Shown here: piece by piece, positions 1 through 44,707 of the stretch
How positions within the stretch are numbered: position 1 is the stretch's first letter
Layout of the letters: each line of letters begins with the position of its first letter
Source of the DNA: a virus
Taxonomy: Duplodnaviria; Heunggongvirae; Uroviricota; Caudoviricetes
Virus record (IMG/VR): IMGVR_UViG_3300010965_000004
Location: 1-44,707 of that record
DNA length: 44,707 nucleotides
Strand: one strand, 5' to 3'
The notes under the pieces: model-generated
What the model was told of the DNA's origin: nothing
Database searches by the model: none
What the model saw: the letters and a program-made list of their open reading frames with translations, nothing else
Program-made: the position numbers and the translations under genes

Positions 1-142
1 TTAGTGAAATATTTTTTATATGAAAAAGAGTTTTTTTTAACTATGGGTATGTATGTTTCCGGACAGAACTGTCATTTTGTCACAAAGTTAATTTAAAACT
101 CTAACAAAGCTCTCTAACTAACTGAATATAAAAGATAGTTAT

Positions 143-165
143 AAAAAAGCCCAGTTTCCTGGGCT
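143..165 (-). terminator. Intrinsic terminator after terminase
   Basis: AGCCCAG-TTTC-CTGGGCT stem-loop followed on the minus strand by T6. Confidence 0.8.
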
Positions 166-169
166 AATC

Positions 170-1804
170 CTATCCATAGATATCCACGCTCTGTTCCAAG
201 TATTGAGACCCTGGATGTTCCATAAGTTGGTCTATCAGGTTATATTGACCGGTGGCACAGTACCACGCTATGTGAGCAAAGACTACAGAGTGTAGCCAGT
301 CATCACAGTCAGTCTCTTCTTTACGATATAGCTTACGACCAGTATGTGACTCTTCTTCATACACATTGAGAGCATCCTCCCAGAACGTACTCATCAGATT
401 CCAGGATGGAGTTTCAAATCTATCCTTACCCATCTTCATCTTCAAGATGGCCATGTCCATACACATAGTTCTATCAGCCGCTAAGTAACCACCTGGTTGG
501 TCGTATCTCAACATAGTTTTGGCAGCACAGTATTGGATCGGTATTACCATATGGTATCCTAAAGTTTGTTTCAGTAGCTCAAACTGTAGTTGCCCAACCC
601 CTCGGTCACTGCCTACCATCTGAACCTTGAACTGACGAGCCAAGTGTTCAACTCTTCTAACTTGATCAAGGATATCAATACCATTCAAACGTTCTGAGTG
701 TAGAACATAGGCTTTGCCCATGTAATCACACCCAAGTATAGTGATGACAGTATATGAAGCCGCCCCTGCCGTTACTGACCAGTCTACTCCTAACACACAC
801 GAGGTTATACCACGTTGATCTACGGGCCAGGTATTATCAAAAGCTTCTACCCCGGTGTTACAACAAGCAATTGCTTCACGTTGAGACAGGATACGACCAG
901 CTACGCCAGCAGCCAGGCCAAAGACTTCGTTAGCTAACAAGGAGGGTTTATAGGTTTCTATCTTGCTGTGTATCTCATCCCATTTAAATGGGGTTATACG
1001 AGCTGGGATGATAAAACGTGGTACATGAAACCCGTAGTGATTCTTTACTGTAGGCTTAGCTGCAACCCATCTGCCGGTTTTCATATCTATAGGTTTTGCA
1101 CAATGAACACATATAGGCCCATCCTTGCCTTTACAGATATTCAGACAGTCTTCGAACGTCCAGGGTATTGTCCACTTGCCGCAGTGAGTACACTTAACGC
1201 ACCACTCAAGTCCATTGCTTTTCTTGAACAATGTTTCCAGCGTGTTCTGTTCTGTTTTAGCTGTACCGAAGTGTTTGACCCAGCCATATGGAGAAGCCGA
1301 AAGAGCTTCTGCTACAATTGGTAGAGTAGAAGCTTGAATGTCTTGTACTTCGTCGAAGTAACAAACGTCGCCTGGAATTCCTCTGACTCGGTCAGCGTCT
1401 GCTTCGGTTTCAGCATAAGACAGATATATGATTGACCCATTATTAAGCGTTTTCTCAAACACGTTCTTCTTCGAAGACGAATCTCTAAAGTGTTTCCTGA
1501 CCATAGGCGACATCAAGAATGGATCTAGATACGAAGTTGAGAACCTGGAACTCTGTGTTGATAGTGGAGCTATATAGATGGACGTTAAGTGAGGAATGGC
1601 TATACTCTTAAGGGTAAGAATAGCCCCTACCCCAAGTGTTTTTCCAATCTGTCGACTAGCTTTAACCGTAAGAAATTGCGGATCGCAATCATACACGTCC
1701 CTCATGGGGATGTAATCGTCCATAGTAAGAGGTTTTCCTTTTAGGCTGATAACCGCTTTAGCTAGTTCTGAGGTTGTTACTCTTACTGTGGTTGTTTCGT
1801 CCAT
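170..1804 (-). CDS. terL: Terminase large subunit
   Basis: Walker A-like KASRQIGKT, Walker B CYFDEVQD, two CxxC pairs (CTHC, CVHC), RNase H-like nuclease acidic motifs GVDW, SDRG, DDWLHS. Confidence 0.9.
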   Translation of the reverse strand: MDETTTVRVTTSELAKAVISLKGKPLTMDDYIPMRDVYDCDPQFLTVKASRQIGKTLGVGAILTLKSIAIPHLTSIYIAPLSTQSSRFSTSYLDPFLMSPMVRKHFRDSSSKKNVFEKTLNNGSIIYLSYAETEADADRVRGIPGDVCYFDEVQDIQASTLPIVAEALSASPYGWVKHFGTAKTEQNTLETLFKKSNGLEWCVKCTHCGKWTIPWTFEDCLNICKGKDGPICVHCAKPIDMKTGRWVAAKPTVKNHYGFHVPRFIIPARITPFKWDEIHSKIETYKPSLLANEVFGLAAGVAGRILSQREAIACCNTGVEAFDNTWPVDQRGITSCVLGVDWSVTAGAASYTVITILGCDYMGKAYVLHSERLNGIDILDQVRRVEHLARQFKVQMVGSDRGVGQLQFELLKQTLGYHMVIPIQYCAAKTMLRYDQPGGYLAADRTMCMDMAILKMKMGKDRFETPSWNLMSTFWEDALNVYEEESHTGRKLYRKEETDCDDWLHSVVFAHIAWYCATGQYNLIDQLMEHPGSQYLEQSVDIYG

Positions 1805-1898
1805 TTATACTTTCTTCTGATTAGGTGATGATAATAGGTTCCGATATATTTCTATACTTTTTAATATCTTCTGTCATTTTAAATAATTTCCTAAAAGC

Positions 1899-1907
1899 TG
1901 GTATAAT
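1899..1907 (+). promoter_or_regulatory. Extended -10 promoter (TGGTATAAT), plus-strand cassette class
   Basis: TGnTATAAT consensus in an intergenic divergent region; the motif recurs before most plus-strand units. Confidence 0.7.
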
Positions 1908-2011
1908 ACCAATGGAGGAGATTTATTCTCCTTAATAATATATTATTATAACACTTTTTAGATTATTTTGATATATATTTTTTAACTTACCTTTAGCTAA
2001 GGAAAACTAAT

Positions 2012-2206
2012 ATGGGTAATACAATTGTTATCGTTTCAAACTCGGGCCAGGAATTTACATTACCTGGAACTCATTGGACTGCCGCTCAAGTAGCTGCAAC
2101 CTTCGCTGACAGCGTACCTGGCATCAGCGCCATGACTTCAGAAGTAACGACTGAAGATGGAAATCAGGTTATTACGTTCCGTCCGCGTACCGGAACCAAG
2201 GGCTAA
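2012..2206 (+). CDS. Ubiquitin-like beta-grasp protein (PRTRC protein C-like)
   Basis: 64 aa ending ITFRPRTGTKG, matching the TF...GTKG C-terminus of PRTRC protein C; co-located with E1, E2 and JAB; SD AAGGA. Confidence 0.8.
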   Translation: MGNTIVIVSNSGQEFTLPGTHWTAAQVAATFADSVPGISAMTSEVTTEDGNQVITFRPRTGTKG

Positions 2207-2228
2207 GTTTTTAGCCTAAAAAAATTAA

Positions 2229-2271
2229 GCAACATGGGGTTTCAATAAAGATTCTCCTTGTTGTTTTTTTT
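2229..2271 (+). terminator. Terminator-like hairpin after Ubl gene
   Basis: CAACA.GGGG / CTCC.TGTTG stem followed by a T run. Confidence 0.5.
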
Positions 2272-2341
2272 AGTTAGAACACTATTTCTAAGAGTCTTCT
2301 AGGGTTCTTAAAAATAGTGTTTAATGACTTAAAGGAAAAAC

Positions 2342-2971
2342 ATGACTGTTCAAACTAAGACAACTACTGAGTATTGGTTACTACAAAATGCTCGTATGAT
2401 TATTGGAAACATGGCTAGGGATTCCTTAGTTACCTTTTCAGTTAATAAGCTACGAGAGATAAAGCTGGTTACAAGCAATTTTAAAAATGGTTTTTCTTTT
2501 CATGATAACTATTACATGGCTGGAGAGCTTAAAAGACTATATAGATTTATGATTGCGTACATAAGTAGGGAAATACCCTTCCTGCATTTGACTCAAGCTG
2601 GGTATGAAGATGGACAAAGTTATATGAAGGTTGTAAGTCAAGGTTCAAAGCCTTACTTGAAACTTAGCCTTATGTATGATGACTCAATCTATCGATACAT
2701 TCAAAGAATAAATGGCCCTTTCGCTGCTTTAGACTTACCCTTTAGGATAGAGATACAATCCTATAAACCAACCGATAATATGTCTGTTTTCTTCTATACG
2801 GATATTAATAACCAGCCCAAAGCATTACAAACGTACAAATTGTTGCTTCTCTTACCTGAGATAGTAACAGTATTAAAAACTCTAAGTAGGAAAGCTAGGT
2901 ACACAAATGAGCAATTTAGAACCTGTTCTAGATCTACCTGTTCTGGTTTCGAAACTCCGACAGCAGCCTGA
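2342..2971 (+). CDS. Hypothetical protein in Ubl cassette
   Basis: 209-aa ORF with AAGGA SD; no recognised motif. Confidence 0.7.
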   Translation: MTVQTKTTTEYWLLQNARMIIGNMARDSLVTFSVNKLREIKLVTSNFKNGFSFHDNYYMAGELKRLYRFMIAYISREIPFLHLTQAGYEDGQSYMKVVSQGSKPYLKLSLMYDDSIYRYIQRINGPFAALDLPFRIEIQSYKPTDNMSVFFYTDINNQPKALQTYKLLLLLPEIVTVLKTLSRKARYTNEQFRTCSRSTCSGFETPTAA

Positions 2972-3164
2972 TGTAACAGAGAATATAAAAGGTAAGATAA
3001 TAAGCTTACTGACTATTCCTCAAACGTCCGAGGAAATTGATGTTTTTATCCAGGCTATCGTTGACCCTAAAGTTGTGTACCCTATCATAACTTTATCCAA
3101 AGCGGATGTGGGTATAAAGAAAGCCAAGTTTTTTATTAATGAAGGAGACATAGATTATGTCTGA
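2907..3164 (+). CDS. Hypothetical protein in Ubl cassette
   Basis: 85-aa ORF whose end overlaps the E2 start, suggesting coupling. Confidence 0.65.
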   Translation: MSNLEPVLDLPVLVSKLRQQPDVTENIKGKIISLLTIPQTSEEIDVFIQAIVDPKVVYPIITLSKADVGIKKAKFFINEGDIDYV

Positions 3165-3966
3165 AGTATTGGAATTAACGGAAGTAACAGAAACTGCAAC
3201 TACAGAGTCAACTACTAGAGCTCAAGAAGTTGAAGCCAGGCTACAAAGCTTAATTGATACTTCTGTTGCTTCAATGCCTGATGATACAATTGAATCTCAG
3301 CCTTTCGTCTTGTATCCTAATTATGTTGAACTCAAGCTTGGCAAGTTGAGTAAGAACATTTCTTTGCTAGATTTCAAAGGTATTCTAGATACTCTATTGC
3401 AAGCTGAAACCAAACTTGTGATGAACGCTCTTCCATATAACTGTTTCGTGTTTGCCAAGTCAAATACCGAAATGAGACTAAGCTGTTATCACCCTGAAAA
3501 GATGATGGAGATAACCCATGCTTATGATGGGTATTCAACTGTAACAGATAAGTATACGATTCCTTTTCCCAATACAATTATAACCTTTAAGTTAGGGTTG
3601 GATTCTGGGCTTTGGAAAATTCAAGACGTAAAGTACTTTTGTACAAATAAGAAGGTTACTCAGCTGCCAGAAGATACGATAATTACTGAGCCTAACTACG
3701 CTGAAGGCATTTGGACCATGCCGTTCCCTAACTATTATGGAGATGGAAGAATGTGTTATGGGAGAAACACCATGCCAACTACCTTCACCAATAACCTTAG
3801 AGGATTAGATTATTATTACCAGGTTATCTTCGGATCTCCGTTTAATAATGATCTTGGTATTGGTTCTACTGAGCAAAGAATTGATCCTAAGAATTGGTTC
3901 AAGAAACTGTCTAAATTAACTGAATTCCCATATGACGAACTGAAGAAGTCAGGTCATCGTTATTAA
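3157..3966 (+). CDS. Prokaryotic E2-like (Prok-E2, PRTRC protein B-like) conjugating enzyme
   Basis: MPFPNYYGDGRMCYGRN with candidate catalytic Cys, and IFGSPFNNDL. Confidence 0.8.
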   Translation: MSEVLELTEVTETATTESTTRAQEVEARLQSLIDTSVASMPDDTIESQPFVLYPNYVELKLGKLSKNISLLDFKGILDTLLQAETKLVMNALPYNCFVFAKSNTEMRLSCYHPEKMMEITHAYDGYSTVTDKYTIPFPNTIITFKLGLDSGLWKIQDVKYFCTNKKVTQLPEDTIITEPNYAEGIWTMPFPNYYGDGRMCYGRNTMPTTFTNNLRGLDYYYQVIFGSPFNNDLGIGSTEQRIDPKNWFKKLSKLTEFPYDELKKSGHRY

Positions 3967-3984
3967 TTCCTATTGGAGAAAAAA

Positions 3985-5124
3985 ATGCAAGAACTCGTTC
4001 CTTTTATTTCATGTTTAGTAACTCCGAATGAGTTTCAGGAAGCATTGCTTTCTACTTATTCAGAGATTTATGTTGACTCTCACGATGGCTATCTAAAGCA
4101 TATGAAGCTTCGTGGTGGTCGTCATATTCGTTTGAAAGTAGATGCTCTGCCTAAAAATGCAGTTGCTGTTACTTCCAACAGAGTGGAGGAAGAAATCAAC
4201 TTCCTCCCAGCCGGTAAGATCTCGTATGAGTACTTCGAACAAATCCTACACTTCTTTAAAGAAGTAATGCGTTTGAAGAATGCAGATTATGAAGCTCATG
4301 CCTGGATCCTTTGGAGCCTAGAAAAGGGTTATTATATCTCTGTTCCTAAACAAACAGTAAGCAAAGCTTCTGTCCAGTTTAGTTACGATGAGGAGACTCT
4401 GCCTCCGGATAGCACTATCGTTGTTGATTTACACAGTCATAACACGATGGGAGCTTTCTACTCAGGTACAGATAACAACAACGATAAAAACGGAATTTAT
4501 TATTCTGGCGTTATTGGTAAGCTTGACACTCCGAATCCACAATTTGTGTTCCGCTTTAACATGCATGACGTTAAACGAGACTGCAAACTGGCAGATGTCT
4601 TTGATATTCCAAAAAAAGAAGTAACAATCCCTACTGACTGGCTGGATAAGGTAGAAGTGAAGGCCACGACTCCAACGTATGTTCCCCCACAAAATTATCG
4701 TCGTGGTCCATCTCTCTGGGATCAAAAGGTACATGATATAACAAGGGACCCTCAGGAATATCGTAGAGCTCTAGGGTATGACTCGAGAATAGGTGCTGGT
4801 CGTTGTGAACTTGCTGATTTGATTGATGATCAAGTTGCCGAGTTAAATGAACAGGCTGAACGGCACTTTGGTATTGCAATTGATTCTGATGATGTAGACC
4901 CGGTGGGCCCTATCATTGGGGCTGAAGATGATGCAGAGCATAGTGAAGACTATGATTACTACTGTGTTACTTATGGTAAAGAGGCTGCTGACGCAAAAGA
5001 TATGATTGATGCTTGTGTGGATAACCTGGCTGAATGCGATGAAGGTCTTCTGGATGTTATCCGGTCTGCCTACGATCTCTTAAGTGAGAAAGGTCAGCAA
5101 GAGCTTATGACCAACGGGCTGTAG
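3985..5124 (+). CDS. JAB/MPN+ metallopeptidase (PRTRC protein A-like) with acidic C-terminal extension
   Basis: YEAH...DLHSHNTMGAFYSGTDNNND fits the JAMM E-HxH-S-D motif; ATG 3985 preferred over TTG 3973 because of the GGAG SD. Confidence 0.85.
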   Translation: MQELVPFISCLVTPNEFQEALLSTYSEIYVDSHDGYLKHMKLRGGRHIRLKVDALPKNAVAVTSNRVEEEINFLPAGKISYEYFEQILHFFKEVMRLKNADYEAHAWILWSLEKGYYISVPKQTVSKASVQFSYDEETLPPDSTIVVDLHSHNTMGAFYSGTDNNNDKNGIYYSGVIGKLDTPNPQFVFRFNMHDVKRDCKLADVFDIPKKEVTIPTDWLDKVEVKATTPTYVPPQNYRRGPSLWDQKVHDITRDPQEYRRALGYDSRIGAGRCELADLIDDQVAELNEQAERHFGIAIDSDDVDPVGPIIGAEDDAEHSEDYDYYCVTYGKEAADAKDMIDACVDNLAECDEGLLDVIRSAYDLLSEKGQQELMTNGL

Positions 5125-5143
5125 TCTATTTTTTGTTAAGTGA

Positions 5144-5152
5144 TGGTATAAG
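5144..5152 (+). promoter_or_regulatory. Extended -10 promoter (TGGTATAAG)
   Basis: Recurrent motif upstream of the E1 gene. Confidence 0.6.
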
Positions 5153-5182
5153 AGGGGTGAGAGCAATCTCACCTCTTTTTTT
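5150..5182 (+). terminator. Intrinsic terminator after JAB gene
   Basis: AAGAGGGGTGAGA-GCAA-TCTCACCTCTT hairpin plus T run. Confidence 0.7.
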
Positions 5183-5197
5183 AATTTTGGAGAAAGT

Positions 5198-6358
5198 ATG
5201 TTTGCATACAGACCACATTTTGTTCCAACCAAGATATTGATTATTGGGTGCGGAGGTACTGGATCTAGAATCGTTCCTCTCTTGGCTCAATTTATAAAAA
5301 CGTGTTCCTGGGTTAAAGACCCTGAAATAACTCTTATTGACGACGATTTCGTTGAGGAGAAAAATCTTTTAAGACAGAACTTTATCTCTGTTGATGTAGG
5401 AAAGCCAAAAGCCGAAGTGTTAGCTTTGCGATATTCCAGGGCATTTAACGTTACAATAAACGCTTTGCAAGCGAGAGTGACTGACCCTTATAAGAGTAGT
5501 ATTTTAGAATCCAATGATCCTGAAATACGAAATGCATTCATGAGGCACATTGCTAATGCTATTATTATTCTCTGTGTGGATTCCCCTCAAGCTAGACGAG
5601 ATATTATTAGGGCCATGACTTACTGCGGAGTTGGCAATAGGGGATCAGTTCTTCTGCTGGATTCTGGCAATGAAAATGATTTTGGTCAGGTTTCGTTGTC
5701 TACCTTCTCAGCTATAAACGAGGAAGAAATCTACCAATTAAATGAGATGCCTAATGCTATTCCTGGGGAGATTATTATTCCAGGGATTCCAATGGAAGTG
5801 GATTACTTCGAGAAGATGGTAGCTACCACTACTCTTAGTTGTGCTGATCTGGATCAAACAATGGCTATCAACACTATGATGGCTGTTACCATGTTTGGTA
5901 TCATTCAAAACTTCTATTATGCCAAGTTGATTACTTATAACCGCATAAACATTTCTCTGTCTCATGGTTCTATTCCTCAATACATGAACACAGACTTTAT
6001 AAAGAAGTCGCTTTCTTATGCTCAGAAGAAGATAGACAGATATACTCTCTTCAGGTTTCATGTAGGGGAAGTAATTTCTGAGTTCTATTATAAAGAATAC
6101 CTGCCTTTTAAAGAAGCAATGGTAGAGGCTGAGCGGAAGAGAATAAGCCAGGAATCTATCCCTGCCGAGGTTAAAGAAGCGCCGGCAAAGTCCGAATCGG
6201 TGCCAAAGAAAAAGGTAAAGAAGATAGACTACGAAGAATCCCTTAAGATTATTGAAGAAGGAGGCCCCCCTTCAACTTTAAATGGCTCTGCCTTTGCAGT
6301 TAATCTTAACTATGTTGTTCACCCGGCTTCTTATATAGTGTCTTCTCACACAGTCTGA
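5198..6358 (+). CDS. ThiF/E1-like Ubl-activating enzyme
   Basis: IIGCGGTGS nucleotide-binding loop, DDDFVEEKNLLRQNF, CVDS..AR, DSGN, candidate catalytic Cys in LSCA. Confidence 0.9.
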   Translation: MFAYRPHFVPTKILIIGCGGTGSRIVPLLAQFIKTCSWVKDPEITLIDDDFVEEKNLLRQNFISVDVGKPKAEVLALRYSRAFNVTINALQARVTDPYKSSILESNDPEIRNAFMRHIANAIIILCVDSPQARRDIIRAMTYCGVGNRGSVLLLDSGNENDFGQVSLSTFSAINEEEIYQLNEMPNAIPGEIIIPGIPMEVDYFEKMVATTTLSCADLDQTMAINTMMAVTMFGIIQNFYYAKLITYNRINISLSHGSIPQYMNTDFIKKSLSYAQKKIDRYTLFRFHVGEVISEFYYKEYLPFKEAMVEAERKRISQESIPAEVKEAPAKSESVPKKKVKKIDYEESLKIIEEGGPPSTLNGSAFAVNLNYVVHPASYIVSSHTV

Positions 6359-6362
6359 CAAC

Positions 6363-6394
6363 AAAAAGCCCAGTTTAATACCTGGGCTTTTTTT
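6363..6394. terminator. Bidirectional intrinsic terminator
   Basis: AAAAAGCCCAG...CTGGGCTTTTTTT between convergent genes. Confidence 0.85.
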
Positions 6395-6409
6395 AGTTCG
6401 TCTACCTCT

Positions 6410-6820
6410 TTAGGAGACTCGTTCCCTCGAAGCTTCCGTAACCGTGTCAATAACATTGTAGGTAGCAAGGACACTAGTGTCAGATTTGTACAAAGTTAGC
6501 ACCCCAGTTAACTTATTCCATATCCAGGATCCCAAAGCCTCGTCAGAAAGGTCCTTCACGGTAGCTGCAAGCGTCTTGGTTGAGACATCGACACGAATCT
6601 GGAGTGCCCCCTCAATAAAGATGTCCAAATGCCCTGTAGAGCTCGGCGTGAAGTTCATGGTGTAAACTCCACCACCAATCTCGGTAAAAGTCGGGGCAGG
6701 AGCTAGAGTTGTGATAACTCCATCCACAAGAGCCACGACTCCAGGGAACACCACTTTGCCAGTTGTTAAACCGGTAGAGAGGAAAACTTGTTTAGTTGGT
6801 TGGTTGACTGTGATTTCCAC
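6410..6820 (-). CDS. Hypothetical, probably structural beta-rich protein
   Basis: 136-aa ORF rich in T/V/G on the late strand. Confidence 0.65.
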   Translation of the reverse strand: MEITVNQPTKQVFLSTGLTTGKVVFPGVVALVDGVITTLAPAPTFTEIGGGVYTMNFTPSSTGHLDIFIEGALQIRVDVSTKTLAATVKDLSDEALGSWIWNKLTGVLTLYKSDTSVLATYNVIDTVTEASRERVS

Positions 6821-7313
6821 TTATATATTCCTTGATTGCTAATTCTTTATTCTTCATATCCTGATCGGTGGCTCCCGGTACTAGTCCTGTGATTCCTACT
6901 ATATTAAAAGGCCAGATTGTGTGTGAATACCCATCTTCTACTAATATGTCTTTTAGTGCCAGTCTTATTCCTAGATCGTAGTGATCAGCTTGTTCTGGCA
7001 GTATGCCTTGGAAGTCAGCCATCTCTACAATAGCTTTGGCAGCTTCTAGGGAGTTGATGTGGGGGATACTGGTAAAGTCAGTAACGTTGTTGTTTATAAC
7101 TTCACATGCATGTAAGAAAAAGATCACATCCGAATAAAACAGTTCAGGTTTGTAGTGTAAGACTTTGATTAGATTGATCTTCTCTGACAGCAGTTCTGAA
7201 TAAGGAAGTTGTAGTTCCAAGAATATTGTCTCGGTCTCATACGACTGCCAGCCTACGGGTAGAACGCTGGAGAGATACTTATTAAGAGCGGCTATTGGTA
7301 AAGTTGGGTGCAT
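6792..7313 (-). CDS. Hypothetical protein
   Basis: 173-aa ORF with TAATG overlap with the upstream ORF. Confidence 0.7.
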   Translation of the reverse strand: MHPTLPIAALNKYLSSVLPVGWQSYETETIFLELQLPYSELLSEKINLIKVLHYKPELFYSDVIFFLHACEVINNNVTDFTSIPHINSLEAAKAIVEMADFQGILPEQADHYDLGIRLALKDILVEDGYSHTIWPFNIVGITGLVPGATDQDMKNKELAIKEYISGNHSQPTN

Positions 7314-7489
7314 TAAAATTTCTTGGCTATTGTTTCAGGTTTATCTTTTTGTAATCTCACGGTTCCATTAACAGCGAATGAGTCATGTTTCAACTGCTTT
7401 GCGGGATTAGTTGTTAGCATTGTCTTAACGTTGGTCTCACCAATAGGCACGGATTTCATTTCAGCGATTTTGGAGAGGTAACGGTTCAT
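7313..7489 (-). CDS. Small protein with N-terminal NRYLSKIA tag (absent from ORF track)
   Basis: Hand translation MNRYLSKIAEMKSVPIGETNVKTML...AKKF*, 58 aa, stop/start overlaps on both sides. Confidence 0.75.
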   Translation of the reverse strand: MNRYLSKIAEMKSVPIGETNVKTMLTTNPAKQLKHDSFAVNGTVRLQKDKPETIAKKF

Positions 7490-7671
7490 TAAAACTTGCC
7501 TGTGTCAACCCATTTTCCTGGGATCTTAGCTGCGTGTTTAAAACTGTTTGAGAGAGATTCTTTAACAGCAGTGGAGTTAGCTACAGGTTTTTTAATTGTC
7601 TTAGACGCTTTGCCAGTAACTTTACTCAGCACGTCTTTTAATCCAGCAATCTTTTCTAAGTACTTGTTCAT
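7489..7671 (-). CDS. Small basic protein with NKYLEKIA tag
   Basis: Begins MNKYLEKIAG; coupled to neighbours. Confidence 0.8.
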   Translation of the reverse strand: MNKYLEKIAGLKDVLSKVTGKASKTIKKPVANSTAVKESLSNSFKHAAKIPGKWVDTGKF

Positions 7672-7672
7672 A

Positions 7673-8557
7673 TTAACAACCCTTACATAGCCCAGCTAAC
7701 ATAACCTGTAGATCCCTAGGTAGACTCTCCAGCATACCCTTGTCAGCAACTGGATCACCAGTCATAGCTTTTGCAATGTCAGCGCCTAGTGTTGAAGCAA
7801 TGCGATCCTTACCAAATTTCTGAATACTTTCAAACGGAACTTGCGTACCCGCCAGGTTAACACTCATGCTCGAACATAAAGCTGACATCTTGGTTAACAG
7901 AGCTTCTCTATAGAAGTTGAATCCAATTATATCTAACCCAGCTTTTTTGTCAAGGGTAGTTACGGTAGAGCATAGTTCTCCGATTGAATCAAAGTCATTC
8001 TCCCTAACCTGGTCTACAACCAGTCTGGCAACCTTGACAAAAGCCTCCTCCTTAGTAGCATGGTATCTATTAGCCAACGCCAATACAGCTGCTTCTTTAT
8101 TCAAATATGCCTTGCCAGCGTACTTAAGAACTTGAGCGGACTTAACTTGATCACCATAGTCAGCAACAATTTTTCTAGCTTCAGCTGCAGCCTTTTCAAT
8201 TCCCAAAAATCCAAACCCAGCCAGGTCACCTTCAAAGCCAGCCTCGATCTGTTCTAGAGTCAGTCCATACTGAGCATGTGCTTCAGCAGCTTTCTTTTCA
8301 AGGATATTAAAACGAGGTAGATACTGATCTAACTCTTCTTTGACTCCGTAGAGGCTAGCAGCTTTAGTAATCTTTGCCGTAATCTCTGGGTCCAGTTGAC
8401 GTTCAGCAACTTTAGTTAAGTAGTTGATTCTTAAATAAGAAGCTGCTGCAGAATCCTTGCTGTCTACCGGGAAGTCTTCCTCCAGATTGGCTTTTTTAAC
8501 CATATCTGTTACCTCAGGAATAAGCGTCAGAATATCTTTAATTGAATGGGCTAACAA
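7673..8557 (-). CDS. Putative head-associated protein rich in K-x-A motifs
   Basis: 294 aa with EKKAA, EKAAA, NKEAA, DKKAG, TKAAS. Confidence 0.7.
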   Translation of the reverse strand: MLAHSIKDILTLIPEVTDMVKKANLEEDFPVDSKDSAAASYLRINYLTKVAERQLDPEITAKITKAASLYGVKEELDQYLPRFNILEKKAAEAHAQYGLTLEQIEAGFEGDLAGFGFLGIEKAAAEARKIVADYGDQVKSAQVLKYAGKAYLNKEAAVLALANRYHATKEEAFVKVARLVVDQVRENDFDSIGELCSTVTTLDKKAGLDIIGFNFYREALLTKMSALCSSMSVNLAGTQVPFESIQKFGKDRIASTLGADIAKAMTGDPVADKGMLESLPRDLQVMLAGLCKGC

Positions 8558-8578
8558 AATTTCACCTACTTTCTTTAT

Positions 8579-9088
8579 TTATAACTCTAGAAGCCTATTA
8601 GACTTTCTACTGTTTTCTAGTGCGGAAATAATTCTTAAATTATTCTCTACATGAAGTCCACAAACATTTTTACCCTGTAGAGGAATTATATGATCTACAT
8701 GATGTTTTATACCAGTTTCTAGACTTATTTTATTACTCTCTTCATATATTTTTTTGATTTGTTCTAAATTTGCCCATTTGGGAATAGCCTGTAATTTAGA
8801 GGTGCGTCTTTTAGCAGTTATAGCATTTGCTTTACCGGGATTTTTTAGTCTCCAGTCTTTGGTATTCTCTTTATCCCGTGCACGTTTTTTTTCTCTGGCA
8901 TTAGGATTAGAAATATACTTATGATACTTTTCTCGTTCCTGCTCTCTATGTTCTGCGTTATATTTTCGCAAATAGATATTCATACAATTTCTACATGCAG
9001 AATTATATCCAGACTTCAGATGGTTATTTGGCCCAAATTCTGCAATAGCCTTTAAAGTTTTACAGCGAGTACAAACTTTCTCTTTCAT
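8579..9088 (-). mobile_element. Free-standing HNH endonuclease (paralog 1)
   Basis: N-terminal CxxC...CxxC, C-terminal HHVDHIIPLQGKNVCGLHVENNL. Confidence 0.85.
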
Positions 9089-9637
9089 CTATTTTGTTCT
9101 GTTTCTGTAATTTTCTTGGTCCAAGAGGATAGCTTTTTCTACCATTGGCCCCATAGTATTTATCTTTGATAAGTAGTTAACTACCCCAGGGGTCATAGCT
9201 GGTCTCTTATCAGGCAATTGACTACGAGACACTAAAGTTCCTATAGCATCGTCTATATTTTTACTAGTATTAAGATCAAACTTGTGTTGTCTTTTCTGCC
9301 AATAAGCTTCTATACCACCACTAGACACAGCTCCTAACATAGCCCCTATTTTTAAAGATAAGGGGTTAATTTTACCACCAGTAGCTAAGGTAGGAAGAGT
9401 AGTTGCTAAACCTGCAAAGACTCCTGCTCCTGCTCCCTTTAAAGAACTAAGCCCAACAGCGGTCCAATTAAAAGTAGGTTCCTGTTTTAAGGACTCACTA
9501 AACTTTGTTATGAAAGCTACTTTCTTATCTAAAGGTAAATCCTTGAATAACTGGTTGTCCAGAATTCCTTGGATATTCTTACCTCTTAACTTGTAGTCAT
9601 CAATAAGGCGCTGGACTAAGGTTTCTTCTAAAGTCAT
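9089..9637 (-). CDS. Hypothetical protein with Gly-rich hydrophobic segments
   Basis: GAGAGVFAGLA and GAMLGAVSSGG segments. Confidence 0.7.
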   Translation of the reverse strand: MTLEETLVQRLIDDYKLRGKNIQGILDNQLFKDLPLDKKVAFITKFSESLKQEPTFNWTAVGLSSLKGAGAGVFAGLATTLPTLATGGKINPLSLKIGAMLGAVSSGGIEAYWQKRQHKFDLNTSKNIDDAIGTLVSRSQLPDKRPAMTPGVVNYLSKINTMGPMVEKAILLDQENYRNRTK

Positions 9638-10524
9638 ATCGTGTCTATACTTCCATCGGCGTAGCCGTTATATCTAGCTGATCTTATCTGACTAGCGGTT
9701 GGGGTCATGCAAATTATTTGAACTAGCTTACCGATTTTAGTCTTTTTGTTTTTCCAAAAGTCTTGTCTATCTTCATAGGTAAATCCAGTACCAACTTTTC
9801 CTACATTTCTTCCTGACCCGTCTTCTAATGCTAAAGCCCCCATTGAATCTTTAGGGTTTCCATTTTTATCAAACTCTTGTAGTACATCAGCTATTTTAAG
9901 ATTATACGTTTGTAAATGTTTAATCTTGATTCTATAATTTTCTGATTCTGGTTTGGTAAGGCTAGTAACTACAACACCTTCCCTTCCTTGTAGTTTAGTT
10001 TCCTCAAGGAGTTTGTTTATAGCATCTTTATTCTGTACAAAAGTAGGGGTAAACAGAAGGTTGGAATCTCCAAAAGCTTGCTCTACCATTCTTAAATGTT
10101 CTATTTTTTCGGCATAAGTATTAAGAGCAGGAGTCTTAACATCTATTAGTACTCCACGTATGGGCCCAGTTAATTTTTGAGTAGATAAGGCTTTAGGGGG
10201 CAAAGAATTTAGTATTCCAGAAAGTGCTGGGTGAGATTCAAATGCATCTTCCCCCGTATTATGACCAGTATGTATCAATTCCAAGCTATAAACATTATTT
10301 GCTAATTGTGGAATCTTTTTAACCAAATGAGGAAGTTTAATTGTTCTGTCGGGATAGGTTCCTGTCACGGATTCACGTCTAGATACGTAAGAAGGATTAC
10401 CTTCAGAATCAAAGGATAAAACGAAATGTGCACCATCTTTTTTGACGCTAGCCACAGGATTTTCTACTCCGTCAAATGAGGGTAACTCTTTATATTTAGC
10501 TCGTTCATAAGTTGACATGTCCAT
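9634..10524 (-). CDS. lig: ATP-dependent DNA ligase (minimal)
   Basis: Motif I KxDG (VKKDGAHF), EGVVV, KIK, and OB-fold GKVGTGFT. Confidence 0.88.
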   Translation of the reverse strand: MDMSTYERAKYKELPSFDGVENPVASVKKDGAHFVLSFDSEGNPSYVSRRESVTGTYPDRTIKLPHLVKKIPQLANNVYSLELIHTGHNTGEDAFESHPALSGILNSLPPKALSTQKLTGPIRGVLIDVKTPALNTYAEKIEHLRMVEQAFGDSNLLFTPTFVQNKDAINKLLEETKLQGREGVVVTSLTKPESENYRIKIKHLQTYNLKIADVLQEFDKNGNPKDSMGALALEDGSGRNVGKVGTGFTYEDRQDFWKNKKTKIGKLVQIICMTPTASQIRSARYNGYADGSIDTI

Positions 10525-11135
10525 TATAATAACTCTTCCATAAATTTATTGTTCTTAGATAAATTTTCACTAGTAGGTATTATACGTAAGTTTGTTTCAA
10601 CATGCAATCCAGTAACAGTTTTTCCTTTTAAAGGAATTATATGATCTACTTGATGGGGTACGCCAGTCATTTCTGATATTAATTTACAGTCAATATATAT
10701 TTGTTTTATAACTTCTAAATTAGCCCAAGAAGGAGTTGCACTTTTTTTAATAGATCTCCTTTTAGCACTAACTGCAGCTTGTAGAGGTAGGAAGGTCTCT
10801 CTATTTCTTTCTCGGTATTGTCGAACATACTCCGCTCCTTGTCCTGGCTTACTTCTTAAGTATTCTCTGTTTTTTTTATTTATTATTTCAGAATTTTCTT
10901 TCCTATGCTTTCTGCGGGAAAGTAGTAACTTTTCCTTGTTAGCTTTTTTATACTCTTTTCTTTTCTCTAAGCATATATTCCTGTTTTTAGTATAGTAGTT
11001 ATGAGTTCTGATTTTGTCACAGACTTTACATTTTTGGTCTAACCCAAATAAGCCTTTAGCTTGCTTATGGAATCCAGAAAATTCTTTTTCTGTTCCACAT
11101 TTACTACAAACTTTAGTCTTAACTTCTTTAGTCAT
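10524..11135 (-). mobile_element. Free-standing HNH endonuclease (paralog 2)
   Basis: CSKC...CKVC plus HQVDHIIPLKGKTVTGLHVETNL. Confidence 0.85.
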
Positions 11136-12585
11136 CTTTTAGAAGCTTCTTCATTTGTACATCCAAATCATCTTTGGTTTTGCTGTTATGATAAAGGTAA
11201 GAATCTATACTATGTTGTTTAGGACCAAAAGTAAACTTCTTCTTAGGGAAAACAGAATGGTAGTGCTCCACATTAACCTGTCTTTCTAATTCAGGTAAAT
11301 GTTCATGACTCTTATATCTTACCCCTCTACTTATAACTTGATGCACTTTAGCTCTATTATAATGAGGTTCTAATACTTGAACTAATTTTGTTCCCTTTAG
11401 GTTAAGACCTTCCCCCCCCGCAGAGGAGATTAGTAATACCTTGTTTTTGCCCTCATTATAATCATTTACTAATTCATCCTTTTGAGTCTTTGATAATTTT
11501 CCATTATATACAGCATGGCTAATTCCAGCTTTTCCCAACTCTTTAGAGTAATCATCTAACCCTGCTTGAAGGAAATTAGAATAAACTAACCCTCTAAAAT
11601 TTTTATCTTGATTATGGGCGTTTATTAAGTTACCAACTGCCGTTTGTATCTTTGGAGTAACATGTTCATGTTTTGGCATGAAAGGATGTACTGAATTAGA
11701 AGCCATTCTAATACCACTACTAAAGGCATTTAAATTAGCACTTTCTTTTTTGTCAAGAGGTAAATTATTTCTAACTTTCAATCGCAACAAAAACGGCAAT
11801 CTATTTTCTAAGTACTTATACATTGTCTGTTGTTCTGGGCTCATTTCTACTTCTATGATTTTTTCTGTCTTAGTAGGAAATTCCTTTGCATCTTTTGGGT
11901 GATCTTGTACATCATAATGATCTACAAAAGTATTAAGTCGGTTAGCTAAGTCTTTTTTATTTTTTAGTATGTGGGTTTCTTTTGGAGGAGAACCTAGTAT
12001 TCTTTTAAGAAAAGGGGGTTGCTCTACTAGTTTTGAAACATACGCATTTTCGAAAGCCTTCTTCCCAACTGGCAAAACGCCTTTTCCTCCTGCTGCTATA
12101 TTTATCAAAGGAGCAATATTAGAGACGTGATTATATCCAGTAGTGCCAGTAGATAGTAATCTTTGATCAGCGTGGGCAATAATACCATTGAGCTCTTTAT
12201 GACGTTGTGTGTTAGTTTCCCTAAATCGGTGAGCCTCATCCGCAACTGCTATTAAATACTTGTTTTTTCTCAGTTTGTCTGCATCAATAACTGCTTTTTC
12301 GTAACTACGTACATCAACTCTATTTAGATCTATATGTAGATTGTGTTTTTTAACTTCTTTGTCAATATTGGTTTGTAGGGAAGCTGGGGCAATTATTAGA
12401 GCCCTGCCTTTTTCATTTTTGTCTAAGGCTCGTTCAACTGCTTTCAGAAACGTAAGGGTTTTTCCTGAGCCTGTACTATGATCAAGAATTAGCCCATTTG
12501 TTTGTTCGAGTTTTTTTAAAGCTCGTTCCTGGTGAGGACGTAGCTTATCTTTAGACTCGGAGATTTTAACTAAGTACTTATTCAT
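11128..12585 (-). CDS. SNF2-like superfamily 2 helicase with N-terminal NKYLVKIS tag
   Basis: LRPHQ Q-motif, HSTGSGKT Walker A, DEAH, SAGGEGLNL, EPHYN...QVISRGVR. Confidence 0.9.
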   Translation of the reverse strand: MNKYLVKISESKDKLRPHQERALKKLEQTNGLILDHSTGSGKTLTFLKAVERALDKNEKGRALIIAPASLQTNIDKEVKKHNLHIDLNRVDVRSYEKAVIDADKLRKNKYLIAVADEAHRFRETNTQRHKELNGIIAHADQRLLSTGTTGYNHVSNIAPLINIAAGGKGVLPVGKKAFENAYVSKLVEQPPFLKRILGSPPKETHILKNKKDLANRLNTFVDHYDVQDHPKDAKEFPTKTEKIIEVEMSPEQQTMYKYLENRLPFLLRLKVRNNLPLDKKESANLNAFSSGIRMASNSVHPFMPKHEHVTPKIQTAVGNLINAHNQDKNFRGLVYSNFLQAGLDDYSKELGKAGISHAVYNGKLSKTQKDELVNDYNEGKNKVLLISSAGGEGLNLKGTKLVQVLEPHYNRAKVHQVISRGVRYKSHEHLPELERQVNVEHYHSVFPKKKFTFGPKQHSIDSYLYHNSKTKDDLDVQMKKLLKDD

Positions 12586-13348
12586 TCTTCAAGTCTTGGA
12601 TGGCCTTACCGAATTTAGAGGAGTGGTCTTTCTCTTCTTCTCTAGCGTGTTCTGTTGCCTTTTTGAGCTCAGGATTTTTGATCTCAGTTAGACGTTCGGT
12701 ATAGTCATTAATAGCTTTATCTTCTTCACCTTTCGACTTTGTTGCTATATCAAGGTCAGAAGCTATCTTCTTCAAATACTTGTTCTTAGACTTAGTCGAC
12801 TTAACTGGCTGTGGCTTATTCTTCGATAAACTAAGGTTTTTAGACGTGGCCTTTTTCTTTCTGCTTTTGCTAAAACTATTAGTTATATCAACCCCTGTTG
12901 CCAGATGTTGAAGATACTTATTTCCCTTTGAGGTTTTAGCGGCTTCTTTTTCCATAGTTTCGTTCTTTCCTAAATTCTTAAATAACCAGGTTTTCTTCCC
13001 AGCTATAACTGGCAAAGGTTTAAGTAGAAACCTTTCCCCTTTTGTTGTTTCCATAACAAAGTGCCCCTTATCATGGTTCTTTGTGAGAGTTGCTTTACGT
13101 ACAAAGTCTAGAGTTGTAGTCCCTGCACCGTAGTTTCCCTTTGGAATTACAATACGTTTACGCAAAGCATAGTCTGCGGTGTGTACAGAAGTCTCATAAA
13201 GCATAATAGCTTTGCCAGGGTCCGGTAACTCTTTCCTAGTAGCGAAGCTATGGGCTTTCCCTCCTGCAACTAAACGAATATCATAGTGTAAACCGGCACG
13301 GTCTGCGTCATGCGTCTGTCTAGTAAAGAGAATTTGGGAAGTCTTCAT
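12578..13348 (-). CDS. LigD 3'-phosphoesterase (PE) domain protein with basic C-terminal tail
   Basis: QTHDADRAGLHYDIRL and HTADY..GNYGAG match PE-domain motifs; tail contains NKYLQHLA and NKYLKKIAS. Confidence 0.8.
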   Translation of the reverse strand: MKTSQILFTRQTHDADRAGLHYDIRLVAGGKAHSFATRKELPDPGKAIMLYETSVHTADYALRKRIVIPKGNYGAGTTTLDFVRKATLTKNHDKGHFVMETTKGERFLLKPLPVIAGKKTWLFKNLGKNETMEKEAAKTSKGNKYLQHLATGVDITNSFSKSRKKKATSKNLSLSKNKPQPVKSTKSKNKYLKKIASDLDIATKSKGEEDKAINDYTERLTEIKNPELKKATEHAREEEKDHSSKFGKAIQDLKNE

Positions 13349-13354
13349 ATCTAG

Positions 13355-13364
13355 TATTTTACCA
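13355..13364 (-). promoter_or_regulatory. Candidate late promoter TGGTAAAATA
   Basis: Same motif at 44200 and variants at 21113 and 34500, each heading a minus-strand gene block. Confidence 0.55.
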
Positions 13365-13380
13365 CATAGCTTCTATTATT

Positions 13381-13389
13381 TGGTATAAG
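13381..13389 (+). promoter_or_regulatory. Extended -10 promoter (TGGTATAAG)
   Basis: Recurrent motif followed by the AGGAGCCAA RBS. Confidence 0.7.
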
Positions 13390-13438
13390 TAATATAGGAA
13401 GATGTTATGATTAACCAAAAGAAAGGAGCCAAGATGTA

Positions 13439-13669
13439 ATGCCTTTATTTCGACAGCTAATAGTCACGGCTAAATGTGACCATCCTGGATGTGGCGAGGA
13501 AGTGGACGCCATGACTTCACAATTTAAACTAGCAACGCTAGGATTGCTAGAAGCTGCATGGAACGTGATAGGCGATGGGCGATGTTTTTGCCCCAAACAT
13601 TCAAATACTAAGTCTAACCGAAATGTTCCAGGAGTTGAAAAAATCCTGGCTCGTTATGATCGTTGTTAA
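13439..13669 (+). CDS. Small Cys/His-rich (Zn-binding-like) protein
   Basis: CDHPGC ... CFCPKH. Confidence 0.6.
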   Translation: MPLFRQLIVTAKCDHPGCGEEVDAMTSQFKLATLGLLEAAWNVIGDGRCFCPKHSNTKSNRNVPGVEKILARYDRC

Positions 13670-13683
13670 CTGGGGAAAGAAAC

Positions 13684-13926
13684 ATGAATATTCACAAGAG
13701 AATTAAAGTCAGTATGATTGACGTTCAAAACATAGATAAGCAAACGGAAGTTGATGGGTTGTTTATCATGGAGGTCAAAGCTTGTGACCAGCACTCGGCT
13801 GGGGTAGTTATTTGTAGAGGCGTTGACAATAACCGCTTTCATGTGCCTAGTAGTGATTCAGTATTTTTGCAAAATGGAAAACTTTTTGAGGAAGAGGGAG
13901 TTTTTGTCCCCAGTAGAGTTTCTTAG
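13684..13926 (+). CDS. Hypothetical protein
   Basis: ATG with GGGGA SD preferred over TTG 13663; ends just before a terminator. Confidence 0.6.
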   Translation: MNIHKRIKVSMIDVQNIDKQTEVDGLFIMEVKACDQHSAGVVICRGVDNNRFHVPSSDSVFLQNGKLFEEEGVFVPSRVS

Positions 13927-13930
13927 TTTT

Positions 13931-13951
13931 AAGGGCCCTTGGCCCTTTTTT
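13931..13951 (+). terminator. Intrinsic terminator
   Basis: AAGGGCC-CTT-GGCCCTT followed by T run. Confidence 0.8.
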
Positions 13952-13963
13952 AGCTCACGAAAC

Positions 13964-13972
13964 TGGTATAAG
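13964..13972 (+). promoter_or_regulatory. Extended -10 promoter (TGGTATAAG)
   Basis: Recurrent motif followed by the AGGAGCCAA RBS. Confidence 0.7.
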
Positions 13973-14016
13973 GATAATAGAGGCAAATTGTCTTTAACAA
14001 CTTTAAAGGAGCCAAT

Positions 14017-14409
14017 ATGAGAAAATCCATTTTAACAATATACTTTGACCAGGATGAAGATAAACCTATGGCTTTAGTAGATGCTGAGGGAATGAAGTCT
14101 GAATACCCAACTATGGAGGTTAAGGTACAGAAAGTTGTGAGTATAGGGGATACCGACCACCATAATAGGATATTTACTTTCGAGATTAATAGGTCGTGTC
14201 TGTGGAAAATAACCGAAAGATGTAATTTCGCCACTCCCGCTTTGATAAATAGGTTAGCCGAGTATGGGATAAATTCCATAGATCAACTCAAAACTGTTAC
14301 AAAGGCAGATTTATTAGCTATGCCTAATTTGGGGAAAAAGGGGTTAGAAGATGCTAGACAACTGTTTGAAGAACTTGGTATTCCTCTACAGGAACATAGA
14401 ACTTTCTAA
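14017..14409 (+). CDS. Protein with C-terminal RNA polymerase alpha-subunit CTD-like (HhH) domain
   Basis: GINSIDQLKTVTKADLLAMPNLGKKGLEDARQLFEELGI resembles the alphaCTD segment [24 protein letters not shown]. Confidence 0.75.
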   Translation: MRKSILTIYFDQDEDKPMALVDAEGMKSEYPTMEVKVQKVVSIGDTDHHNRIFTFEINRSCLWKITERCNFATPALINRLAEYGINSIDQLKTVTKADLLAMPNLGKKGLEDARQLFEELGIPLQEHRTF

Positions 14410-14415
14410 CCAGGC

Positions 14416-14437
14416 AAGGGTCTTAGGACCCTTTTTT
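14416..14437 (+). terminator. Intrinsic terminator
   Basis: AAGGGTC-TTAG-GACCCTT plus T run. Confidence 0.85.
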
Positions 14438-14460
14438 AGTTTCAACGAATTCTTAATTTT

Positions 14461-14469
14461 TGGTATAAC
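14461..14469 (+). promoter_or_regulatory. Extended -10 promoter of the RT unit (TGGTATAAC)
   Basis: Recurrent motif directly after a terminator. Confidence 0.65.
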
Positions 14470-14541
14470 AGTTTTGAGATCATATTACGTGGTTGTAATA
14501 TAGGTCCATGCATTACTATAAAAATAAGAATGGAAATACAA

Positions 14542-14652
14542 ATGAGATTTTTTAACTTTTTAAAAGCAGCCGTTAGAGTCATCACCATAGTCCTACAAGT
14601 AGTTATCGCACTTCAAGCCGCAATGGAGGCTGCTCAAGGCGCTCAAGGTTAA
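14542..14652 (+). CDS. 36-aa hydrophobic peptide (absent from ORF track)
   Basis: MRFFNFLKAAVRVITIVLQVVIALQAAMEAAQGAQG*, GGA SD; alternative in-frame ATG at 14530. Confidence 0.5.
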   Translation: MRFFNFLKAAVRVITIVLQVVIALQAAMEAAQGAQG

Positions 14653-14680
14653 ATAACAACTAACAGAAAAAAGGTATGTT

Positions 14681-15127
14681 ATGTCAGTCAAGGTGGTACA
14701 CCCGAAGGAATCAAAGGGGGTATTAGAGCCGATGCTCAATACCTTTGCAGTAGCTAATGGAATATTGTACGATTATTACGCAATAAAGTTCGGGGAACGG
14801 AAAGGCCCCTATGTCGAACTTTTGAAACTTCCTCCGTTAATATCAGAGGGGTTTGTAACATTCGAACGTAAACTATACAAAGTACAATTAAGTGATTATA
14901 TCAGGAGAAGAGTAAATGTTACCAACCCTTATCGAGCCCCAGCAGCAGTCCCTTCCCCCAACGTCGATGTGGTCGAAACAATTCACGATACAAACAAACC
15001 AGCAGTTGTCCAAATTGCTAATGCTTCCCTCGACCAAGCTGTTGACTTGGCTTGGCAAGAGCAAATCGACGCACTACACTACCTTGACGATCCGGAAGAG
15101 GAATGGCTCCACCCGTTTACTCCATAA
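14681..15127 (+). CDS. Hypothetical RT-partner protein overlapping the RT 5' end by 212 nt
   Basis: 148-aa ORF with AAGGT SD, first long ORF of the RT transcription unit. Confidence 0.65.
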   Translation: MSVKVVHPKESKGVLEPMLNTFAVANGILYDYYAIKFGERKGPYVELLKLPPLISEGFVTFERKLYKVQLSDYIRRRVNVTNPYRAPAAVPSPNVDVVETIHDTNKPAVVQIANASLDQAVDLAWQEQIDALHYLDDPEEEWLHPFTP

Positions 15128-16019
15128 CCCTGATTCACTAATGAGGTTAGCTCAGTACCGCGTTCTGACAAAACTTTTCAACTTTTTGAATATCCCTAGT
15201 TATATCTATGCATTCGAAAAGAAGAAGTCCATACCTGCTATGGCAGCATTACACGTAAACAAAAAAGTAGTCATAAGTGTTGATATCAAAGACTTCTTTC
15301 ACAGCATCAAGCAAAACACTTTGGAAGCAAATTTCAGAGCTTTGGGTCTAGGAGAAAAACCCGCTAAAACTCTGTCTGAAATTTGTACCGTTAAATCGTT
15401 TGTACCGCAAGGGGCTTTGACTAGTCCCAAGATAGCTAATCTAATTACTGCTTTGACCTTTGGGCCCAAAATAAAAGAGTACTGTGATCAGCACAATCTG
15501 ATTGTTTCGATTTACGCGGATGATGTAACCATCTCTTCGGATGATCCTGAGATTAATGTCTCTGAGATTCTAAACTTCCTCAACACTTGTATTACGGAAT
15601 CAGGGTTTAGAATTAATAGAGAGAAAACCAAAGTAATGTGGAAGACTTCAAGACAGTACGTTTGTGGCGTTGTTGTTAATGCTAAAACTAATATGATGAA
15701 GAAGGAAAGATATAAGTTAAGAGCTATCGTTCATAACATTACAAAGAATGGTTTAGAAGTAGAAGCACAAAAGACTTCTTGCTTGCCAGATCAATTTGCC
15801 AGTCACATTAGAGGTAGACTGAATTGGTTGAAGCAATTGAATCCAGCACTAGGGGATAAGTATATACTGAAACTTAAAACTTATCTTGATAGGGTTAAGC
15901 AAGAAAAGACTGTAGAGCAAATGGCAGCATATACCTTGCTCGTTACAGAACCAACTGAAATTTTACCCCCCATTGAAAGCACGGCTCAAGTTCCTGAAAC
16001 TATTCAAGTACCTTGGTAA
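14916..16019 (+). CDS. Retron-type reverse transcriptase
   Basis: HY...IRKRNGSTRLLHNP, AALH (region X-like), DIKDFFHSI, PQGALTSP, YADD, EKTKV, VCGVVVN (VTG-like region Y); AGGAG SD 8 nt upstream. Confidence 0.9.
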   Translation: MLPTLIEPQQQSLPPTSMWSKQFTIQTNQQLSKLLMLPSTKLLTWLGKSKSTHYTTLTIRKRNGSTRLLHNPDSLMRLAQYRVLTKLFNFLNIPSYIYAFEKKKSIPAMAALHVNKKVVISVDIKDFFHSIKQNTLEANFRALGLGEKPAKTLSEICTVKSFVPQGALTSPKIANLITALTFGPKIKEYCDQHNLIVSIYADDVTISSDDPEINVSEILNFLNTCITESGFRINREKTKVMWKTSRQYVCGVVVNAKTNMMKKERYKLRAIVHNITKNGLEVEAQKTSCLPDQFASHIRGRLNWLKQLNPALGDKYILKLKTYLDRVKQEKTVEQMAAYTLLVTEPTEILPPIESTAQVPETIQVPW

Positions 16020-16023
16020 AAAT

Positions 16024-16032
16024 TGGTATAAG
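16024..16032 (+). promoter_or_regulatory. Extended -10 promoter (TGGTATAAG) driving a non-coding unit
   Basis: Recurrent motif 4 nt after the RT stop, with no long ORF downstream. Confidence 0.65.
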
Positions 16033-16038
16033 ATTAGT

Positions 16039-16240
16039 AGAAGGATATTAGGTTGTAAAGCAATTGTAATTGAAACAAAGAGCTGTTGTTACCTCACAGA
16101 ATAAAACCCAGCGGGTCGGGTTTCCATTTAAAAGGACAAAATAAATGGTTTATATAAAATTGACGTTGTTAGTGAGGATGTGTAACAAATCATTTTAACT
16201 TACATGGAAAGAGGCCTCCCGAAAGGGGGCTTCTTTTTTT
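16039..16240 (+). ncRNA. Candidate RT-associated (msr-msd-like) ncRNA
   Basis: Own promoter and terminator; long-range pairing TTGTTAC-CTCAC (16086-16097) with GTGAG-GTAACAA (16172-16188) encloses hairpins AAACCC/GGGTTT and CCATTTA/TAAATGG. Confidence 0.55.
16208..16240. terminator. Intrinsic terminator (probably bidirectional)
   Basis: GAGGCCTCCC-GAAA-GGGGGCTTC followed by T run, at a convergent junction. Confidence 0.8.
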
Positions 16241-17306
16241 ACCCCAAATGAACTCCAGAAGAGTCTATGTGCATGAAGTGTCCAGAGTAGTCTGCCTGTA
16301 TTCCTGAGGCGTTAAGATTTACAGTAGAACCACCAAACTTAACATTTACATGAGAAGCATCGAGAAGCACCGTTGAGTTCCCTCCGTGGTCTATTGTTAT
16401 AGATCCTGGAAGAATAGTAATTATTGAATTAGTCCCATTAGTTACGCTGGCTTCCCACTTAGAGTTATCGTGAGTAGTTGTAGTAGTTCCTCCATTGTGT
16501 ACTACAACCACAATCTTACCGTCGTCAGTTAGAACTTCGGTCATAAGCTCTGACCCAGCATTATTCTCTAAAGAGTATTTTCTGATACGAGAGTCTTTAG
16601 CTGGCAAAGTGATATCCGGGTTGGGGTCTCCTTTGAGAACTTCTCCAGCCGCTACGTCCCCAACAATATCTTTTAACTCATAGATGGAAACCTTTGATCT
16701 GTTTAAGTTTCTGTCCCAACCAATAAACTCATACATTCTACCACTAACATTGGCAATGGTTTGTTGACCAATATCCGACATTCTTTCCCAGTTTCTAGCG
16801 ACTACCCTAACTAAGTCATCAAACTTAGAAACAATTATTTGAGCTAGTGGTGAGGATTTTATCAATGCACTACCATTGGCTAGCATAGCAAAGATACCGC
16901 CACCTTCTGTTGTTATTACGTAATCACCAGGAGTGAAGTCAGAAGGTTTGTTAGGGTTAGCTGAATATCCGTTTCTCATGTCGCTGGAATTACCGCCGTC
17001 TACAGCTAATGTAGCTCCCGTAACGTTTGTTAATTCTGTTGTAGGTAACCCCATCCTAGGCAAGGAACCAATAATAATTGGGTAGGACAAGGAAGTAGAA
17101 ATAACTACCTGATCTCCCACATTGGGAGAAATATGCATACCCGATTTACCAGCTCCTCCGGTTGGGAGTAGCCATTGAACCTGGTCAAAGAATTGACCTT
17201 TCATTGTTTTAACAGAACAGACAAAACGTATAGGATCTACATTTGTTACAGTTCCTTCAATGAAGTTTGAATCATAAGAATGGGGTGAACTAAATAAACC
17301 TGACAT
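16239..17306 (-). CDS. Baseplate central spike / gpV-like protein
   Basis: N-terminal OB-fold pattern (GTVTNVD...VQWL...PNVGDQVVI...IIGSL) and C-terminal beta-helix repeats ending in His-rich HFMHID. Confidence 0.75.
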   Translation of the reverse strand: MSGLFSSPHSYDSNFIEGTVTNVDPIRFVCSVKTMKGQFFDQVQWLLPTGGAGKSGMHISPNVGDQVVISTSLSYPIIIGSLPRMGLPTTELTNVTGATLAVDGGNSSDMRNGYSANPNKPSDFTPGDYVITTEGGGIFAMLANGSALIKSSPLAQIIVSKFDDLVRVVARNWERMSDIGQQTIANVSGRMYEFIGWDRNLNRSKVSIYELKDIVGDVAAGEVLKGDPNPDITLPAKDSRIRKYSLENNAGSELMTEVLTDDGKIVVVVHNGGTTTTTHDNSKWEASVTNGTNSIITILPGSITIDHGGNSTVLLDASHVNVKFGGSTVNLNASGIQADYSGHFMHIDSSGVHLG

Positions 17307-17321
17307 TTGTAACCCTTAAAA

Positions 17322-17353
17322 AAAATACCCAGAGATTGCTCTCTAGGTATTTT
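17322..17353 (-). terminator. Intrinsic terminator after tail tube gene
   Basis: AAAATACC.AGAG / CTCT.GGTATTTT hairpin with T run on the minus strand. Confidence 0.65.
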
Positions 17354-17380
17354 AAAGTAAACTGCTTTTTTTAGCTAGTC

Positions 17381-18055
17381 TTAGTTCGTTAAACTCACAG
17401 GAACTGATCGGTCGAATTCAATACCAATGTTTTCCATGATTACTGGAGCTTGGGCTTGAATGTTAAAGTTGTAGCCACTGAACATACAATACTCGAGGTA
17501 TGTAGCAGATAGAATCTTACCTGATCCTCCATTACCACCACGAGTTTTAAACAAGATCATCAGACCAAACGGAACAGAGAAGTACTCAGAGTCCAAGTTC
17601 ATCATAATGTTCGGGTTAGGAGAGTCTGCACCAGGAGCCTTAGCCGCATCAATATCCAGCTCAGGTCTGTAAGTGTTTGTAGTCAGAGCCTTAAGGATGT
17701 TATGCTGGTCAGCCAACATCTTTGAGAAGCTAATACTTGAAGCACTCTTACCGCGTGTGAAGAAGCTACGGTTAGAACCAATTTCAAATAATCTTTGTAG
17801 TTGTGGGGAAGTCTGGAAAGACACTCCATCCACTAAACCAATCGGTAGCAGATCAGCTGTATTTCCACCTAGACCGGTGAAACGAGCAGGACCCGCAAAT
17901 AGTACTGTAGTGTCAGGCGTAGCAGAATATTGAGAGAAGCGTTCATAACCATCATCGGCTAATTTGCTAACGTATTCGCCTTTCCAGTCCCAAGCTGTTG
18001 AATAGCCGGATTCCTGGGTTGTACCTAACTTGTCGTCGTCTTTATTAATTGCCAT
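17381..18055 (-). CDS. Tail tube protein (putative)
   Basis: Downstream of the sheath; Q...QRLFEIGS and I.F.R patterns typical of contractile tubes. Confidence 0.65.
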   Translation of the reverse strand: MAINKDDDKLGTTQESGYSTAWDWKGEYVSKLADDGYERFSQYSATPDTTVLFAGPARFTGLGGNTADLLPIGLVDGVSFQTSPQLQRLFEIGSNRSFFTRGKSASSISFSKMLADQHNILKALTTNTYRPELDIDAAKAPGADSPNPNIMMNLDSEYFSVPFGLMILFKTRGGNGGSGKILSATYLEYCMFSGYNFNIQAQAPVIMENIGIEFDRSVPVSLTN

Positions 18056-18076
18056 GTTTTATTCCTTTTCTAGCGA

Positions 18077-18391
18077 TTACGCTTGTATTCTGTTTGCTTT
18101 CATCCTTGCTAGTCTGGCTCCAGCTCTAGCTCCACGAGTAGCTTCAAACGGGTATGGGGCCATTTTACCAAGAGATTTACTAGCTTGATCTCCAACTTGT
18201 TTTATTACAGAGGTCTTTTCAGATCCAGTTAAAACGCCAGCCATCCTAGGGCTAACAGCAGCATGTGTTTTATTATAAACATTATTGATAGCCGTCATAG
18301 GCTTACCAGAAAGGCCGTCAGCGACCTTCTGGGCAAAGTTTTTAACAACTGGATTGAGAGCTGCGATTTTCTCTAAATACTTATTAGCCAT
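18077..18391 (-). CDS. Small basic protein with NKYLEKIA tag
   Basis: Begins MANKYLEKIAA. Confidence 0.8.
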   Translation of the reverse strand: MANKYLEKIAALNPVVKNFAQKVADGLSGKPMTAINNVYNKTHAAVSPRMAGVLTGSEKTSVIKQVGDQASKSLGKMAPYPFEATRGARAGARLARMKANRIQA

Positions 18392-18404
18392 TTTAACCCA
18401 ATCA

Positions 18405-21050
18405 CTAGATGATCAAATGCAGATTTAAGTAGTTCAGTGGGTAGACAACAGAGATCTGTAGTTCCACATCCAGGTTATCCTTGTTGTAAGGATTCTGAGC
18501 TAACTTGTTGATCTTATAGCTCATTAACGGAGCTCCGATCTTAGGCAGCTTCTTGGACTTAACCAATTCCGAACTAGCAACGATACTCTGACGAATCGTA
18601 TTCATTGTATCAGGAGTGATGTTCCACGATCCGATAAAACCTTTCAGTTTGTCATAGTAGAAATAGCTCAAGAAGTCCCAGTTCTTAACAACAAGCATTT
18701 CTCTGTATTCAAGAACAGTTACATCAGTAGTCATTTCATGGCGAACGTAAGGAATTCCACCTTGGGTTTCTTGTACGAAGAGACAGGTTCCGCCTTCAGC
18801 GATTGTATTAAGATCAGCCTTGCTAAACGTGAAGTTACTATTCTTAAGATCCACAATACCAGCCACGCCGATGTTCGTAAAGCCTTGTTGAACTGGGAAG
18901 CCTGCGCCCATACCAGCAAGACCACAACATAGATAGTAACCAGGAAGATACTTGGTTACGCCACTTACGCTTACACCAACGATGTCAGGCTGAACGTGCC
19001 AAACACGATTAACTCCGAACACTTCGCTTGTAGCCTTAACATACTGAGCACTTTGAGTCTTGCTCATTGTGCGAGTAACGTAGTAACTAACTGCTGTTGA
19101 AGTCAGGGTTGTCGAGATAACAAGTTGTTGATTGGAAACAACTTCTAACACCTGGTGAGCACCAACTTGTCCAGCTGGGGTAGCAGCAGTAAAGAATACC
19201 ATATCCCCAGGAGCAACGCCATCCGAAAGGAAAGTTGCATTAGAAACGGTGAACACATACTTAGTGTTAACTAGGGTAACTGCATTGTTCCCGGCATTGG
19301 CGTTTACATAAGTTGAGCTGTATGGGCCAATGTTTTGAGTTGTTGGGATAGCAGTATTAACGATTGCAACTCTCCATGAAGCATTTTCAGGAGTACTTAG
19401 TTGTACAACGTGTGCCTTGAATGCAGCCAGGATAGACGTGTCTTGCGTTAAAGGAGTCAGGTAATACAGTCTTTCGCCTTCAGCGTATTCAAGAGCATTC
19501 TGATAACCAAGCAGATCATTGGAAGGAATACAGATAGCACGAATTCTTCCAGTTGTATTTGCAAGCGCAATTTGAACACCAAGGGCCAGAGGATTTTCGT
19601 CCGTAACATCACCCAGTTGACCTTGTAGGTCTAGTGTATCATTAATAGTCAGAACTCTATTGCATAGATCGGTACGTAGAGCTTTGTAACCAAAGTAAAC
19701 GTCTCCGCTTACTACTGGTCCGTATATTACTTCTGAGCCAGCATTAATTGTAACTTGTCCAAGGGTTCCAGCATTTGACGTATCAAAGTTTGATCCACCC
19801 GAAATAGGCTTAGTAGCTGCAAGTTGTTGATTGTTATAGGTCTTACGAACCGACATTGTAACTGCACGGTTAAACACCACAACTTGGGCACCGGCTACTG
19901 TCGTACCAGCAGCAACGTCTAAGGTAATAGTTAGAGAAACAACGTTAGTTACGTTGGCAATTAAGTCTGTACCACCAGCTCCAGCTCCACGAACCAGAAC
20001 CTTACTTACGTTCTGAGTAATACCCGCTGCAGAAGCAACGGTAAGAGCAAATAAGCCTGAGGTGATTCCACCCGTTGTTTGATAGCTGATATTGCTTGGG
20101 AACATGTCGGCTACAGTAACTGCCGAGATCGTTCCATTCTGACCTTGAGAGGTAACAACCTTAGTTACCTGAGAAGTAATAGTCTTGGCAGCAGCTGTGT
20201 TATCTGTATAGCTTAAGCTAACTAGATCACCAGGTTCTACACGTAGTGTGTTGGTAGTGCTGTTTAAGTTGGTTGGAATAACCTTATTTACAACTGCACC
20301 AGCAACCGTAGTTCCGGCGGCAGGAGTAACTGTCAACGTATTGCCAACAACGTTAGTAACTTTGGCGGTTAATAGGGCTCCAGCAGCACCGGCACCTGCT
20401 ACAGTAACTGAGTCACCAATTACAACACCAGCCGCAGAAGTAACTACCAGCGAATTTAACCCGGAAGTGATACCACCAGTTGTTGCTAAAGAGCGAACAG
20501 TTAAAACGTTATCAGTGTAGTAGCACTCAACACCAGTTGCTTGAGTTTCTACCTTAGCGTTATTTAACCAAGGTTTAATCGAAGCTGCGTCAATTACTTG
20601 ACCTGGCTTTTGACCTGGGAGAACGAAGATATTGCTTACCGTAGCATTAGCAATCTTACCGGTCTTGGTAACGGAACCAGGAGCATCGGAAGTTACAGTT
20701 GTTAAAGCAGCCGTGTCTAGGGTAATGATATTACCATTGATTAAGGTAATAAGAGCTTGAAGAGTAGTTCCATCGGCTCCAGCACCAATAACCAGAATGC
20801 TATCCCCAACAGTAAATCCGCCAGTTGAAACAACAGTAAGAGCCGTATCTCCAGCAGTGATATAACCTGTAGTCGAGGTAGTTGAGTAAGCAGCTGTCTT
20901 GATTTGGCTGACCGTTGAACCTGGAACATAAGTTAGGGTATTATATGTAGGACCAATGATACAAGCTTCTAGATCTGGAGTGGCATTCAACACACCCCCT
21001 GAGTTTAATAGGTCCTGGTATACAAGTACGCTTGGACGAACATATGACAT
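18405..21050 (-). CDS. Tail sheath protein with three inserted repeat domains
   Basis: C-terminal sheath core (PVQQGFTN, LNTIAEGG, VRHEMTT, VKNWDF, NKDNLDVELQISVVYPLNY); N-terminal half has 3 TTGxITxG...GAGAxG...AAxTTV repeats. Confidence 0.88.
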   Translation of the reverse strand: MSYVRPSVLVYQDLLNSGGVLNATPDLEACIIGPTYNTLTYVPGSTVSQIKTAAYSTTSTTGYITAGDTALTVVSTGGFTVGDSILVIGAGADGTTLQALITLINGNIITLDTAALTTVTSDAPGSVTKTGKIANATVSNIFVLPGQKPGQVIDAASIKPWLNNAKVETQATGVECYYTDNVLTVRSLATTGGITSGLNSLVVTSAAGVVIGDSVTVAGAGAAGALLTAKVTNVVGNTLTVTPAAGTTVAGAVVNKVIPTNLNSTTNTLRVEPGDLVSLSYTDNTAAAKTITSQVTKVVTSQGQNGTISAVTVADMFPSNISYQTTGGITSGLFALTVASAAGITQNVSKVLVRGAGAGGTDLIANVTNVVSLTITLDVAAGTTVAGAQVVVFNRAVTMSVRKTYNNQQLAATKPISGGSNFDTSNAGTLGQVTINAGSEVIYGPVVSGDVYFGYKALRTDLCNRVLTINDTLDLQGQLGDVTDENPLALGVQIALANTTGRIRAICIPSNDLLGYQNALEYAEGERLYYLTPLTQDTSILAAFKAHVVQLSTPENASWRVAIVNTAIPTTQNIGPYSSTYVNANAGNNAVTLVNTKYVFTVSNATFLSDGVAPGDMVFFTAATPAGQVGAHQVLEVVSNQQLVISTTLTSTAVSYYVTRTMSKTQSAQYVKATSEVFGVNRVWHVQPDIVGVSVSGVTKYLPGYYLCCGLAGMGAGFPVQQGFTNIGVAGIVDLKNSNFTFSKADLNTIAEGGTCLFVQETQGGIPYVRHEMTTDVTVLEYREMLVVKNWDFLSYFYYDKLKGFIGSWNITPDTMNTIRQSIVASSELVKSKKLPKIGAPLMSYKINKLAQNPYNKDNLDVELQISVVYPLNYLNLHLII

Positions 21051-21112
21051 ATTGATATTCCTTTAAAAAAGATAAGTTTCTTAAAACTTACCCATGAATT
21101 CTTTTCTACTTC

Positions 21113-21122
21113 TATTTTAACG
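21113..21122 (-). promoter_or_regulatory. Candidate late promoter CGTTAAAATA
   Basis: Intergenic motif about 60 nt upstream of the sheath gene. Confidence 0.5.
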
Positions 21123-21123
21123 C

Positions 21124-21720
21124 CTATTGATTTATAACTACACTCTCTGGAGTAATACTAAGAATAAAGTTCTTAAGACTAATGTCATCCGACTTGACTC
21201 CCCATTGCTCCTCTCTTAACCAAGGAATATTAATAGTACAAGAGAACAATTCAATGTCTTCTTTTCCTGGGGTACAGGTACTTATATTCAAAGGTAATCC
21301 AAACATTTTAAAACCGTGGGCGTTTGCAATCATAGGTGCAGTCCACGCTATAAAGTGTTGTGTTAAATCTACTACTCTTTCACAGGTTCCTTCGTTTCTT
21401 GCTTCCACCATCAACTGGGCCACTCCCTGCACAGTAACCATGTTGATATTATCTTTGCTTCCCTTTGCACTATAGATACCTCTTCCTTCAGCCAAGTTGT
21501 CCGTAAGACCAACTGGGTTAACGCTATACTGACCACGAGTAACCAGAATGCGAGGACGAGCTCCTATCTTGACTTTGTTGAAGTTGTTTATAGTATCAAC
21601 TTCGATTTGACTTTTCTTATCATCAAGATCCCATCGTAAATCTTCAGGTGCGTGATTCTCATAGAAAAATCTAAGAGGACGAACGATTAGGGCTGAGATG
21701 TAAGCGGGGGAGAATAGCAT
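21124..21720 (-). CDS. Putative neck/tail terminator protein
   Basis: Position directly upstream of the sheath and size; function inferred from synteny only. Confidence 0.5.
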   Translation of the reverse strand: MLFSPAYISALIVRPLRFFYENHAPEDLRWDLDDKKSQIEVDTINNFNKVKIGARPRILVTRGQYSVNPVGLTDNLAEGRGIYSAKGSKDNINMVTVQGVAQLMVEARNEGTCERVVDLTQHFIAWTAPMIANAHGFKMFGLPLNISTCTPGKEDIELFSCTINIPWLREEQWGVKSDDISLKNFILSITPESVVINQ

Positions 21721-22583
21721 TATAATTCATATCCCAAAGGCAATGCTTGCACCGCAAGCTTAAATTCTACATTTTCTTTTGCTAGTTCAACTAGTTCCAA
21801 TAACTGCCTAACTATCACAGTTTGTAACTCGGTTCCCATAATCTTCTCTACTCTATACATTTTCCAGTCAGGCACTCTTAGAATAATATCAAAAGCATCT
21901 ATATGTGGATAATTAATAGTCCAAGCCGTAATTGTATTTGATTCAACTTTCCCTTGATACCCTAGAGCCGCATTATTAGGGGTTTGATCATATTGAATCA
22001 AAGTTTCAAATCCTGGAAAATAACCTCCCTCAAACGAGGTTCCCATACATACAGGGCAATGATCAGTCTTTATCTGTTCTGTGTCTGGATTCCAACAAAG
22101 AGGGCAACGCTTACCAAAATTTCTGCGCTTAAATATAATAGACTTTATCCCAACAAACTTGGAGAGCAATAGGGACTCTCTCCTAATTATCTCAGAAGCT
22201 CTTAACTCAGTCCAACCAGAGCGAACGTTAGTCCAAGTAATAGCTGCAGATTTAATTCTTTGACCAGTGGGAAACAAACACTCTACAATATAATACCCAT
22301 TCTGGAACTTACTGAAGTCCATTGTTGTTATATCTTTGAAGTGATTCCCAATCAGGGGAGCTGGATTTAATTTTCTCCAAGGACCATACTCTGTTTCAGA
22401 ACGATAGACATCAAAAGTACAAGCTCCCCATTGTTCAGGGATAATCCACTCTACTACCATCTGCTTAAAAAAGACAGGGTATATAGATACCTTTAGATGC
22501 TTGGTTTCTACATTAGACGTTAAAGGTAATGTTCTGAAACCAGGGTAGTATCCAGGTTGATGAAATGAAAAGTTTAAGGACAT
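21720..22583 (-). CDS. Putative head-closure/neck protein with Zn ribbon
   Basis: CPLCW...CPVCMG; synteny with the neck module. Confidence 0.5.
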   Translation of the reverse strand: MSLNFSFHQPGYYPGFRTLPLTSNVETKHLKVSIYPVFFKQMVVEWIIPEQWGACTFDVYRSETEYGPWRKLNPAPLIGNHFKDITTMDFSKFQNGYYIVECLFPTGQRIKSAAITWTNVRSGWTELRASEIIRRESLLLSKFVGIKSIIFKRRNFGKRCPLCWNPDTEQIKTDHCPVCMGTSFEGGYFPGFETLIQYDQTPNNAALGYQGKVESNTITAWTINYPHIDAFDIILRVPDWKMYRVEKIMGTELQTVIVRQLLELVELAKENVEFKLAVQALPLGYEL

Positions 22584-22591
22584 TTAAACTC

Positions 22592-23029
22592 TCACCACAC
22601 TGGCATTCTCGAGTAGTCACTTTGAACTCCGCCCCATCCGTCTTCGATGTTCATTTGAAGTTTAAAGGATCTAGACATAGTATCAAAACTGGTACTATAC
22701 ATTTGGGCCAGGCTTTGGTAAAGTTGCATACGTTCTTCAACTGGAATCTGAAGTCCGCCATCGCTATAACTCATATGATTTCTAGCTAGTAAAGCCGCAG
22801 CTCCTTCATATAGAGTTCCCAATGTTCCATACATAAGTAAAGACTTAGAGGGGAAGGTATAGATAGTGGTTAAACCAATAGGAATAATCATGTCAAACTT
22901 ACCCATAGCCAATTCCATAGCTAGGGAAATTTGTGTAGGACTAAATTCCTCTCCGTCCAGAAGATGATTTTTGTCAATCTTGTCCTGGATAAATTCTCTG
23001 ACTTCTTCTGGACTTAAGACTGGTTGCAT
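22592..23029 (-). CDS. Putative head-tail adaptor protein
   Basis: 145-aa helical protein heading the neck module; function by synteny. Confidence 0.5.
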   Translation of the reverse strand: MQPVLSPEEVREFIQDKIDKNHLLDGEEFSPTQISLAMELAMGKFDMIIPIGLTTIYTFPSKSLLMYGTLGTLYEGAAALLARNHMSYSDGGLQIPVEERMQLYQSLAQMYSTSFDTMSRSFKLQMNIEDGWGGVQSDYSRMPVW

Positions 23030-23046
23030 TTTCTTCCTTTAAATAT

Positions 23047-23125
23047 TGGTAGCGGAGGACGGATTTGAACCGACGATCTCGGGCTTATGAGGCCAGCGGG
23101 GACGACCAAACTCCCCTACTCCGCA
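23047..23125 (-). tRNA. trnM: tRNA-Met (CAU), initiator-like, CCA encoded
   Basis: Cloverleaf TGCGGAG/CTCCGCT, D arm GGGG/CCCC, loop CT-CAT-AA, T loop TTCAAAT, ACCA end; U1-U72 mismatch. Confidence 0.88.
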
Positions 23126-23138
23126 CCTATTAGATTCT

Positions 23139-23246
23139 TGGCTCTGGAGCCTGGGCTCGAACCAGGGACCAACGGATTAATTTGAACACCCATGTAAATA
23201 GATGTTCCGTATCAGTCCGTTGCTCTACCACCTGAGCTACTCCAGA
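23139..23246 (-). tRNA. trnN: tRNA with Asn-type body and a 32-nt insert (23181-23212) splitting the anticodon
   Basis: TCTGGAG/CTCCAGA acceptor, GCTC/GAGC D arm, ACGGA/TCCGT anticodon stem, CCTGG-TTCGAGC-CCAGG T arm, G73-CCA; 108 nt minus 32 gives 76 nt. Confidence 0.85.
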
Positions 23247-23280
23247 ACAAAGAACCTAAGATTCTTTGTTATTACCTATT

Positions 23281-23643
23281 TTACTGTGCTGCTGCTTTCT
23301 TCCCCTTTTTAGCTACAACTTCTTCAACCACTGGAGTTTCTACAACTGGTTCAACCGTTGGGGTTTCTACTACTGGGGGAACTATTGCCCCTGGGAAAGT
23401 TAGTGAACCTTGAGGCTTAACATTTTCAAATTCAAACTTAGGTTCAAATGGAACTGCAGCAGGAATTGTTGCAGCTTCGTCTTCTTCGAAGATGTTTACC
23501 CAACCACGGTTAACAGCATCTACTACCTCTTGAGCGGTAGCCTGTGCTTCGGTGATATGTTTATGGCCCCCAATACCTAATGCAATAGTATTGTTTAAAA
23601 GACTTACATTAGCTGGTGAATTATTTACGATATATTTTGACAT
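23281..23643 (-). CDS. Hypothetical protein with Pro/Val/Glu/Thr-rich linker and basic tail
   Basis: 120 aa; VETP repeats; KKGKK end. Confidence 0.7.
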   Translation of the reverse strand: MSKYIVNNSPANVSLLNNTIALGIGGHKHITEAQATAQEVVDAVNRGWVNIFEEDEAATIPAAVPFEPKFEFENVKPQGSLTFPGAIVPPVVETPTVEPVVETPVVEEVVAKKGKKAAAQ

Positions 23644-23655
23644 TGGTTATTTCCT

Positions 23656-24087
23656 TTATTGTTGGTAGTTCTCATAGTATGTTGCAGGATAATTATTATC
23701 AGGGTGAGTCTCTTTGTACTTCTTGTGAGCAATCACTCCGCCAGCAACACCTGTACCAGCAATAATTCTAGCATCTATTTTCTGTTCATGCAAGCCTTTT
23801 AAATCTGTCCTCAATGAATTAGTGGCTTCCCTCTTAGCTTGTCCACTAATATCCTTGAATTTCATACCAGGATTTGCACTTTCTATCTTAGCTCTTAACA
23901 ATTGTTTTCTAGTAGATAAAGAATTGAACTTTTCTCCAAGTTGCATAATCTTTCTAGGATTAGCACCTTTTATAGTTTTGCCTATATATTCTCTTTGGCC
24001 ACCCCCTAAAGCAAGCATAGCTTTTCTACCAACGTATTTAGCAGCGTCGACTATTCCAGCAATTTTTTCCAAATATATATTTGCCAT
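23656..24087 (-). CDS. Basic protein with NIYLEKIA tag and C-terminal Gly-rich hydrophobic segment
   Basis: Begins MANIYLEKIAG; IIAGTGVAGGVIA. Confidence 0.8.
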   Translation of the reverse strand: MANIYLEKIAGIVDAAKYVGRKAMLALGGGQREYIGKTIKGANPRKIMQLGEKFNSLSTRKQLLRAKIESANPGMKFKDISGQAKREATNSLRTDLKGLHEQKIDARIIAGTGVAGGVIAHKKYKETHPDNNYPATYYENYQQ

Positions 24088-24118
24088 TTAATTCTCTTTC
24101 TACTTTCAAAATAAGGTC

Positions 24119-24184
24119 GGGGGCCCATTGCAGGCCCCCTTAGTGGTCAGTCAAGAGAGGGTAGGATTTGTGAAACGACTGACC
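24119..24184 (-). ncRNA. GC-rich two-hairpin structured RNA or leader
   Basis: GGTCAGTC/GACTGACC (8 bp) and GGGGGCC/GGCCCCC (7 bp) inverted repeats in an otherwise AT-rich intergenic region; strand assumed from the flanking late promoter-like motif. Confidence 0.45.
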
Positions 24185-24249
24185 GGAGGGAAATTCTTAA
24201 CTACTAATATTTTAACTACTTATGGATTATAAATCAACCACTCATTATG

Positions 24250-24258
24250 TGGTATAAG
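24250..24258 (+). promoter_or_regulatory. Extended -10 promoter (TGGTATAAG)
   Basis: Recurrent motif followed by the AGGAGCCAA RBS. Confidence 0.7.
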
Positions 24259-24293
24259 AAAGATGTAAGAAAACAACCTTTTAGGAGCCAACC

Positions 24294-24842
24294 ATGAAAA
24301 CAGAATTAGAACGTAAAGCCTTGGTTAAAACCTGGGCCGATCACGCAGTAGGTGGAATCAAGGAAAATACTCTTGACTTCGAGGAAAAAGCAGATTCAAT
24401 CATTTCCCAGATCGTATTAAAAGAGCATGTCATACAATATGCTCACGAGCAAGATATTGACTTGGGGGGTGGGGATGAGAATACAGATCATCGGTTATTT
24501 GCCATGAAATTGATGATTATGCACCTGGATCGTTTTGAAGTTCCACGTACCAGAGCAGTAGAAGTGATTGCCGCCTTAGGTATACACGACGGGGCGGAAG
24601 CTTTGGTAATGGCCGGAATTTTGGCCAAGCTCTTTGCAGACAACCAATCGACAAGAGTAGAATGTTTAAAAGCTAAACCCCTTGAAGTTCTGCTCAGTAG
24701 ACCTAACTTCGACTGTATAGAAAGGGGTACTATCTCCCAGGCGTATTTAAGAGGGCTATACACTAGCTCCTTGATTTATGACTCTGGGGTTAAGGTAAGC
24801 CTTCTGGATATTGCTAAAGCCTCTGATTTCAGAAAGGATTGA
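24294..24842 (+). CDS. Hypothetical protein
   Basis: 182-aa ORF with strong SD. Confidence 0.75.
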   Translation: MKTELERKALVKTWADHAVGGIKENTLDFEEKADSIISQIVLKEHVIQYAHEQDIDLGGGDENTDHRLFAMKLMIMHLDRFEVPRTRAVEVIAALGIHDGAEALVMAGILAKLFADNQSTRVECLKAKPLEVLLSRPNFDCIERGTISQAYLRGLYTSSLIYDSGVKVSLLDIAKASDFRKD

Positions 24843-24843
24843 G

Positions 24844-25074
24844 ATGGGCCAGGCTAAACGCAGGGGAACCTACGAGCAAAGGGTTCTGGCAGGGGAAGCG
24901 AAAGCAGAGCTAGCAGCTAAGGAACGTCAAAGGAAACTAGACGAGGCAGAAGCTGCTTTGACCCCTGAGCAAAAGGAAAAAAGGAAACGAGCTCGGCAGA
25001 CCCTAGCTACTGTCTTAGGGTTTGCTGTTGCTAATGCTGGGTCTTCCTATGTTCCAAATCTACGTAGACGGTAG
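24844..25074 (+). CDS. Small helical hypothetical protein (MGQAKRR...)
   Basis: ATG 1 nt after the upstream stop; ends before a terminator. Confidence 0.65.
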   Translation: MGQAKRRGTYEQRVLAGEAKAELAAKERQRKLDEAEAALTPEQKEKRKRARQTLATVLGFAVANAGSSYVPNLRRR

Positions 25075-25078
25075 CTAA

Positions 25079-25109
25079 GAAGGGCCAGTTAACCCTGGTC
25101 CTTTTTTTT
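25079..25109 (+). terminator. Intrinsic terminator
   Basis: AAGGGCCAG-TTAACC-CTGGTCCTT plus T run. Confidence 0.8.
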
Positions 25110-25118
25110 GCCTATTCT

Positions 25119-25127
25119 TGGTATAAG
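25119..25127 (+). promoter_or_regulatory. Extended -10 promoter (TGGTATAAG) of the metabolic/counter-defence operon
   Basis: Recurrent motif right after a terminator. Confidence 0.7.
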
Positions 25128-25189
25128 AATGTTGAAGAGCGGTATTTTAAAAGAGCCAAGTTACTACCCTTACATTTTTAGGAGGTTTT

Positions 25190-26203
25190 ATGGGCGGAAA
25201 AGCACTGGAAGCATTTGGGGCAAGAAGGTTTGCCAAGGAAGAATACGCAGCTTTGTCTTTAGAAATAAAGGAAAGGATAAAGAAATTTAGTCCCCTTGAA
25301 ATCCCTGCTTATTTTAGCAAAGAAACCTTTGGGGATTTGGACCTAATAGTTCCTACTCTACAAAAAGAAGATTACGAAGAAATCTGCGTTGCATTAAATT
25401 CCTGGATCTTTTTAAGGAATGATGATGTTATGTCTATTCTTTATGATGGTCTTCAGATTGACATTATCCCCATGTCTCCTGAGAATATAGTCACTGCCTA
25501 CAACTATTACTCATTCAACGATTTGGGTAATTTGATGGGAAAGATTTTCCATAAATTTGGCCTGAAATATGGGCATCGTGGACTGACCATGCCGGTACGA
25601 GATGGTACGCATCAAATTACAGAATTGGTTATCTCTAAGGACATCCAAAAGATTTTTGAATTTGGTGACTTCGAGTATAGTCATTTCAAGGAAGGTTTCA
25701 ATGACTTAAAAGAGATCTTCTCCTTTGTTTTATCCACCTCTTACTTTAACTCAGATGTTTATCAATACGAATCTCTTAATCATCATAACCGAATCAGGGA
25801 CAGGAAGAGGGCGACCTATCACGCTTTTCTTGAATACCTCAAACAACGTATCAGGTTCAATGGGGAATGGACTTCACTCGAGAAGTTATACTCGACGGAG
25901 GAAATGGGCTATCGGTTCTCAGAAAATAAAGACGACTACATCCCAATGATCTTTGATTTCTTCCCAGAAGCTAAAGCAGACTATGATATAGCTTTAGCCC
26001 AGAGAGAACTTCAACGAGCAATAAAAGCCAAATACAACGGCAATGTTGTTATGGAGATAACTGGGCTCAAAGGAATTAGCCTGGGCGAGTTCATGGGCTT
26101 CCTAAAACGTTGCTGGGACGAGGAAGAGGTAAATCTTTTAGACAAAAGCGAAGACTGGATCAAAGGCCAAATCTTTGCTATTTACAAGGAGTGGGTGGTA
26201 TGA
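25190..26203 (+). CDS. Pol-beta superfamily nucleotidyltransferase
   Basis: FGDLDLIV (GDxD) motif and later QIDII acidic strand. Confidence 0.7.
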   Translation: MGGKALEAFGARRFAKEEYAALSLEIKERIKKFSPLEIPAYFSKETFGDLDLIVPTLQKEDYEEICVALNSWIFLRNDDVMSILYDGLQIDIIPMSPENIVTAYNYYSFNDLGNLMGKIFHKFGLKYGHRGLTMPVRDGTHQITELVISKDIQKIFEFGDFEYSHFKEGFNDLKEIFSFVLSTSYFNSDVYQYESLNHHNRIRDRKRATYHAFLEYLKQRIRFNGEWTSLEKLYSTEEMGYRFSENKDDYIPMIFDFFPEAKADYDIALAQRELQRAIKAKYNGNVVMEITGLKGISLGEFMGFLKRCWDEEEVNLLDKSEDWIKGQIFAIYKEWVV

Positions 26204-27042
26204 TCCGAATCACAGGCCAGATGGGTACAAAACTGTATCCCATCGATTTTAAGAGCTTTGTTTTCTCCGGTGGAGAAGTCAGTGTAAAAATTACCGGAGA
26301 AACTGAATACTCTCGCTACTTTATTAGAGCTCTATTACAAAGTTCAAATGACGTGTTTGAGCTATTGATGGTTACAGACGCTCTACGGCGTATAGCCCCA
26401 AACACTCCAATAAACCTGGAGATGCCTTACATCCCTTACGCAAGACAGGATAGGGTCTGCGATCACGGAGAAGCTCTAAGCATTAGAGTGTTTGCTGATC
26501 TTATTAACGCTCAGAACTATAGCAGTGTTACTGTCTGGGATGCTCACTCTGAAGTAAGCTTGGCCTTACTAAACAAGTGTGCAAATATTAAGCCCTCTGT
26601 ATTTGTTACCAAGATTCCAGGTATTGATAAAATCTCTGTTCTTGTTTCCCCAGATGCTGGAGCAAACAAAAAGGTGTTTGAACTGGCCTATAGTCTTGGG
26701 GGTAAACGTGAAGTTTTACGGGCTGATAAGACAAGAGATGTAAAGACAGGTCAGATAACCGGAACAGTTGTTTACTGTGAAGACTTGGCTGGGGAAGACG
26801 TTCTCATTGTAGATGATATTGGGGATGGAATGAGGACTTTTATCGAATTAGGAAAGAAGTTAAAAGAAAAAAATGCAGGAAAGGTAATATTATTTGTAAC
26901 CCACGCTATTTGCTCTAAAGGAGTAGATGTTCTTAATGGTTCCGTTGATATTCTTTATTCTGCAAATCTTTGGGAAGAGAATATAAATGGAAGAAACGAA
27001 TTTGGAATCCTTAGAAATTTGGATACAGGTGCCAGGGTTTGA
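26200..27042 (+). CDS. prs: Ribose-phosphate pyrophosphokinase-like protein (candidate Adps of NARP1)
   Basis: FSGGEVSVKI, MPYIPYARQDR, DAHS, VSPDAGA, K.RD, VDDIGDGMRTF; ATGA overlap with the upstream stop. Confidence 0.88.
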   Translation: MIRITGQMGTKLYPIDFKSFVFSGGEVSVKITGETEYSRYFIRALLQSSNDVFELLMVTDALRRIAPNTPINLEMPYIPYARQDRVCDHGEALSIRVFADLINAQNYSSVTVWDAHSEVSLALLNKCANIKPSVFVTKIPGIDKISVLVSPDAGANKKVFELAYSLGGKREVLRADKTRDVKTGQITGTVVYCEDLAGEDVLIVDDIGDGMRTFIELGKKLKEKNAGKVILFVTHAICSKGVDVLNGSVDILYSANLWEENINGRNEFGILRNLDTGARV

Positions 27043-27568
27043 AGAATACTTTGAAGCAAGTTCTTTAGGTAGAATACGATCTACCGCTAGAACTATTATA
27101 TTTAGGGATAATAAACCTAATAGACGAATGGGTGGAAATATCCTTAAACAACAGATTGACAGGTGTGGGTATTTACGTGTCCGACCCAGCATAAACGGTA
27201 GAAAACTTGGGTTTATTGTTCATAGGATAATTGCTATAACTTTTATTCCTAATATAGATAATAAACCTCAGGTAAATCATAGGGATGGTGATAAAACCAA
27301 CAACGTTTGCACTAATCTCGAATGGGTTACGAATGGCGAAAATCAAAATCATGCTATAGAAACTGGTTTAAAAGTTATGCCTGTAGCTGAACAAGCCATA
27401 AGATTCACTGGTGCAGTAAAGGTTTTTAAAGATGGTACTCAAATAGATACCTTATACGGCAATGCAGATATGAAATCTAAAGGGTATGATTTCAGATTAG
27501 TGTCTGCTTGTCTAATGGGTAAACGACATACGCACAGAGAGTGCACATTTATAAAGGAAGAAGAATGA
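26987..27568 (+). mobile_element. NUMOD4-HNH homing endonuclease
   Basis: WIQVPGFEEYFEASSLGRIRS (NUMOD4); VHRIIA.TFIPN.DNKPQVNHRDGDKTNN...NLEWVT. Confidence 0.9.
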
Positions 27569-29064
27569 AGTTCATGAAAGCAATCAATGCCTGTGACTTT
27601 TACAAAACAGGCCACATTCGCCAATACCCCGAAGGTACGGAATTGGTTTATTCCAACTACACCCCAAGGTCGGATCGTTTGGCAAAAGTATTGCCTGACT
27701 TCTGGGATCACAAGGTCGTGTTCTATGGCATCCAAGGCCTGTGCAAAGCGTTCCTCATTGATCTGTTCAATGATACGTTTTTCTTAGTGGATCAACTGCA
27801 GGCCGTCAGCCACTACAAACGCCGTATGGATACCTCTCTTGGAGCCGGAGCGGTTAACATCAAGCACATTGCCGAGCTCTGGGATCTTGGCTATTTACCA
27901 GTTGAAATCAAGGCCTTACCAGAGGGTAGCAAGGTGAACATGAACGTGCCAGTTTTCACGATCAAAAACACTCTGCCGCAGTTCTACTGGATCACCAACT
28001 ATCTGGAAACCTTGATCTCAGCTGAGATCTGGAAGTTGATGACAACGGCTACGATTGCTTACGAATATCGTAAGCTGATCAATTTCTATGCTGACAAGAC
28101 AGGCAGCTTCAAAGAGTTTGCTCCTTGGCAAGGACACGATTTTTCGATGCGGGGAATGTCTGGTGTTTACGATGCTGGTTCTTCTGGTAGTGCCCACTTG
28201 CTATCTTTCTATGGCACGGATACGATTCCTGCAATTGATTATCTGGAAGAGTATTACAATGCCAATGCTGCAACGGAATTGATCGGGGGTTCAGTCCCGG
28301 CAACCGAACACAGCGTGATGTGCATGGGTGGCAACGAAACTGAAGTTGACACATTCCGTCGCTTGATTACTGAAGTTTATCCTGCAGGTATCGTGTCCAT
28401 TGTTTCGGATACGTGGGACTTCTGGAAGGTGATCACGGAATATGCACTGACTCTCAAGGATGAAATCCTGGCTCGTAAGCTTGACCCGTTGGGTATGGCC
28501 AAGGTTGTGTTCAGGCCAGACAGTGGGGATCCTGTTGATATCATCTGTGGGGACTCGGCTACAGAGAAAGGTAGCCCTGCTTTTAAAGGTGCCGTTGAAT
28601 GCCTCTGGGACATCTTTGGAGGCGATACAACGGAAAAGGGTTACAAGACCCTAAGCCAGCGTGTCGGCTTAATCTACGGCGATTCTATCACCCTGGAACG
28701 GGCAGAGCAAATCTTCAAGCGTTTGGGAGCCAAGGGGTTCTCAGCCGGTAACATCGTGTTTGGTATTGGTAGCTATACGTACCAGTATTGTACTCGTGAC
28801 ACCTTTGGTCAGGCTATCAAAGCTACTTACGGGGTTGTCAACGGACAGGAACGTGAACTGTGGAAAGACCCAGTGACTGATGATGGTCGCAAGAAGTCGG
28901 CAAAGGGTCTGTTGAGAGTGGAGAAGGAAGGCGACAACTTCGTTCTGTATGATCAGCAGTCACAGAAACAAGAGATGGAAGGTGCTCTTGACACCGTTTT
29001 CCTTAATGGTAAAATGGTTAAGGAAACCAGCCTGGCTGAAATAAGAGGCAGACTCAATGGGTAA
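27565..29064 (+). CDS. Nicotinamide phosphoribosyltransferase-like protein (candidate Namat of NARP1)
   Basis: DFYKTGH, HDFSMRG, GTDT, PATEHSVM, SIVSDTWD, RPDSGDP, IYGDSI, FGIGSY, KKSAKG. Confidence 0.92.
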   Translation: MKFMKAINACDFYKTGHIRQYPEGTELVYSNYTPRSDRLAKVLPDFWDHKVVFYGIQGLCKAFLIDLFNDTFFLVDQLQAVSHYKRRMDTSLGAGAVNIKHIAELWDLGYLPVEIKALPEGSKVNMNVPVFTIKNTLPQFYWITNYLETLISAEIWKLMTTATIAYEYRKLINFYADKTGSFKEFAPWQGHDFSMRGMSGVYDAGSSGSAHLLSFYGTDTIPAIDYLEEYYNANAATELIGGSVPATEHSVMCMGGNETEVDTFRRLITEVYPAGIVSIVSDTWDFWKVITEYALTLKDEILARKLDPLGMAKVVFRPDSGDPVDIICGDSATEKGSPAFKGAVECLWDIFGGDTTEKGYKTLSQRVGLIYGDSITLERAEQIFKRLGAKGFSAGNIVFGIGSYTYQYCTRDTFGQAIKATYGVVNGQERELWKDPVTDDGRKKSAKGLLRVEKEGDNFVLYDQQSQKQEMEGALDTVFLNGKMVKETSLAEIRGRLNG

Positions 29065-29197
29065 GTTTCTGTGTTGGTTTGGGATTCATGACTGGGGTAA
29101 ATGGTCGGACAAAGAACCATCTGGATACCGTATGTATCCTTGGCAACAATTACGCACTTGTAAACGTTGTAACTTTGTAAACCGTACATTAGTTTAG
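29057..29197 (+). CDS. 46-aa Cys/His/Trp-rich protein (absent from ORF track)
   Basis: MGKFLCWFGIHDWGKW...CKRCNF, a C..FG.H.W...CxRC pattern seen in small phage proteins. Confidence 0.6.
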   Translation: MGKFLCWFGIHDWGKWSDKEPSGYRMYPWQQLRTCKRCNFVNRTLV

Positions 29198-29204
29198 TTG
29201 TAAA

Positions 29205-29230
29205 CAGGGGCCTTCGGGCCCTTGTCTTTT
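29205..29230 (+). terminator. Terminator-like hairpin
   Basis: CAGGGGCC-TTCG-GGCCCTTG with UUCG loop and short T tract. Confidence 0.65.
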
Positions 29231-29240
29231 AAAGGAGTCA

Positions 29241-29717
29241 ATGATGGCAGAAAACATAAATGTAGTAGCAAGCCCGGAAGTAGCTACAAACGATAATTTA
29301 GAACGTCGCTTGATTTTCCTGGCTGGGGGAATAACCGGATGTGGAGATTGGCAAACAAGTATCATAAACCTGATTGATGTTAAGGTTAATGGTTCTGGTA
29401 AAGATATTTGTCTCCTAAATCCAAGGCGTAAAGAATTTGATGTTAATAAGCCTTTAATGACTAAGGACCAAATAGACTGGGAGTATAAATACCTCAGACT
29501 AGCAAAAGAAATTGTGTTCTGGTTTCCACAAGAAACACTTTGCCCAATAACGTTATTTGAGTTGGGAGCAGCACTGGAAAGAAGTCAGAAGTTGTATATA
29601 GGCTGTAACCAAGATTACAAGCGTAGATCTGACGTTGAATACCAGACCTATCTGAAACGTCCCAAATTACAAATTGTTTATTCTATAAAGGACTTGGCTG
29701 ACCAAGTATTGGCATAA
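29241..29717 (+). CDS. Nucleoside 2-deoxyribosyltransferase-like protein
   Basis: IFLAGGI...WQ, LNPRR, QIDWE, FWFP.ETLCPITLFELG. Confidence 0.8.
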   Translation: MMAENINVVASPEVATNDNLERRLIFLAGGITGCGDWQTSIINLIDVKVNGSGKDICLLNPRRKEFDVNKPLMTKDQIDWEYKYLRLAKEIVFWFPQETLCPITLFELGAALERSQKLYIGCNQDYKRRSDVEYQTYLKRPKLQIVYSIKDLADQVLA

Positions 29718-30547
29718 TGAAAACATACCGTTTCTCCACTCTTGGGGATGAACAAAAGAAATACGAGCAGCTAAAGGCAGGAGAGACGGCGATGTTTGGT
29801 CTCCCTGTTATAGCAAGGTTAGATGGTAGAGGGTTCCACAACTTTACCAAAGGGCTACGCCGTCCTTACGATGAAGCTCTTAGTTCATGCATGATGGACA
29901 CAGCTATCTATTTACTCAATTTAGCAAACCCAAATATAGTCTATACTCAGAGCGACGAGATAACTTTGATTTGGGCAAACCAATACGAAGAAGATAAAGA
30001 AACCAAAGTTTTCTTCAAGGGCAAAATTCAAAAGATGGTTTCCATTTTAGCAGCAATGGCTACTAGCGAATTTCAATGCAGTATGCGCCAACGTATTGAA
30101 TCAAAGGCCGACGAACAACCGCTTTTTGATTGTCGTGTTTGGCAAGTTCCCAATCTTCAAGTAGCTGCTGAAAATCTTCTATGGAGAGAAATGGATGCAA
30201 CTAAAAATAGTATTACTATGGCTGCATCAGCTTACTATCCTCATAAAGAACTAGAGGGAAAACATTCAGGGGACAAACATGAGATGCTATTACAAAAAGG
30301 CATCAACTGGAATGACTACCCTAACTTTTTCAAAAAAGGGTCTTACTTTACCAAACGTAAAACCTTGGTAAACTTAACAAAGGATGAGCTGGAAAAAATC
30401 CCTGAAAAGCATCGCCCTGAAGGTCCAATAGAAAGAAGTGTTGTGGCTGAGTTGCTCATTCCTAAGGCTACCAGCATTGCTAATCTGGTAGGGGTTTACT
30501 TCCGTGGGGAAGATCCTTTACTATTGCACAACGAAAGGGGAAGTTGA
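29717..30547 (+). CDS. thg1: tRNA(His) guanylyltransferase Thg1-like (3'-5' polymerase)
   Basis: RLDGRGFHNFT, YTQSDEITL, FDCR, R..DA.KNS. Confidence 0.9.
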   Translation: MKTYRFSTLGDEQKKYEQLKAGETAMFGLPVIARLDGRGFHNFTKGLRRPYDEALSSCMMDTAIYLLNLANPNIVYTQSDEITLIWANQYEEDKETKVFFKGKIQKMVSILAAMATSEFQCSMRQRIESKADEQPLFDCRVWQVPNLQVAAENLLWREMDATKNSITMAASAYYPHKELEGKHSGDKHEMLLQKGINWNDYPNFFKKGSYFTKRKTLVNLTKDELEKIPEKHRPEGPIERSVVAELLIPKATSIANLVGVYFRGEDPLLLHNERGS

Positions 30548-30741
30548 TGTCAATGTTTGGACCAAAGATGGGAACCTGGTGGGTCGAAAGTAAATTAGAC
30601 CCACGATGGAATACAAATGGGAAGGGCTACGGATTAGTAGTAACCGGAGGCCCTGGTGAGATAAACCAATGGATTGCCCAATGCGAAAAGACTTTTGGTA
30701 AAAAACCAGATGATCTTGAAATTGGATTTATGAAAGATTGA
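30547..30741 (+). CDS. Small Trp-rich hypothetical protein
   Basis: Coupled start and stop with neighbours. Confidence 0.6.
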   Translation: MSMFGPKMGTWWVESKLDPRWNTNGKGYGLVVTGGPGEINQWIAQCEKTFGKKPDDLEIGFMKD

Positions 30742-30742
30742 T

Positions 30743-31210
30743 ATGCAAAACGTTAACGGGGAATGACTCCCAACCATAACAGACACTCAGATTCTTGGTT
30801 TCTTCGGGGATTATCGTTTCCTGAGTAATTTTCATAAGGCTCCAGTAATTGTTCAAAGTATATCGTATCCGTCCTCTGAACATGCGTATATGGCTATGAA
30901 GTCTATAGCTTATGCTGACCGCGCACATATAGCTTCTATACCTAAGGCCAGTGATGCAAAGAAATTTGGTCAAACAGTTGAACTCCGTTCTAATTGGGAG
31001 GACATCAAGATAGCTATGATGTACAAAGTTTGTTACCCAAAATTCCTACAAAATACTGATTTAAAGCAATTACTTTTATCTACTGGTGATAAGTATCTTG
31101 AAGAAACAAATTACTGGAAGGATACTACTTGGGGTGTTTGTAACAGGATAGGTACTAACTACCTTGGGAAAGTTCTTATGGCCGTCAGAGAGGATATTCG
31201 TTTAATTTAA
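30743..31210 (+). pseudogene. NADAR (YbiA-like) hydrolase with in-frame TGA at codon 8
   Basis: In-frame FFGDYRFLSNF...YPSSEHAY.A.K, AKKFG, WED.K...M, KF.QN..L..LL.TG..YL.E...W.D..WG, N.LG..LM.VR; ATG 30743, TGA 30764-30766. Confidence 0.75.
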
Positions 31211-31220
31211 AGGAGATAGC

Positions 31221-32168
31221 ATGAAAGTCTGGAAAGATATAAAAGAGATTTCCGACGAGGAGCAACATGTAAAGAAGTTCATCTATACAAAAGATGATGC
31301 GGTAGCGGAGTCTGTCCTTTATAGGTATCCAGACTATCTCACCCGCACGGTTATCTGTTGTTCGGTTCAGTCGGGCTGCCCGATAGGTTGCAGGTTCTGT
31401 GGTAGTGGAGATTACTTTGTTAGAAATTTAACGATAGAGGAGATCCTGGACCAAATAGCTTATTCCTTGAGGAATACTGGTATAAAAAACAAATCTGAAA
31501 TCAAGACGTTACAAATCATGTATATGAGCATGGGGGAACCTATGCTTAATTTGCAGGCTTTGTTATCAGTTATAGATTTGGTTTCTCTATGTTTTCCTAA
31601 CGCTGCTAACCTAATCTCCACCATAGCTCCCCGTGTGGATTTTGATCCTTTGTTTGATGCGGCCAGAGAGAATAGTAGCATAGGACTTCAGTTCTCTATC
31701 CATGAAAGTACGGACGAGAAGAGAAATGCTTTAATCCCTTTCAAAAAAAAGAACACTTTGAATGAAATTTCTCAACTTGGGTGGATGTTTTGGAAGGCTA
31801 CTGGGCGTAAAGCTTTTATCAACTACTGCGCTCATGAGCATAACTCTTCCTTACGAGATGCAGCAAATCTCCACAAGATCTTTGACCCGAAATATTTCTC
31901 TGCCACGGTTTCTGTTGTCTGTGAGAGAAATGATGGCCTACCAGCTACCAATGAGTTTCAAAAGGAATTGGCAAGAGACTTCGCTAACGCCTTAGTAGCA
32001 TTCGGGTATGATACAAGAGTGTTTGACCCCGCTGGTCAAGATACGATTGGTGGGGGTTGTGGGCAGCTATGGTATGTCCAGGATTGGATGAAAAATAATC
32101 CCGACAAAGCCAGGCCAAGCTGTGGTCAAGGATTAAACGTTGTCCATGTTCCGGTGTTGTCGTTGTAA
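31221..32168 (+). CDS. RlmN/Cfr-like radical SAM RNA methyltransferase
   Basis: ICCSVQSGCPIGCRFC (CxxxCxxC plus upstream catalytic Cys), MSMGEP, SIH, C-terminal GCGQL. Confidence 0.85.
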   Translation: MKVWKDIKEISDEEQHVKKFIYTKDDAVAESVLYRYPDYLTRTVICCSVQSGCPIGCRFCGSGDYFVRNLTIEEILDQIAYSLRNTGIKNKSEIKTLQIMYMSMGEPMLNLQALLSVIDLVSLCFPNAANLISTIAPRVDFDPLFDAARENSSIGLQFSIHESTDEKRNALIPFKKKNTLNEISQLGWMFWKATGRKAFINYCAHEHNSSLRDAANLHKIFDPKYFSATVSVVCERNDGLPATNEFQKELARDFANALVAFGYDTRVFDPAGQDTIGGGCGQLWYVQDWMKNNPDKARPSCGQGLNVVHVPVLSL

Positions 32169-32174
32169 TAGAAG

Positions 32175-32200
32175 GCCCAGTTAGTAACTGGGCTTTTTTT
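32175..32200 (+). terminator. Intrinsic terminator
   Basis: GCCCAGTT-AGT-AACTGGGC plus T run. Confidence 0.85.
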
Positions 32201-32201
32201 A

Positions 32202-32210
32202 GGGTATAAG
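32202..32210 (+). promoter_or_regulatory. Promoter variant (GGGTATAAG)
   Basis: Followed by the AGGAGCCAA RBS as in other cassettes. Confidence 0.55.
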
Positions 32211-32242
32211 AACTATGTAGACAACTAACTTAGGAGCCAATC

Positions 32243-32709
32243 ATGAAAGCAGAGCAACAAGCCTTCTGGGATGAAATATTAGTAAGAGCTTTCCTGTACC
32301 ATAAGGACGCTACTATGTCATCATTAGGTTGTGGATTTTTGGTAAATATGGCATGTATGGCGTAGACCTTGGGTTAAAGAGGCAAGGAAAAGTATGGCAA
32401 CTTAACCACACAATTACCGTATTTATGGCGGAGAGTTTGCCTAAAATTGCCAGTTATCTTTGGACTGTAAAGCCTCCTGAAAAAGAAAAAGCTATTGAAA
32501 AAATAGTTAAAACCCTTAATCCATCTAAAATGGATAGTGTTTTTATTAGTACTTTTCCTAAAAAGGATATTGATGAGGCAGTTAAGGACATAAAAGGTTA
32601 TAGCAAAATAATGCTATTGCACGGGCTTAACCAAGTAGAGCATCGTACCAAACCTATGACTAAATCCAAACTTTTAGGAACTCTTGGTAGAACATACAAG
32701 GGGATATAA
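32243..32709 (+). pseudogene. Apparently frameshifted hypothetical gene
   Basis: RBS-led ORF from 32243 stops after 40 aa; the -1 frame is open from 32305 to 32709 with no evident RBS of its own. Confidence 0.5.
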
Positions 32710-32712
32710 AAC

Positions 32713-32744
32713 AAAAAGCCTAGATTTCTCTAGGCTTCTTTTTT
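32713..32744. terminator. Bidirectional intrinsic terminator after capsid gene
   Basis: AAAAAGCCTAGA...TCTAGGCTT followed by T run. Confidence 0.85.
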
Positions 32745-32764
32745 AGCTTAACTAATCTTTTAGA

Positions 32765-33655
32765 TTAGAAGTCTGCGAAGACCACGCCGTTGATGTTACC
32801 AAGACCGATACCAGGAGCTTCATAAGTCGTGAAACTTACGATGTCAGCTTCAGTCTTCAAGAAGACTGTGGCATCTTGAAGCAGATACATTTGACCTAAG
32901 TACTGTGGTGCTGTGAAGATAGCAACGCGGTTATCAGGAAGAATATCATTCTTGTTAGTAGTGATAATCTTGAAACCGTAGAAGTTATCCAGGTTAGCTT
33001 GACCACGGAACAGCTCAGACGCGGCTGGCGAACCAACTTGAGTCGAAGGCTGCTTCAACAGATCAGCATACAAGCTTTGGGTCATCAGGATGCAGCCGAC
33101 CGGTACTTGCTTTTGCAGAAGCTTCTGAACAGCAGTCATCAGATTGGGGATAGTCAGACCACCACCAATGTTGAACATCGCGCCGTTAGCTTGGGCAATT
33201 GCCAAACAGTTGTTATAAAAGTTTTCGTCTTCTTGCTTCTGCAGATCCTTAACACTGTTTTCTTGCAGAACGGTACGGATATCGGTACGATACGTAGCCA
33301 GTTCAAACTTGCTCTTCTTGAATTCAGCGGACTGAATCTTGTAGAAGGAAACAGGGTAACGAGCACCAGTGAAGTAACGAGGCTCTGGGCGACCTAAGAA
33401 AGGCAGGTTAGCCGCGATTGAGTCAGGTTCTTTTTCAACGATAATCGTTGGTTCTTCTGTGATTTGACGATCTAGTTCTGCTGCAGTTACGAGAGTAGGT
33501 AACAAAATCTTACGTGTAAAACCATCTTCACGCAGTTTTTGACGAACAAACGCACTCATTGCTACGCCAGCTTCTTTGGTCATTCCTTGGTCTAGCTTAT
33601 CCAGGAAAGATTGATTTAAGAACTGGACATTGATTGTTTCGGTGTTATATGACAT
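32765..33655 (-). CDS. Major capsid protein
   Basis: 296 aa, last gene of the protease-scaffold-decoration block; highly expressed codon style; HK97-like layout; TKEAG motif at residues 26-30. Confidence 0.75.
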   Translation of the reverse strand: MSYNTETINVQFLNQSFLDKLDQGMTKEAGVAMSAFVRQKLREDGFTRKILLPTLVTAAELDRQITEEPTIIVEKEPDSIAANLPFLGRPEPRYFTGARYPVSFYKIQSAEFKKSKFELATYRTDIRTVLQENSVKDLQKQEDENFYNNCLAIAQANGAMFNIGGGLTIPNLMTAVQKLLQKQVPVGCILMTQSLYADLLKQPSTQVGSPAASELFRGQANLDNFYGFKIITTNKNDILPDNRVAIFTAPQYLGQMYLLQDATVFLKTEADIVSFTTYEAPGIGLGNINGVVFADF

Positions 33656-33667
33656 GTTCAGTTCTCC

Positions 33668-34399
33668 TTAAAATGCGACAATAACAATATGCGCTGTTTC
33701 AGTGGCAGTTGCACCTTGCACACGGATACAGTATCCTAGCTCTGGATCAATAGTGTTTGTTGCGGTTACGGTGTACGTACCATCAGCATTACCTTGACCA
33801 GCAGCGATTGTGTATTGGTTGTTTACAGAGGTAACTGGCGAACCAGGGGCCCAAGAACCAGCCAGGAAGTTCGAAGTTCTAACAATGTAGTTACCCCAAA
33901 GAACAACGGCCTTACCAGAAGAGCTAACACCTGACAATTGAACCGTACCTTGCACTGAGATAGCTGCAACAGTAGCCGCAGGCATAACATACGTAAACTG
34001 AGTTGCTGACAGTCTTACAATTGAGAAAGTACCATTGTAAGCCGCTGGGGTTACGCCAGCGATAGTGACCATATTACCGGTTACGAACGTATGAGCTGCA
34101 ACAGTGATAGTTACAAGACCAGCTGCTGAGTATGAACCTGCAGTAGTAGCCATCGTAGGCTGCGGAGTCGAGTACTTACCGAATGAATTGGCAGCGGATG
34201 CCGAATCAAAATTACCGCGAACAACTAAACCACAACGCTTCGTTTTTGTAGCGCCAACCTTATCCACGGTACCGTCCGCCTGCATAAAGACTAAGTCGCC
34301 GTTCTTTACGGTTACGCCTTGTTTAACAATTTCCAGACGCTCACGGGCACCATCTGCTGGCCAGCCACGTAGAACTTCTGCTGCGTATTCCATTAACAT
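33668..34399 (-). CDS. Capsid decoration/cement protein with inserted beta domain
   Basis: Directly upstream of the capsid gene; insert ITVAAHTFVTGNMVTIAGVTPAAYNGTFSI. Confidence 0.6.
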   Translation of the reverse strand: MLMEYAAEVLRGWPADGARERLEIVKQGVTVKNGDLVFMQADGTVDKVGATKTKRCGLVVRGNFDSASAANSFGKYSTPQPTMATTAGSYSAAGLVTITVAAHTFVTGNMVTIAGVTPAAYNGTFSIVRLSATQFTYVMPAATVAAISVQGTVQLSGVSSSGKAVVLWGNYIVRTSNFLAGSWAPGSPVTSVNNQYTIAAGQGNADGTYTVTATNTIDPELGYCIRVQGATATETAHIVIVAF

Positions 34400-34499
34400 A
34401 TTTATTTCCTTTACTTAAAAGTGAAGAAGTAATTTAGTACTTCTTCGTTATTTTGAAAGTAGTCTTTCAACTACTCTCGAATCCTTATATTGCTATACT

Positions 34500-34509
34500 T
34501 ATTTTAACA
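34500..34509 (-). promoter_or_regulatory. Candidate late promoter TGTTAAAATA
   Basis: Intergenic motif about 100 nt upstream of the decoration/capsid genes. Confidence 0.55.
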
Positions 34510-34543
34510 CCGTTTTTAATTGTGTGAAAATATTTATTTGATC

Positions 34544-35038
34544 TTATCTTTTGTTGGCTTTATCAGCTTGTTCTTGTTTCCATTCTTTAGCAAAGTCTTT
34601 TACAGAATTATGAGTTGATCTCCAGCCACCGTGAACACCTCCGGCTATTACTCCAAGGCCACCGCCAATAGCTCCACCAATAGTAGCTCCTTCTCCACTT
34701 CTTGTAATCAACCCACCTAGTCCAGCTCCTATAGCTCCACCAACGCCAGCTCCACCAAGGCCTTCTACTATTCCTCGTCCTTGAGCTCTAGCTTCTGATC
34801 TAATACCTTCATCAAGCACGTCTTTCACTTTTGTTTCATTACCAGTAATACGAGTTTTTAGTTTGGCCAAAGCATGGCTTCTACCAGCAACGCTTCCAGC
34901 TATTCCTCCAATTACGGGAACTACCATTCCGCCTACCACTCCGCCACCAGCACCAGTCCAATAGGTTCTAGTACCGGCGTTATGTAGTTCTTCTTTGGAA
35001 AGATCCCTAGCAATTTTCTCTAAATATTTGTTATTCAT
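34544..35038 (-). CDS. Glycine-zipper protein with NKYLEKIA tag
   Basis: Begins MNNKYLEKIAR; GxxxG runs (GAGVGGAIGAGLGG, GGAIGGGLGVIAGG). Confidence 0.8.
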   Translation of the reverse strand: MNNKYLEKIARDLSKEELHNAGTRTYWTGAGGGVVGGMVVPVIGGIAGSVAGRSHALAKLKTRITGNETKVKDVLDEGIRSEARAQGRGIVEGLGGAGVGGAIGAGLGGLITRSGEGATIGGAIGGGLGVIAGGVHGGWRSTHNSVKDFAKEWKQEQADKANKR

Positions 35039-35247
35039 TTCTTCTCCAATAGTTCTAATATTTTTCTAGCGTAAATTCTATCTTGTTCTTTACTTTCTTC
35101 AGACAAATCTGTCTAGGGAACAAATAGTTTTTCCCATCGTTCTTTACGAGCTTTAGAAATTCCAGATTCTGACTTTAAAAGAGCTTTAGCCCATTCAACC
35201 CATTGGTCATGTTCTAAGCTTGCTAATTGTTCCAGGTACTTGTTCAC
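35035..35247 (-). pseudogene. NKYLEQLA-tagged RyR-domain-like protein interrupted by TAG at codon 45
   Basis: GTG start; LASLEHDQW..W...RW..LFVP*TDLSEESKEQDR, where the RyR-repeat consensus has VPY..L.E.EK..DR; TAG at 35113-35115. Confidence 0.6.
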
Positions 35248-35249
35248 AA

Positions 35250-35732
35250 TTAGCTAAGAATAAACTCTAGTAACGCATCTGTTTTTTCCCTAGGAATCCC
35301 TACTCCGCCACCCATTTCATAAGGCTGGGAACCAGTACTAGCAACTTTAGTAATTAAAGTTTCCGGTAGTTGGGACATCATTTCAATTTCTTCTGGAGAA
35401 AAACCAATAGAAGCTAATTTACTTTGTGGGGACTCATCACTTGCTTGTTTAATAATAGGAGCAGTAGCCGTTTTTTGTAATTCGGCAATCATCTCTTCTT
35501 GTTGCTCAATTAATTCCGCCGCTTTTTCAAAGGCAAGGATATTAGCCATAATACTATATAGCTTGGAATCAGATTCACAAGCTTCCTGGATTAAGCTAGC
35601 AGCTTTTTCAAAAGCTACTCCCCCTTTAACTAAAGCAGTAATGCCAGAACTTGAAAATGAGGTTACATAATCAGTGTAAGCTTTCTTCTCTAATTCAGCA
35701 GCTTGTTTTAGTAGTTTTGTTGTTTGATTCAT
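35250..35732 (-). CDS. Head/scaffold-associated protein rich in K-x-A motifs
   Basis: LKQAA, EKKAY, EKAAS, EKAAE, QKTAT, IKQAS, SKLAS, TKVAS. Confidence 0.7.
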   Translation of the reverse strand: MNQTTKLLKQAAELEKKAYTDYVTSFSSSGITALVKGGVAFEKAASLIQEACESDSKLYSIMANILAFEKAAELIEQQEEMIAELQKTATAPIIKQASDESPQSKLASIGFSPEEIEMMSQLPETLITKVASTGSQPYEMGGGVGIPREKTDALLEFILS

Positions 35733-35977
35733 TATTCTTTTACCTTTCCGTGAAGGCTAGTTTTAATAGCTGCTAGTCCAGCTGCTGCACCAGCAACTTG
35801 AGTTCCTAAAAAAGTACCCAAACCAGCTCTACCATATTTTTTGCCTATTAGATGTCCTACATATCCACCGGCAGCTTCTGCTGGTAGAGATGCTATTCCA
35901 TGAGCAATAAAGGTTTTACCAACCTGTTTATTTTCTTCGCTCAGATGTAGAGCTATTTTTTCTAAGTATTTATTCAT
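35732..35977 (-). CDS. Small Gly/Ala-rich protein with NKYLEKIA tag
   Basis: Begins MNKYLEKIAL. Confidence 0.8.
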   Translation of the reverse strand: MNKYLEKIALHLSEENKQVGKTFIAHGIASLPAEAAGGYVGHLIGKKYGRAGLGTFLGTQVAGAAAGLAAIKTSLHGKVKE

Positions 35978-36012
35978 AAAAAGAGGGGAGGGTTTATCCT
36001 CCCCCGTCTTTT
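35978..36012 (-). terminator. Intrinsic terminator
   Basis: GGGGAGG/CCTCCCC stem flanked by A and T runs. Confidence 0.7.
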
Positions 36013-36385
36013 AGTTACCATAAAGTTCTTGTTCGGCCTGCTTGGTTAATTCAACTGCTGTGTCAAAGTCAATACCTGAGTCTAGTAATCGCTGCACACA
36101 AGCTTGCTTTTCTCTTCCACGTAAAGCCAATGCACCGGCTCCGGCTCCAATGGCAGCAGCAGCTGTCCCTGCTTGAAGAGCCTTATTTCGGCCAACAGCT
36201 TTTATAGTTGAGGCAGTACCTTTTGTGAAAATACCATTAGCTTTAGCGGCTGCGCCAACATTTTGGAGTTGGCCCTTTAAGGCACCAGCGTCCGCTTTTA
36301 TAGCACCACCAACAGCTTTAGCAGCATTAATTGTACTGTTAACTAGACCAGCATTTTTTTCAATTTGTTCTAAGAAGATATTCAT
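36011..36385 (-). CDS. Ala/Gly-rich protein with C-terminal GIDFD module
   Basis: Begins MNIFLEQIEKNAG; EKQACVQRLLDSGIDFDTAVELTKQAE. Confidence 0.75.
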   Translation of the reverse strand: MNIFLEQIEKNAGLVNSTINAAKAVGGAIKADAGALKGQLQNVGAAAKANGIFTKGTASTIKAVGRNKALQAGTAAAAIGAGAGALALRGREKQACVQRLLDSGIDFDTAVELTKQAEQELYGN

Positions 36386-36399
36386 AATATCCCCTTACC

Positions 36400-37365
36400 T
36401 TACTTGGCAGCAGTTAAATCAGCTTCGGCTTGTTTAATTAAGGCAACTGCTTGATCGAAGTCAATACCCGCTTCAATCAAAGAGCCAAACGCTGCTTGCT
36501 TTTCATGTTCCCAAGCTTCAGAGAGAATTTGTTCTTCTGCTTGCTTAACCAGGTCAACAGCGGAGTCAAAGTCCAGACCAGCTTCACACAGAGCCGAAAC
36601 AGCAGCAGCCTTTTCAACTTGCTCGTCACCGTGGCTAATTGATTCAACACCCATGGGGTCAGTAGGGACCGCTCCAACTAAATTGTCAGAACCAGCACCA
36701 GTAGCAATAGCTTTAGCTACGATTGTTTCAAATAGAGCATTCACCGTACCATCACCACCAGGAACAATACCAGTAACCTTTTGGTCACCTTGGGCGGTCA
36801 TAACAGCGTTGTCTTCTTGGATCTTGTTAGGAACTGCGGCACCAGCAACGTTTACGCCAGCGGCAGGAGTCGTAACTTCAGCCGAAAATTCTTGGGCTAG
36901 CTTTTCCATAATGTAAGCCGCTAGTGAGCTATTTTCTTGTGCTTGTTTGTTCATGTTTTCCTCTGATGTAATAGGAGCTCCAGCTGCAACGCCGTTGCCT
37001 TCGTCTGCTTTTTCGTCTACGCGGTCATCTGAAGTAGCACCACGCCCTAAAGCTTGGTCAACCGTACCTTGTAGAACTTGTTCAACTGTACCTGCCGTTT
37101 CCGTAGGAACAACCTTTTGTTCGTCTTGAGCTTGCATAACTGCGTTATTATCCTGAATTTCAGTCGCTAGTTTTGTTAGCAGTTGACGAGCTAATTCTTC
37201 ACCCTGAGCAAAGGCTTGGGAAGCCAGATTCTCTGAAGCTTTCTTTTCTAAAATGCCAGCAAGTTCTTCAGAAACAGAAGGCGTTACCTGCGTAACAGAA
37301 GCTTTCTTCTCAATCTGCGTATTTTGCTCAAGGCTTTCTAGAAGTTCATTTAAATTTAAGTTCAT
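36400..37365 (-). CDS. Putative scaffolding/core protein
   Basis: Acidic and helical, lies between protease and capsid genes, many K-x-A sites, two GxDFD modules. Confidence 0.6.
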   Translation of the reverse strand: MNLNLNELLESLEQNTQIEKKASVTQVTPSVSEELAGILEKKASENLASQAFAQGEELARQLLTKLATEIQDNNAVMQAQDEQKVVPTETAGTVEQVLQGTVDQALGRGATSDDRVDEKADEGNGVAAGAPITSEENMNKQAQENSSLAAYIMEKLAQEFSAEVTTPAAGVNVAGAAVPNKIQEDNAVMTAQGDQKVTGIVPGGDGTVNALFETIVAKAIATGAGSDNLVGAVPTDPMGVESISHGDEQVEKAAAVSALCEAGLDFDSAVDLVKQAEEQILSEAWEHEKQAAFGSLIEAGIDFDQAVALIKQAEADLTAAK

Positions 37366-37378
37366 GTGTATTACCTTT

Positions 37379-38995
37379 CTAATAATCTGAAGTTAATTTG
37401 GAACCCAAGGAAAATATCCTTAGTAAGTTCGCTAGTTTACCACCAATTCTGGAATCAGGGTTAACTAATAATCTCTTTGTTAATTTTATCCCTACTCTAC
37501 TAGGATCAATACCTGAATGACCATTCTCTTTTTGTTTCTCTGGTAAAGAAGTGATCATAGCTAGTTTGGCCAATTGTGACGTTACCAAACAATCAGATGC
37601 TTTCTTAACTATTACTATTTTAACGTTATTTTGAGGCATTGTTTGTGCCTCTCTTAATTTCTTCTCTATTTGAGTAGTAATAAAGTACTTAGCCAAAAGG
37701 GCAGCTGCCCCAAGACCTAGCAATAGCTTACCTGTGCTAATTTCATTTGCTGCTGGGGCAGTTGCAGGATGCTGTGATCTTACAACTTCCTCATAAGTTG
37801 GTTCTATATGCGGACCATTGCCTGCATACCCTATACCGGAAGAATAGTATGCTCTCTTTTCTATAGCATCGGAAAAGAGAGAAGCACTACCTATATAAGG
37901 TTCAAGGATGGAAGAAATTATAGGGTTAGTTTCAGTAGGCTCTTCAAAACGTATAACCGGGGTCATGGTAGATTCTGGAACTGTATCAAGAAAATTCTTG
38001 ACCACATCCCCAATACCCTCATATCCCTCTCCTAGGTGTTTTCTAGCAATTAACTCAGCTAGGAATTGAACTGAAGGAGAAATACCTAAAGCAGCCATTG
38101 AACAGAAAACCTGGGATAAATCGAATGAGTGTAAGTTTTGAATAGCAGAAAGAGGCAAATCAGAAGCTGCCCCAACGCCTAATCCTTTGTGGGCACCAAC
38201 TACGTAACAGCCATCAGTAATCTCTTTTATCAGTTCTGAGAATTTTTTGAATTCCGCTTTCTTACTTAAAAAGCCTTCTTCCGTAAGCCCTTCGATTTCC
38301 GCCATTTCAGCGGAGCCAATAATATGATCATCAGCTACTTTTTGTAGTATGGAGCTATTAACATCAGCAGGGCGGACGACAATGGAAATATCAAAGAAGG
38401 TCAATGCCCCATTGTTAATGGCAAAGACTTTCTTACCGTCAGGATATAATTTGTTTAGTTGAGAGCTAAGGTGAGTACAATACTCTTGCCTTGAGTGAGC
38501 CTTGTTACCACAAATACTACAAGTGTCGTAAGGAGTTCTAGTTGCCATTGAAGTAGTTGGGTAGTCTCCCATTTGGATACGATCATTGATATCCTCTACC
38601 AAGCTGTCAGGGCACTCACAAATAAGTTCCACTCTATGCATACGTTCGTTATAAACAGAATAGATAACTTTACCATAGGAACGTTTTGGATCTTTGTTTA
38701 TATGACTACGATAAACATATGCCGGAGTCGTTTCAAATGTCTTATAGTATTTTCTCAAGTTCTCTTCTGGAAAAAAGTCCCCGTTCCTGTTCGATGAATA
38801 CCATTCCCCAGCCGTCATAGCGTTAATATGTAAATAGGTATGATTTGGTTTTGGCTGTAAAGTATTTATGTATGTCTGTATGTCTTCATGAGCAGCTTTT
38901 TTTTCCAAACCAGAAGAAAGAGTTTTTAAGTCTATAATAGAGATAGAAGATTCTTCCTCATTATAGAAGGAATCGGATGTTATTAATTTAAGCAT
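37379..38995 (-). CDS. Putative prohead protease with Zn finger and long C-terminal extension
   Basis: NRNGDFF, candidate His in RSHINKD, candidate Ser in TTSMA, CSICGN...YCTH, FFDISIVVRPAD; upstream of scaffold and capsid. Confidence 0.7.
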   Translation of the reverse strand: MLKLITSDSFYNEEESSISIIDLKTLSSGLEKKAAHEDIQTYINTLQPKPNHTYLHINAMTAGEWYSSNRNGDFFPEENLRKYYKTFETTPAYVYRSHINKDPKRSYGKVIYSVYNERMHRVELICECPDSLVEDINDRIQMGDYPTTSMATRTPYDTCSICGNKAHSRQEYCTHLSSQLNKLYPDGKKVFAINNGALTFFDISIVVRPADVNSSILQKVADDHIIGSAEMAEIEGLTEEGFLSKKAEFKKFSELIKEITDGCYVVGAHKGLGVGAASDLPLSAIQNLHSFDLSQVFCSMAALGISPSVQFLAELIARKHLGEGYEGIGDVVKNFLDTVPESTMTPVIRFEEPTETNPIISSILEPYIGSASLFSDAIEKRAYYSSGIGYAGNGPHIEPTYEEVVRSQHPATAPAANEISTGKLLLGLGAAALLAKYFITTQIEKKLREAQTMPQNNVKIVIVKKASDCLVTSQLAKLAMITSLPEKQKENGHSGIDPSRVGIKLTKRLLVNPDSRIGGKLANLLRIFSLGSKLTSDY

Positions 38996-39584
38996 AAAAT
39001 TCCTTAGCCAATTTCTGTAGTTCCTTATCAGTCAAATCTGGCATATCAGGCCAAAATGAATTATGTTTTCTCAGATTTTCTTCAGCTGGTAATATTTGCA
39101 AGTTATTTTCACAATGAAGGCCACACACAAATTTAGATTTTAATGGCACGATGTGATCAACATGATGCTTTTTACCGGTTTGTTGCTCTAGTATTTTACA
39201 TTGAGTAAATACCAAAGTTACCTTTGTTTCACTAGAAAATATAGGTTGGTTAGATTTTTTTATTGCTCTTCGTTTTGAACTTTTAGCAGCATCTTTGTCT
39301 AAATTTGCTAATCTCCATATTTCCTTATTAATATTTCTTTTTTCTTTATCAATTTTGGAAAGAATTTTTTCTTTATTCTTTTGGTAGTAGATGGCCCCAT
39401 TGATGGAAAATTTTTCTTTATTACTTCTGTTCCATTCTAGAGCCTTTATAGATTGACATTTTTTACAATTAGAATAAGGCTGATTGTTTCTTTCTTTCCT
39501 AATAGAAAATTCAGCTAAAGGTTTTTCCTGTTTGCAACAAGTGCAGACTTTTTTACCTTCTGAATATTCTATTTTTTTAGTCAT
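38988..39584 (-). mobile_element. Free-standing HNH endonuclease (paralog 3)
   Basis: CTCC...CKKC plus HHVDHIVPLKSKFVCGLHCENNL. Confidence 0.85.
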
Positions 39585-40100
39585 TTAAATCCTTATTCCT
39601 GGGAATGGTTTAGTATTGTTATTATCTACGTAACGACCTTCTAAGTCAACTAGATTCTTAATCGTCATGGGGTCTATTCCTTCCCCAAGAACAGCATTAG
39701 CAAGAATAGAGCTTAAAAGGTTGGGATCACTAGCAACGTGAGGAGCAAAATGGAAAAGCGTTTCTGCATATTCCCTAGCCTTCTCTGGCTTAGCTCCCTT
39801 AACAACTCTATTAGTAGCCATCACCTGAGCCAAAGACATATCAAACTTATTACGTAGGAAATAGGTCCCTGCAGCAGATGAAGAAGAACTAACTCCCTTA
39901 ACTATAGCTGCTCCTATTAAGGCTGCTCCCAAACTAGCAGCCGCTTTACCCGCATTGGTTGAAACTCCTGAAACAAATCTTTTCCCCATTGCGGGAGTAA
40001 TGCCTAGGAAGGCCTCTTTTTCGAACCCTTTCATAAACTCGTTTACTTCTTCCTCTGAGGCCAGTTTTTCCATAGCCAATTGTCTGATTTTTTCTAACAT
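39585..40100 (-). CDS. Putative head/ejection protein with hydrophobic Gly/Ala segment
   Basis: EKLAS, EKEAF; AAASLGAALIGAAIVKG. Confidence 0.7.
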   Translation of the reverse strand: MLEKIRQLAMEKLASEEEVNEFMKGFEKEAFLGITPAMGKRFVSGVSTNAGKAAASLGAALIGAAIVKGVSSSSSAAGTYFLRNKFDMSLAQVMATNRVVKGAKPEKAREYAETLFHFAPHVASDPNLLSSILANAVLGEGIDPMTIKNLVDLEGRYVDNNNTKPFPGIRI

Positions 40101-40116
40101 ATCTTTCCTTTAGTTA

Positions 40117-40605
40117 TTACTGCTTCGGGGGAAGCAATTCATCTTGTACATTATTTGTAGCTCTTAATTCGCCAACAGTTCCAACTGCCGCTAATCCAGT
40201 AAGGGACTTAGCAATTCCATCCCTATGTAAAAACCAATTAGGCTTAGCTCCACCAAACTGTCCTTTAGCTGCTTCTATTCCTTTTGTTCTTTTAATTTTG
40301 TCAAAGTTCTTTACAGCGGCTTTTATATCAGCTTCACCATGCTCAGTAACTTTTCCAGTGACTTTATCCACTGTCTTTTTTACATTAGTCTGAAACCCAT
40401 TTTTATATGCAGCTCCGCCAAACCCAGTTTTGGGAGTTGATTCAAAAAGTCCTTTAACTGAATCCTTGAGACCGGTTCCAGCTGACTCAACTATATTCCC
40501 TATTTTCTTACCTACTCCTTTTGCAGCTGTTCTGAGCGGGGCTCCTACCGCTGCTCCCAATCCTTGTCCTACTTTATGGCTTGCAGTTTCTGCAGCTGCT
40601 CCCAT
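40117..40605 (-). CDS. Gly/Ala/Lys-rich ORF, probably the C-terminal extension of 40677-41498 via a -1 shift
   Basis: No SD before ATG 40605; the frame stays open upstream through the T9 run (LTKEAGVFG...). Confidence 0.6.
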   Translation of the reverse strand: MGAAAETASHKVGQGLGAAVGAPLRTAAKGVGKKIGNIVESAGTGLKDSVKGLFESTPKTGFGGAAYKNGFQTNVKKTVDKVTGKVTEHGEADIKAAVKNFDKIKRTKGIEAAKGQFGGAKPNWFLHRDGIAKSLTGLAAVGTVGELRATNNVQDELLPPKQ

Positions 40606-40676
40606 TGTTTTTGGAGCCGCTTTAAAAAATCCTTTTGCTGCGCTTGCAATGGTGCCAAAGACACCGGCTTCCTTAG

Positions 40677-41498
40677 TTAAAAAAAAACCTCGGCTCTCTT
40701 AATGAACTCTTGTAGTTCCTTCTCCGTAGCAACAAGTTCTTTGGCTTGTTTGTACAAATCATACACTTCCCTCGCTGGCTGTAAATCTTTGTCAGTGAAA
40801 ACCAGGTTATCAGCAGAAGCTCGTTTCTCTAATCCACACAGAGCTACTGTACAAGCATAATCGTCTTCTAGAACAATTTCAGCCAACTTTTCTAAGCCCA
40901 AAGGATCTTTATGTAGAATACTAGCCGATTCTGCTAACTGTAAATGCAGGCCAATTTTCTCACAAGCAATCTTCTCCAGATTACCCTTAGCCCTAAAGAA
41001 CTCTTTGACCAGCATAGCTTTCTTTTCTTGCTGTTCAGCCTTGTCTTTATCTTCGTCTTTTACTTCTTTATCATCTTTTTTAGAGTCGTCATCGTCTTTC
41101 TTAGCCCAAGGAAATCCTCCTTTGGAACCGGAGTCCTTGTCGTCTTTTTTGTCGTCTTTCTTGTCGTCCTTGCCATCTTTCTTTTCCTTCTTTTCGTCTT
41201 TATCGTCTTTGTCTTCGTCATCGGATGCAGTTTTATGCATTTCAGGAACGCACATCTCAATCATAACTTCATTATAATCCGCTACGGGGAACTCAAAGGT
41301 TCTATCCGCAGACTTTTCTAATTGACGAAGATACGCAATAGTATTAGTAGCTTCTATTACTCTCTTTGTCTGATCTGAGTTAAGTTCAAGATCTTGAGCT
41401 TCTTTGGCAATAGCTCCCGAAAGAGAAGCTTGCTTAGTTAGAAACTTAGCTACACAACTTACTGCAATACTTTGTAAACGTTCTGATGTTAATTCCAC
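40677..41498 (-). CDS. Head-associated protein with K/D low-complexity linker
   Basis: TKQAS, EKSAD, HKTAS, EKKAM, EKIAC, EKLAE, EKRAS; ends at G-T9-AA. Confidence 0.75.
   Translation of the reverse strand: MELTSERLQSIAVSCVAKFLTKQASLSGAIAKEAQDLELNSDQTKRVIEATNTIAYLRQLEKSADRTFEFPVADYNEVMIEMCVPEMHKTASDDEDKDDKDEKKEKKDGKDDKKDDKKDDKDSGSKGGFPWAKKDDDDSKKDDKEVKDEDKDKAEQQEKKAMLVKEFFRAKGNLEKIACEKIGLHLQLAESASILHKDPLGLEKLAEIVLEDDYACTVALCGLEKRASADNLVFTDKDLQPAREVYDLYKQAKELVATEKELQEFIKRAEVFF
41137..41172. repeat. Three imperfect 12-bp tandem repeats encoding KDDK units
   Basis: TTGTCGTCTTTT, TTGTCGTCTTTC, TTGTCGTCCTTG. Confidence 0.7.
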
Positions 41499-41500
41499 AG

Positions 41501-42226
41501 TTATTCCTTTATCTCTTCTAAGTTTTCTAAGCTGTCTATGCTTGGAAAATCAATCGGTATTGACCCGTCCATTTGACCGCTAATAATTGCATCTAAACTG
41601 CCAAACTCCGGTACAACTTCTCGTATTGCTATCTCTAGATCTTTCTTGGCTGCTGAGGAGTCCATAACCCAAAGTTTTAGTAATCTCGCTATGTCTGTAG
41701 AGAGTTTAACCCATTTTGTACTTTCCTTGCTAGTGTCACTAACACTGGGGTTAAACATTGCTTCTTTCGATTTAAACATACAGGTGGAGAACAAATCTAC
41801 TAAACCTTCTACTGGAGAAATGGAAACTTTCTTACCTAGTCTCCATGCTAAAAAATCTAGACCTTGAGTTAAGGTCCACATTTTCATTAAAGCTTCATTA
41901 GTAGTCCAGTCTCTTCCCTCTTTTTTTACCTTATCAATATGTTCAATTTTACTAAGTCTGTCCCACCCAGCTACATCAAAGAAAAATTCCATGTACACTT
42001 CAACTATTTCGACCGGTGTTTCTAACAGTTCGGAAACTGCTTTAGAATCATAGGTGTGCAGTAAGGCCGACTCAATATAAGACTTTTTTAGTTTGCTTTT
42101 GAATAATCCTTCAGCTTTGCTATAGAGTAAGGCTAGGTCCCCACCGGGGTTGTTTATTATTTCATCAACCCTTATGTCTAAACCTAGTGTCTTATTCGTA
42201 ACTAATACTGACTTTTCCCTTAACAT
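41501..42226 (-). CDS. Hypothetical protein
   Basis: 241-aa ORF in the head block. Confidence 0.7.
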   Translation of the reverse strand: MLREKSVLVTNKTLGLDIRVDEIINNPGGDLALLYSKAEGLFKSKLKKSYIESALLHTYDSKAVSELLETPVEIVEVYMEFFFDVAGWDRLSKIEHIDKVKKEGRDWTTNEALMKMWTLTQGLDFLAWRLGKKVSISPVEGLVDLFSTCMFKSKEAMFNPSVSDTSKESTKWVKLSTDIARLLKLWVMDSSAAKKDLEIAIREVVPEFGSLDAIISGQMDGSIPIDFPSIDSLENLEEIKE

Positions 42227-42229
42227 TTA

Positions 42230-44146
42230 TTATTGAACTTTATTCTCTTCTGTAAGAATAGGCTGTTCAGGGCCTCCACACATTCTCTGAAGTTTAATAA
42301 AGTTATCTCCAAGCAAGCGATAAACGTTTCTGATATTCGAGATAAACGCTAACAGCTCATTAGCATTCTGCGACTGAGAAAGTTGATCCATATTAAGTCT
42401 AGCTAGGAACAAAGTTCTTCCCAGCTTATCAATAGCTTCTTGAATATCAGGTAAATATTCCCTTACCAGATCAGTCATATTAGTAGCTTGAATCAGTTCT
42501 GAAATAATAGTAGATTCAATGGTTTGTGGGTCTTGAGTATCAATAGCTGATCTGATATTCTTGATAGCTGCCCCTTGAACATCTGCACCAAAAGTATTTT
42601 CTTGATCTGCAGGAATGTCTCCATATTGAGGAATTTCACCTGGCTCAAAGTCAGCTTTCTTGGAAAGATAAATCTTCACATGCTTCTGTTCTTTGGCTTG
42701 TTTAATGAAGCTATCTGCCTTATTGGGAGCGATGCCTTCCTTAACCACCAGCATTTCAACCATCTTAACTTCAGGGCCAACTGGTTTTCCATTGAATGAG
42801 AATTCAATTCCATCAAATCCAATATCAACAGCAGTGCCTAGAGCAGTTAAAGTACTAAGTTCTAACTTGGCTAAAGCAGAGTTAATGTTAGTTTCCAGTT
42901 TTCCTGAAATGTTGTGATGAAGAACAACTATTAAAGCGTTGTAAGGGATAAAAATATTTTCACAATCGGCAGCGTTAATAACCTTACAATTACGGTAAGC
43001 GTTAATAGTAACTCCGCTGGATTCGTTACCTGGAAGTAAATTAGAGGCTTTTATAGTTACCCCTACATTACTCTCATTAACATGGTGAACACTATATGCT
43101 CCTACTAGATTCAATTCTGGGGAGAAGATAGCAATCTTAGAGTAGTTAACCACGTCTCTAGGAACGATAGGAGACTGAACTCCGAACAAATCCTTCAATA
43201 CTTTTTTAGTATCTACCGCTTCCCCTCTTGAAACGATTTGACTGGAAATAGCATAATCTCCATTCGAGAAGATAGCCAAGACAGGATCTTGAGAAAGAGC
43301 ATTTGAATCATAAGGTCGTAACAATGCCGCAAACTTAGGGGCAGCTTGTGCACGTTTAGGAATGTAAGCAGGTTTGATCTCACCAGAAGAAGTAACTACT
43401 TCGTAGTCCTTACCGGAGTCTACTCCACCTATAAGTTGTAATGGTCCAAGCGAATCAAAGTCATTAGCCAGAACAGCTACTCGTTCAGTTGTATTCTCAC
43501 CACGTAAGGCATAACCTTTTTCCAGGATAGAAGCCACAGTAGGATTATCTAATCCTCGTCCTTCGGTAATAAGTTCTACAGCTGGCTTTAAAACAGCCTT
43601 AGGACCATGTATACTAGGCTTTAGAGCCGCCAGAACATTTTCCAGGCCAAATAGTTTATGTAAAGTTTCGTAGATTTCTTTATCTTCAGCAAACTTCTCT
43701 GTCATGGCTTTCTTCACCATGTTAGGCATATTAGCTAAAAACTCAACTAGTCTCGAAGACGAAGCATAAACAAATTTGCCGGTACGAGGAGGAGTAACCA
43801 GATCATAAACACTAGGATTGGTAGGAACAGTTTTAGGAATCTTAGTAGCTTTTCCAATAGTCACTTGAGAACTGGAAATAGCTTGATCCAAAAATGTCTT
43901 GGTAAGAGGATAGAATTTACCATCCGAGTTACTAAAGAGGGAATCAATTGGGAGAACGGTATCACTTTTAGCAATGACAGGAATGAAATAATATTCTTGC
44001 CCCAGCTGTAAGATGAAAATACCAACCCTCAAACCAGATTCTTCTTTTCCTGTTTCTTCGCTTATGTCCTTGAAAGAAACAATATAGCTTGATAGCTCTG
44101 GAAAGAGCTGTATTAACTTCTGTAGAGCATTCTCTGAGAATTCCAT
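42230..44146 (-). CDS. Large hypothetical head-block protein
   Basis: About 638 aa from ATG 44146 (AGGG SD); VKKAM, SKKAD motifs; no family recognised. Confidence 0.7.
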   Translation of the reverse strand: MEFSENALQKLIQLFPELSSYIVSFKDISEETGKEESGLRVGIFILQLGQEYYFIPVIAKSDTVLPIDSLFSNSDGKFYPLTKTFLDQAISSSQVTIGKATKIPKTVPTNPSVYDLVTPPRTGKFVYASSSRLVEFLANMPNMVKKAMTEKFAEDKEIYETLHKLFGLENVLAALKPSIHGPKAVLKPAVELITEGRGLDNPTVASILEKGYALRGENTTERVAVLANDFDSLGPLQLIGGVDSGKDYEVVTSSGEIKPAYIPKRAQAAPKFAALLRPYDSNALSQDPVLAIFSNGDYAISSQIVSRGEAVDTKKVLKDLFGVQSPIVPRDVVNYSKIAIFSPELNLVGAYSVHHVNESNVGVTIKASNLLPGNESSGVTINAYRNCKVINAADCENIFIPYNALIVVLHHNISGKLETNINSALAKLELSTLTALGTAVDIGFDGIEFSFNGKPVGPEVKMVEMLVVKEGIAPNKADSFIKQAKEQKHVKIYLSKKADFEPGEIPQYGDIPADQENTFGADVQGAAIKNIRSAIDTQDPQTIESTIISELIQATNMTDLVREYLPDIQEAIDKLGRTLFLARLNMDQLSQSQNANELLAFISNIRNVYRLLGDNFIKLQRMCGGPEQPILTEENKVQ

Positions 44147-44199
44147 ACTTTTAACCCTTATTAAAAAAACCACTTAATCTAATGTATATTTTAGTATGA

Positions 44200-44209
44200 T
44201 ATTTTACCA
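44200..44209 (-). promoter_or_regulatory. Candidate late promoter TGGTAAAATA
   Basis: Identical to 13355-13364; heads the head-gene block. Confidence 0.55.
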
Positions 44210-44217
44210 CAATAAAT

Positions 44218-44707
44218 TTATGCAGTACAACCAATCGGCTGCTTTGGATTAACATTTGTTTTAGCCTGAGTGCCAGGAGCACTATTACTAACGTAATTAG
44301 ACTTACTATTAATACTACCAGGAGCATTGGTTGCTGCCAGAGCAGCCATAGTTGGATCCCAGTCTGTACCGGCTTTTCCAGTCCTTTTTATGTCTATAGC
44401 AGCCAGAGCCGATAGTCTACTAGAGGGAGAGCCCATTACATCTTTCTGACGCATCTCAGGGGAATATCCATTTATATCTCGAGACCCCGCTTTCCCTACG
44501 TATGCTCCAACAGCAGAAAATATAGCTTGAGCTGGATTATGGTAAGTTGCTAAATTCTTAGAATTAAGGTAAATTTTGTACTTATTTTGAAGAATAATTA
44601 GACCAGCGACCACAGAACGAGTCATTGCCAGTTCATCATTAGCCGCGAATAAAGCAGTTATAGATTGCCCAGGATCTACTGCTAACCCCAAGGCATCTAC
44701 TATAGCT
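44218..44707 (-). CDS. Hypothetical protein, 5' end outside the window
   Basis: Frame is open to the window edge upstream of TTG 44691. Confidence 0.6.
   Translation of the reverse strand, partial: AIVDALGLAVDPGQSITALFAANDELAMTRSVVAGLIILQNKYKIYLNSKNLATYHNPAQAIFSAVGAYVGKAGSRDINGYSPEMRQKDVMGSPSSRLSALAAIDIKRTGKAGTDWDPTMAALAATNAPGSINSKSNYVSNSAPGTQAKTNVNPKQPIGCTA

What the first reader, a model, noticed from the sequence alone, without database searches (positions are those of the whole stretch)
1899..6394. Complete ubiquitin-like conjugation cassette (Ubl, E2, JAB, E1) in a virulent-type phage
Seen: a self-contained promoter-to-terminator unit encoding a GTKG-ending beta-grasp protein, an E2-like protein with a candidate catalytic Cys, a JAMM peptidase and a ThiF/E1. 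Known: this matches the PRTRC gene set, whose function is uncharacterised; bacterial Bil systems conjugate Ubls to phage tail fibres as defence. Inference: the phage may tag host or virion proteins, or reverse or compete with host Ubl defences. The Ubl already ends in Gly, so JAB probably deconjugates rather than matures it.
Basis: partly seen in the sequence, partly recalled or inferred. Interest (0 to 1): 0.72.

Follow-up and report, generated by a model that had tools for sequence, protein, structure and literature searches.

The report
Phage-borne ubiquitin-like tagging cassette
A whole lineage of large lytic phages carries, next to its DNA-packaging gene, a six-gene kit for attaching and removing a small ubiquitin-like protein; in some relatives that protein is encoded as a head-to-tail chain like eukaryotic polyubiquitin, and what the kit tags is still unknown.

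Summary
Window 2012-6358 (+) encodes a 64-aa Ubl ending GTKG, a Prok-E2_D protein with an invariant Cys, a JAMM peptidase with the full motif, and a ThiF-type E1. All best HMM matches are to PRTRC/"6D" models, and the E2, JAB and ThiF Pfam matches pass their thresholds.

New here:
- **Six genes, not four.** Two fast-evolving genes of no known family, X (209 aa) and Y (85 aa), always sit between the Ubl and the E2.
- **Fixed in a clade.** All 35 viral loci with TerL at least about 45% identical and enough flank have the cassette beside TerL. Two further genomes hold it 10-15 kb away. Complete genomes with a more distant TerL lack it. Salmonella phage Arash and Vibrio phages D69, D181 and D148 have it.
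- **Poly-Ubl precursors.** About a third of relatives encode the Ubl as 2, 3 or 5 units, or with a C-terminal tail. Every unit ends G[TNA]KG, so a peptidase, most likely the JAB, must also mature it.
- **No ParB** in four complete genomes.
- **Not one plain unit.** There are hairpins after the Ubl and before E1, and a second promoter-like motif.

Most likely this is a working, phage-autonomous Ubl conjugation and deconjugation pathway. It is a diverged, ParB-less PRTRC relative. The target is unknown and nothing has been shown biochemically.

The parts
1878..1907 (+). Promoter-like site, TTTAAA-18-TATAAT with an upstream TG (extended -10, TGGTATAAT)
   Evidence: Consensus scan. The motif TGGTATAATA with up to 1 mismatch occurs 14 times in the window against 4.0 expected, reached by 0 of 100 shuffles. 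TGGTATAA-type motifs lie 79-167 nt upstream of the Ubl start in all 15 related loci checked. This is a consensus match only; function is not shown.
2012..2206 (+). Ubl: 64-aa Prok_Ub/PRTRC-C-like protein ending RTGTKG-stop
   Evidence: T4, F56, G61, K63 and G64 are invariant across 21 units. The beta-grasp fold was not modelled here.
2216..2273 (+). Terminator-like or attenuator hairpin followed by a T run, directly after the Ubl gene
   Evidence: RNA fold -19.6 kcal/mol, z -4.45, matched by 0 of 200 shuffles. An attenuator role that keeps the Ubl in excess over the enzymes is inference.
2342..2971 (+). X: 209-aa protein of no known family, at the position of PRTRC protein F
   Evidence: A positional homologue of 199-325 aa is present in 18 loci. 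The family has 210 clusters in 1.84 billion proteins. There are no Pfam, NCBIfam or PHROG hits. The AF2 model has pLDDT 76.5 and an alpha/beta fold with no clear match.
2907..3164 (+). Y: 85-aa protein of no known family. It overlaps the end of X and the start of E2, and its C-terminal ..(E/D)DFV tail is conserved.
   Evidence: No family hit.
3157..3966 (+). E2: 269-aa Prok-E2_D protein with candidate catalytic Cys200. Cys110 is also invariant.
   Evidence: Pfam 29.1 bits, above the cut-off of 25. 23-sequence alignment. AF2 model pLDDT 84.9. About 30 of the top 50 VIA-align rows are E2, UEV or RWD folds, but the best Z is only 4.9.
3973..5124 (+). JAB/JAMM metallopeptidase, 383 aa from the TTG start. 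ATG 3985 (MQELVPFISC...) fits the relatives' N-termini better. It has an N-terminal alpha+beta region and a long variable C-terminal extension ending in a conserved helical part.
   Evidence: Prok-JAB 33.8 bits, above 25. PRTRC_A 81.3 bits (cut-off 101.8). E107, H154, H156, S164 and D167 are invariant.
5144..5179 (+). Second TGGTATAAGA promoter-like motif (5144-5153), overlapping a 13-bp terminator-like hairpin (5150-5179) in the JAB-E1 gap
   Evidence: The same motif lies upstream of E1 in 5 of 13 relatives. In several relatives small ORFs are inserted in this gap.
5198..6358 (+). E1: 386-aa ThiF-type adenylating enzyme (core about residues 1-260) with a low-complexity C-terminal extension. 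C215 in SCADLDQT is the candidate thioester Cys.
   Evidence: ThiF 57 bits. PRTRC_ThiF 88.2 bits (cut-off 144.75). Invariant residues. Best solved relatives by sequence are NEDD8-E1 UBA3, E about 1e-6.
6363..6394 (.). Terminator hairpin with A and T runs on either side, between the convergent E1 and 6410-6820(-) genes
   Evidence: RNA fold -16.2 kcal/mol, z -4.83. Sequence.

Best explanation
The cassette is a phage-autonomous pathway for conjugating and removing a ubiquitin-like protein. It is a diverged, ParB-less relative of the bacterial PRTRC / '6D' systems, inherited vertically in the clade of roughly 165-190 kb Arash-like phages.

Proposed mechanism (all steps inferred from sequence; none shown biochemically):
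1. The Ubl is made in excess over the enzymes, through its own hairpin after the gene and, in relatives, through 2-5 tandem units.
2. Where it is made as a poly-Ubl or with a tail, the JAMM peptidase cuts after ...G-x-K-G to expose the C-terminal Gly. In this window the gene already ends there.
3. The ThiF-type E1 adenylates Gly64 and probably takes the Ubl on Cys215.
4. The Ubl passes to Cys200 of the Prok-E2_D protein.
5. The E2 transfers it to lysines of target proteins, possibly with the clade-specific proteins X and Y as specificity or scaffolding factors.
6. The JAB also removes it again.

The target is not known. I lean equally to abundant phage proteins (virion or assembly) and to conserved host proteins, about 40% each. 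The cassette is fixed across phages of very different hosts, and the demand for Ubl looks stoichiometric.
For: - Family matches: Prok-E2_D, Prok-JAB and ThiF score above the Pfam thresholds. The best NCBIfam matches are PRTRC B, A and ThiF.
- Ubl homology: the Ubl profile matches PRTRC protein C at 94% probability, E 1.3e-7. The G-x-K-G end is shared: Novosphingobium ...AVGTKG-stop, and Cupriavidus ...AGAKG plus 5 aa.
- Gene order: Ubl-X-Y-E2-JAB-E1 parallels PRTRC C-F-B-A-ThiF.
- Catalytic residues are invariant. E2: Cys200 in an HPN-like FPN...GxMC context. JAB: the complete E...HxH...S..D motif. E1: nucleotide loop, Arg, Asp128 and Cys215.
- E2 fold: the AF2 model (pLDDT 84.9) draws mostly E2, UEV and RWD folds, including the bacterial CdnG-E2 and BubB.
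- Precursors: single ORFs hold 2 units (L008-L011, L013, L025, L026, L082, L083, L089), 3 units (Vibrio phage D69) or 5 units (L028). Tails of 1-23 aa occur. Every unit ends G[TNA]KG.
- Precedent for JAB processing of Ubl pre-proteins: the BubCD JAB cleaves the BubAB pre-protein (PMC11601596).
- Fixation in the clade: 35 of 35 loci with TerL at least about 45% identical and enough flank carry Ubl, E2, JAB and E1 beside TerL. Two more genomes have it displaced.
- Constraint on the active site: in five loci a homing group I intron sits exactly inside the JAMM motif codons (HSH|NTM), a typical target for such introns.
- Expression: the Arash homologues of E1 and E2 (and, by the paper's table, of JAB and others) were detected as proteins by LC-MS/MS (PMC10585845).
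Against: - No biochemical or genetic data exist for this cassette or for any PRTRC system (PMC13366799).
- The Ubl fold was not modelled, and its direct Pfam match is below threshold.
- E2 structural matches are weak: Z at most 4.9, and nothing from Foldseek.
- The His said to be absolutely conserved after the Cys in 6D E2s is absent here.
- All NCBIfam PRTRC scores are below the curated cut-offs.
- That the JAB, rather than a host protease, cuts the precursors is inferred.
- Internal units of a poly-Ubl might stay uncleaved as a multi-domain Ubl.
- The target and the timing of expression are unknown.
Confidence: 0.68

Rival explanations
1. Dedicated counter-defence. The cassette exists to neutralise host ubiquitin-like immunity (Bil, Bub, type II CBASS) or other defences. 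It could strip host Ubl or cGAS conjugates with the JAB, flood or compete with host enzymes, or tag defence proteins.
For: - Bacterial Ubl systems act in anti-phage immunity, and Bil tags a phage tail protein (as summarised in PMC11601596).
- X and Y evolve fast: mean column identity is 22-30%, against 35-47% for the enzymes and the Ubl.
- In a Phocaeicola prophage a diversity-generating retroelement diversifies PRTRC protein B, which suggests an arms-race interface on the E2 (bioRxiv 10.64898/2026.10.01.756045).
Against: - The cassette is fixed at one locus throughout the clade, including phages of Salmonella and of Vibrio and many environmental contigs. Anti-defence genes are usually patchy.
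- A deconjugase alone would be enough to reverse host tagging, yet E1, E2 and the Ubl are all conserved with intact catalytic residues.
- PADLOC was not searched and host genomes are unknown.
Confidence: 0.14
2. Sulfur-carrier system. The Ubl is thiocarboxylated by the ThiF-type enzyme and donates sulfur to a cofactor, tRNA or nucleotide modification, as ThiS, MoaD and TtuB do, rather than being conjugated to proteins.
For: - The E1 matches ThiF and MoeB models at E 1e-7 to 1e-11.
- The Ubl is small, of ThiS/MoaD size, with a C-terminal Gly.
Against: - An E2-fold protein with an invariant active-site-like Cys and a JAMM peptidase are conserved with it.
- The E1 shows only the ThiF match, with no rhodanese domain, and no cysteine desulfurase or sulfurtransferase gene lies in the cassette.
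- The best family matches are PRTRC, not ThiF/MoeB equivalogs.
- Tandem Ubl precursors are not a feature of sulfur carriers, to my knowledge.
Confidence: 0.05
3. Partition or maintenance module, as PRTRC is often annotated ('ParB/ThiF partitioning cassette'), or an otherwise non-catalytic relic carried along with the terminase region.
For: PRTRC on plasmids, ICEs and a temperate Burkholderia prophage lies beside a ParB-family gene and has been called a partitioning cassette (PMC13366799).
Against: - No ParB or ParB_N match in this contig, Arash, D69 or two 100%-complete IMG/VR genomes.
- There is no sign of lysogeny or plasmid maintenance in Arash.
- All catalytic motifs are invariant over a clade whose TerL has diverged to about 45% identity. 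That is purifying selection, not a relic.
Confidence: 0.04

Closest known systems
PRTRC system (ParB-related, ThiF-related cassette; NCBIfam TIGR03734-03742), which is operon type 6d of Iyer, Burroughs & Aravind 2006 (PMC1779556)
   Same: - Ubl with a G-x-K-G end, with or without a short tail.
- Prok-E2_D-type E2 with a Cys and without the canonical HPN His.
- JAMM peptidase with an extra N-terminal region, and a short ThiF-type E1.
- Identical order: Ubl, variable protein(s), E2, JAB, E1.
- Function unknown in both.
   Different: - No ParB, and no detectable E, D or F proteins.
- All scores are below the NCBIfam cut-offs.
- The conserved His after the E2 Cys is missing. An invariant Asn lies one position earlier.
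- The JAB and E1 carry long C-terminal extensions.
- Two clade-specific genes, X and Y.
- Poly-Ubl precursors.
- Carried by large lytic phages at a fixed locus beside TerL, not by plasmids, ICEs or temperate prophages.
Bil systems (BilABCD, bacterial ISG15-like anti-phage defence)
   Same: Separate Ubl, E2, JAB/JAMM peptidase and E1 genes, with Cys-based chemistry expected. No E3 gene, so the E2 may pick the targets itself (PMC11601596).
   Different: [quoted passage not shown] Here there is one ThiF core of about 260 aa.
- The Bil Ubl resembles ISG15 in structure (PMC11601596). Here each unit is a single small domain of 61-74 aa.
- Bil is a host defence against phage. This cassette is encoded by the phage.
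Bub systems (6E/DUF6527)
   Same: A Ubl, E2, E1 and JAB combination. A JAB domain cleaves a Ubl-containing pre-protein. Multi-domain Ubls occur (PMC11601596; Iyer 2006 row 6e).
   Different: - Bub works through Ser and Tyr oxyesters and lacks catalytic Cys. Here the Cys are invariant.
- There is no DUF6527 protein among the six products.
- Bub's multi-domain Ubls are not described there as strings of units that each end in the reactive motif.
Eukaryotic polyubiquitin genes (UBB, UBC, UBI4), from general knowledge
   Same: Head-to-tail units in one ORF, each ending in the reactive C-terminal motif. The last unit is sometimes followed by one or a few extra residues. A dedicated peptidase is needed to release monomers.
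   Different: The Ubl family is unrelated at the sequence level (Prok_Ub type, ending TKG rather than RGG). Some relatives have 10-50-aa linkers between units. A JAMM enzyme encoded in the same cassette is the presumed processing enzyme. The arrangement probably arose independently.

Membership tests
PRTRC system (NCBIfam) | ThiF-family protein reaching the TIGR03736 cut-off (144.75 bits) | tested here: not met
   88.2 bits, E 5e-25. It is the best NCBIfam match but below the cut-off.
PRTRC system (NCBIfam) | Protein A (JAB) reaching the TIGR03735 cut-off (101.8 bits) | tested here: not met
   81.3 bits, E 6.5e-23. It matches only the C-terminal 100 positions of the model.
PRTRC system (NCBIfam) | Protein B (E2) reaching the TIGR03737 cut-off (131.45 bits) | tested here: not met
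   20 bits, E 3.6e-4. hhalign against three PRTRC_B sequences gives E 0.018, with the Cys aligned.
PRTRC system (NCBIfam) | Protein C (Ubl, TIGR03738) | tested here: inconclusive
   No NCBIfam hit at E up to 0.1. The clade profile against three PRTRC_C sequences gives 94.1% probability, E 1.3e-7, with a shared G-x-K-G end.
PRTRC system (NCBIfam) | PRTRC ParB-family protein (TIGR03734) | tested here: not met
   No TIGR03734 or ParB_N (PF02195) match in this contig, Arash, D69 or two 100%-complete IMG/VR genomes.
PRTRC system (NCBIfam) | Proteins E and F (and D) | tested here: not met
   No NCBIfam hit for X or Y, for 18 X homologues, or for 10 distant X relatives. hhalign X against F gives E 0.12-0.45, and Y against E gives E 0.7. 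X occupies F's position.
PRTRC system (NCBIfam) | Gene order C-F-B-A-ThiF | tested here: met
   Ubl-X-Y-E2-JAB-E1 in the window and in all relatives, against pHG1, the C. oxalaticus plasmid and pLA4.
6D operon (Iyer 2006) / Pfam Prok-E2_D | E2-fold protein above the Prok-E2_D gathering score, with a conserved Cys and no canonical HPN His | tested here: met
   29.1 bits, above 25. Cys200 is invariant, and the motif reads FPN, not HPN.
6D operon (Iyer 2006) / Pfam Prok-E2_D | Absolutely conserved His C-terminal to the catalytic Cys | tested here: not met
   No invariant His anywhere in the 23-sequence alignment. The PRTRC_B His aligns with variable position 205, next to invariant Asn204.
6D operon (Iyer 2006) / Pfam Prok-E2_D | JAB with a full JAMM motif and an extra N-terminal alpha+beta domain with conserved Arg and Trp | tested here: inconclusive
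   The JAMM motif is complete and invariant. About 100 N-terminal residues include invariant R50. The only invariant Trp (W223) lies after the JAB core.
6D operon (Iyer 2006) / Pfam Prok-E2_D | Rapidly diverging alpha-helical protein with conserved charged residues | tested here: inconclusive
   X diverges rapidly and keeps P79, R118, Y119, T180 and R183. Its model is alpha/beta, and no homology to PRTRC_F was found.
Ubiquitin-like beta-grasp fold (Prok_Ub, PF14454) | Beta-grasp fold with a reactive C-terminal Gly | tested here: inconclusive
   C-terminal Gly is invariant. Prok_Ub is hit at E 0.011 (16 bits, below 25), and only 3 of 21 units hit at E up to 0.1. No solved relative by sequence.
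Bil (BilABCD) | [quoted passage not shown] | tested here: not met
   One ThiF match, at residues 11-140 of a core of about 260 aa, followed by a low-complexity tail. Bil definition from PMC11601596.
Bub (6E/DUF6527) | No catalytic Cys (Ser on E2, Tyr on E1) and a DUF6527 serine protease | tested here: not met
   Cys200 (E2) and Cys215 (E1) are invariant. No DUF6527 hit among the six products.
Type II CBASS Cap2/Cap3 | Fused E2-E1 protein that conjugates a CD-NTase, with no separate Ubl | tested here: not met
   E2 and E1 are separate genes and a dedicated Ubl gene is present. Only a weak E1-domain match to a cap2_3 model, E 4.3e-8 and far below its cut-off.

The most novel reading that the evidence does not exclude
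A clade of large lytic phages runs its own complete ubiquitin-like modification cycle as a core part of infection. The parts are a poly-Ubl precursor, a JAMM processing and deconjugating enzyme, an E1, an E2 and two private specificity factors. It would stoichiometrically tag abundant targets, such as its own virion or assembly proteins or conserved host machinery. That would be the first functional virus-encoded E1-E2-DUB-Ubl pathway in bacteriophages. It would also be the first assigned function for the PRTRC/6D family and an independent invention of the polyubiquitin gene layout.
Probability: 0.45. Interest if true: 0.85.

Novelty: new variant of a known kind. Interest (0 to 1): 0.68.

Why it matters
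**What is known.** Ubiquitin-like conjugation in bacteria has so far been given functions only on the host side, as anti-phage defence: Bil, and Cap2 of type II CBASS. Bub is a proven conjugation pathway without a known role. The PRTRC/6D family, known since 2006, still has no function. The library search found it recorded in phages only in temperate prophages.

**What this adds.** A diverged version is a fixed, vertically inherited module of a whole lineage of large lytic phages. Four members are in culture: Salmonella phage Arash and Vibrio phages D69, D181 and D148. This turns 'what does a PRTRC-type system do?' into a tractable question in a laboratory phage-host pair.

**Poly-Ubl precursors.** They give direct sequence-level evidence that the Ubl is released by cleavage after ...KG and used in quantity. 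They also offer a prokaryotic-virus parallel to eukaryotic polyubiquitin genes.

**If the target is a virion protein,** this would be a new kind of phage particle modification. **If it is a host protein,** it would be a new mode of host takeover.

Tried and rejected
The contexts of the 27 metagenome E2 homologues could not be read, so IMG/VR loci were used instead.

**Searches that found nothing**
- DNA-level search of the cassette against 50,697 phage records: no match.
- Single-sequence E1 scan of viral contigs: no relative. Alignment-based scans worked.
- Sequence search of the PDB with the E2, JAB and Ubl profiles: nothing usable.
- Foldseek of the E2 model against the PDB: no match at E up to 0.001.

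**X and Y**
- X against PRTRC_F and Y against PRTRC_E by hhalign: no significant similarity.
- NCBIfam scans of 18 X homologues and 10 distant X relatives: no PRTRC hit.
- X model: Foldseek found nothing. VIA-align reached Z at most 5.4, to generic alpha/beta sandwiches.
- The Atlas and low Foldseek ranks hint at a YbjN, CesT or SycN-like chaperone fold, TM 0.42-0.56. This is too weak to claim.
- Y in the Atlas: no usable hit.
- Complex prediction, E2 (residues 45-269) with Y: no answer (score 0.12, mark 0.32). It is not evidence either way.

**Expression**
- The look-up of sequencing runs: no RNA holder listed. Only the probable source sample holds the DNA.

**Readings considered and rejected**
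- Arash 'structural protein' labels as evidence that the enzymes are in the virion. Rejected because 116 of 272 proteins were detected, including ribonucleotide reductases and kinases, and no gradient purification is described. I take the data only as evidence that the proteins are made.
- Timing class from the promoter motif. Rejected because similar extended -10-like motifs face both strands in the TerL-Ubl gap.
- Poly-Ubl as an assembly artefact. Rejected because the same di-Ubl ORFs recur in contigs from different samples, and in L082 and L083 the two units differ in sequence.

Full report
**1. What is in the sequence**

Between the divergently transcribed large terminase gene (170-1804, minus strand; PHROG 675, E 6e-53) and a convergent block of minus-strand genes lie six plus-strand ORFs:
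- Ubl, 2012-2206, 64 aa, ending RTGTKG.
- X, 2342-2971, 209 aa.
- Y, 2907-3164, 85 aa.
- E2, 3157-3966, 269 aa.
- JAB, 3973-5124, 383 aa.
- E1, 5198-6358, 386 aa.

Pfam places three of them above its gathering scores: Prok-E2_D (29.1 against 25), Prok-JAB (33.8 against 25) and ThiF (57 against 28.1). The Ubl touches Prok_Ub only weakly (E 0.011). In NCBIfam the best hits for E2, JAB and E1 are the PRTRC models B, A and ThiF, all below the curated cut-offs. X and Y match nothing in Pfam, NCBIfam or PHROGs.

**2. Transcription signals**

- The right end coincides with a hairpin plus T run at 6363-6394 (z -4.8).
- Two further strong hairpins followed by T runs lie inside the unit. One is right after the Ubl gene (2216-2273, z -4.45). 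The other is in the JAB-E1 gap (5150-5179, z -4.1).
- The 10-mer TGGTATAATA, allowing one mismatch, occurs 14 times in the window against 4 expected, a count reached by 0 of 100 shuffles. The sites include 5144, just before E1, and the starts of other plus-strand units.
- A TGGTATAA motif lies 79-167 nt upstream of the Ubl in all 15 related loci examined, and upstream of E1 in 5 of 13.

I read this as a conserved promoter type, with a possible attenuator that keeps the Ubl in excess, and a partly independent E1 unit. These are consensus matches only. No RNA data were available, and the temporal class cannot be told.

**3. The phage and its relatives**

The window is the first 44.7 kb of a 108.7-kb IMG/VR contig estimated at 61% complete. 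By TerL and by E1, the nearest isolated phages are Salmonella phage Arash (180.8 kb) and Vibrio phages D69, D181 and D148 (about 187 kb). They are the only 4 of 50,697 phage records with this E2.

The E2 has 27 homologues in a 5.8-billion-protein collection, nearly all of them unnamed metagenome proteins. Among 185,579 species genomes there is one hit, on a 3.2-kb contig of an uncultured bin. The clade therefore looks exclusively viral. Arash is reported to have no lysogeny genes.

An E2-profile scan gave 25 viral loci and a TerL-profile scan gave 75. The results were:
- Every locus with TerL at least about 45% identical and enough upstream flank (35 loci) carries Ubl, E2, JAB and E1 directly beside TerL, in the same order and orientation.
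- In one complete 192.7-kb genome the cassette sits about 10 kb away. In one 172-kb contig it sits about 15 kb away.
- Complete genomes of similar size whose TerL is 39% identical or less lack both E2 and E1.

The cassette is thus a fixed, vertically inherited character of one clade.

**4. A six-gene cassette in PRTRC order**

In all relatives a 199-325-aa gene (X) and an 80-96-aa gene (Y) lie between the Ubl and the E2. Y overlaps the end of X and the start of E2.
- X evolves fast, with mean column identity 22-26%. It keeps P79, R118, Y119, T180 and R183 and a C-terminal helix (KVxxTLSRK).
- Y keeps an N-terminal helix and a C-terminal acidic ...EDFV tail.

On Cupriavidus necator pHG1 and a C. 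oxalaticus plasmid the PRTRC genes run ParB-E-C(Ubl)-F-B(E2)-A(JAB)-ThiF. On Novosphingobium pLA4 the F slot holds two unannotated genes. The phage order Ubl-X-Y-E2-JAB-E1 is therefore the PRTRC order, with X in the F slot.

No sequence similarity between X and F, or between Y and E, could be shown. ParB is absent from this contig, Arash, D69 and two 100%-complete IMG/VR genomes.

The X family numbers 210 clusters at 50% identity in 1.84 billion proteins. Its AF2 model (pLDDT 76.5) has no convincing fold match. Weak echoes of YbjN and type III chaperone folds are a lead only.

**5. The enzymes look active**

*E2.* Across 23 homologues Cys200 is invariant within PFPNxYxxGxMCYGxN. This lines up with PPYFNTWDHGKICIGSAHVP of PRTRC protein B, and it resembles the HPN...C arrangement of canonical E2s with Phe in place of His. 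Iyer et al. describe exactly this loss of the canonical His for operon type 6d. They also describe an absolutely conserved His after the Cys. That His is not present in the phage clade, where an invariant Asn204 lies one position earlier. A second Cys (C110) is also invariant. The AF2 model (pLDDT 84.9) finds nothing by Foldseek. By exhaustive structural alignment about 30 of the top 50 rows are E2, UEV or RWD folds covering residues 88-265, including the bacterial CdnG-E2 and BubB, but the best Z is only 4.9. Together with the Pfam hit this supports a UBC-like fold.

*JAB.* E107, H154-S-H156, S164 and D167 are invariant, which is the full JAMM motif. The protein has about 100 extra N-terminal residues and a long variable C-terminal extension ending in a conserved helical part.

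*E1.* The nucleotide loop G17-x-G19-G20-T21-G22-x-R24 is invariant. So are D48, D50, K55-N-L-x-R-Q-N61, D128, D155 and Cys215 in SCADLDQT. The nearest solved relatives by sequence are NEDD8-E1 catalytic subunits.

**6. The Ubl and its precursors**

The clade profile of 21 Ubl units matches PRTRC protein C at 94% probability, E 1.3e-7. The two share the C-terminal G-x-K-G: the Novosphingobium protein ends ...AVGTKG, and the Cupriavidus proteins end ...AGAKG followed by five residues.

Within the phage clade every unit ends G[TNA]KG. About two thirds of the distinct genes stop right there, as in this window. The rest do not:
- Two head-to-tail units in one ORF: L008-L011, L013, L025 and L026, and also L082, L083 and L089.
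- Three units in Vibrio phage D69.
- Five units in L028.
- Single Ubls carrying tails of 1 to 23 residues: +C, +A, +ND, +AKR, +VCA, +INYSK, +17 and +23.

The same di-Ubl ORFs recur in contigs from different samples, and in some the two units have diverged, so they are not assembly artefacts.

The reactive-end motif is strictly kept on internal units. This is what is expected if each unit is released and used, as with eukaryotic polyubiquitin. A peptidase must then cut after ...KG. The cassette's own JAMM enzyme is the obvious candidate, and a JAB that cleaves a Ubl pre-protein has precedent in Bub (PMC11601596).

In this genome the Ubl needs no trimming, but maturation belongs to the family's repertoire.

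The beta-grasp fold itself was not modelled. It rests on homology to Prok_Ub and PRTRC_C.

**7. How it most likely works, and what is open**

The simplest reading has these steps:
1. The Ubl is produced in excess.
2. The JAB processes it where needed.
3. The E1 adenylates the C-terminal Gly and takes the Ubl on Cys215.
4. The Ubl transfers to E2 Cys200.
5. The E2 conjugates it to lysines of targets, perhaps with X and Y as specificity or scaffold factors.
6. The JAB removes it again.

None of these steps is shown.

Several observations bear on the role:
- The cassette is fixed in a clade infecting hosts as different as Salmonella and Vibrio, and the gene layout suggests demand for a lot of Ubl. 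Both argue for a core role with abundant or conserved targets.
- The fast evolution of X and Y leaves room for an arms-race role. So does a report that a diversity-generating retroelement mutates PRTRC protein B in a Phocaeicola prophage.
- Arash proteomics detected the E1 and E2 homologues and, by the paper's table, the neighbouring cassette products. But 116 of 272 proteins were detected, including metabolic enzymes, and no gradient purification is described. I count this as evidence that the proteins are made, not that they are in the virion.
- A sulfur-carrier role is unlikely given the conserved E2 and JAB. A partition role is unlikely without ParB.

**8. Comparison and novelty**

The cassette is closest to PRTRC/6D and shares its logic and order. 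It fails the curated cut-offs, lacks ParB and the E2 His, and adds X, Y, enzyme extensions and poly-Ubl precursors. It is not Bil (single-domain E1), not Bub (Cys present, no DUF6527) and not Cap2 (no fusion, own Ubl).

In the searchable literature PRTRC function is described as unstudied. Its only phage records are temperate prophages (PMC13366799; the bioRxiv preprint). I found no paper on this lytic-phage clade's cassette or on phage poly-Ubl genes. Subscription journals are not covered by that search.

I rate it a new variant of a known kind. It is of good interest because cultured phages make the function testable.

Noticed in passing
L020:9337-10463 (also L022, L044, L046 and L087): The JAB gene is split exactly inside the JAMM motif codons. 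Exon 1 ends ...VDIHSH and exon 2 begins NTMGSFFSATD. The insert is about 1.1 kb and matches the group I intron model (RF00028, 33 bits, E 3e-6, below the gathering score of 50). It carries a 293-aa LAGLIDADG endonuclease ORF on the opposite strand (Pfam LAGLIDADG_1, 29.7 bits, above 23.1).
   Followed up: partly
L001:12501-12719 (-), which is OQ632216.1 180500-180718, Arash gp251c: The annotated Arash gp251c (72 aa, hydrophobic, with no relatives) is in a different frame from the conserved Ubl ORF. The Ubl ORF is L001 12514-12714 (-), 66 aa, ending RRTGTKG. The Ubl gene of Arash therefore seems to be mis-annotated. GenBank 'structural protein' labels and the paper's Table 2 numbering also do not fully agree.
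   Followed up: partly
window 1899, 5144, 14461, 16024, 24250, 25119 and 31478 (+); 8714, 13364 and 44209 (-): A recurrent extended -10-like motif, TGGTATAA(G/T/C/A)A, occurs 14 times against 4 expected. It often lies just after a terminator-like T run and at the head of transcription units, including the retron-like RT unit and its RNA noted by others. It is probably the phage's main promoter type. Its temporal class is unknown.
   Followed up: partly
L066:1091-4249 (-) and L066:5739-7190 (-): In one divergent relative the E1 ORF is 1053 aa, with ThiF only at residues 40-126 and about 750 aa of unknown extension. The E2 ORF is 484 aa. These are expanded or fused forms of the cassette enzymes.
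   Followed up: partly
L006, L008, L011, L012 and L027, the JAB-E1 gap: In these relatives 0.5-1.0 kb with two to four small ORFs (52-97 aa) is inserted between JAB and E1. This is the same gap that in the window holds a hairpin and a second promoter-like motif.
   Followed up: no
L002:5529-6495 (Vibrio phage D69): The D69 E1 homologue is annotated as a 251-aa CDS, but the tblastn match runs further upstream (5688-6470) and a tiny 29-aa CDS is annotated there. This could be a frameshift, a sequencing error or a wrong start.
   Followed up: no
window 7313-7489 (-) and 7489-7671 (-): Two adjacent small paralogous ORFs of 58 and 60 aa both begin MN(R/K)YL.KIA. This is the N-terminal motif that another first-stage note calls a putative packaging tag. 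None of the six cassette proteins carries it.
   Followed up: no
window 8579-9088 (-) and 10524-11135 (-): Two paralogous HNH / endonuclease VII-type genes (PHROG 1035, E about 5e-22 each) flank an unknown gene and the ATP-dependent ligase gene. They are probably homing endonucleases.
   Followed up: no
L109:2849-4010 (Novosphingobium pLA4): In this bacterial PRTRC locus the protein F slot is filled by two unannotated genes of 73 and 251 aa. The slot between the Ubl and the E2 is therefore variable in bacteria too, as X and Y are in the phages.
   Followed up: no

Follow-up and report, generated by a model that had tools for sequence, protein, structure and literature searches.

Retron-clade reverse transcriptases (RTs) work with a dedicated adjacent RNA, and retron-type RTs act as bacterial anti-phage sensors with an upstream template RNA. 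The nearest published analogue of the RNA considered here is the hybrid RNA (hyRNA) of type VI retrons, which in Retron-Vpa2 combines the template with a small ORF, has a Shine-Dalgarno site and AUG in stem-loops, and carries end-to-end inverted repeats; the Retron-Vpa2 operon has the order small protein, accessory protein, RT (bioRxiv 10.1101/2025.10.22.683967). From phages, the retron-like RT gp206 of Staphylococcus phage MarsHill has been described with an upstream 1.2-kb non-coding block proposed to hold its RNA, and retron-like RTs have been recorded in jumbo phages with no function assigned to them (bioRxiv 10.1101/2020.12.14.422802). In the literature we found no description of the phage RT family treated below, of its four-part module or of its downstream RNA; the protein-coding region upstream of the RT, the pairing between operon leader and downstream RNA in relatives, and the recurrent mini-ORFs are new here.

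The reverse transcriptase and the genes upstream of it

The locus lies in a 44,707-nt stretch of DNA from a large uncultured phage (the window), which is part of a 108,707-nt IMG/VR virus record with an estimated completeness of 61%. Ahead of the RNA, the module comprises the following elements:

14461..14468, plus strand: extended -10 promoter (TGGTATAA) of the peptide-partner-RT operon; an enriched motif lying 3' of a terminator (14416-14433), with the same motif preceding the homologous operons of relatives
14473..14485, plus strand: 5' leader arm TTTGAGATCATAT of the operon mRNA; 13 nt perfectly complementary to the mini-ORF start region in the RT-downstream RNA of the related locus L186
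14542..14652, plus strand: gene for a small hydrophobic/amphipathic peptide, 36 aa (40 aa from the ATG at 14530), found at the same place in relatives
14681..15127, plus strand: partner protein, 148 aa, its last 70 codons overlapping the RT N-terminus in the +1 frame
14916..16019, plus strand: retron-clade RT, 367 aa, stop TAA at 16017-16019, recognised by Pfam, PADLOC and structure match

The RT matches the Pfam domain RVT_1 (4.2e-26), and the best of the PADLOC models is RT_III-A (3.6e-70, 235 bits), with types XII and XIII at 220-222 bits and II-A near-equal. Its closest solved structure is the Ec86 RT (3e-29), and the active site is intact, with YADD, QGALTSP and VCG all readable in the sequence. 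The long N-terminal form is conserved, the N-terminus being well conserved from about residue 25. Metagenome protein collections contain 332 relatives at E <= 1e-20, and the two closest of these (P0005 and P0004, 72-74% identity) were left out of the DNA-level comparisons. A diversity-generating retroelement was considered and rejected: the 108-kb record contains the RNA only once, and the QGALTSP motif of the RT is of the retron type.

The genes ahead of the RT are likewise conserved. The small peptide measures 36-56 aa in relatives and begins M[KR]FF.FLKAA..., while the partner protein is conserved in more than 20 relatives, including the motif ADLAW.EQI.ALL..DDPEEEW in its overlapped tail; across more than 20 relatives both frames of the partner/RT overlap are conserved. 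The partner protein is confidently modelled as a small β-barrel followed by a long helix and an acidic tail; Foldseek returned no match for this fold at E <= 0.001, and the best VIA-align scores (Z 5.0 to the PilZ-like MotI, Z 4.9 to a split barrel) are too weak to give the fold a name. The module thus has a fixed order of four parts, namely small hydrophobic peptide, β-barrel partner, retron-clade RT and RNA. Because the two conserved protein genes fill the region upstream of the RT, there is no room for a classic msr-msd, and the downstream RNA is the only sizeable non-coding stretch in the module.

Like gp206 of MarsHill, this RT is a retron-like enzyme of a large virulent-type phage with an adjacent non-coding stretch and no recognised effector, the PADLOC models detecting none of a known retron type. 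Unlike gp206, it represents a different RT family (isolate phages contain no RT above 33% identity to it and gave no DNA match), and its non-coding stretch is about 200 nt long, lies downstream and has its own promoter, as opposed to 1.2 kb upstream. With Retron-Vpa2 it shares the operon order of small hydrophobic peptide, small accessory protein and RT. It differs from type VI in the accessory protein, which is a β-barrel with a helix rather than a helix-turn-helix protein, in the RT, which scores lower with RT_VI (177 bits) than with type III-A, and in its setting, a lytic-type large phage rather than a bacterial defence island.

The transcription unit behind the reverse transcriptase

From the letters of the DNA, the original prediction had placed a separately promoted, structured RNA of about 200 nt directly after the RT. 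The features it listed are all present:

16024..16032, plus strand: promoter of the downstream RNA, an extended -10 (TGGTATAAG, with TGGTATAA at 16024-16031) recognised by its motif; transcription start predicted near 16039
16039..16240, plus strand: RNA unit of about 200 nt, delimited by promoter, terminator and fold
16086..16097, plus strand: a1-like 5' arm TTGTTAC+CTCAC of a local closing helix, core CCTCAC at 16092-16097; in the MFE and centroid folds, with marginal significance
16104..16123, plus strand: hairpin P2, AAACCC/GGGTTT, 5-6 bp stem and 8-nt loop; predicted by folding, with an equivalent hairpin in the related loci L184-186
16124..16148, plus strand: weak A/U hairpin CCATTTA/TAAATGG with AAGGA (16132-16136) in its loop and the ATG at 16145 in its 3' stem; from sequence and fold
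16149..16158: palindrome TTTATATAAA, from the sequence
16172..16188, plus strand: a2-like 3' arm GTGAG(G), with GTGAG at 16172-16176, then a bulge and GTAACAA at 16182-16188; from fold predictions
16207..16240 (about), both strands: strong bidirectional intrinsic terminator, common to the convergent baseplate-like gene (16239-17306, minus strand); from terminator and fold predictions

The promoter predicted 4 nt after the RT stop is well backed by the sequence. The window contains 11 copies of its motif TGGTATAA, where 1.72 are expected and none of 100 shuffles reaches 11, and the plus-strand sites at 13381, 13964, 14461 and 16024 all stand ahead of early genes, just past terminators. It is placed likewise in relatives: (T)TGGTATAAG lies 4-18 nt past the RT stop in 11 of the 12 closer relatives (L184, L185, L186, L188, L190, L193, L197, L198, L082, L002 and the window itself), and the twelfth, L143, has the variant TGCAATAAT 16 nt past the stop. 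The homologous terminators of relatives end in ..TTTTAGCC. With both promoter and terminator found, the separate promotion of the RNA also held, and the sequence evidence supports a real, independently promoted and terminated unit of about 200 nt directly behind a retron-clade RT. As no terminator is predicted on the plus strand from 14434 to 16207, the interval is at once the RT operon's 3' UTR and an RNA with a promoter of its own.

The predicted structure of this RNA found little support in the window. The hairpins and arms are there, and TTCC at 16122-16125 could additionally pair with GGAA, but the overall fold is no better than that of shuffled sequences once the terminator is removed (MFE z -1.75 with it, +0.10 without it). 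The resemblance to a retron a1/a2 stem is marginal: the arms can form a helix of 12 bp with a 5-nt bulge, and the long version of the closing helix (16060-16100/16165-16206; dG -17.7) reaches p = 0.029 against shuffles, but its dG is equalled by 9.8% of segment pairs of the same geometry in the window. A perfect arm of 7 bp has a chance probability of about 0.05 in the window RNA, and one of 6 bp about 0.21. Pairing of the first with the last third within each downstream RNA is not above that of shuffles (mean z +0.14). A scan against Rfam at E <= 10 returned noise only (leader and terminator look-alikes), and the body of the window RNA aligns with no sequence obtained by all-vs-all blastn or covariance-model search. 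The G at 16099, which had been proposed as a branching G, lies 2 nt past the arm and lacks a conserved counterpart in L184-186, where the linker reads C(C)AAAAG at this place and the first G is 5-7 nt away. Between its arms the window RNA has hairpins of no more than 6-7 bp and thus lacks a long msd-like stem.

Compared with a classical retron (Retron-Eco1/Ec86, type II-A), the unit is alike in that its RNA adjoins an RT of the retron clade whose closest solved structure is that of Ec86, in the inverted repeats that could close the RNA, and in a G two bases past the 5' arm. It differs in the downstream position of the RNA, the marginal arms, the non-conservation of the G, the missing msd stem, the presence of a translatable frame and the want of an effector of a known type. 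Read as a classical retron with a1/a2 stem, branching G and msd, the locus therefore fails, or is undecided, on most of the defining features.

These folding results, together with stems that fall within the genomic background, the empty Rfam scan and the want of a motif common across subgroups, are what one would expect if the interval were an inert spacer, that is, a 3' UTR and terminator common to two convergent operons, in which the promoter-like motif is fortuitous and the stems arose by chance. We consider this quite improbable. The promoter is kept exactly at this place in the closer relatives (as a variant in L143) while the body diverges, and other convergent junctions in relatives make do with just 56-60 nt; the compensatory changes in P2-type hairpins and the enrichment of mini-ORFs, both described below, also speak against it.

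Downstream RNAs of related phages and their pairing with the operon leader

The order RT, 60-350 nt of non-coding DNA, terminator is kept in 26 distinct related loci, and in L153, L154 and L163 it is kept despite a different next gene. The sequences diverge very rapidly: between subgroups, all-vs-all blastn aligns the downstream RNAs only at promoter, terminator and neighbouring gene, and no k-mers common to the subgroups rise above the null. The longer RNAs of relatives are strongly structured, with fold z-scores ranging from -2.7 to -4.8 (L188 -4.3, L193 -4.8, L197 -3.6, L198 -4.6), and those of L188-L198 have longer hairpins than the window.

The nearest relatives of the window, L184-186 (RTs 70-76% identical), have the same predicted RNA layout. 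In its 5' part a closing stem of 4-8 bp is followed by an A-rich linker and a hairpin of 5-6 bp with an 8-nt loop; in its 3' part come UUCC, an A-rich stretch, AAGGA, a gap of 5-8 nt, AUG, and a short frame crossing the closing stem's 3' arm, which in the window lies 24 nt past the AUG. The hairpin equivalent to P2 differs by two compensatory pairs between L184 and L185/186, and by eye the window and L188 carry further versions of its stem. The closing stems (CCUCAC/GUGAGG in the window, (U)ACGCC/GGCG(U) in L184-186) are alike in architecture, not necessarily by homology. A covariance model built from L184-186 matched neither the window RNA nor the RNAs of other subgroups, and a pattern scan for close homologues with CGTAGCCYAGRCTCTTCC found none. 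The pattern CCTCACAGAATAAAA gave 42 matches, none of them adjoining a related RT, which fits chance. One of these matches, L221, has a distant RT (29% identical) about 2 kb from the motif.

RNA-level selection is visible in a further set of loci (L004, L145-L148 and L150; group B). Here several hairpins covary, one of them inside an apparent short ORF (GCAGU/ACUGC, GCGGU/ACCGC, GCAGC/GCUGU), and indels break the peptide frame of the mini-ORF.

The downstream RNAs of several relatives can also pair with the 5' leader of the RT operon. Perfect leader-RNA helices of 12-13 bp occur in group B, and their two arms change together (CTCCGGAAGCAG in L147/L148, CTCGAAGAAGCAG in L145/L150, a bulged variant in L004). 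Further helices are found in L156 (13 bp), L152 (12 bp, in a hairpin loop) and L154 (10 bp plus 6 bp). Shuffle tests give P <= 0.002 for L145, L147, L150, L154 and L156; the helix of L152 was judged only against non-cognate leader-RNA pairs, for which the mean is 7.1 bp. Pairing of the leaders with windows inside the RT gene never exceeds 9 bp, and in a matrix of cognate and non-cognate leader-RNA pairs helices of 12-13 bp occur only between cognate or same-subgroup partners, with one exception. This cognate pairing in several lineages ties the RNA to the RT module.

Three colinear leader-RNA helices, with duplex z-scores between -2.0 and -2.9, are predicted in L184-186. In the first, xUGAGAC at the leader 5' end pairs with GUCUCAx just past the AUG of the mini-ORF, and between L184 and L185 a U>C change in the leader is compensated by A>G in the RNA; the second joins CUUGGAAG to CUUCCAAG, and the third CUACGG to the hairpin loop CCGUAG. 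The exceptional pairing in the matrix involves the window's own leader: its arm at 14473-14485 is a perfect 13-nt match to the RNA of L186 and has no partner in the window's own RNA or elsewhere in the 108-kb record. Against its own RNA the longest helix of the window leader is 8 bp (TTTCCATT at 16121-16128 with AATGGAAA at 14529-14536), which is at chance level (P about 0.3). We infer that leader-RNA pairing was ancestral in the lineage of the window and that the RNA-side arm has since changed to CCUCAC, which has a perfect partner, GUGAGG, within the same RNA. Of the original claim of a retron-type RNA, the tie between RNA and RT operon is upheld through the relatives, but the a1/a2 stem with its branching G is not.

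Leader-RNA complementarity of this kind would also be expected if the RNA were a riboregulator of the RT operon and not a template for reverse transcription. Like a type I antitoxin RNA, it would bind the leader either in trans, when made from its own promoter, or in cis, as the operon's 3' UTR, and would thereby govern the hydrophobic peptide and the genes behind it at the level of translation or stability. The best match of the window covers the ribosome-binding region of the small-peptide gene, and this peptide is hydrophobic, as type I toxins are. We nevertheless hold this explanation to be unlikely: the window's 8-bp match does not exceed chance, the paired leader segments of the relatives are mostly the 5' end and the 5' hairpin rather than the ribosome-binding site, and the intact RT of the module would be left unexplained.

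The mini-ORF and possible functions of the RNA

Two abutting reading frames occupy the central part of the window RNA:

16070..16144, plus strand: frame A, TTG plus 23 codons, without a Shine-Dalgarno site and containing ..TSQNK..; its stop abuts the ATG of frame B (TAAATG)
16145..16198, plus strand: frame B, the mini-ORF, 17 codons with a good Shine-Dalgarno site; it crosses the 3' arm of the closing helix, and its peptide is not conserved

The ..TSQNK.. segment of frame A has 16 nt (ACCTCACAGAATAAAA) identical to the start of the mini-ORF of L082, and frame A is probably a decayed copy of a mini-ORF of that type. In 17 of the 26 downstream regions a Shine-Dalgarno site precedes a start codon that opens a frame of 12 codons or more, compared with 3.4 expected from shuffles; three further regions went uncounted only through a misplaced terminator in the scan. 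The encoded peptides (17-37 aa) are not hydrophobic and have no common sequence, and among close relatives the 5' untranslated part is more conserved than the frame. This enrichment in the face of non-conserved peptides suggests that it is the translatable frame as such that matters, not the peptide.

Two alternatives raised in the original prediction centre on this frame. A structure-gated peptide finds no support, the predicted accessibility of the window's start region (0.63) being above the median of ordinary window genes (0.52); over all downstream RNAs the mean is 0.46, versus 0.53 for 23 window genes (p = 0.08). The second is a DRT2-like template, on which rolling-circle reverse transcription would yield a concatemeric cDNA gene with a product read from the ATG at 16145. 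Its sole attraction is a Shine-Dalgarno site and ATG inside an RT-adjacent RNA. The RT scores with the retron clade and not with UG/DRT2, and in-frame stops flank the frame on both sides (TAA at 16142-16144 directly before the ATG and TAA after 17 codons), leaving a stop-free unit of at most 51 nt; with a stop directly before the ATG, an endless repeat unit could not include the Shine-Dalgarno site. There are also no direct repeats for template jumping, the 7-nt repeat GTTGTTA being expected by chance. The clade of the RT and the in-frame stops rule out this mechanism for practical purposes, and we regard it as exceedingly improbable.

A further possibility is that the unit is an autonomous early-gene cassette that the genome layout has placed by chance at the junction of the rightward early and leftward virion genes, encoding a fast-evolving micro-peptide or a leader-type ORF with no link to the RT. 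The early region of this phage is built of such units, each with TGGTATAA and a terminator, and both the enrichment of ribosome-binding sites with short frames and the accessible start region would fit. About seven RT relatives (L003, L144, L158, L162, which has one short hairpin only, L164, L166 and L168) lack a downstream RNA, the next gene following immediately or behind a bare terminator. One related phage has its RT about 15 kb from this position, yet in its slot beside the baseplate-like gene a unit of about 170 nt, driven by TTTTTGGTATAAG, follows a non-RT gene; this unit has the promoter alone in common with that of the window. The slot may therefore take up small cassettes independently of the RT. 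Against a cassette stand the peptides, which have no conserved sequence while the 5' untranslated part is the better conserved, and the group B loci, with frame-breaking indels and covarying hairpins within the frame. An apparently synonymous CAA/CAG change between L184 and L185 is mirrored in the operon leader, the RNA pairs with that leader in several lineages, and there is no terminator between RT and unit. On this evidence a cassette without any RT link appears rather unlikely, and we think that the unit, on balance, belongs functionally to the RT module.

What its part in the module might be is suggested by comparison with the type VI hyRNA. Both would place an RT-related structure, a Shine-Dalgarno site, an AUG and a small ORF on one RNA, and in both the ends could be closed by inverted repeats resembling a1/a2. 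The phage RNA, unlike the hyRNA, lies behind and not in front of the RT and has its own promoter, and its hydrophobic peptide is encoded upstream and not in the RNA, whose mini-ORF is not conserved. A hyRNA goes with an RT of retron clade 3 (type VI) and carries a conserved toxic small-protein ORF whose ribosome-binding site and AUG are sequestered. Membership in this class was rejected, since the RT scores better with other types, the peptides are not conserved and the start accessibility does not differ from that of ordinary genes.

We tentatively favour a reading in which the RNA is an RT-module RNA that also carries a mini-ORF and probably serves the RT as substrate or scaffold, though we hold this with less than even confidence. 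What counts for such a partner is the retron clade of the RT, the lack of room for an RNA upstream, the synteny over 26 loci, the leader-RNA helices, the match between the leader arm in the window and the L186 RNA, the covariation in group B and the strong structure of the longer RNAs. Counted against it are a window fold at chance, a marginal closing helix, chance-level pairing of the window RNA with its own leader, the non-conserved G16099, the want of an alignable homologue, the relatives that have the RT and no RNA, the want of a long msd-like hairpin, and the slot that is filled in a phage with its RT elsewhere.

On the reading as RT partner, the small transcription unit would be the fourth part of a phage RT module, and its RNA would have two sources: the operon transcript, of which it forms the 3' end, and its own extended -10 promoter, which would supply the larger share. 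The RT-downstream RNAs of related phages pair with their own operon's 5' leader; here this pairing is lost, and the local CCUCAC/GUGAGG helix, possibly extended by UUGUUAC/GUAACAA, would close the RNA on itself. Closed by its arms in a retron-like way, the RNA could then act as the dedicated partner of the RT, either as a template for reverse transcription or as a scaffold. The Shine-Dalgarno site and AUG would load ribosomes on the mini-ORF, and since the 3' arm of the closing helix lies within its frame, translation itself, rather than its product, may be what matters.

A broader proposal, which we put forward as doubtful, is that a family of large lytic phages possesses a retron-like RT with an RNA partner closed by arms. 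In some lineages one arm would lie in the operon leader and the other 1.7 kb away in the 3' UTR, with all three genes enclosed by the helix. In the lineage of the window the RNA would have become a free-standing, separately promoted and self-closing hybrid that loads ribosomes on a mini-ORF, and translation and cDNA synthesis might compete on one small RNA. The whole would be a reverse-transcription device owned by the phage and not a bacterial defence.

In this module the RNA part stands on the 'wrong' side of its enzyme. If the RNA is the substrate of the RT, then the a1/a2 logic of retrons would prove open to rearrangement, so as to span an entire operon or to form a stand-alone RNA gene. 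The pair would in that case offer a compact and self-contained RT/RNA system of about 1.8 kb for testing reverse transcription in phages, and, as a naturally occurring layout with a separately promoted template, could be of interest for retron-based DNA production.

Overlap and C-terminal tails of the partner protein and the reverse transcriptase

Sequence comparison across more than 20 relatives reveals that both frames are conserved where the gene for the partner protein overlaps that of the retron-clade reverse transcriptase (RT), and that the overlap, which spans 140-368 nt, places the two genes in a +1 frame relationship in every case. In the window it is dual-coding over 70 codons:
14916-15127 (+), overlap of the partner protein and RT genes.

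An alignment of the RTs of the window and its relatives (A1) further displays a conserved acidic stretch and, behind it, [VIL]-P-W or P-F, which lies at the extreme C-terminus or close to it; this tail resembles the one on bacterial SSB (..DDDIPF). An acidic-aromatic ending, DDPEEEW, is also present on the partner protein. The RT tail in the window is encoded at:
15990-16019 (+), RT C-terminus, with the acidic stretch and the [VIL]-P-W or P-F ending.

Short RNA motifs bordering the two genes

In seven relatives (L004, L145, L147, L150, L151, L153 and L155) a small conserved hairpin of the type GGUAG-UAA-CUACC lies shortly before the start codon of the partner gene, in the interval from the stop codon of the small-peptide gene to the ribosome-binding site of the partner gene. 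The corresponding site in the window (14656-14666) reads TAACAACTAAC and contains no hairpin. At the other end, a UAAA(A)CGG motif recurs within the first 20 nt downstream of the RT stop codon in six relatives (L082, L152, L153, L154, L156 and L163); in L154 and L156 the arm in which it lies base-pairs with the leader of the operon, the 5' end of the peptide-partner-RT mRNA.

Transcription units and contig ends around the module

The early genes of the window are organized as many short units, each with a TGGTATAA(G) extended -10 motif, an initial transcribed sequence similar from unit to unit, and, at its 3' end, a terminator hairpin and then TTTT(T)AGC(C/T):
1899, 5144, 13381, 13964, 14461, 16024, 24250 and 25119, units with the extended -10 motif.

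One gene near the module is served by a promoter and a terminator of its own and is conserved in L184, one of the nearest relatives of the window, where it likewise adjoins the RT module:
14017-14409, stand-alone gene for a protein of 130 aa, with a Pfam match (5.2e-06) of its C-terminal part to the RNA polymerase alpha C-terminal domain.

Finally, 26 related viral loci were retrieved (IMG/VR contigs that include several mutual duplicates), and in 11 of them, namely L144-L146, L149-L155 and L166, no more than 0.4-1 kb separates the partner gene from the upstream end of the contig. Such a nearby end lies upstream of the module every time and never downstream of it; this pattern suggests that the genome terminates at this place or that assemblies repeatedly break there.

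Follow-up and report, generated by a model that had tools for sequence, protein, structure and literature searches.

A viral tRNA gene whose anticodon loop is split by a short hairpin raises the question whether the gene still yields a working tRNA, which tRNA this would be and how the hairpin could be removed. We analyzed such a gene in a window of 44,707 nucleotides, the first 44.7 kb of an IMG/VR viral contig of 108.7 kb which is about 61% complete; the window also encodes a terminase, a helicase and the NAD-salvage genes NAMPT and NADAR. A first-pass annotation had described a 76-nt cloverleaf with encoded CCA which is interrupted by a hairpin insert, and this description was confirmed on the minus strand by Rfam, by ARAGORN and by folding. 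The parts of the locus are as follows.

23139..23246, minus strand: interrupted tRNA-Asn(GUU) gene with encoded CCA, 108 nt, 76 nt without the insert (Rfam RF00005, ARAGORN)
23213..23246, minus strand: 5' exon, 34 nt, with the 5' strand of the acceptor stem, the D arm, the 5' strand of the anticodon stem and C32 U33 G34 (sequence, ARAGORN)
23181..23212, minus strand: putative mini-intron, 32 nt (fold, family alignment with covariation, covariance model)
23212..23208, minus strand: 5' spacer of the intron, ATACG
23207..23198 and 23193..23184, minus strand: arms of the intron hairpin, GAACATCTAT and ATGGGTGTTC, 10 bp with two U.G pairs
23197..23194, minus strand: loop of the intron hairpin, TTAC
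23183..23181, minus strand: 3' spacer of the intron, AAA
23139..23180, minus strand: 3' exon, 42 nt including CCA, with U35 U36 A37 A38, the 3' strand of the anticodon stem, the variable loop, the T arm, the 3' strand of the acceptor stem and G73 (sequence, ARAGORN)
23047..23125, minus strand: neighbouring tRNA(CAU), with a 1-72 mismatch (ARAGORN; Rfam 46 bits)

Read on the minus strand the whole insert is ATACG-GAACATCTAT-TTAC-ATGGGTGTTC-AAA. The Rfam tRNA model gives the gene 55 bits (gathering score 29) and places an insertion of about 33 nt into the anticodon loop. All landmarks of the cloverleaf are present, namely a 7-bp acceptor stem, U8, A14, G18G19, the T-loop UUCGAGC, G73 and CCA, and the earlier argument that unmutated arms speak against decay can be upheld. 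ARAGORN misses the tRNA in its default bacterial mode; when introns are allowed, it reports tRNA-Asn(gtt) and an intron of 32 nt between positions 34 and 35. The precursor is predicted to fold with −44.5 kcal/mol (z = −4.3), a value equalled by none of 200 shuffled sequences, and this fold contains the 10-bp hairpin with its two U.G pairs. The tRNA(CAU) gene follows on the same strand 13 nt downstream, and no promoter or terminator of its own was found between the two genes, which are probably co-transcribed.

We searched IMG/VR and the JGI metagenomes with two patterns, the first describing an interrupted anticodon arm of the Asn/Lys type and the second the two hairpin arms alone. In total 16 tRNAs (Asn, Lys, Leu-UAA, Tyr and CAU) were identified, on no fewer than 13 contigs of phages or metagenomes which are only distantly related to one another. 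One layout is common to all 16: N34, a spacer of 4–5 nt, a hairpin of 8–12 bp, a spacer of 2–3 nt and N35. The window member has a layout of 5 nt, 10 bp with a 4-nt loop and 3 nt, with which the 15 further members match. The 3' spacer measures 3 nt in 12 of the 16 members and 2 nt in the rest, and the last base of the 5' exon is G, U or C across the family. The AUCU/GGGU core of the hairpin in the window is found in nine tRNAs, most of them with the flanks N-UACG ... AAA. These are tRNA-Asn of the window and of the 350-kb phage G001, class II tRNA-Leu(UAA) of the carriers G002, G003, G004, G006 and G007, class II tRNA-Tyr(GUA) of G005 and a tRNA with the anticodon CAU of G003. A tenth and partial member, the second Tyr tRNA of G006, has the UCU/GGG centre alone in common with them, and six more Asn/Lys tRNAs have unrelated hairpin sequences in the same layout (5-nt spacer, 8–12-bp hairpin, 2–3-nt spacer). 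Since very few proteins are common to the carriers according to blastp, the carriers are not close relatives.

A covariance model of the family (R1) gives the window 62.8 bits and found every member again together with one new one. In 814 kb of contigs whose tRNA-Asn genes lack an intron it had no further match, and in 870 kb of random contigs, which contain the arm motif by chance, it had just two matches, both of them weak and partial. A scan of 185,579 cellular species with a single narrow pattern led to seven matches, all of them tandem-duplication artefacts or chance, and among the metagenome matches L049, L053, L058 and L062 were set aside as artefact-like duplications and L063 as a chance match. 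An exact-exon pattern with a gap had two matches, neither being a tRNA, and a first loose pattern mostly matched ordinary tRNAs because AATCCG occurs in T-loops too. Neither a megablast search of the locus against the GenBank phages nor a terminase-based search for relatives gave a match. According to the first-pass annotation the locus could be a one-off insertion unless the same insert, with covariation, occurs in relatives; such inserts were found, and by these comparisons the insert is a member of a recurrent, structured and phage-borne family.

The first-pass annotation had given two outcomes for the excision, GUU (Asn) by a cut at 34/35 and GAU (Ile) by cuts further downstream. The body is of the Asn type, with U1-A72 and G73. 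When the spliced 76-mer was compared without gaps to 96 intron-less tRNA-Asn(GUU) genes from about 97 viral loci, about 90 of them had 60–67 identities in 76 positions, and all of the aligned intron-less genes have U1 and G73-CCA. The 7-nt loop CUGUUAA is restored solely when the boundaries are placed at G34|U35, because the insert begins and ends with A. The genome record contains 26 Rfam tRNA matches corresponding to about 24 convincing tRNA genes. Among these there is a normal tRNA-Ile(GAU) at 85342–85417 and no second tRNA-Asn, and all 20 amino acids are covered only when the interrupted gene is read as Asn. The sister introns are also informative. In the class II bodies of Leu and Tyr type the anticodons matching the body, UAA and GUA, require a cut at 34/35, and the fitting cut lies 4–5 nt before and 2–3 nt after the hairpin. 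ARAGORN also considers other cut points and for this reason labels several sisters as Arg, Lys or Ile.

Excision at 37/38 or nearby would yield a tRNA-Ile(GAU), and removal of 32 nt at the registers +1 to +4 indeed also leaves a 7-nt loop (CUGAUAA or CUGAUAC). This reading is opposed by the Asn-type body, by the presence of a tRNA-Ile(GAU) in a genome that has no other Asn gene and by the sisters of Leu and Tyr type, which are compatible with 34/35 alone. An assembly artefact is ruled out by the occurrence of the same architecture in many independent assemblies, and the artefact-like matches found elsewhere are tandem duplications quite unlike the hairpin insert. Taken together, an Ile outcome or an artefact is highly improbable. 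On the evidence of the sequence the identity of the gene is resolved as tRNA-Asn(GUU) and not Ile; of the two outcomes proposed earlier, GUU via 34/35 stands and GAU is to be dropped.

The conservation of the hairpin was evaluated with a 15-member alignment and 500 shuffles. Of the cells in the hairpin 90.2% are paired compared to 72.6% in the shuffled alignments (0 of 500 as high) and 29–46% when the partner columns are slid, values which are somewhat inflated because the members outside the core group were partly picked for hairpin folding; within the core group the search pattern had set both arms. Changes on both sides were seen in eight of the ten hairpin pairs, and the covariation score is 0.543 compared to 0.229 in the shuffles, none of the 500 being as high. 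Two U.G wobble pairs flanking a C-G pair are conserved; the other strand or a DNA hairpin would have A.C mismatches at these positions, so that the hairpin is specific for the RNA strand. In the Leu-type carriers the anticodon stems differ by compensatory changes (UCAGA/UCUGA, CGAGA/UCUCG and GAAGA/UCUUC) and the intron is nearly constant. These patterns indicate that selection acts on the hairpin as an RNA structure.

In eight of ten carrier records no other gene supplies the isoacceptor of the interrupted one. The exceptions are G001, which has three intact Asn genes beside the interrupted one, and G007, which also has an uninterrupted copy of the isoacceptor, so that the interrupted copy could be dispensable in these two. 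Judged by their bodies and their isoacceptor status the interrupted genes look alive.

The insert does not fit the known classes of introns. The first-pass annotation had considered it far too short for a group I intron, and this is borne out: the insert has 32 nt, no catalytic core and no match to RF00028 at E ≤ 10. The hallmarks of group I are also missing, since the 5' exon ends with G34 instead of U and the intron with A instead of G, and the same Rfam search does recognize a genuine group I intron at another place of the genome. In agreement with the earlier attempt, no canonical bulge–helix–bulge motif could be drawn. The precursor folds with an internal loop of 8 x 7 nt or with a weak 4-bp helix containing both sites, and according to the sequence the intron positions 1–4 are unable to pair with the positions 35–38.

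One may also ask whether the intron splices or cleaves itself, either as a very small ribozyme or as one scaffolded by the tRNA body. Strong conservation is seen at the spacer positions A3, C4 and A31 and in the lower stem with the two U.G pairs, which could reflect a catalytic or metal-binding motif. A plain hairpin of 32 nt, however, leaves no space for a catalytic core, and besides the absent group I hallmarks the hairpin sequences of other members are unrelated. Rfam searches of either strand at E ≤ 10 matched tRNA alone and no ribozyme (hammerhead, twister, pistol, hatchet, HDV-like). We consider self-processing very unlikely. A hammerhead-like CUGAU consists of C32 U33 G34 and two intron bases and is missing from the Lys and Leu members, a K-turn can be rejected as tandem G.A pairs are absent, and an alternative pairing via an ACGGA repeat within the intron was dropped as the repeat is not conserved in the metagenome member L024.

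We examined the genome record for enzymes which could remove the insert and join the exons. The genes of a putative joining operon and a further gene of the tRNA-maintenance set of the phage are given below; the first three lie outside the window.

66654–67808 of the genome record: Rnl1 (RNA ligase 1) with a T4_Rnl1_C domain (PF09511, 6.9e-21; PF20819, 5.8e-16)
67812–68234 of the genome record: polynucleotide kinase (AAA_33, 2.2e-08)
68231–68701 of the genome record: PNKP phosphatase (HAD_PNKP, 2e-23)
29717..30547 of the window, plus strand: Thg1-like protein of the tRNA 5'-end repair type (Pfam Thg1, 6.8e-27; Thg1C)

The adjacent reading frames of Rnl1, kinase and phosphatase form one operon (66654–68701). 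The genome furthermore encodes, at 73452–74573 of the record, a ligase of the Rnl5 type, which matches the structure of the Naegleria RNA ligase at 5e-83, and homologs of the Thg1-like protein were found by blastp in the carriers G001 and G009. Most of the carrier records are fragments. Each of the four carriers with a completeness of 44% or more encodes Rnl1, compared to 0 of 29 viral contigs used as controls (one-sided Fisher p = 0.0036); these controls include complete genomes of up to 436 kb and are unmatched for tRNA content and phylogeny. Pnkp and Rnl1 of T4 are known to seal tRNA halves made by an endonuclease in vitro, and in vivo they can take the place of the splicing ligase of yeast (PMC1920235). 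The carrier G001, which is 97% complete, lacks the PNKP phosphatase; heal-and-seal thus cannot be the universal route, and the cuts may leave 3'-OH and 5'-phosphate ends.

The search for the cutting enzyme had a different outcome. EndA (PF01974) has no match in the 108.7-kb record, which is 61% complete, and a control search with PF01974 gave matches solely in archaea. RtcB is likewise absent from the genome record. Of the EndA, RtcB and Rnl-type enzymes which the first-pass annotation had proposed to look for, the record hence contains Rnl1 and Rnl5 but neither EndA nor RtcB. No conserved nuclease was found beside the interrupted tRNA, whose neighbours match no family, and the neighbours of Rnl1 in G001, G004 and G009 have nothing relevant in common. 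The reading frame heading the Rnl1 operon is an orphan with a faint likeness to NinX/DUF2591, and its single-sequence structure model has a mean pLDDT of 33. When the proteins of all carriers were clustered, the sole candidate was a DNA-type HNH endonuclease, which was also the most widely shared family. Several known RNases were rejected on the geometry of the sequence. RNase III is expected to produce a 2-nt 3' overhang, and the cuts here would give a 5' overhang of 1 nt; for RNase P or RNase Z the junctions are 5 and 3 nt away from the base of the hairpin, and their distance from the hairpin loop varies among the members; for RNase E the cut sites have no common sequence. On the basis of gene content, the joining side of a splicing reaction is much better supported than the cutting side. 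The earlier idea of a phage-encoded tRNA splicing fares accordingly: the conserved insert, the covariation, the Rnl1/kinase/phosphatase operon, Rnl5 and the association of Rnl1 with the carriers give it real though indirect support, whereas EndA and RtcB are missing and no cutting enzyme was found.

We favor the reading that the insert is spliced out to give a working tRNA-Asn, with a probability of roughly 0.6. The more specific proposal, a working phage tRNA-Asn(GUU) gene with a protein-dependent mini-intron of the recurrent phage family and with Rnl1 as the ligase, stands in our judgement at about even odds. In the proposed pathway tRNA-Asn would be transcribed with its minus-strand neighbours, and its precursor would contain the large internal loop of 8 x 7 nt, with the anticodon stem on one side and the intron hairpin on the other. 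The junctions G34|A and A|U35 would then each lie 3 nt 3' of the end of a helix, in the first case the anticodon stem (C32 U33 N34) and in the second the intron hairpin with its 3-nt spacer. Such a nearly two-fold geometry would suit a structure-reading and possibly dimeric endonuclease of the host or the phage. The exon ends, now lying in the anticodon loop, would be joined by the phage RNA ligase 1 of T4 type, and cuts leaving 3'-OH and 5'-phosphate ends would need no healing. The spliced junction would join ...GAGCAACGGACUG to UUAAUCCGUUGG... (...GGACUG-UUAAUCC...) in the 76-nt product. From the sequence we infer transcription, excision and ligation, the action of the ligase on this tRNA and the symmetry argument for the nuclease. 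In a still wider form, which we put forward tentatively and at less than even odds, the family would be a third kind of phage tRNA intron, i.e., a mobile hairpin of about 32 nt at 34/35 which a structure-reading endonuclease cuts 3 nt past each helix and Rnl1 rejoins, so that repair enzymes would double as the splicing ligase or would have evolved into it.

The RNA might instead be used unspliced. tRNA-Lys, -Asn and -Tyr are targets of anticodon nucleases and tRNA-targeting defences such as PrrC, PARIS, retron PtuAB and colicin E5, and the interrupted tRNAs for Lys, Asn and Tyr coincide with these targets. The phage also invests in counter-defence (Rnl1 and Pnkp, the Thg1-like protein, NAMPT and NADAR). 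The unspliced RNA could mimic a tRNA and serve the phage as decoy or sponge for the anticodon nucleases of the host, or it could be a precursor held in reserve beyond their reach. A decoy, however, needs neither an exact 7-nt loop after excision nor identity elements matching the body nor the status of sole isoacceptor, and the target of these nucleases is the intact anticodon loop, which is destroyed by the insert itself. We regard a function of the unspliced RNA as unlikely.

Several observations point to mobility of the insert. The tRNA-Leu(UAA) gene of the genome harbors a resident group I intron with an HNH reading frame at the 34/35 site (80081–80816 of the genome record; RF00028, 74.5 bits). 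In five other phages the same site of tRNA-Leu(UAA) holds the mini-intron, the D-arm of G007 being identical. A derivation of the mini-intron from the resident group I intron was rejected since the scores of local alignments fall inside the shuffled null. Further mobile genes are present in the genome: thymidylate synthase is host to a GIY-YIG gene, and an HNH gene stands free. In four carriers a family of free-standing HNH endonucleases, 69–81% identical, is encoded 1.6–10 kb from the interrupted tRNA. This proximity, together with one core at one site in four tRNA identities, fits a mobile element.

One could go further and consider the insert as a selfish DNA element, small and palindromic, or the footprint of one, which targets the DNA of anticodon loops and is perhaps moved in trans by homing endonucleases, the inactive tRNA being tolerated. 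The same insert at one site in tRNAs for Asn, Leu-UAA, Tyr and CAU looks like ectopic homing, and the wealth of mobile introns and endonucleases in the genome, the HNH family near the interrupted tRNA, the three intact Asn genes kept in G001 and the unsuccessful search for a splicing nuclease are all in line with it. Against a dead gene stand the intact tRNA bodies with compensatory stem changes across divergent carriers, the sole isoacceptors in eight of ten records and the link to Rnl1, which is unexpected for dead genes; moreover, the U.G pairs and the covariation concern the RNA strand and not a DNA palindrome. We assign this reading a minor share of the probability, about one chance in five. 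Mobility and splicing do not exclude each other, since it is splicing that allows mobile introns to persist.

According to textbooks the tRNA introns of bacteria and phages are self-splicing group I introns, and tRNA introns removed by proteins are a feature of archaea and eukaryotes. A conserved hairpin of 32 nt without a ribozyme in intact and often unique phage tRNA genes would thus imply an enzyme-driven route of tRNA splicing in bacterial cells, and the sequence data point to tRNA splicing of a kind not known in bacteria or their viruses. The group I introns of tRNA-Leu(UAA) share the insertion site at 34/35; they exceed 200 nt and have a catalytic core, a 5' U and a terminal G, all of which the 32-nt insert lacks. 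The protein-spliced introns of archaea and eukaryotes resemble the insert in being short, in their location in the anticodon loop and in the lack of a ribozyme, their junctions are single-stranded beside helices in a roughly two-fold arrangement, and joining could use a heal-and-seal ligase pathway in both cases. They are found, however, at 37/38 with a 3-nt bulge, a 4-bp helix and a 3-nt bulge and depend on EndA/TSEN and RtcB or Trl1, whereas the insert of the window lies at 34/35, allows no such motif to be drawn and occurs in a phage whose host is presumably bacterial. The restriction-repair system of T4, in which Pnkp and Rnl1 act after a cut by PrrC, has the same set of enzymes in one operon with the tRNA-specific C-terminal domain of Rnl1, and its substrate, a break in the anticodon loop beside the wobble base, would be similar. 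In T4 the enzymes mend host tRNA-Lys cut by a host nuclease; here they would mature the interrupted tRNAs of the phage itself.

The statement of the first-pass annotation that short tRNA introns are solely archaeal or eukaryotic overlooks a report on Lak megaphages, whose tRNAs contain introns termed 'enigmatic' (Devoto et al. 2019, PMC6784885). These are the nearest published precedent, since they too interrupt anticodon loops of phage tRNAs without belonging to group I; they are highly conserved between phage populations and have no known mechanism (PMC6784885). The intron of the Lak tRNA-Tyr, however, is 93 nt long, contains a tRNA-like arm (T-arm) and was placed after position 37 by a predictor in eukaryote mode (PMC6784885), in contrast to the bare 32-nt hairpin at 34/35 with its spacer rule, a core in four tRNA identities and a link to Rnl1. 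The hairpin form, the 34/35 rule, the spread across tRNA identities and the Rnl1 link were absent from the literature searched.

Should the proposed splicing hold true, Rnl1 and Pnkp, known so far just for their action against host anticodon nucleases, would gain a second, housekeeping role, a new specificity of an RNA endonuclease would be to be found, and the family would be a living example of a protein-dependent intron occupying a group I site (34/35 of tRNA-Leu-UAA). The small size and clear definition of the element would permit a direct test, as the transcript has 108 nt and two cut sites and a single junction are predicted. Since the default bacterial tRNA finders miss such genes, the tRNA sets of phages, and with them predictions of codon and suppressor use, are under-counted.

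The phage of the window carries a second interrupted tRNA gene, as well as a split protein gene. Positions in the following lists are those of the whole 108.7-kb record where marked as genome; L001 to L004 are stretches of this genome.

L001:4547-5367 (genome 80046-80866): class II tRNA-Leu(UAA), interrupted by an intron at genome 80081-80816
L003:19065-19293 and L004:1-1597 (genome 63772-65597): thymidylate synthase in two pieces

The interruption of the tRNA-Leu(UAA), for which ARAGORN gives the wrong label Phe(gaa), is a 736-nt group I intron at the U34/A35 junction (Rfam RF00028, 74.5 bits) and bears an HNH_3 endonuclease ORF (genome 79940-80680). Its insertion site is identical to that of the mini-intron, the short hairpin insert, found in the tRNA-Leu(UAA) of other phages. 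Between both thymidylate synthase pieces lies a gene for a GIY-YIG/I-TevI-like endonuclease (genome 64389-65168), an arrangement similar to that of the phage T4 td intron.

The RNA ligase genes of this phage and of G004, another phage with the mini-intron, are arranged as follows.

L004:2654-4701 (genome 66654-68701): T4 Rnl1-type ligase, polynucleotide kinase ORF and PNKP phosphatase ORF in one operon
L229:8779-10727 and L192:964-3091 (G004): split Rnl1 and Rnl5 RNA ligase genes

Kinase and phosphatase are separate ORFs, and the operon begins with a 237-aa NinX-like orphan (genome 65944-66657) which overlaps the Rnl1 start codon. In G004 the Rnl1 and Rnl5 genes are each interrupted by an opposite-strand ORF, the one within Rnl1 being GIY-YIG-like; here the ligase genes themselves are invaded by mobile elements.

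Few proteins are common to the phage of the window and the other mini-intron carriers, with NAMPT, NADAR and the Thg1-like protein among them. In the window all three are encoded in a gene block that has the look of counter-defence.

Window 26110-31210: PRPP synthetase-like, NAMPT, nucleoside deoxyribosyltransferase-like, Thg1-like and NADAR genes

Several further tRNA-like genes are unusual.

L001:416-696 (genome 75915-76195): permuted (two-piece) tmRNA, Rfam RF04321, 116 bits
L001:17014-17098 (genome 92513-92597): tRNA-like gene, Rfam 47.8 bits, without ARAGORN call
L001:1141-1264 (genome 76640-76763) and L002:4442-4556 (genome 97442-97556): over-long tRNA-like matches, 32 and 36 bits
Window 23047-23125, minus strand: tRNA(CAU), neighbour of the interrupted tRNA-Asn
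L051:7387-7481, L051:12009-12203, L052:10730-10825, L054:1430-1525, L042:3561-3655, L056:725-819 and L065 (other contigs): tRNAs with a second, shorter insert design
L210:6632-6749 (positions 246632-246749 of the 350-kb carrier phage G001), minus strand: class I tRNA enlarged by a 40-nt insert

The permuted tmRNA gene is located immediately upstream of the main tRNA cluster. The gene at 92513-92597 has an anticodon "loop" of 15 nt including UUCUAGA, possibly providing a CUA (amber-reading) anticodon. Both over-long matches contain inserts of 40-50 nt, whose layout does not match that of the hairpin mini-introns. In the tRNA(CAU) positions 1 and 72 are unpaired (U opposite U) and the D-loop is enlarged; it may be of the initiator, elongator Met or Ile2 type.

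The shorter anticodon-loop insert measures about 21-22 nt, compared with 32 nt in the window, and consists of a small hairpin immediately 3′ of the wobble region and, behind it, a tail of 5-6 nt, e.g., ACAAAG; one 115-kb contig has up to three such tRNAs. The G001 insert runs in the order GCGAA, long hairpin, AAA. It seems to enter the anticodon loop at its 5′ edge, not at 34/35, and may be an insert resembling the mini-intron at a different position.
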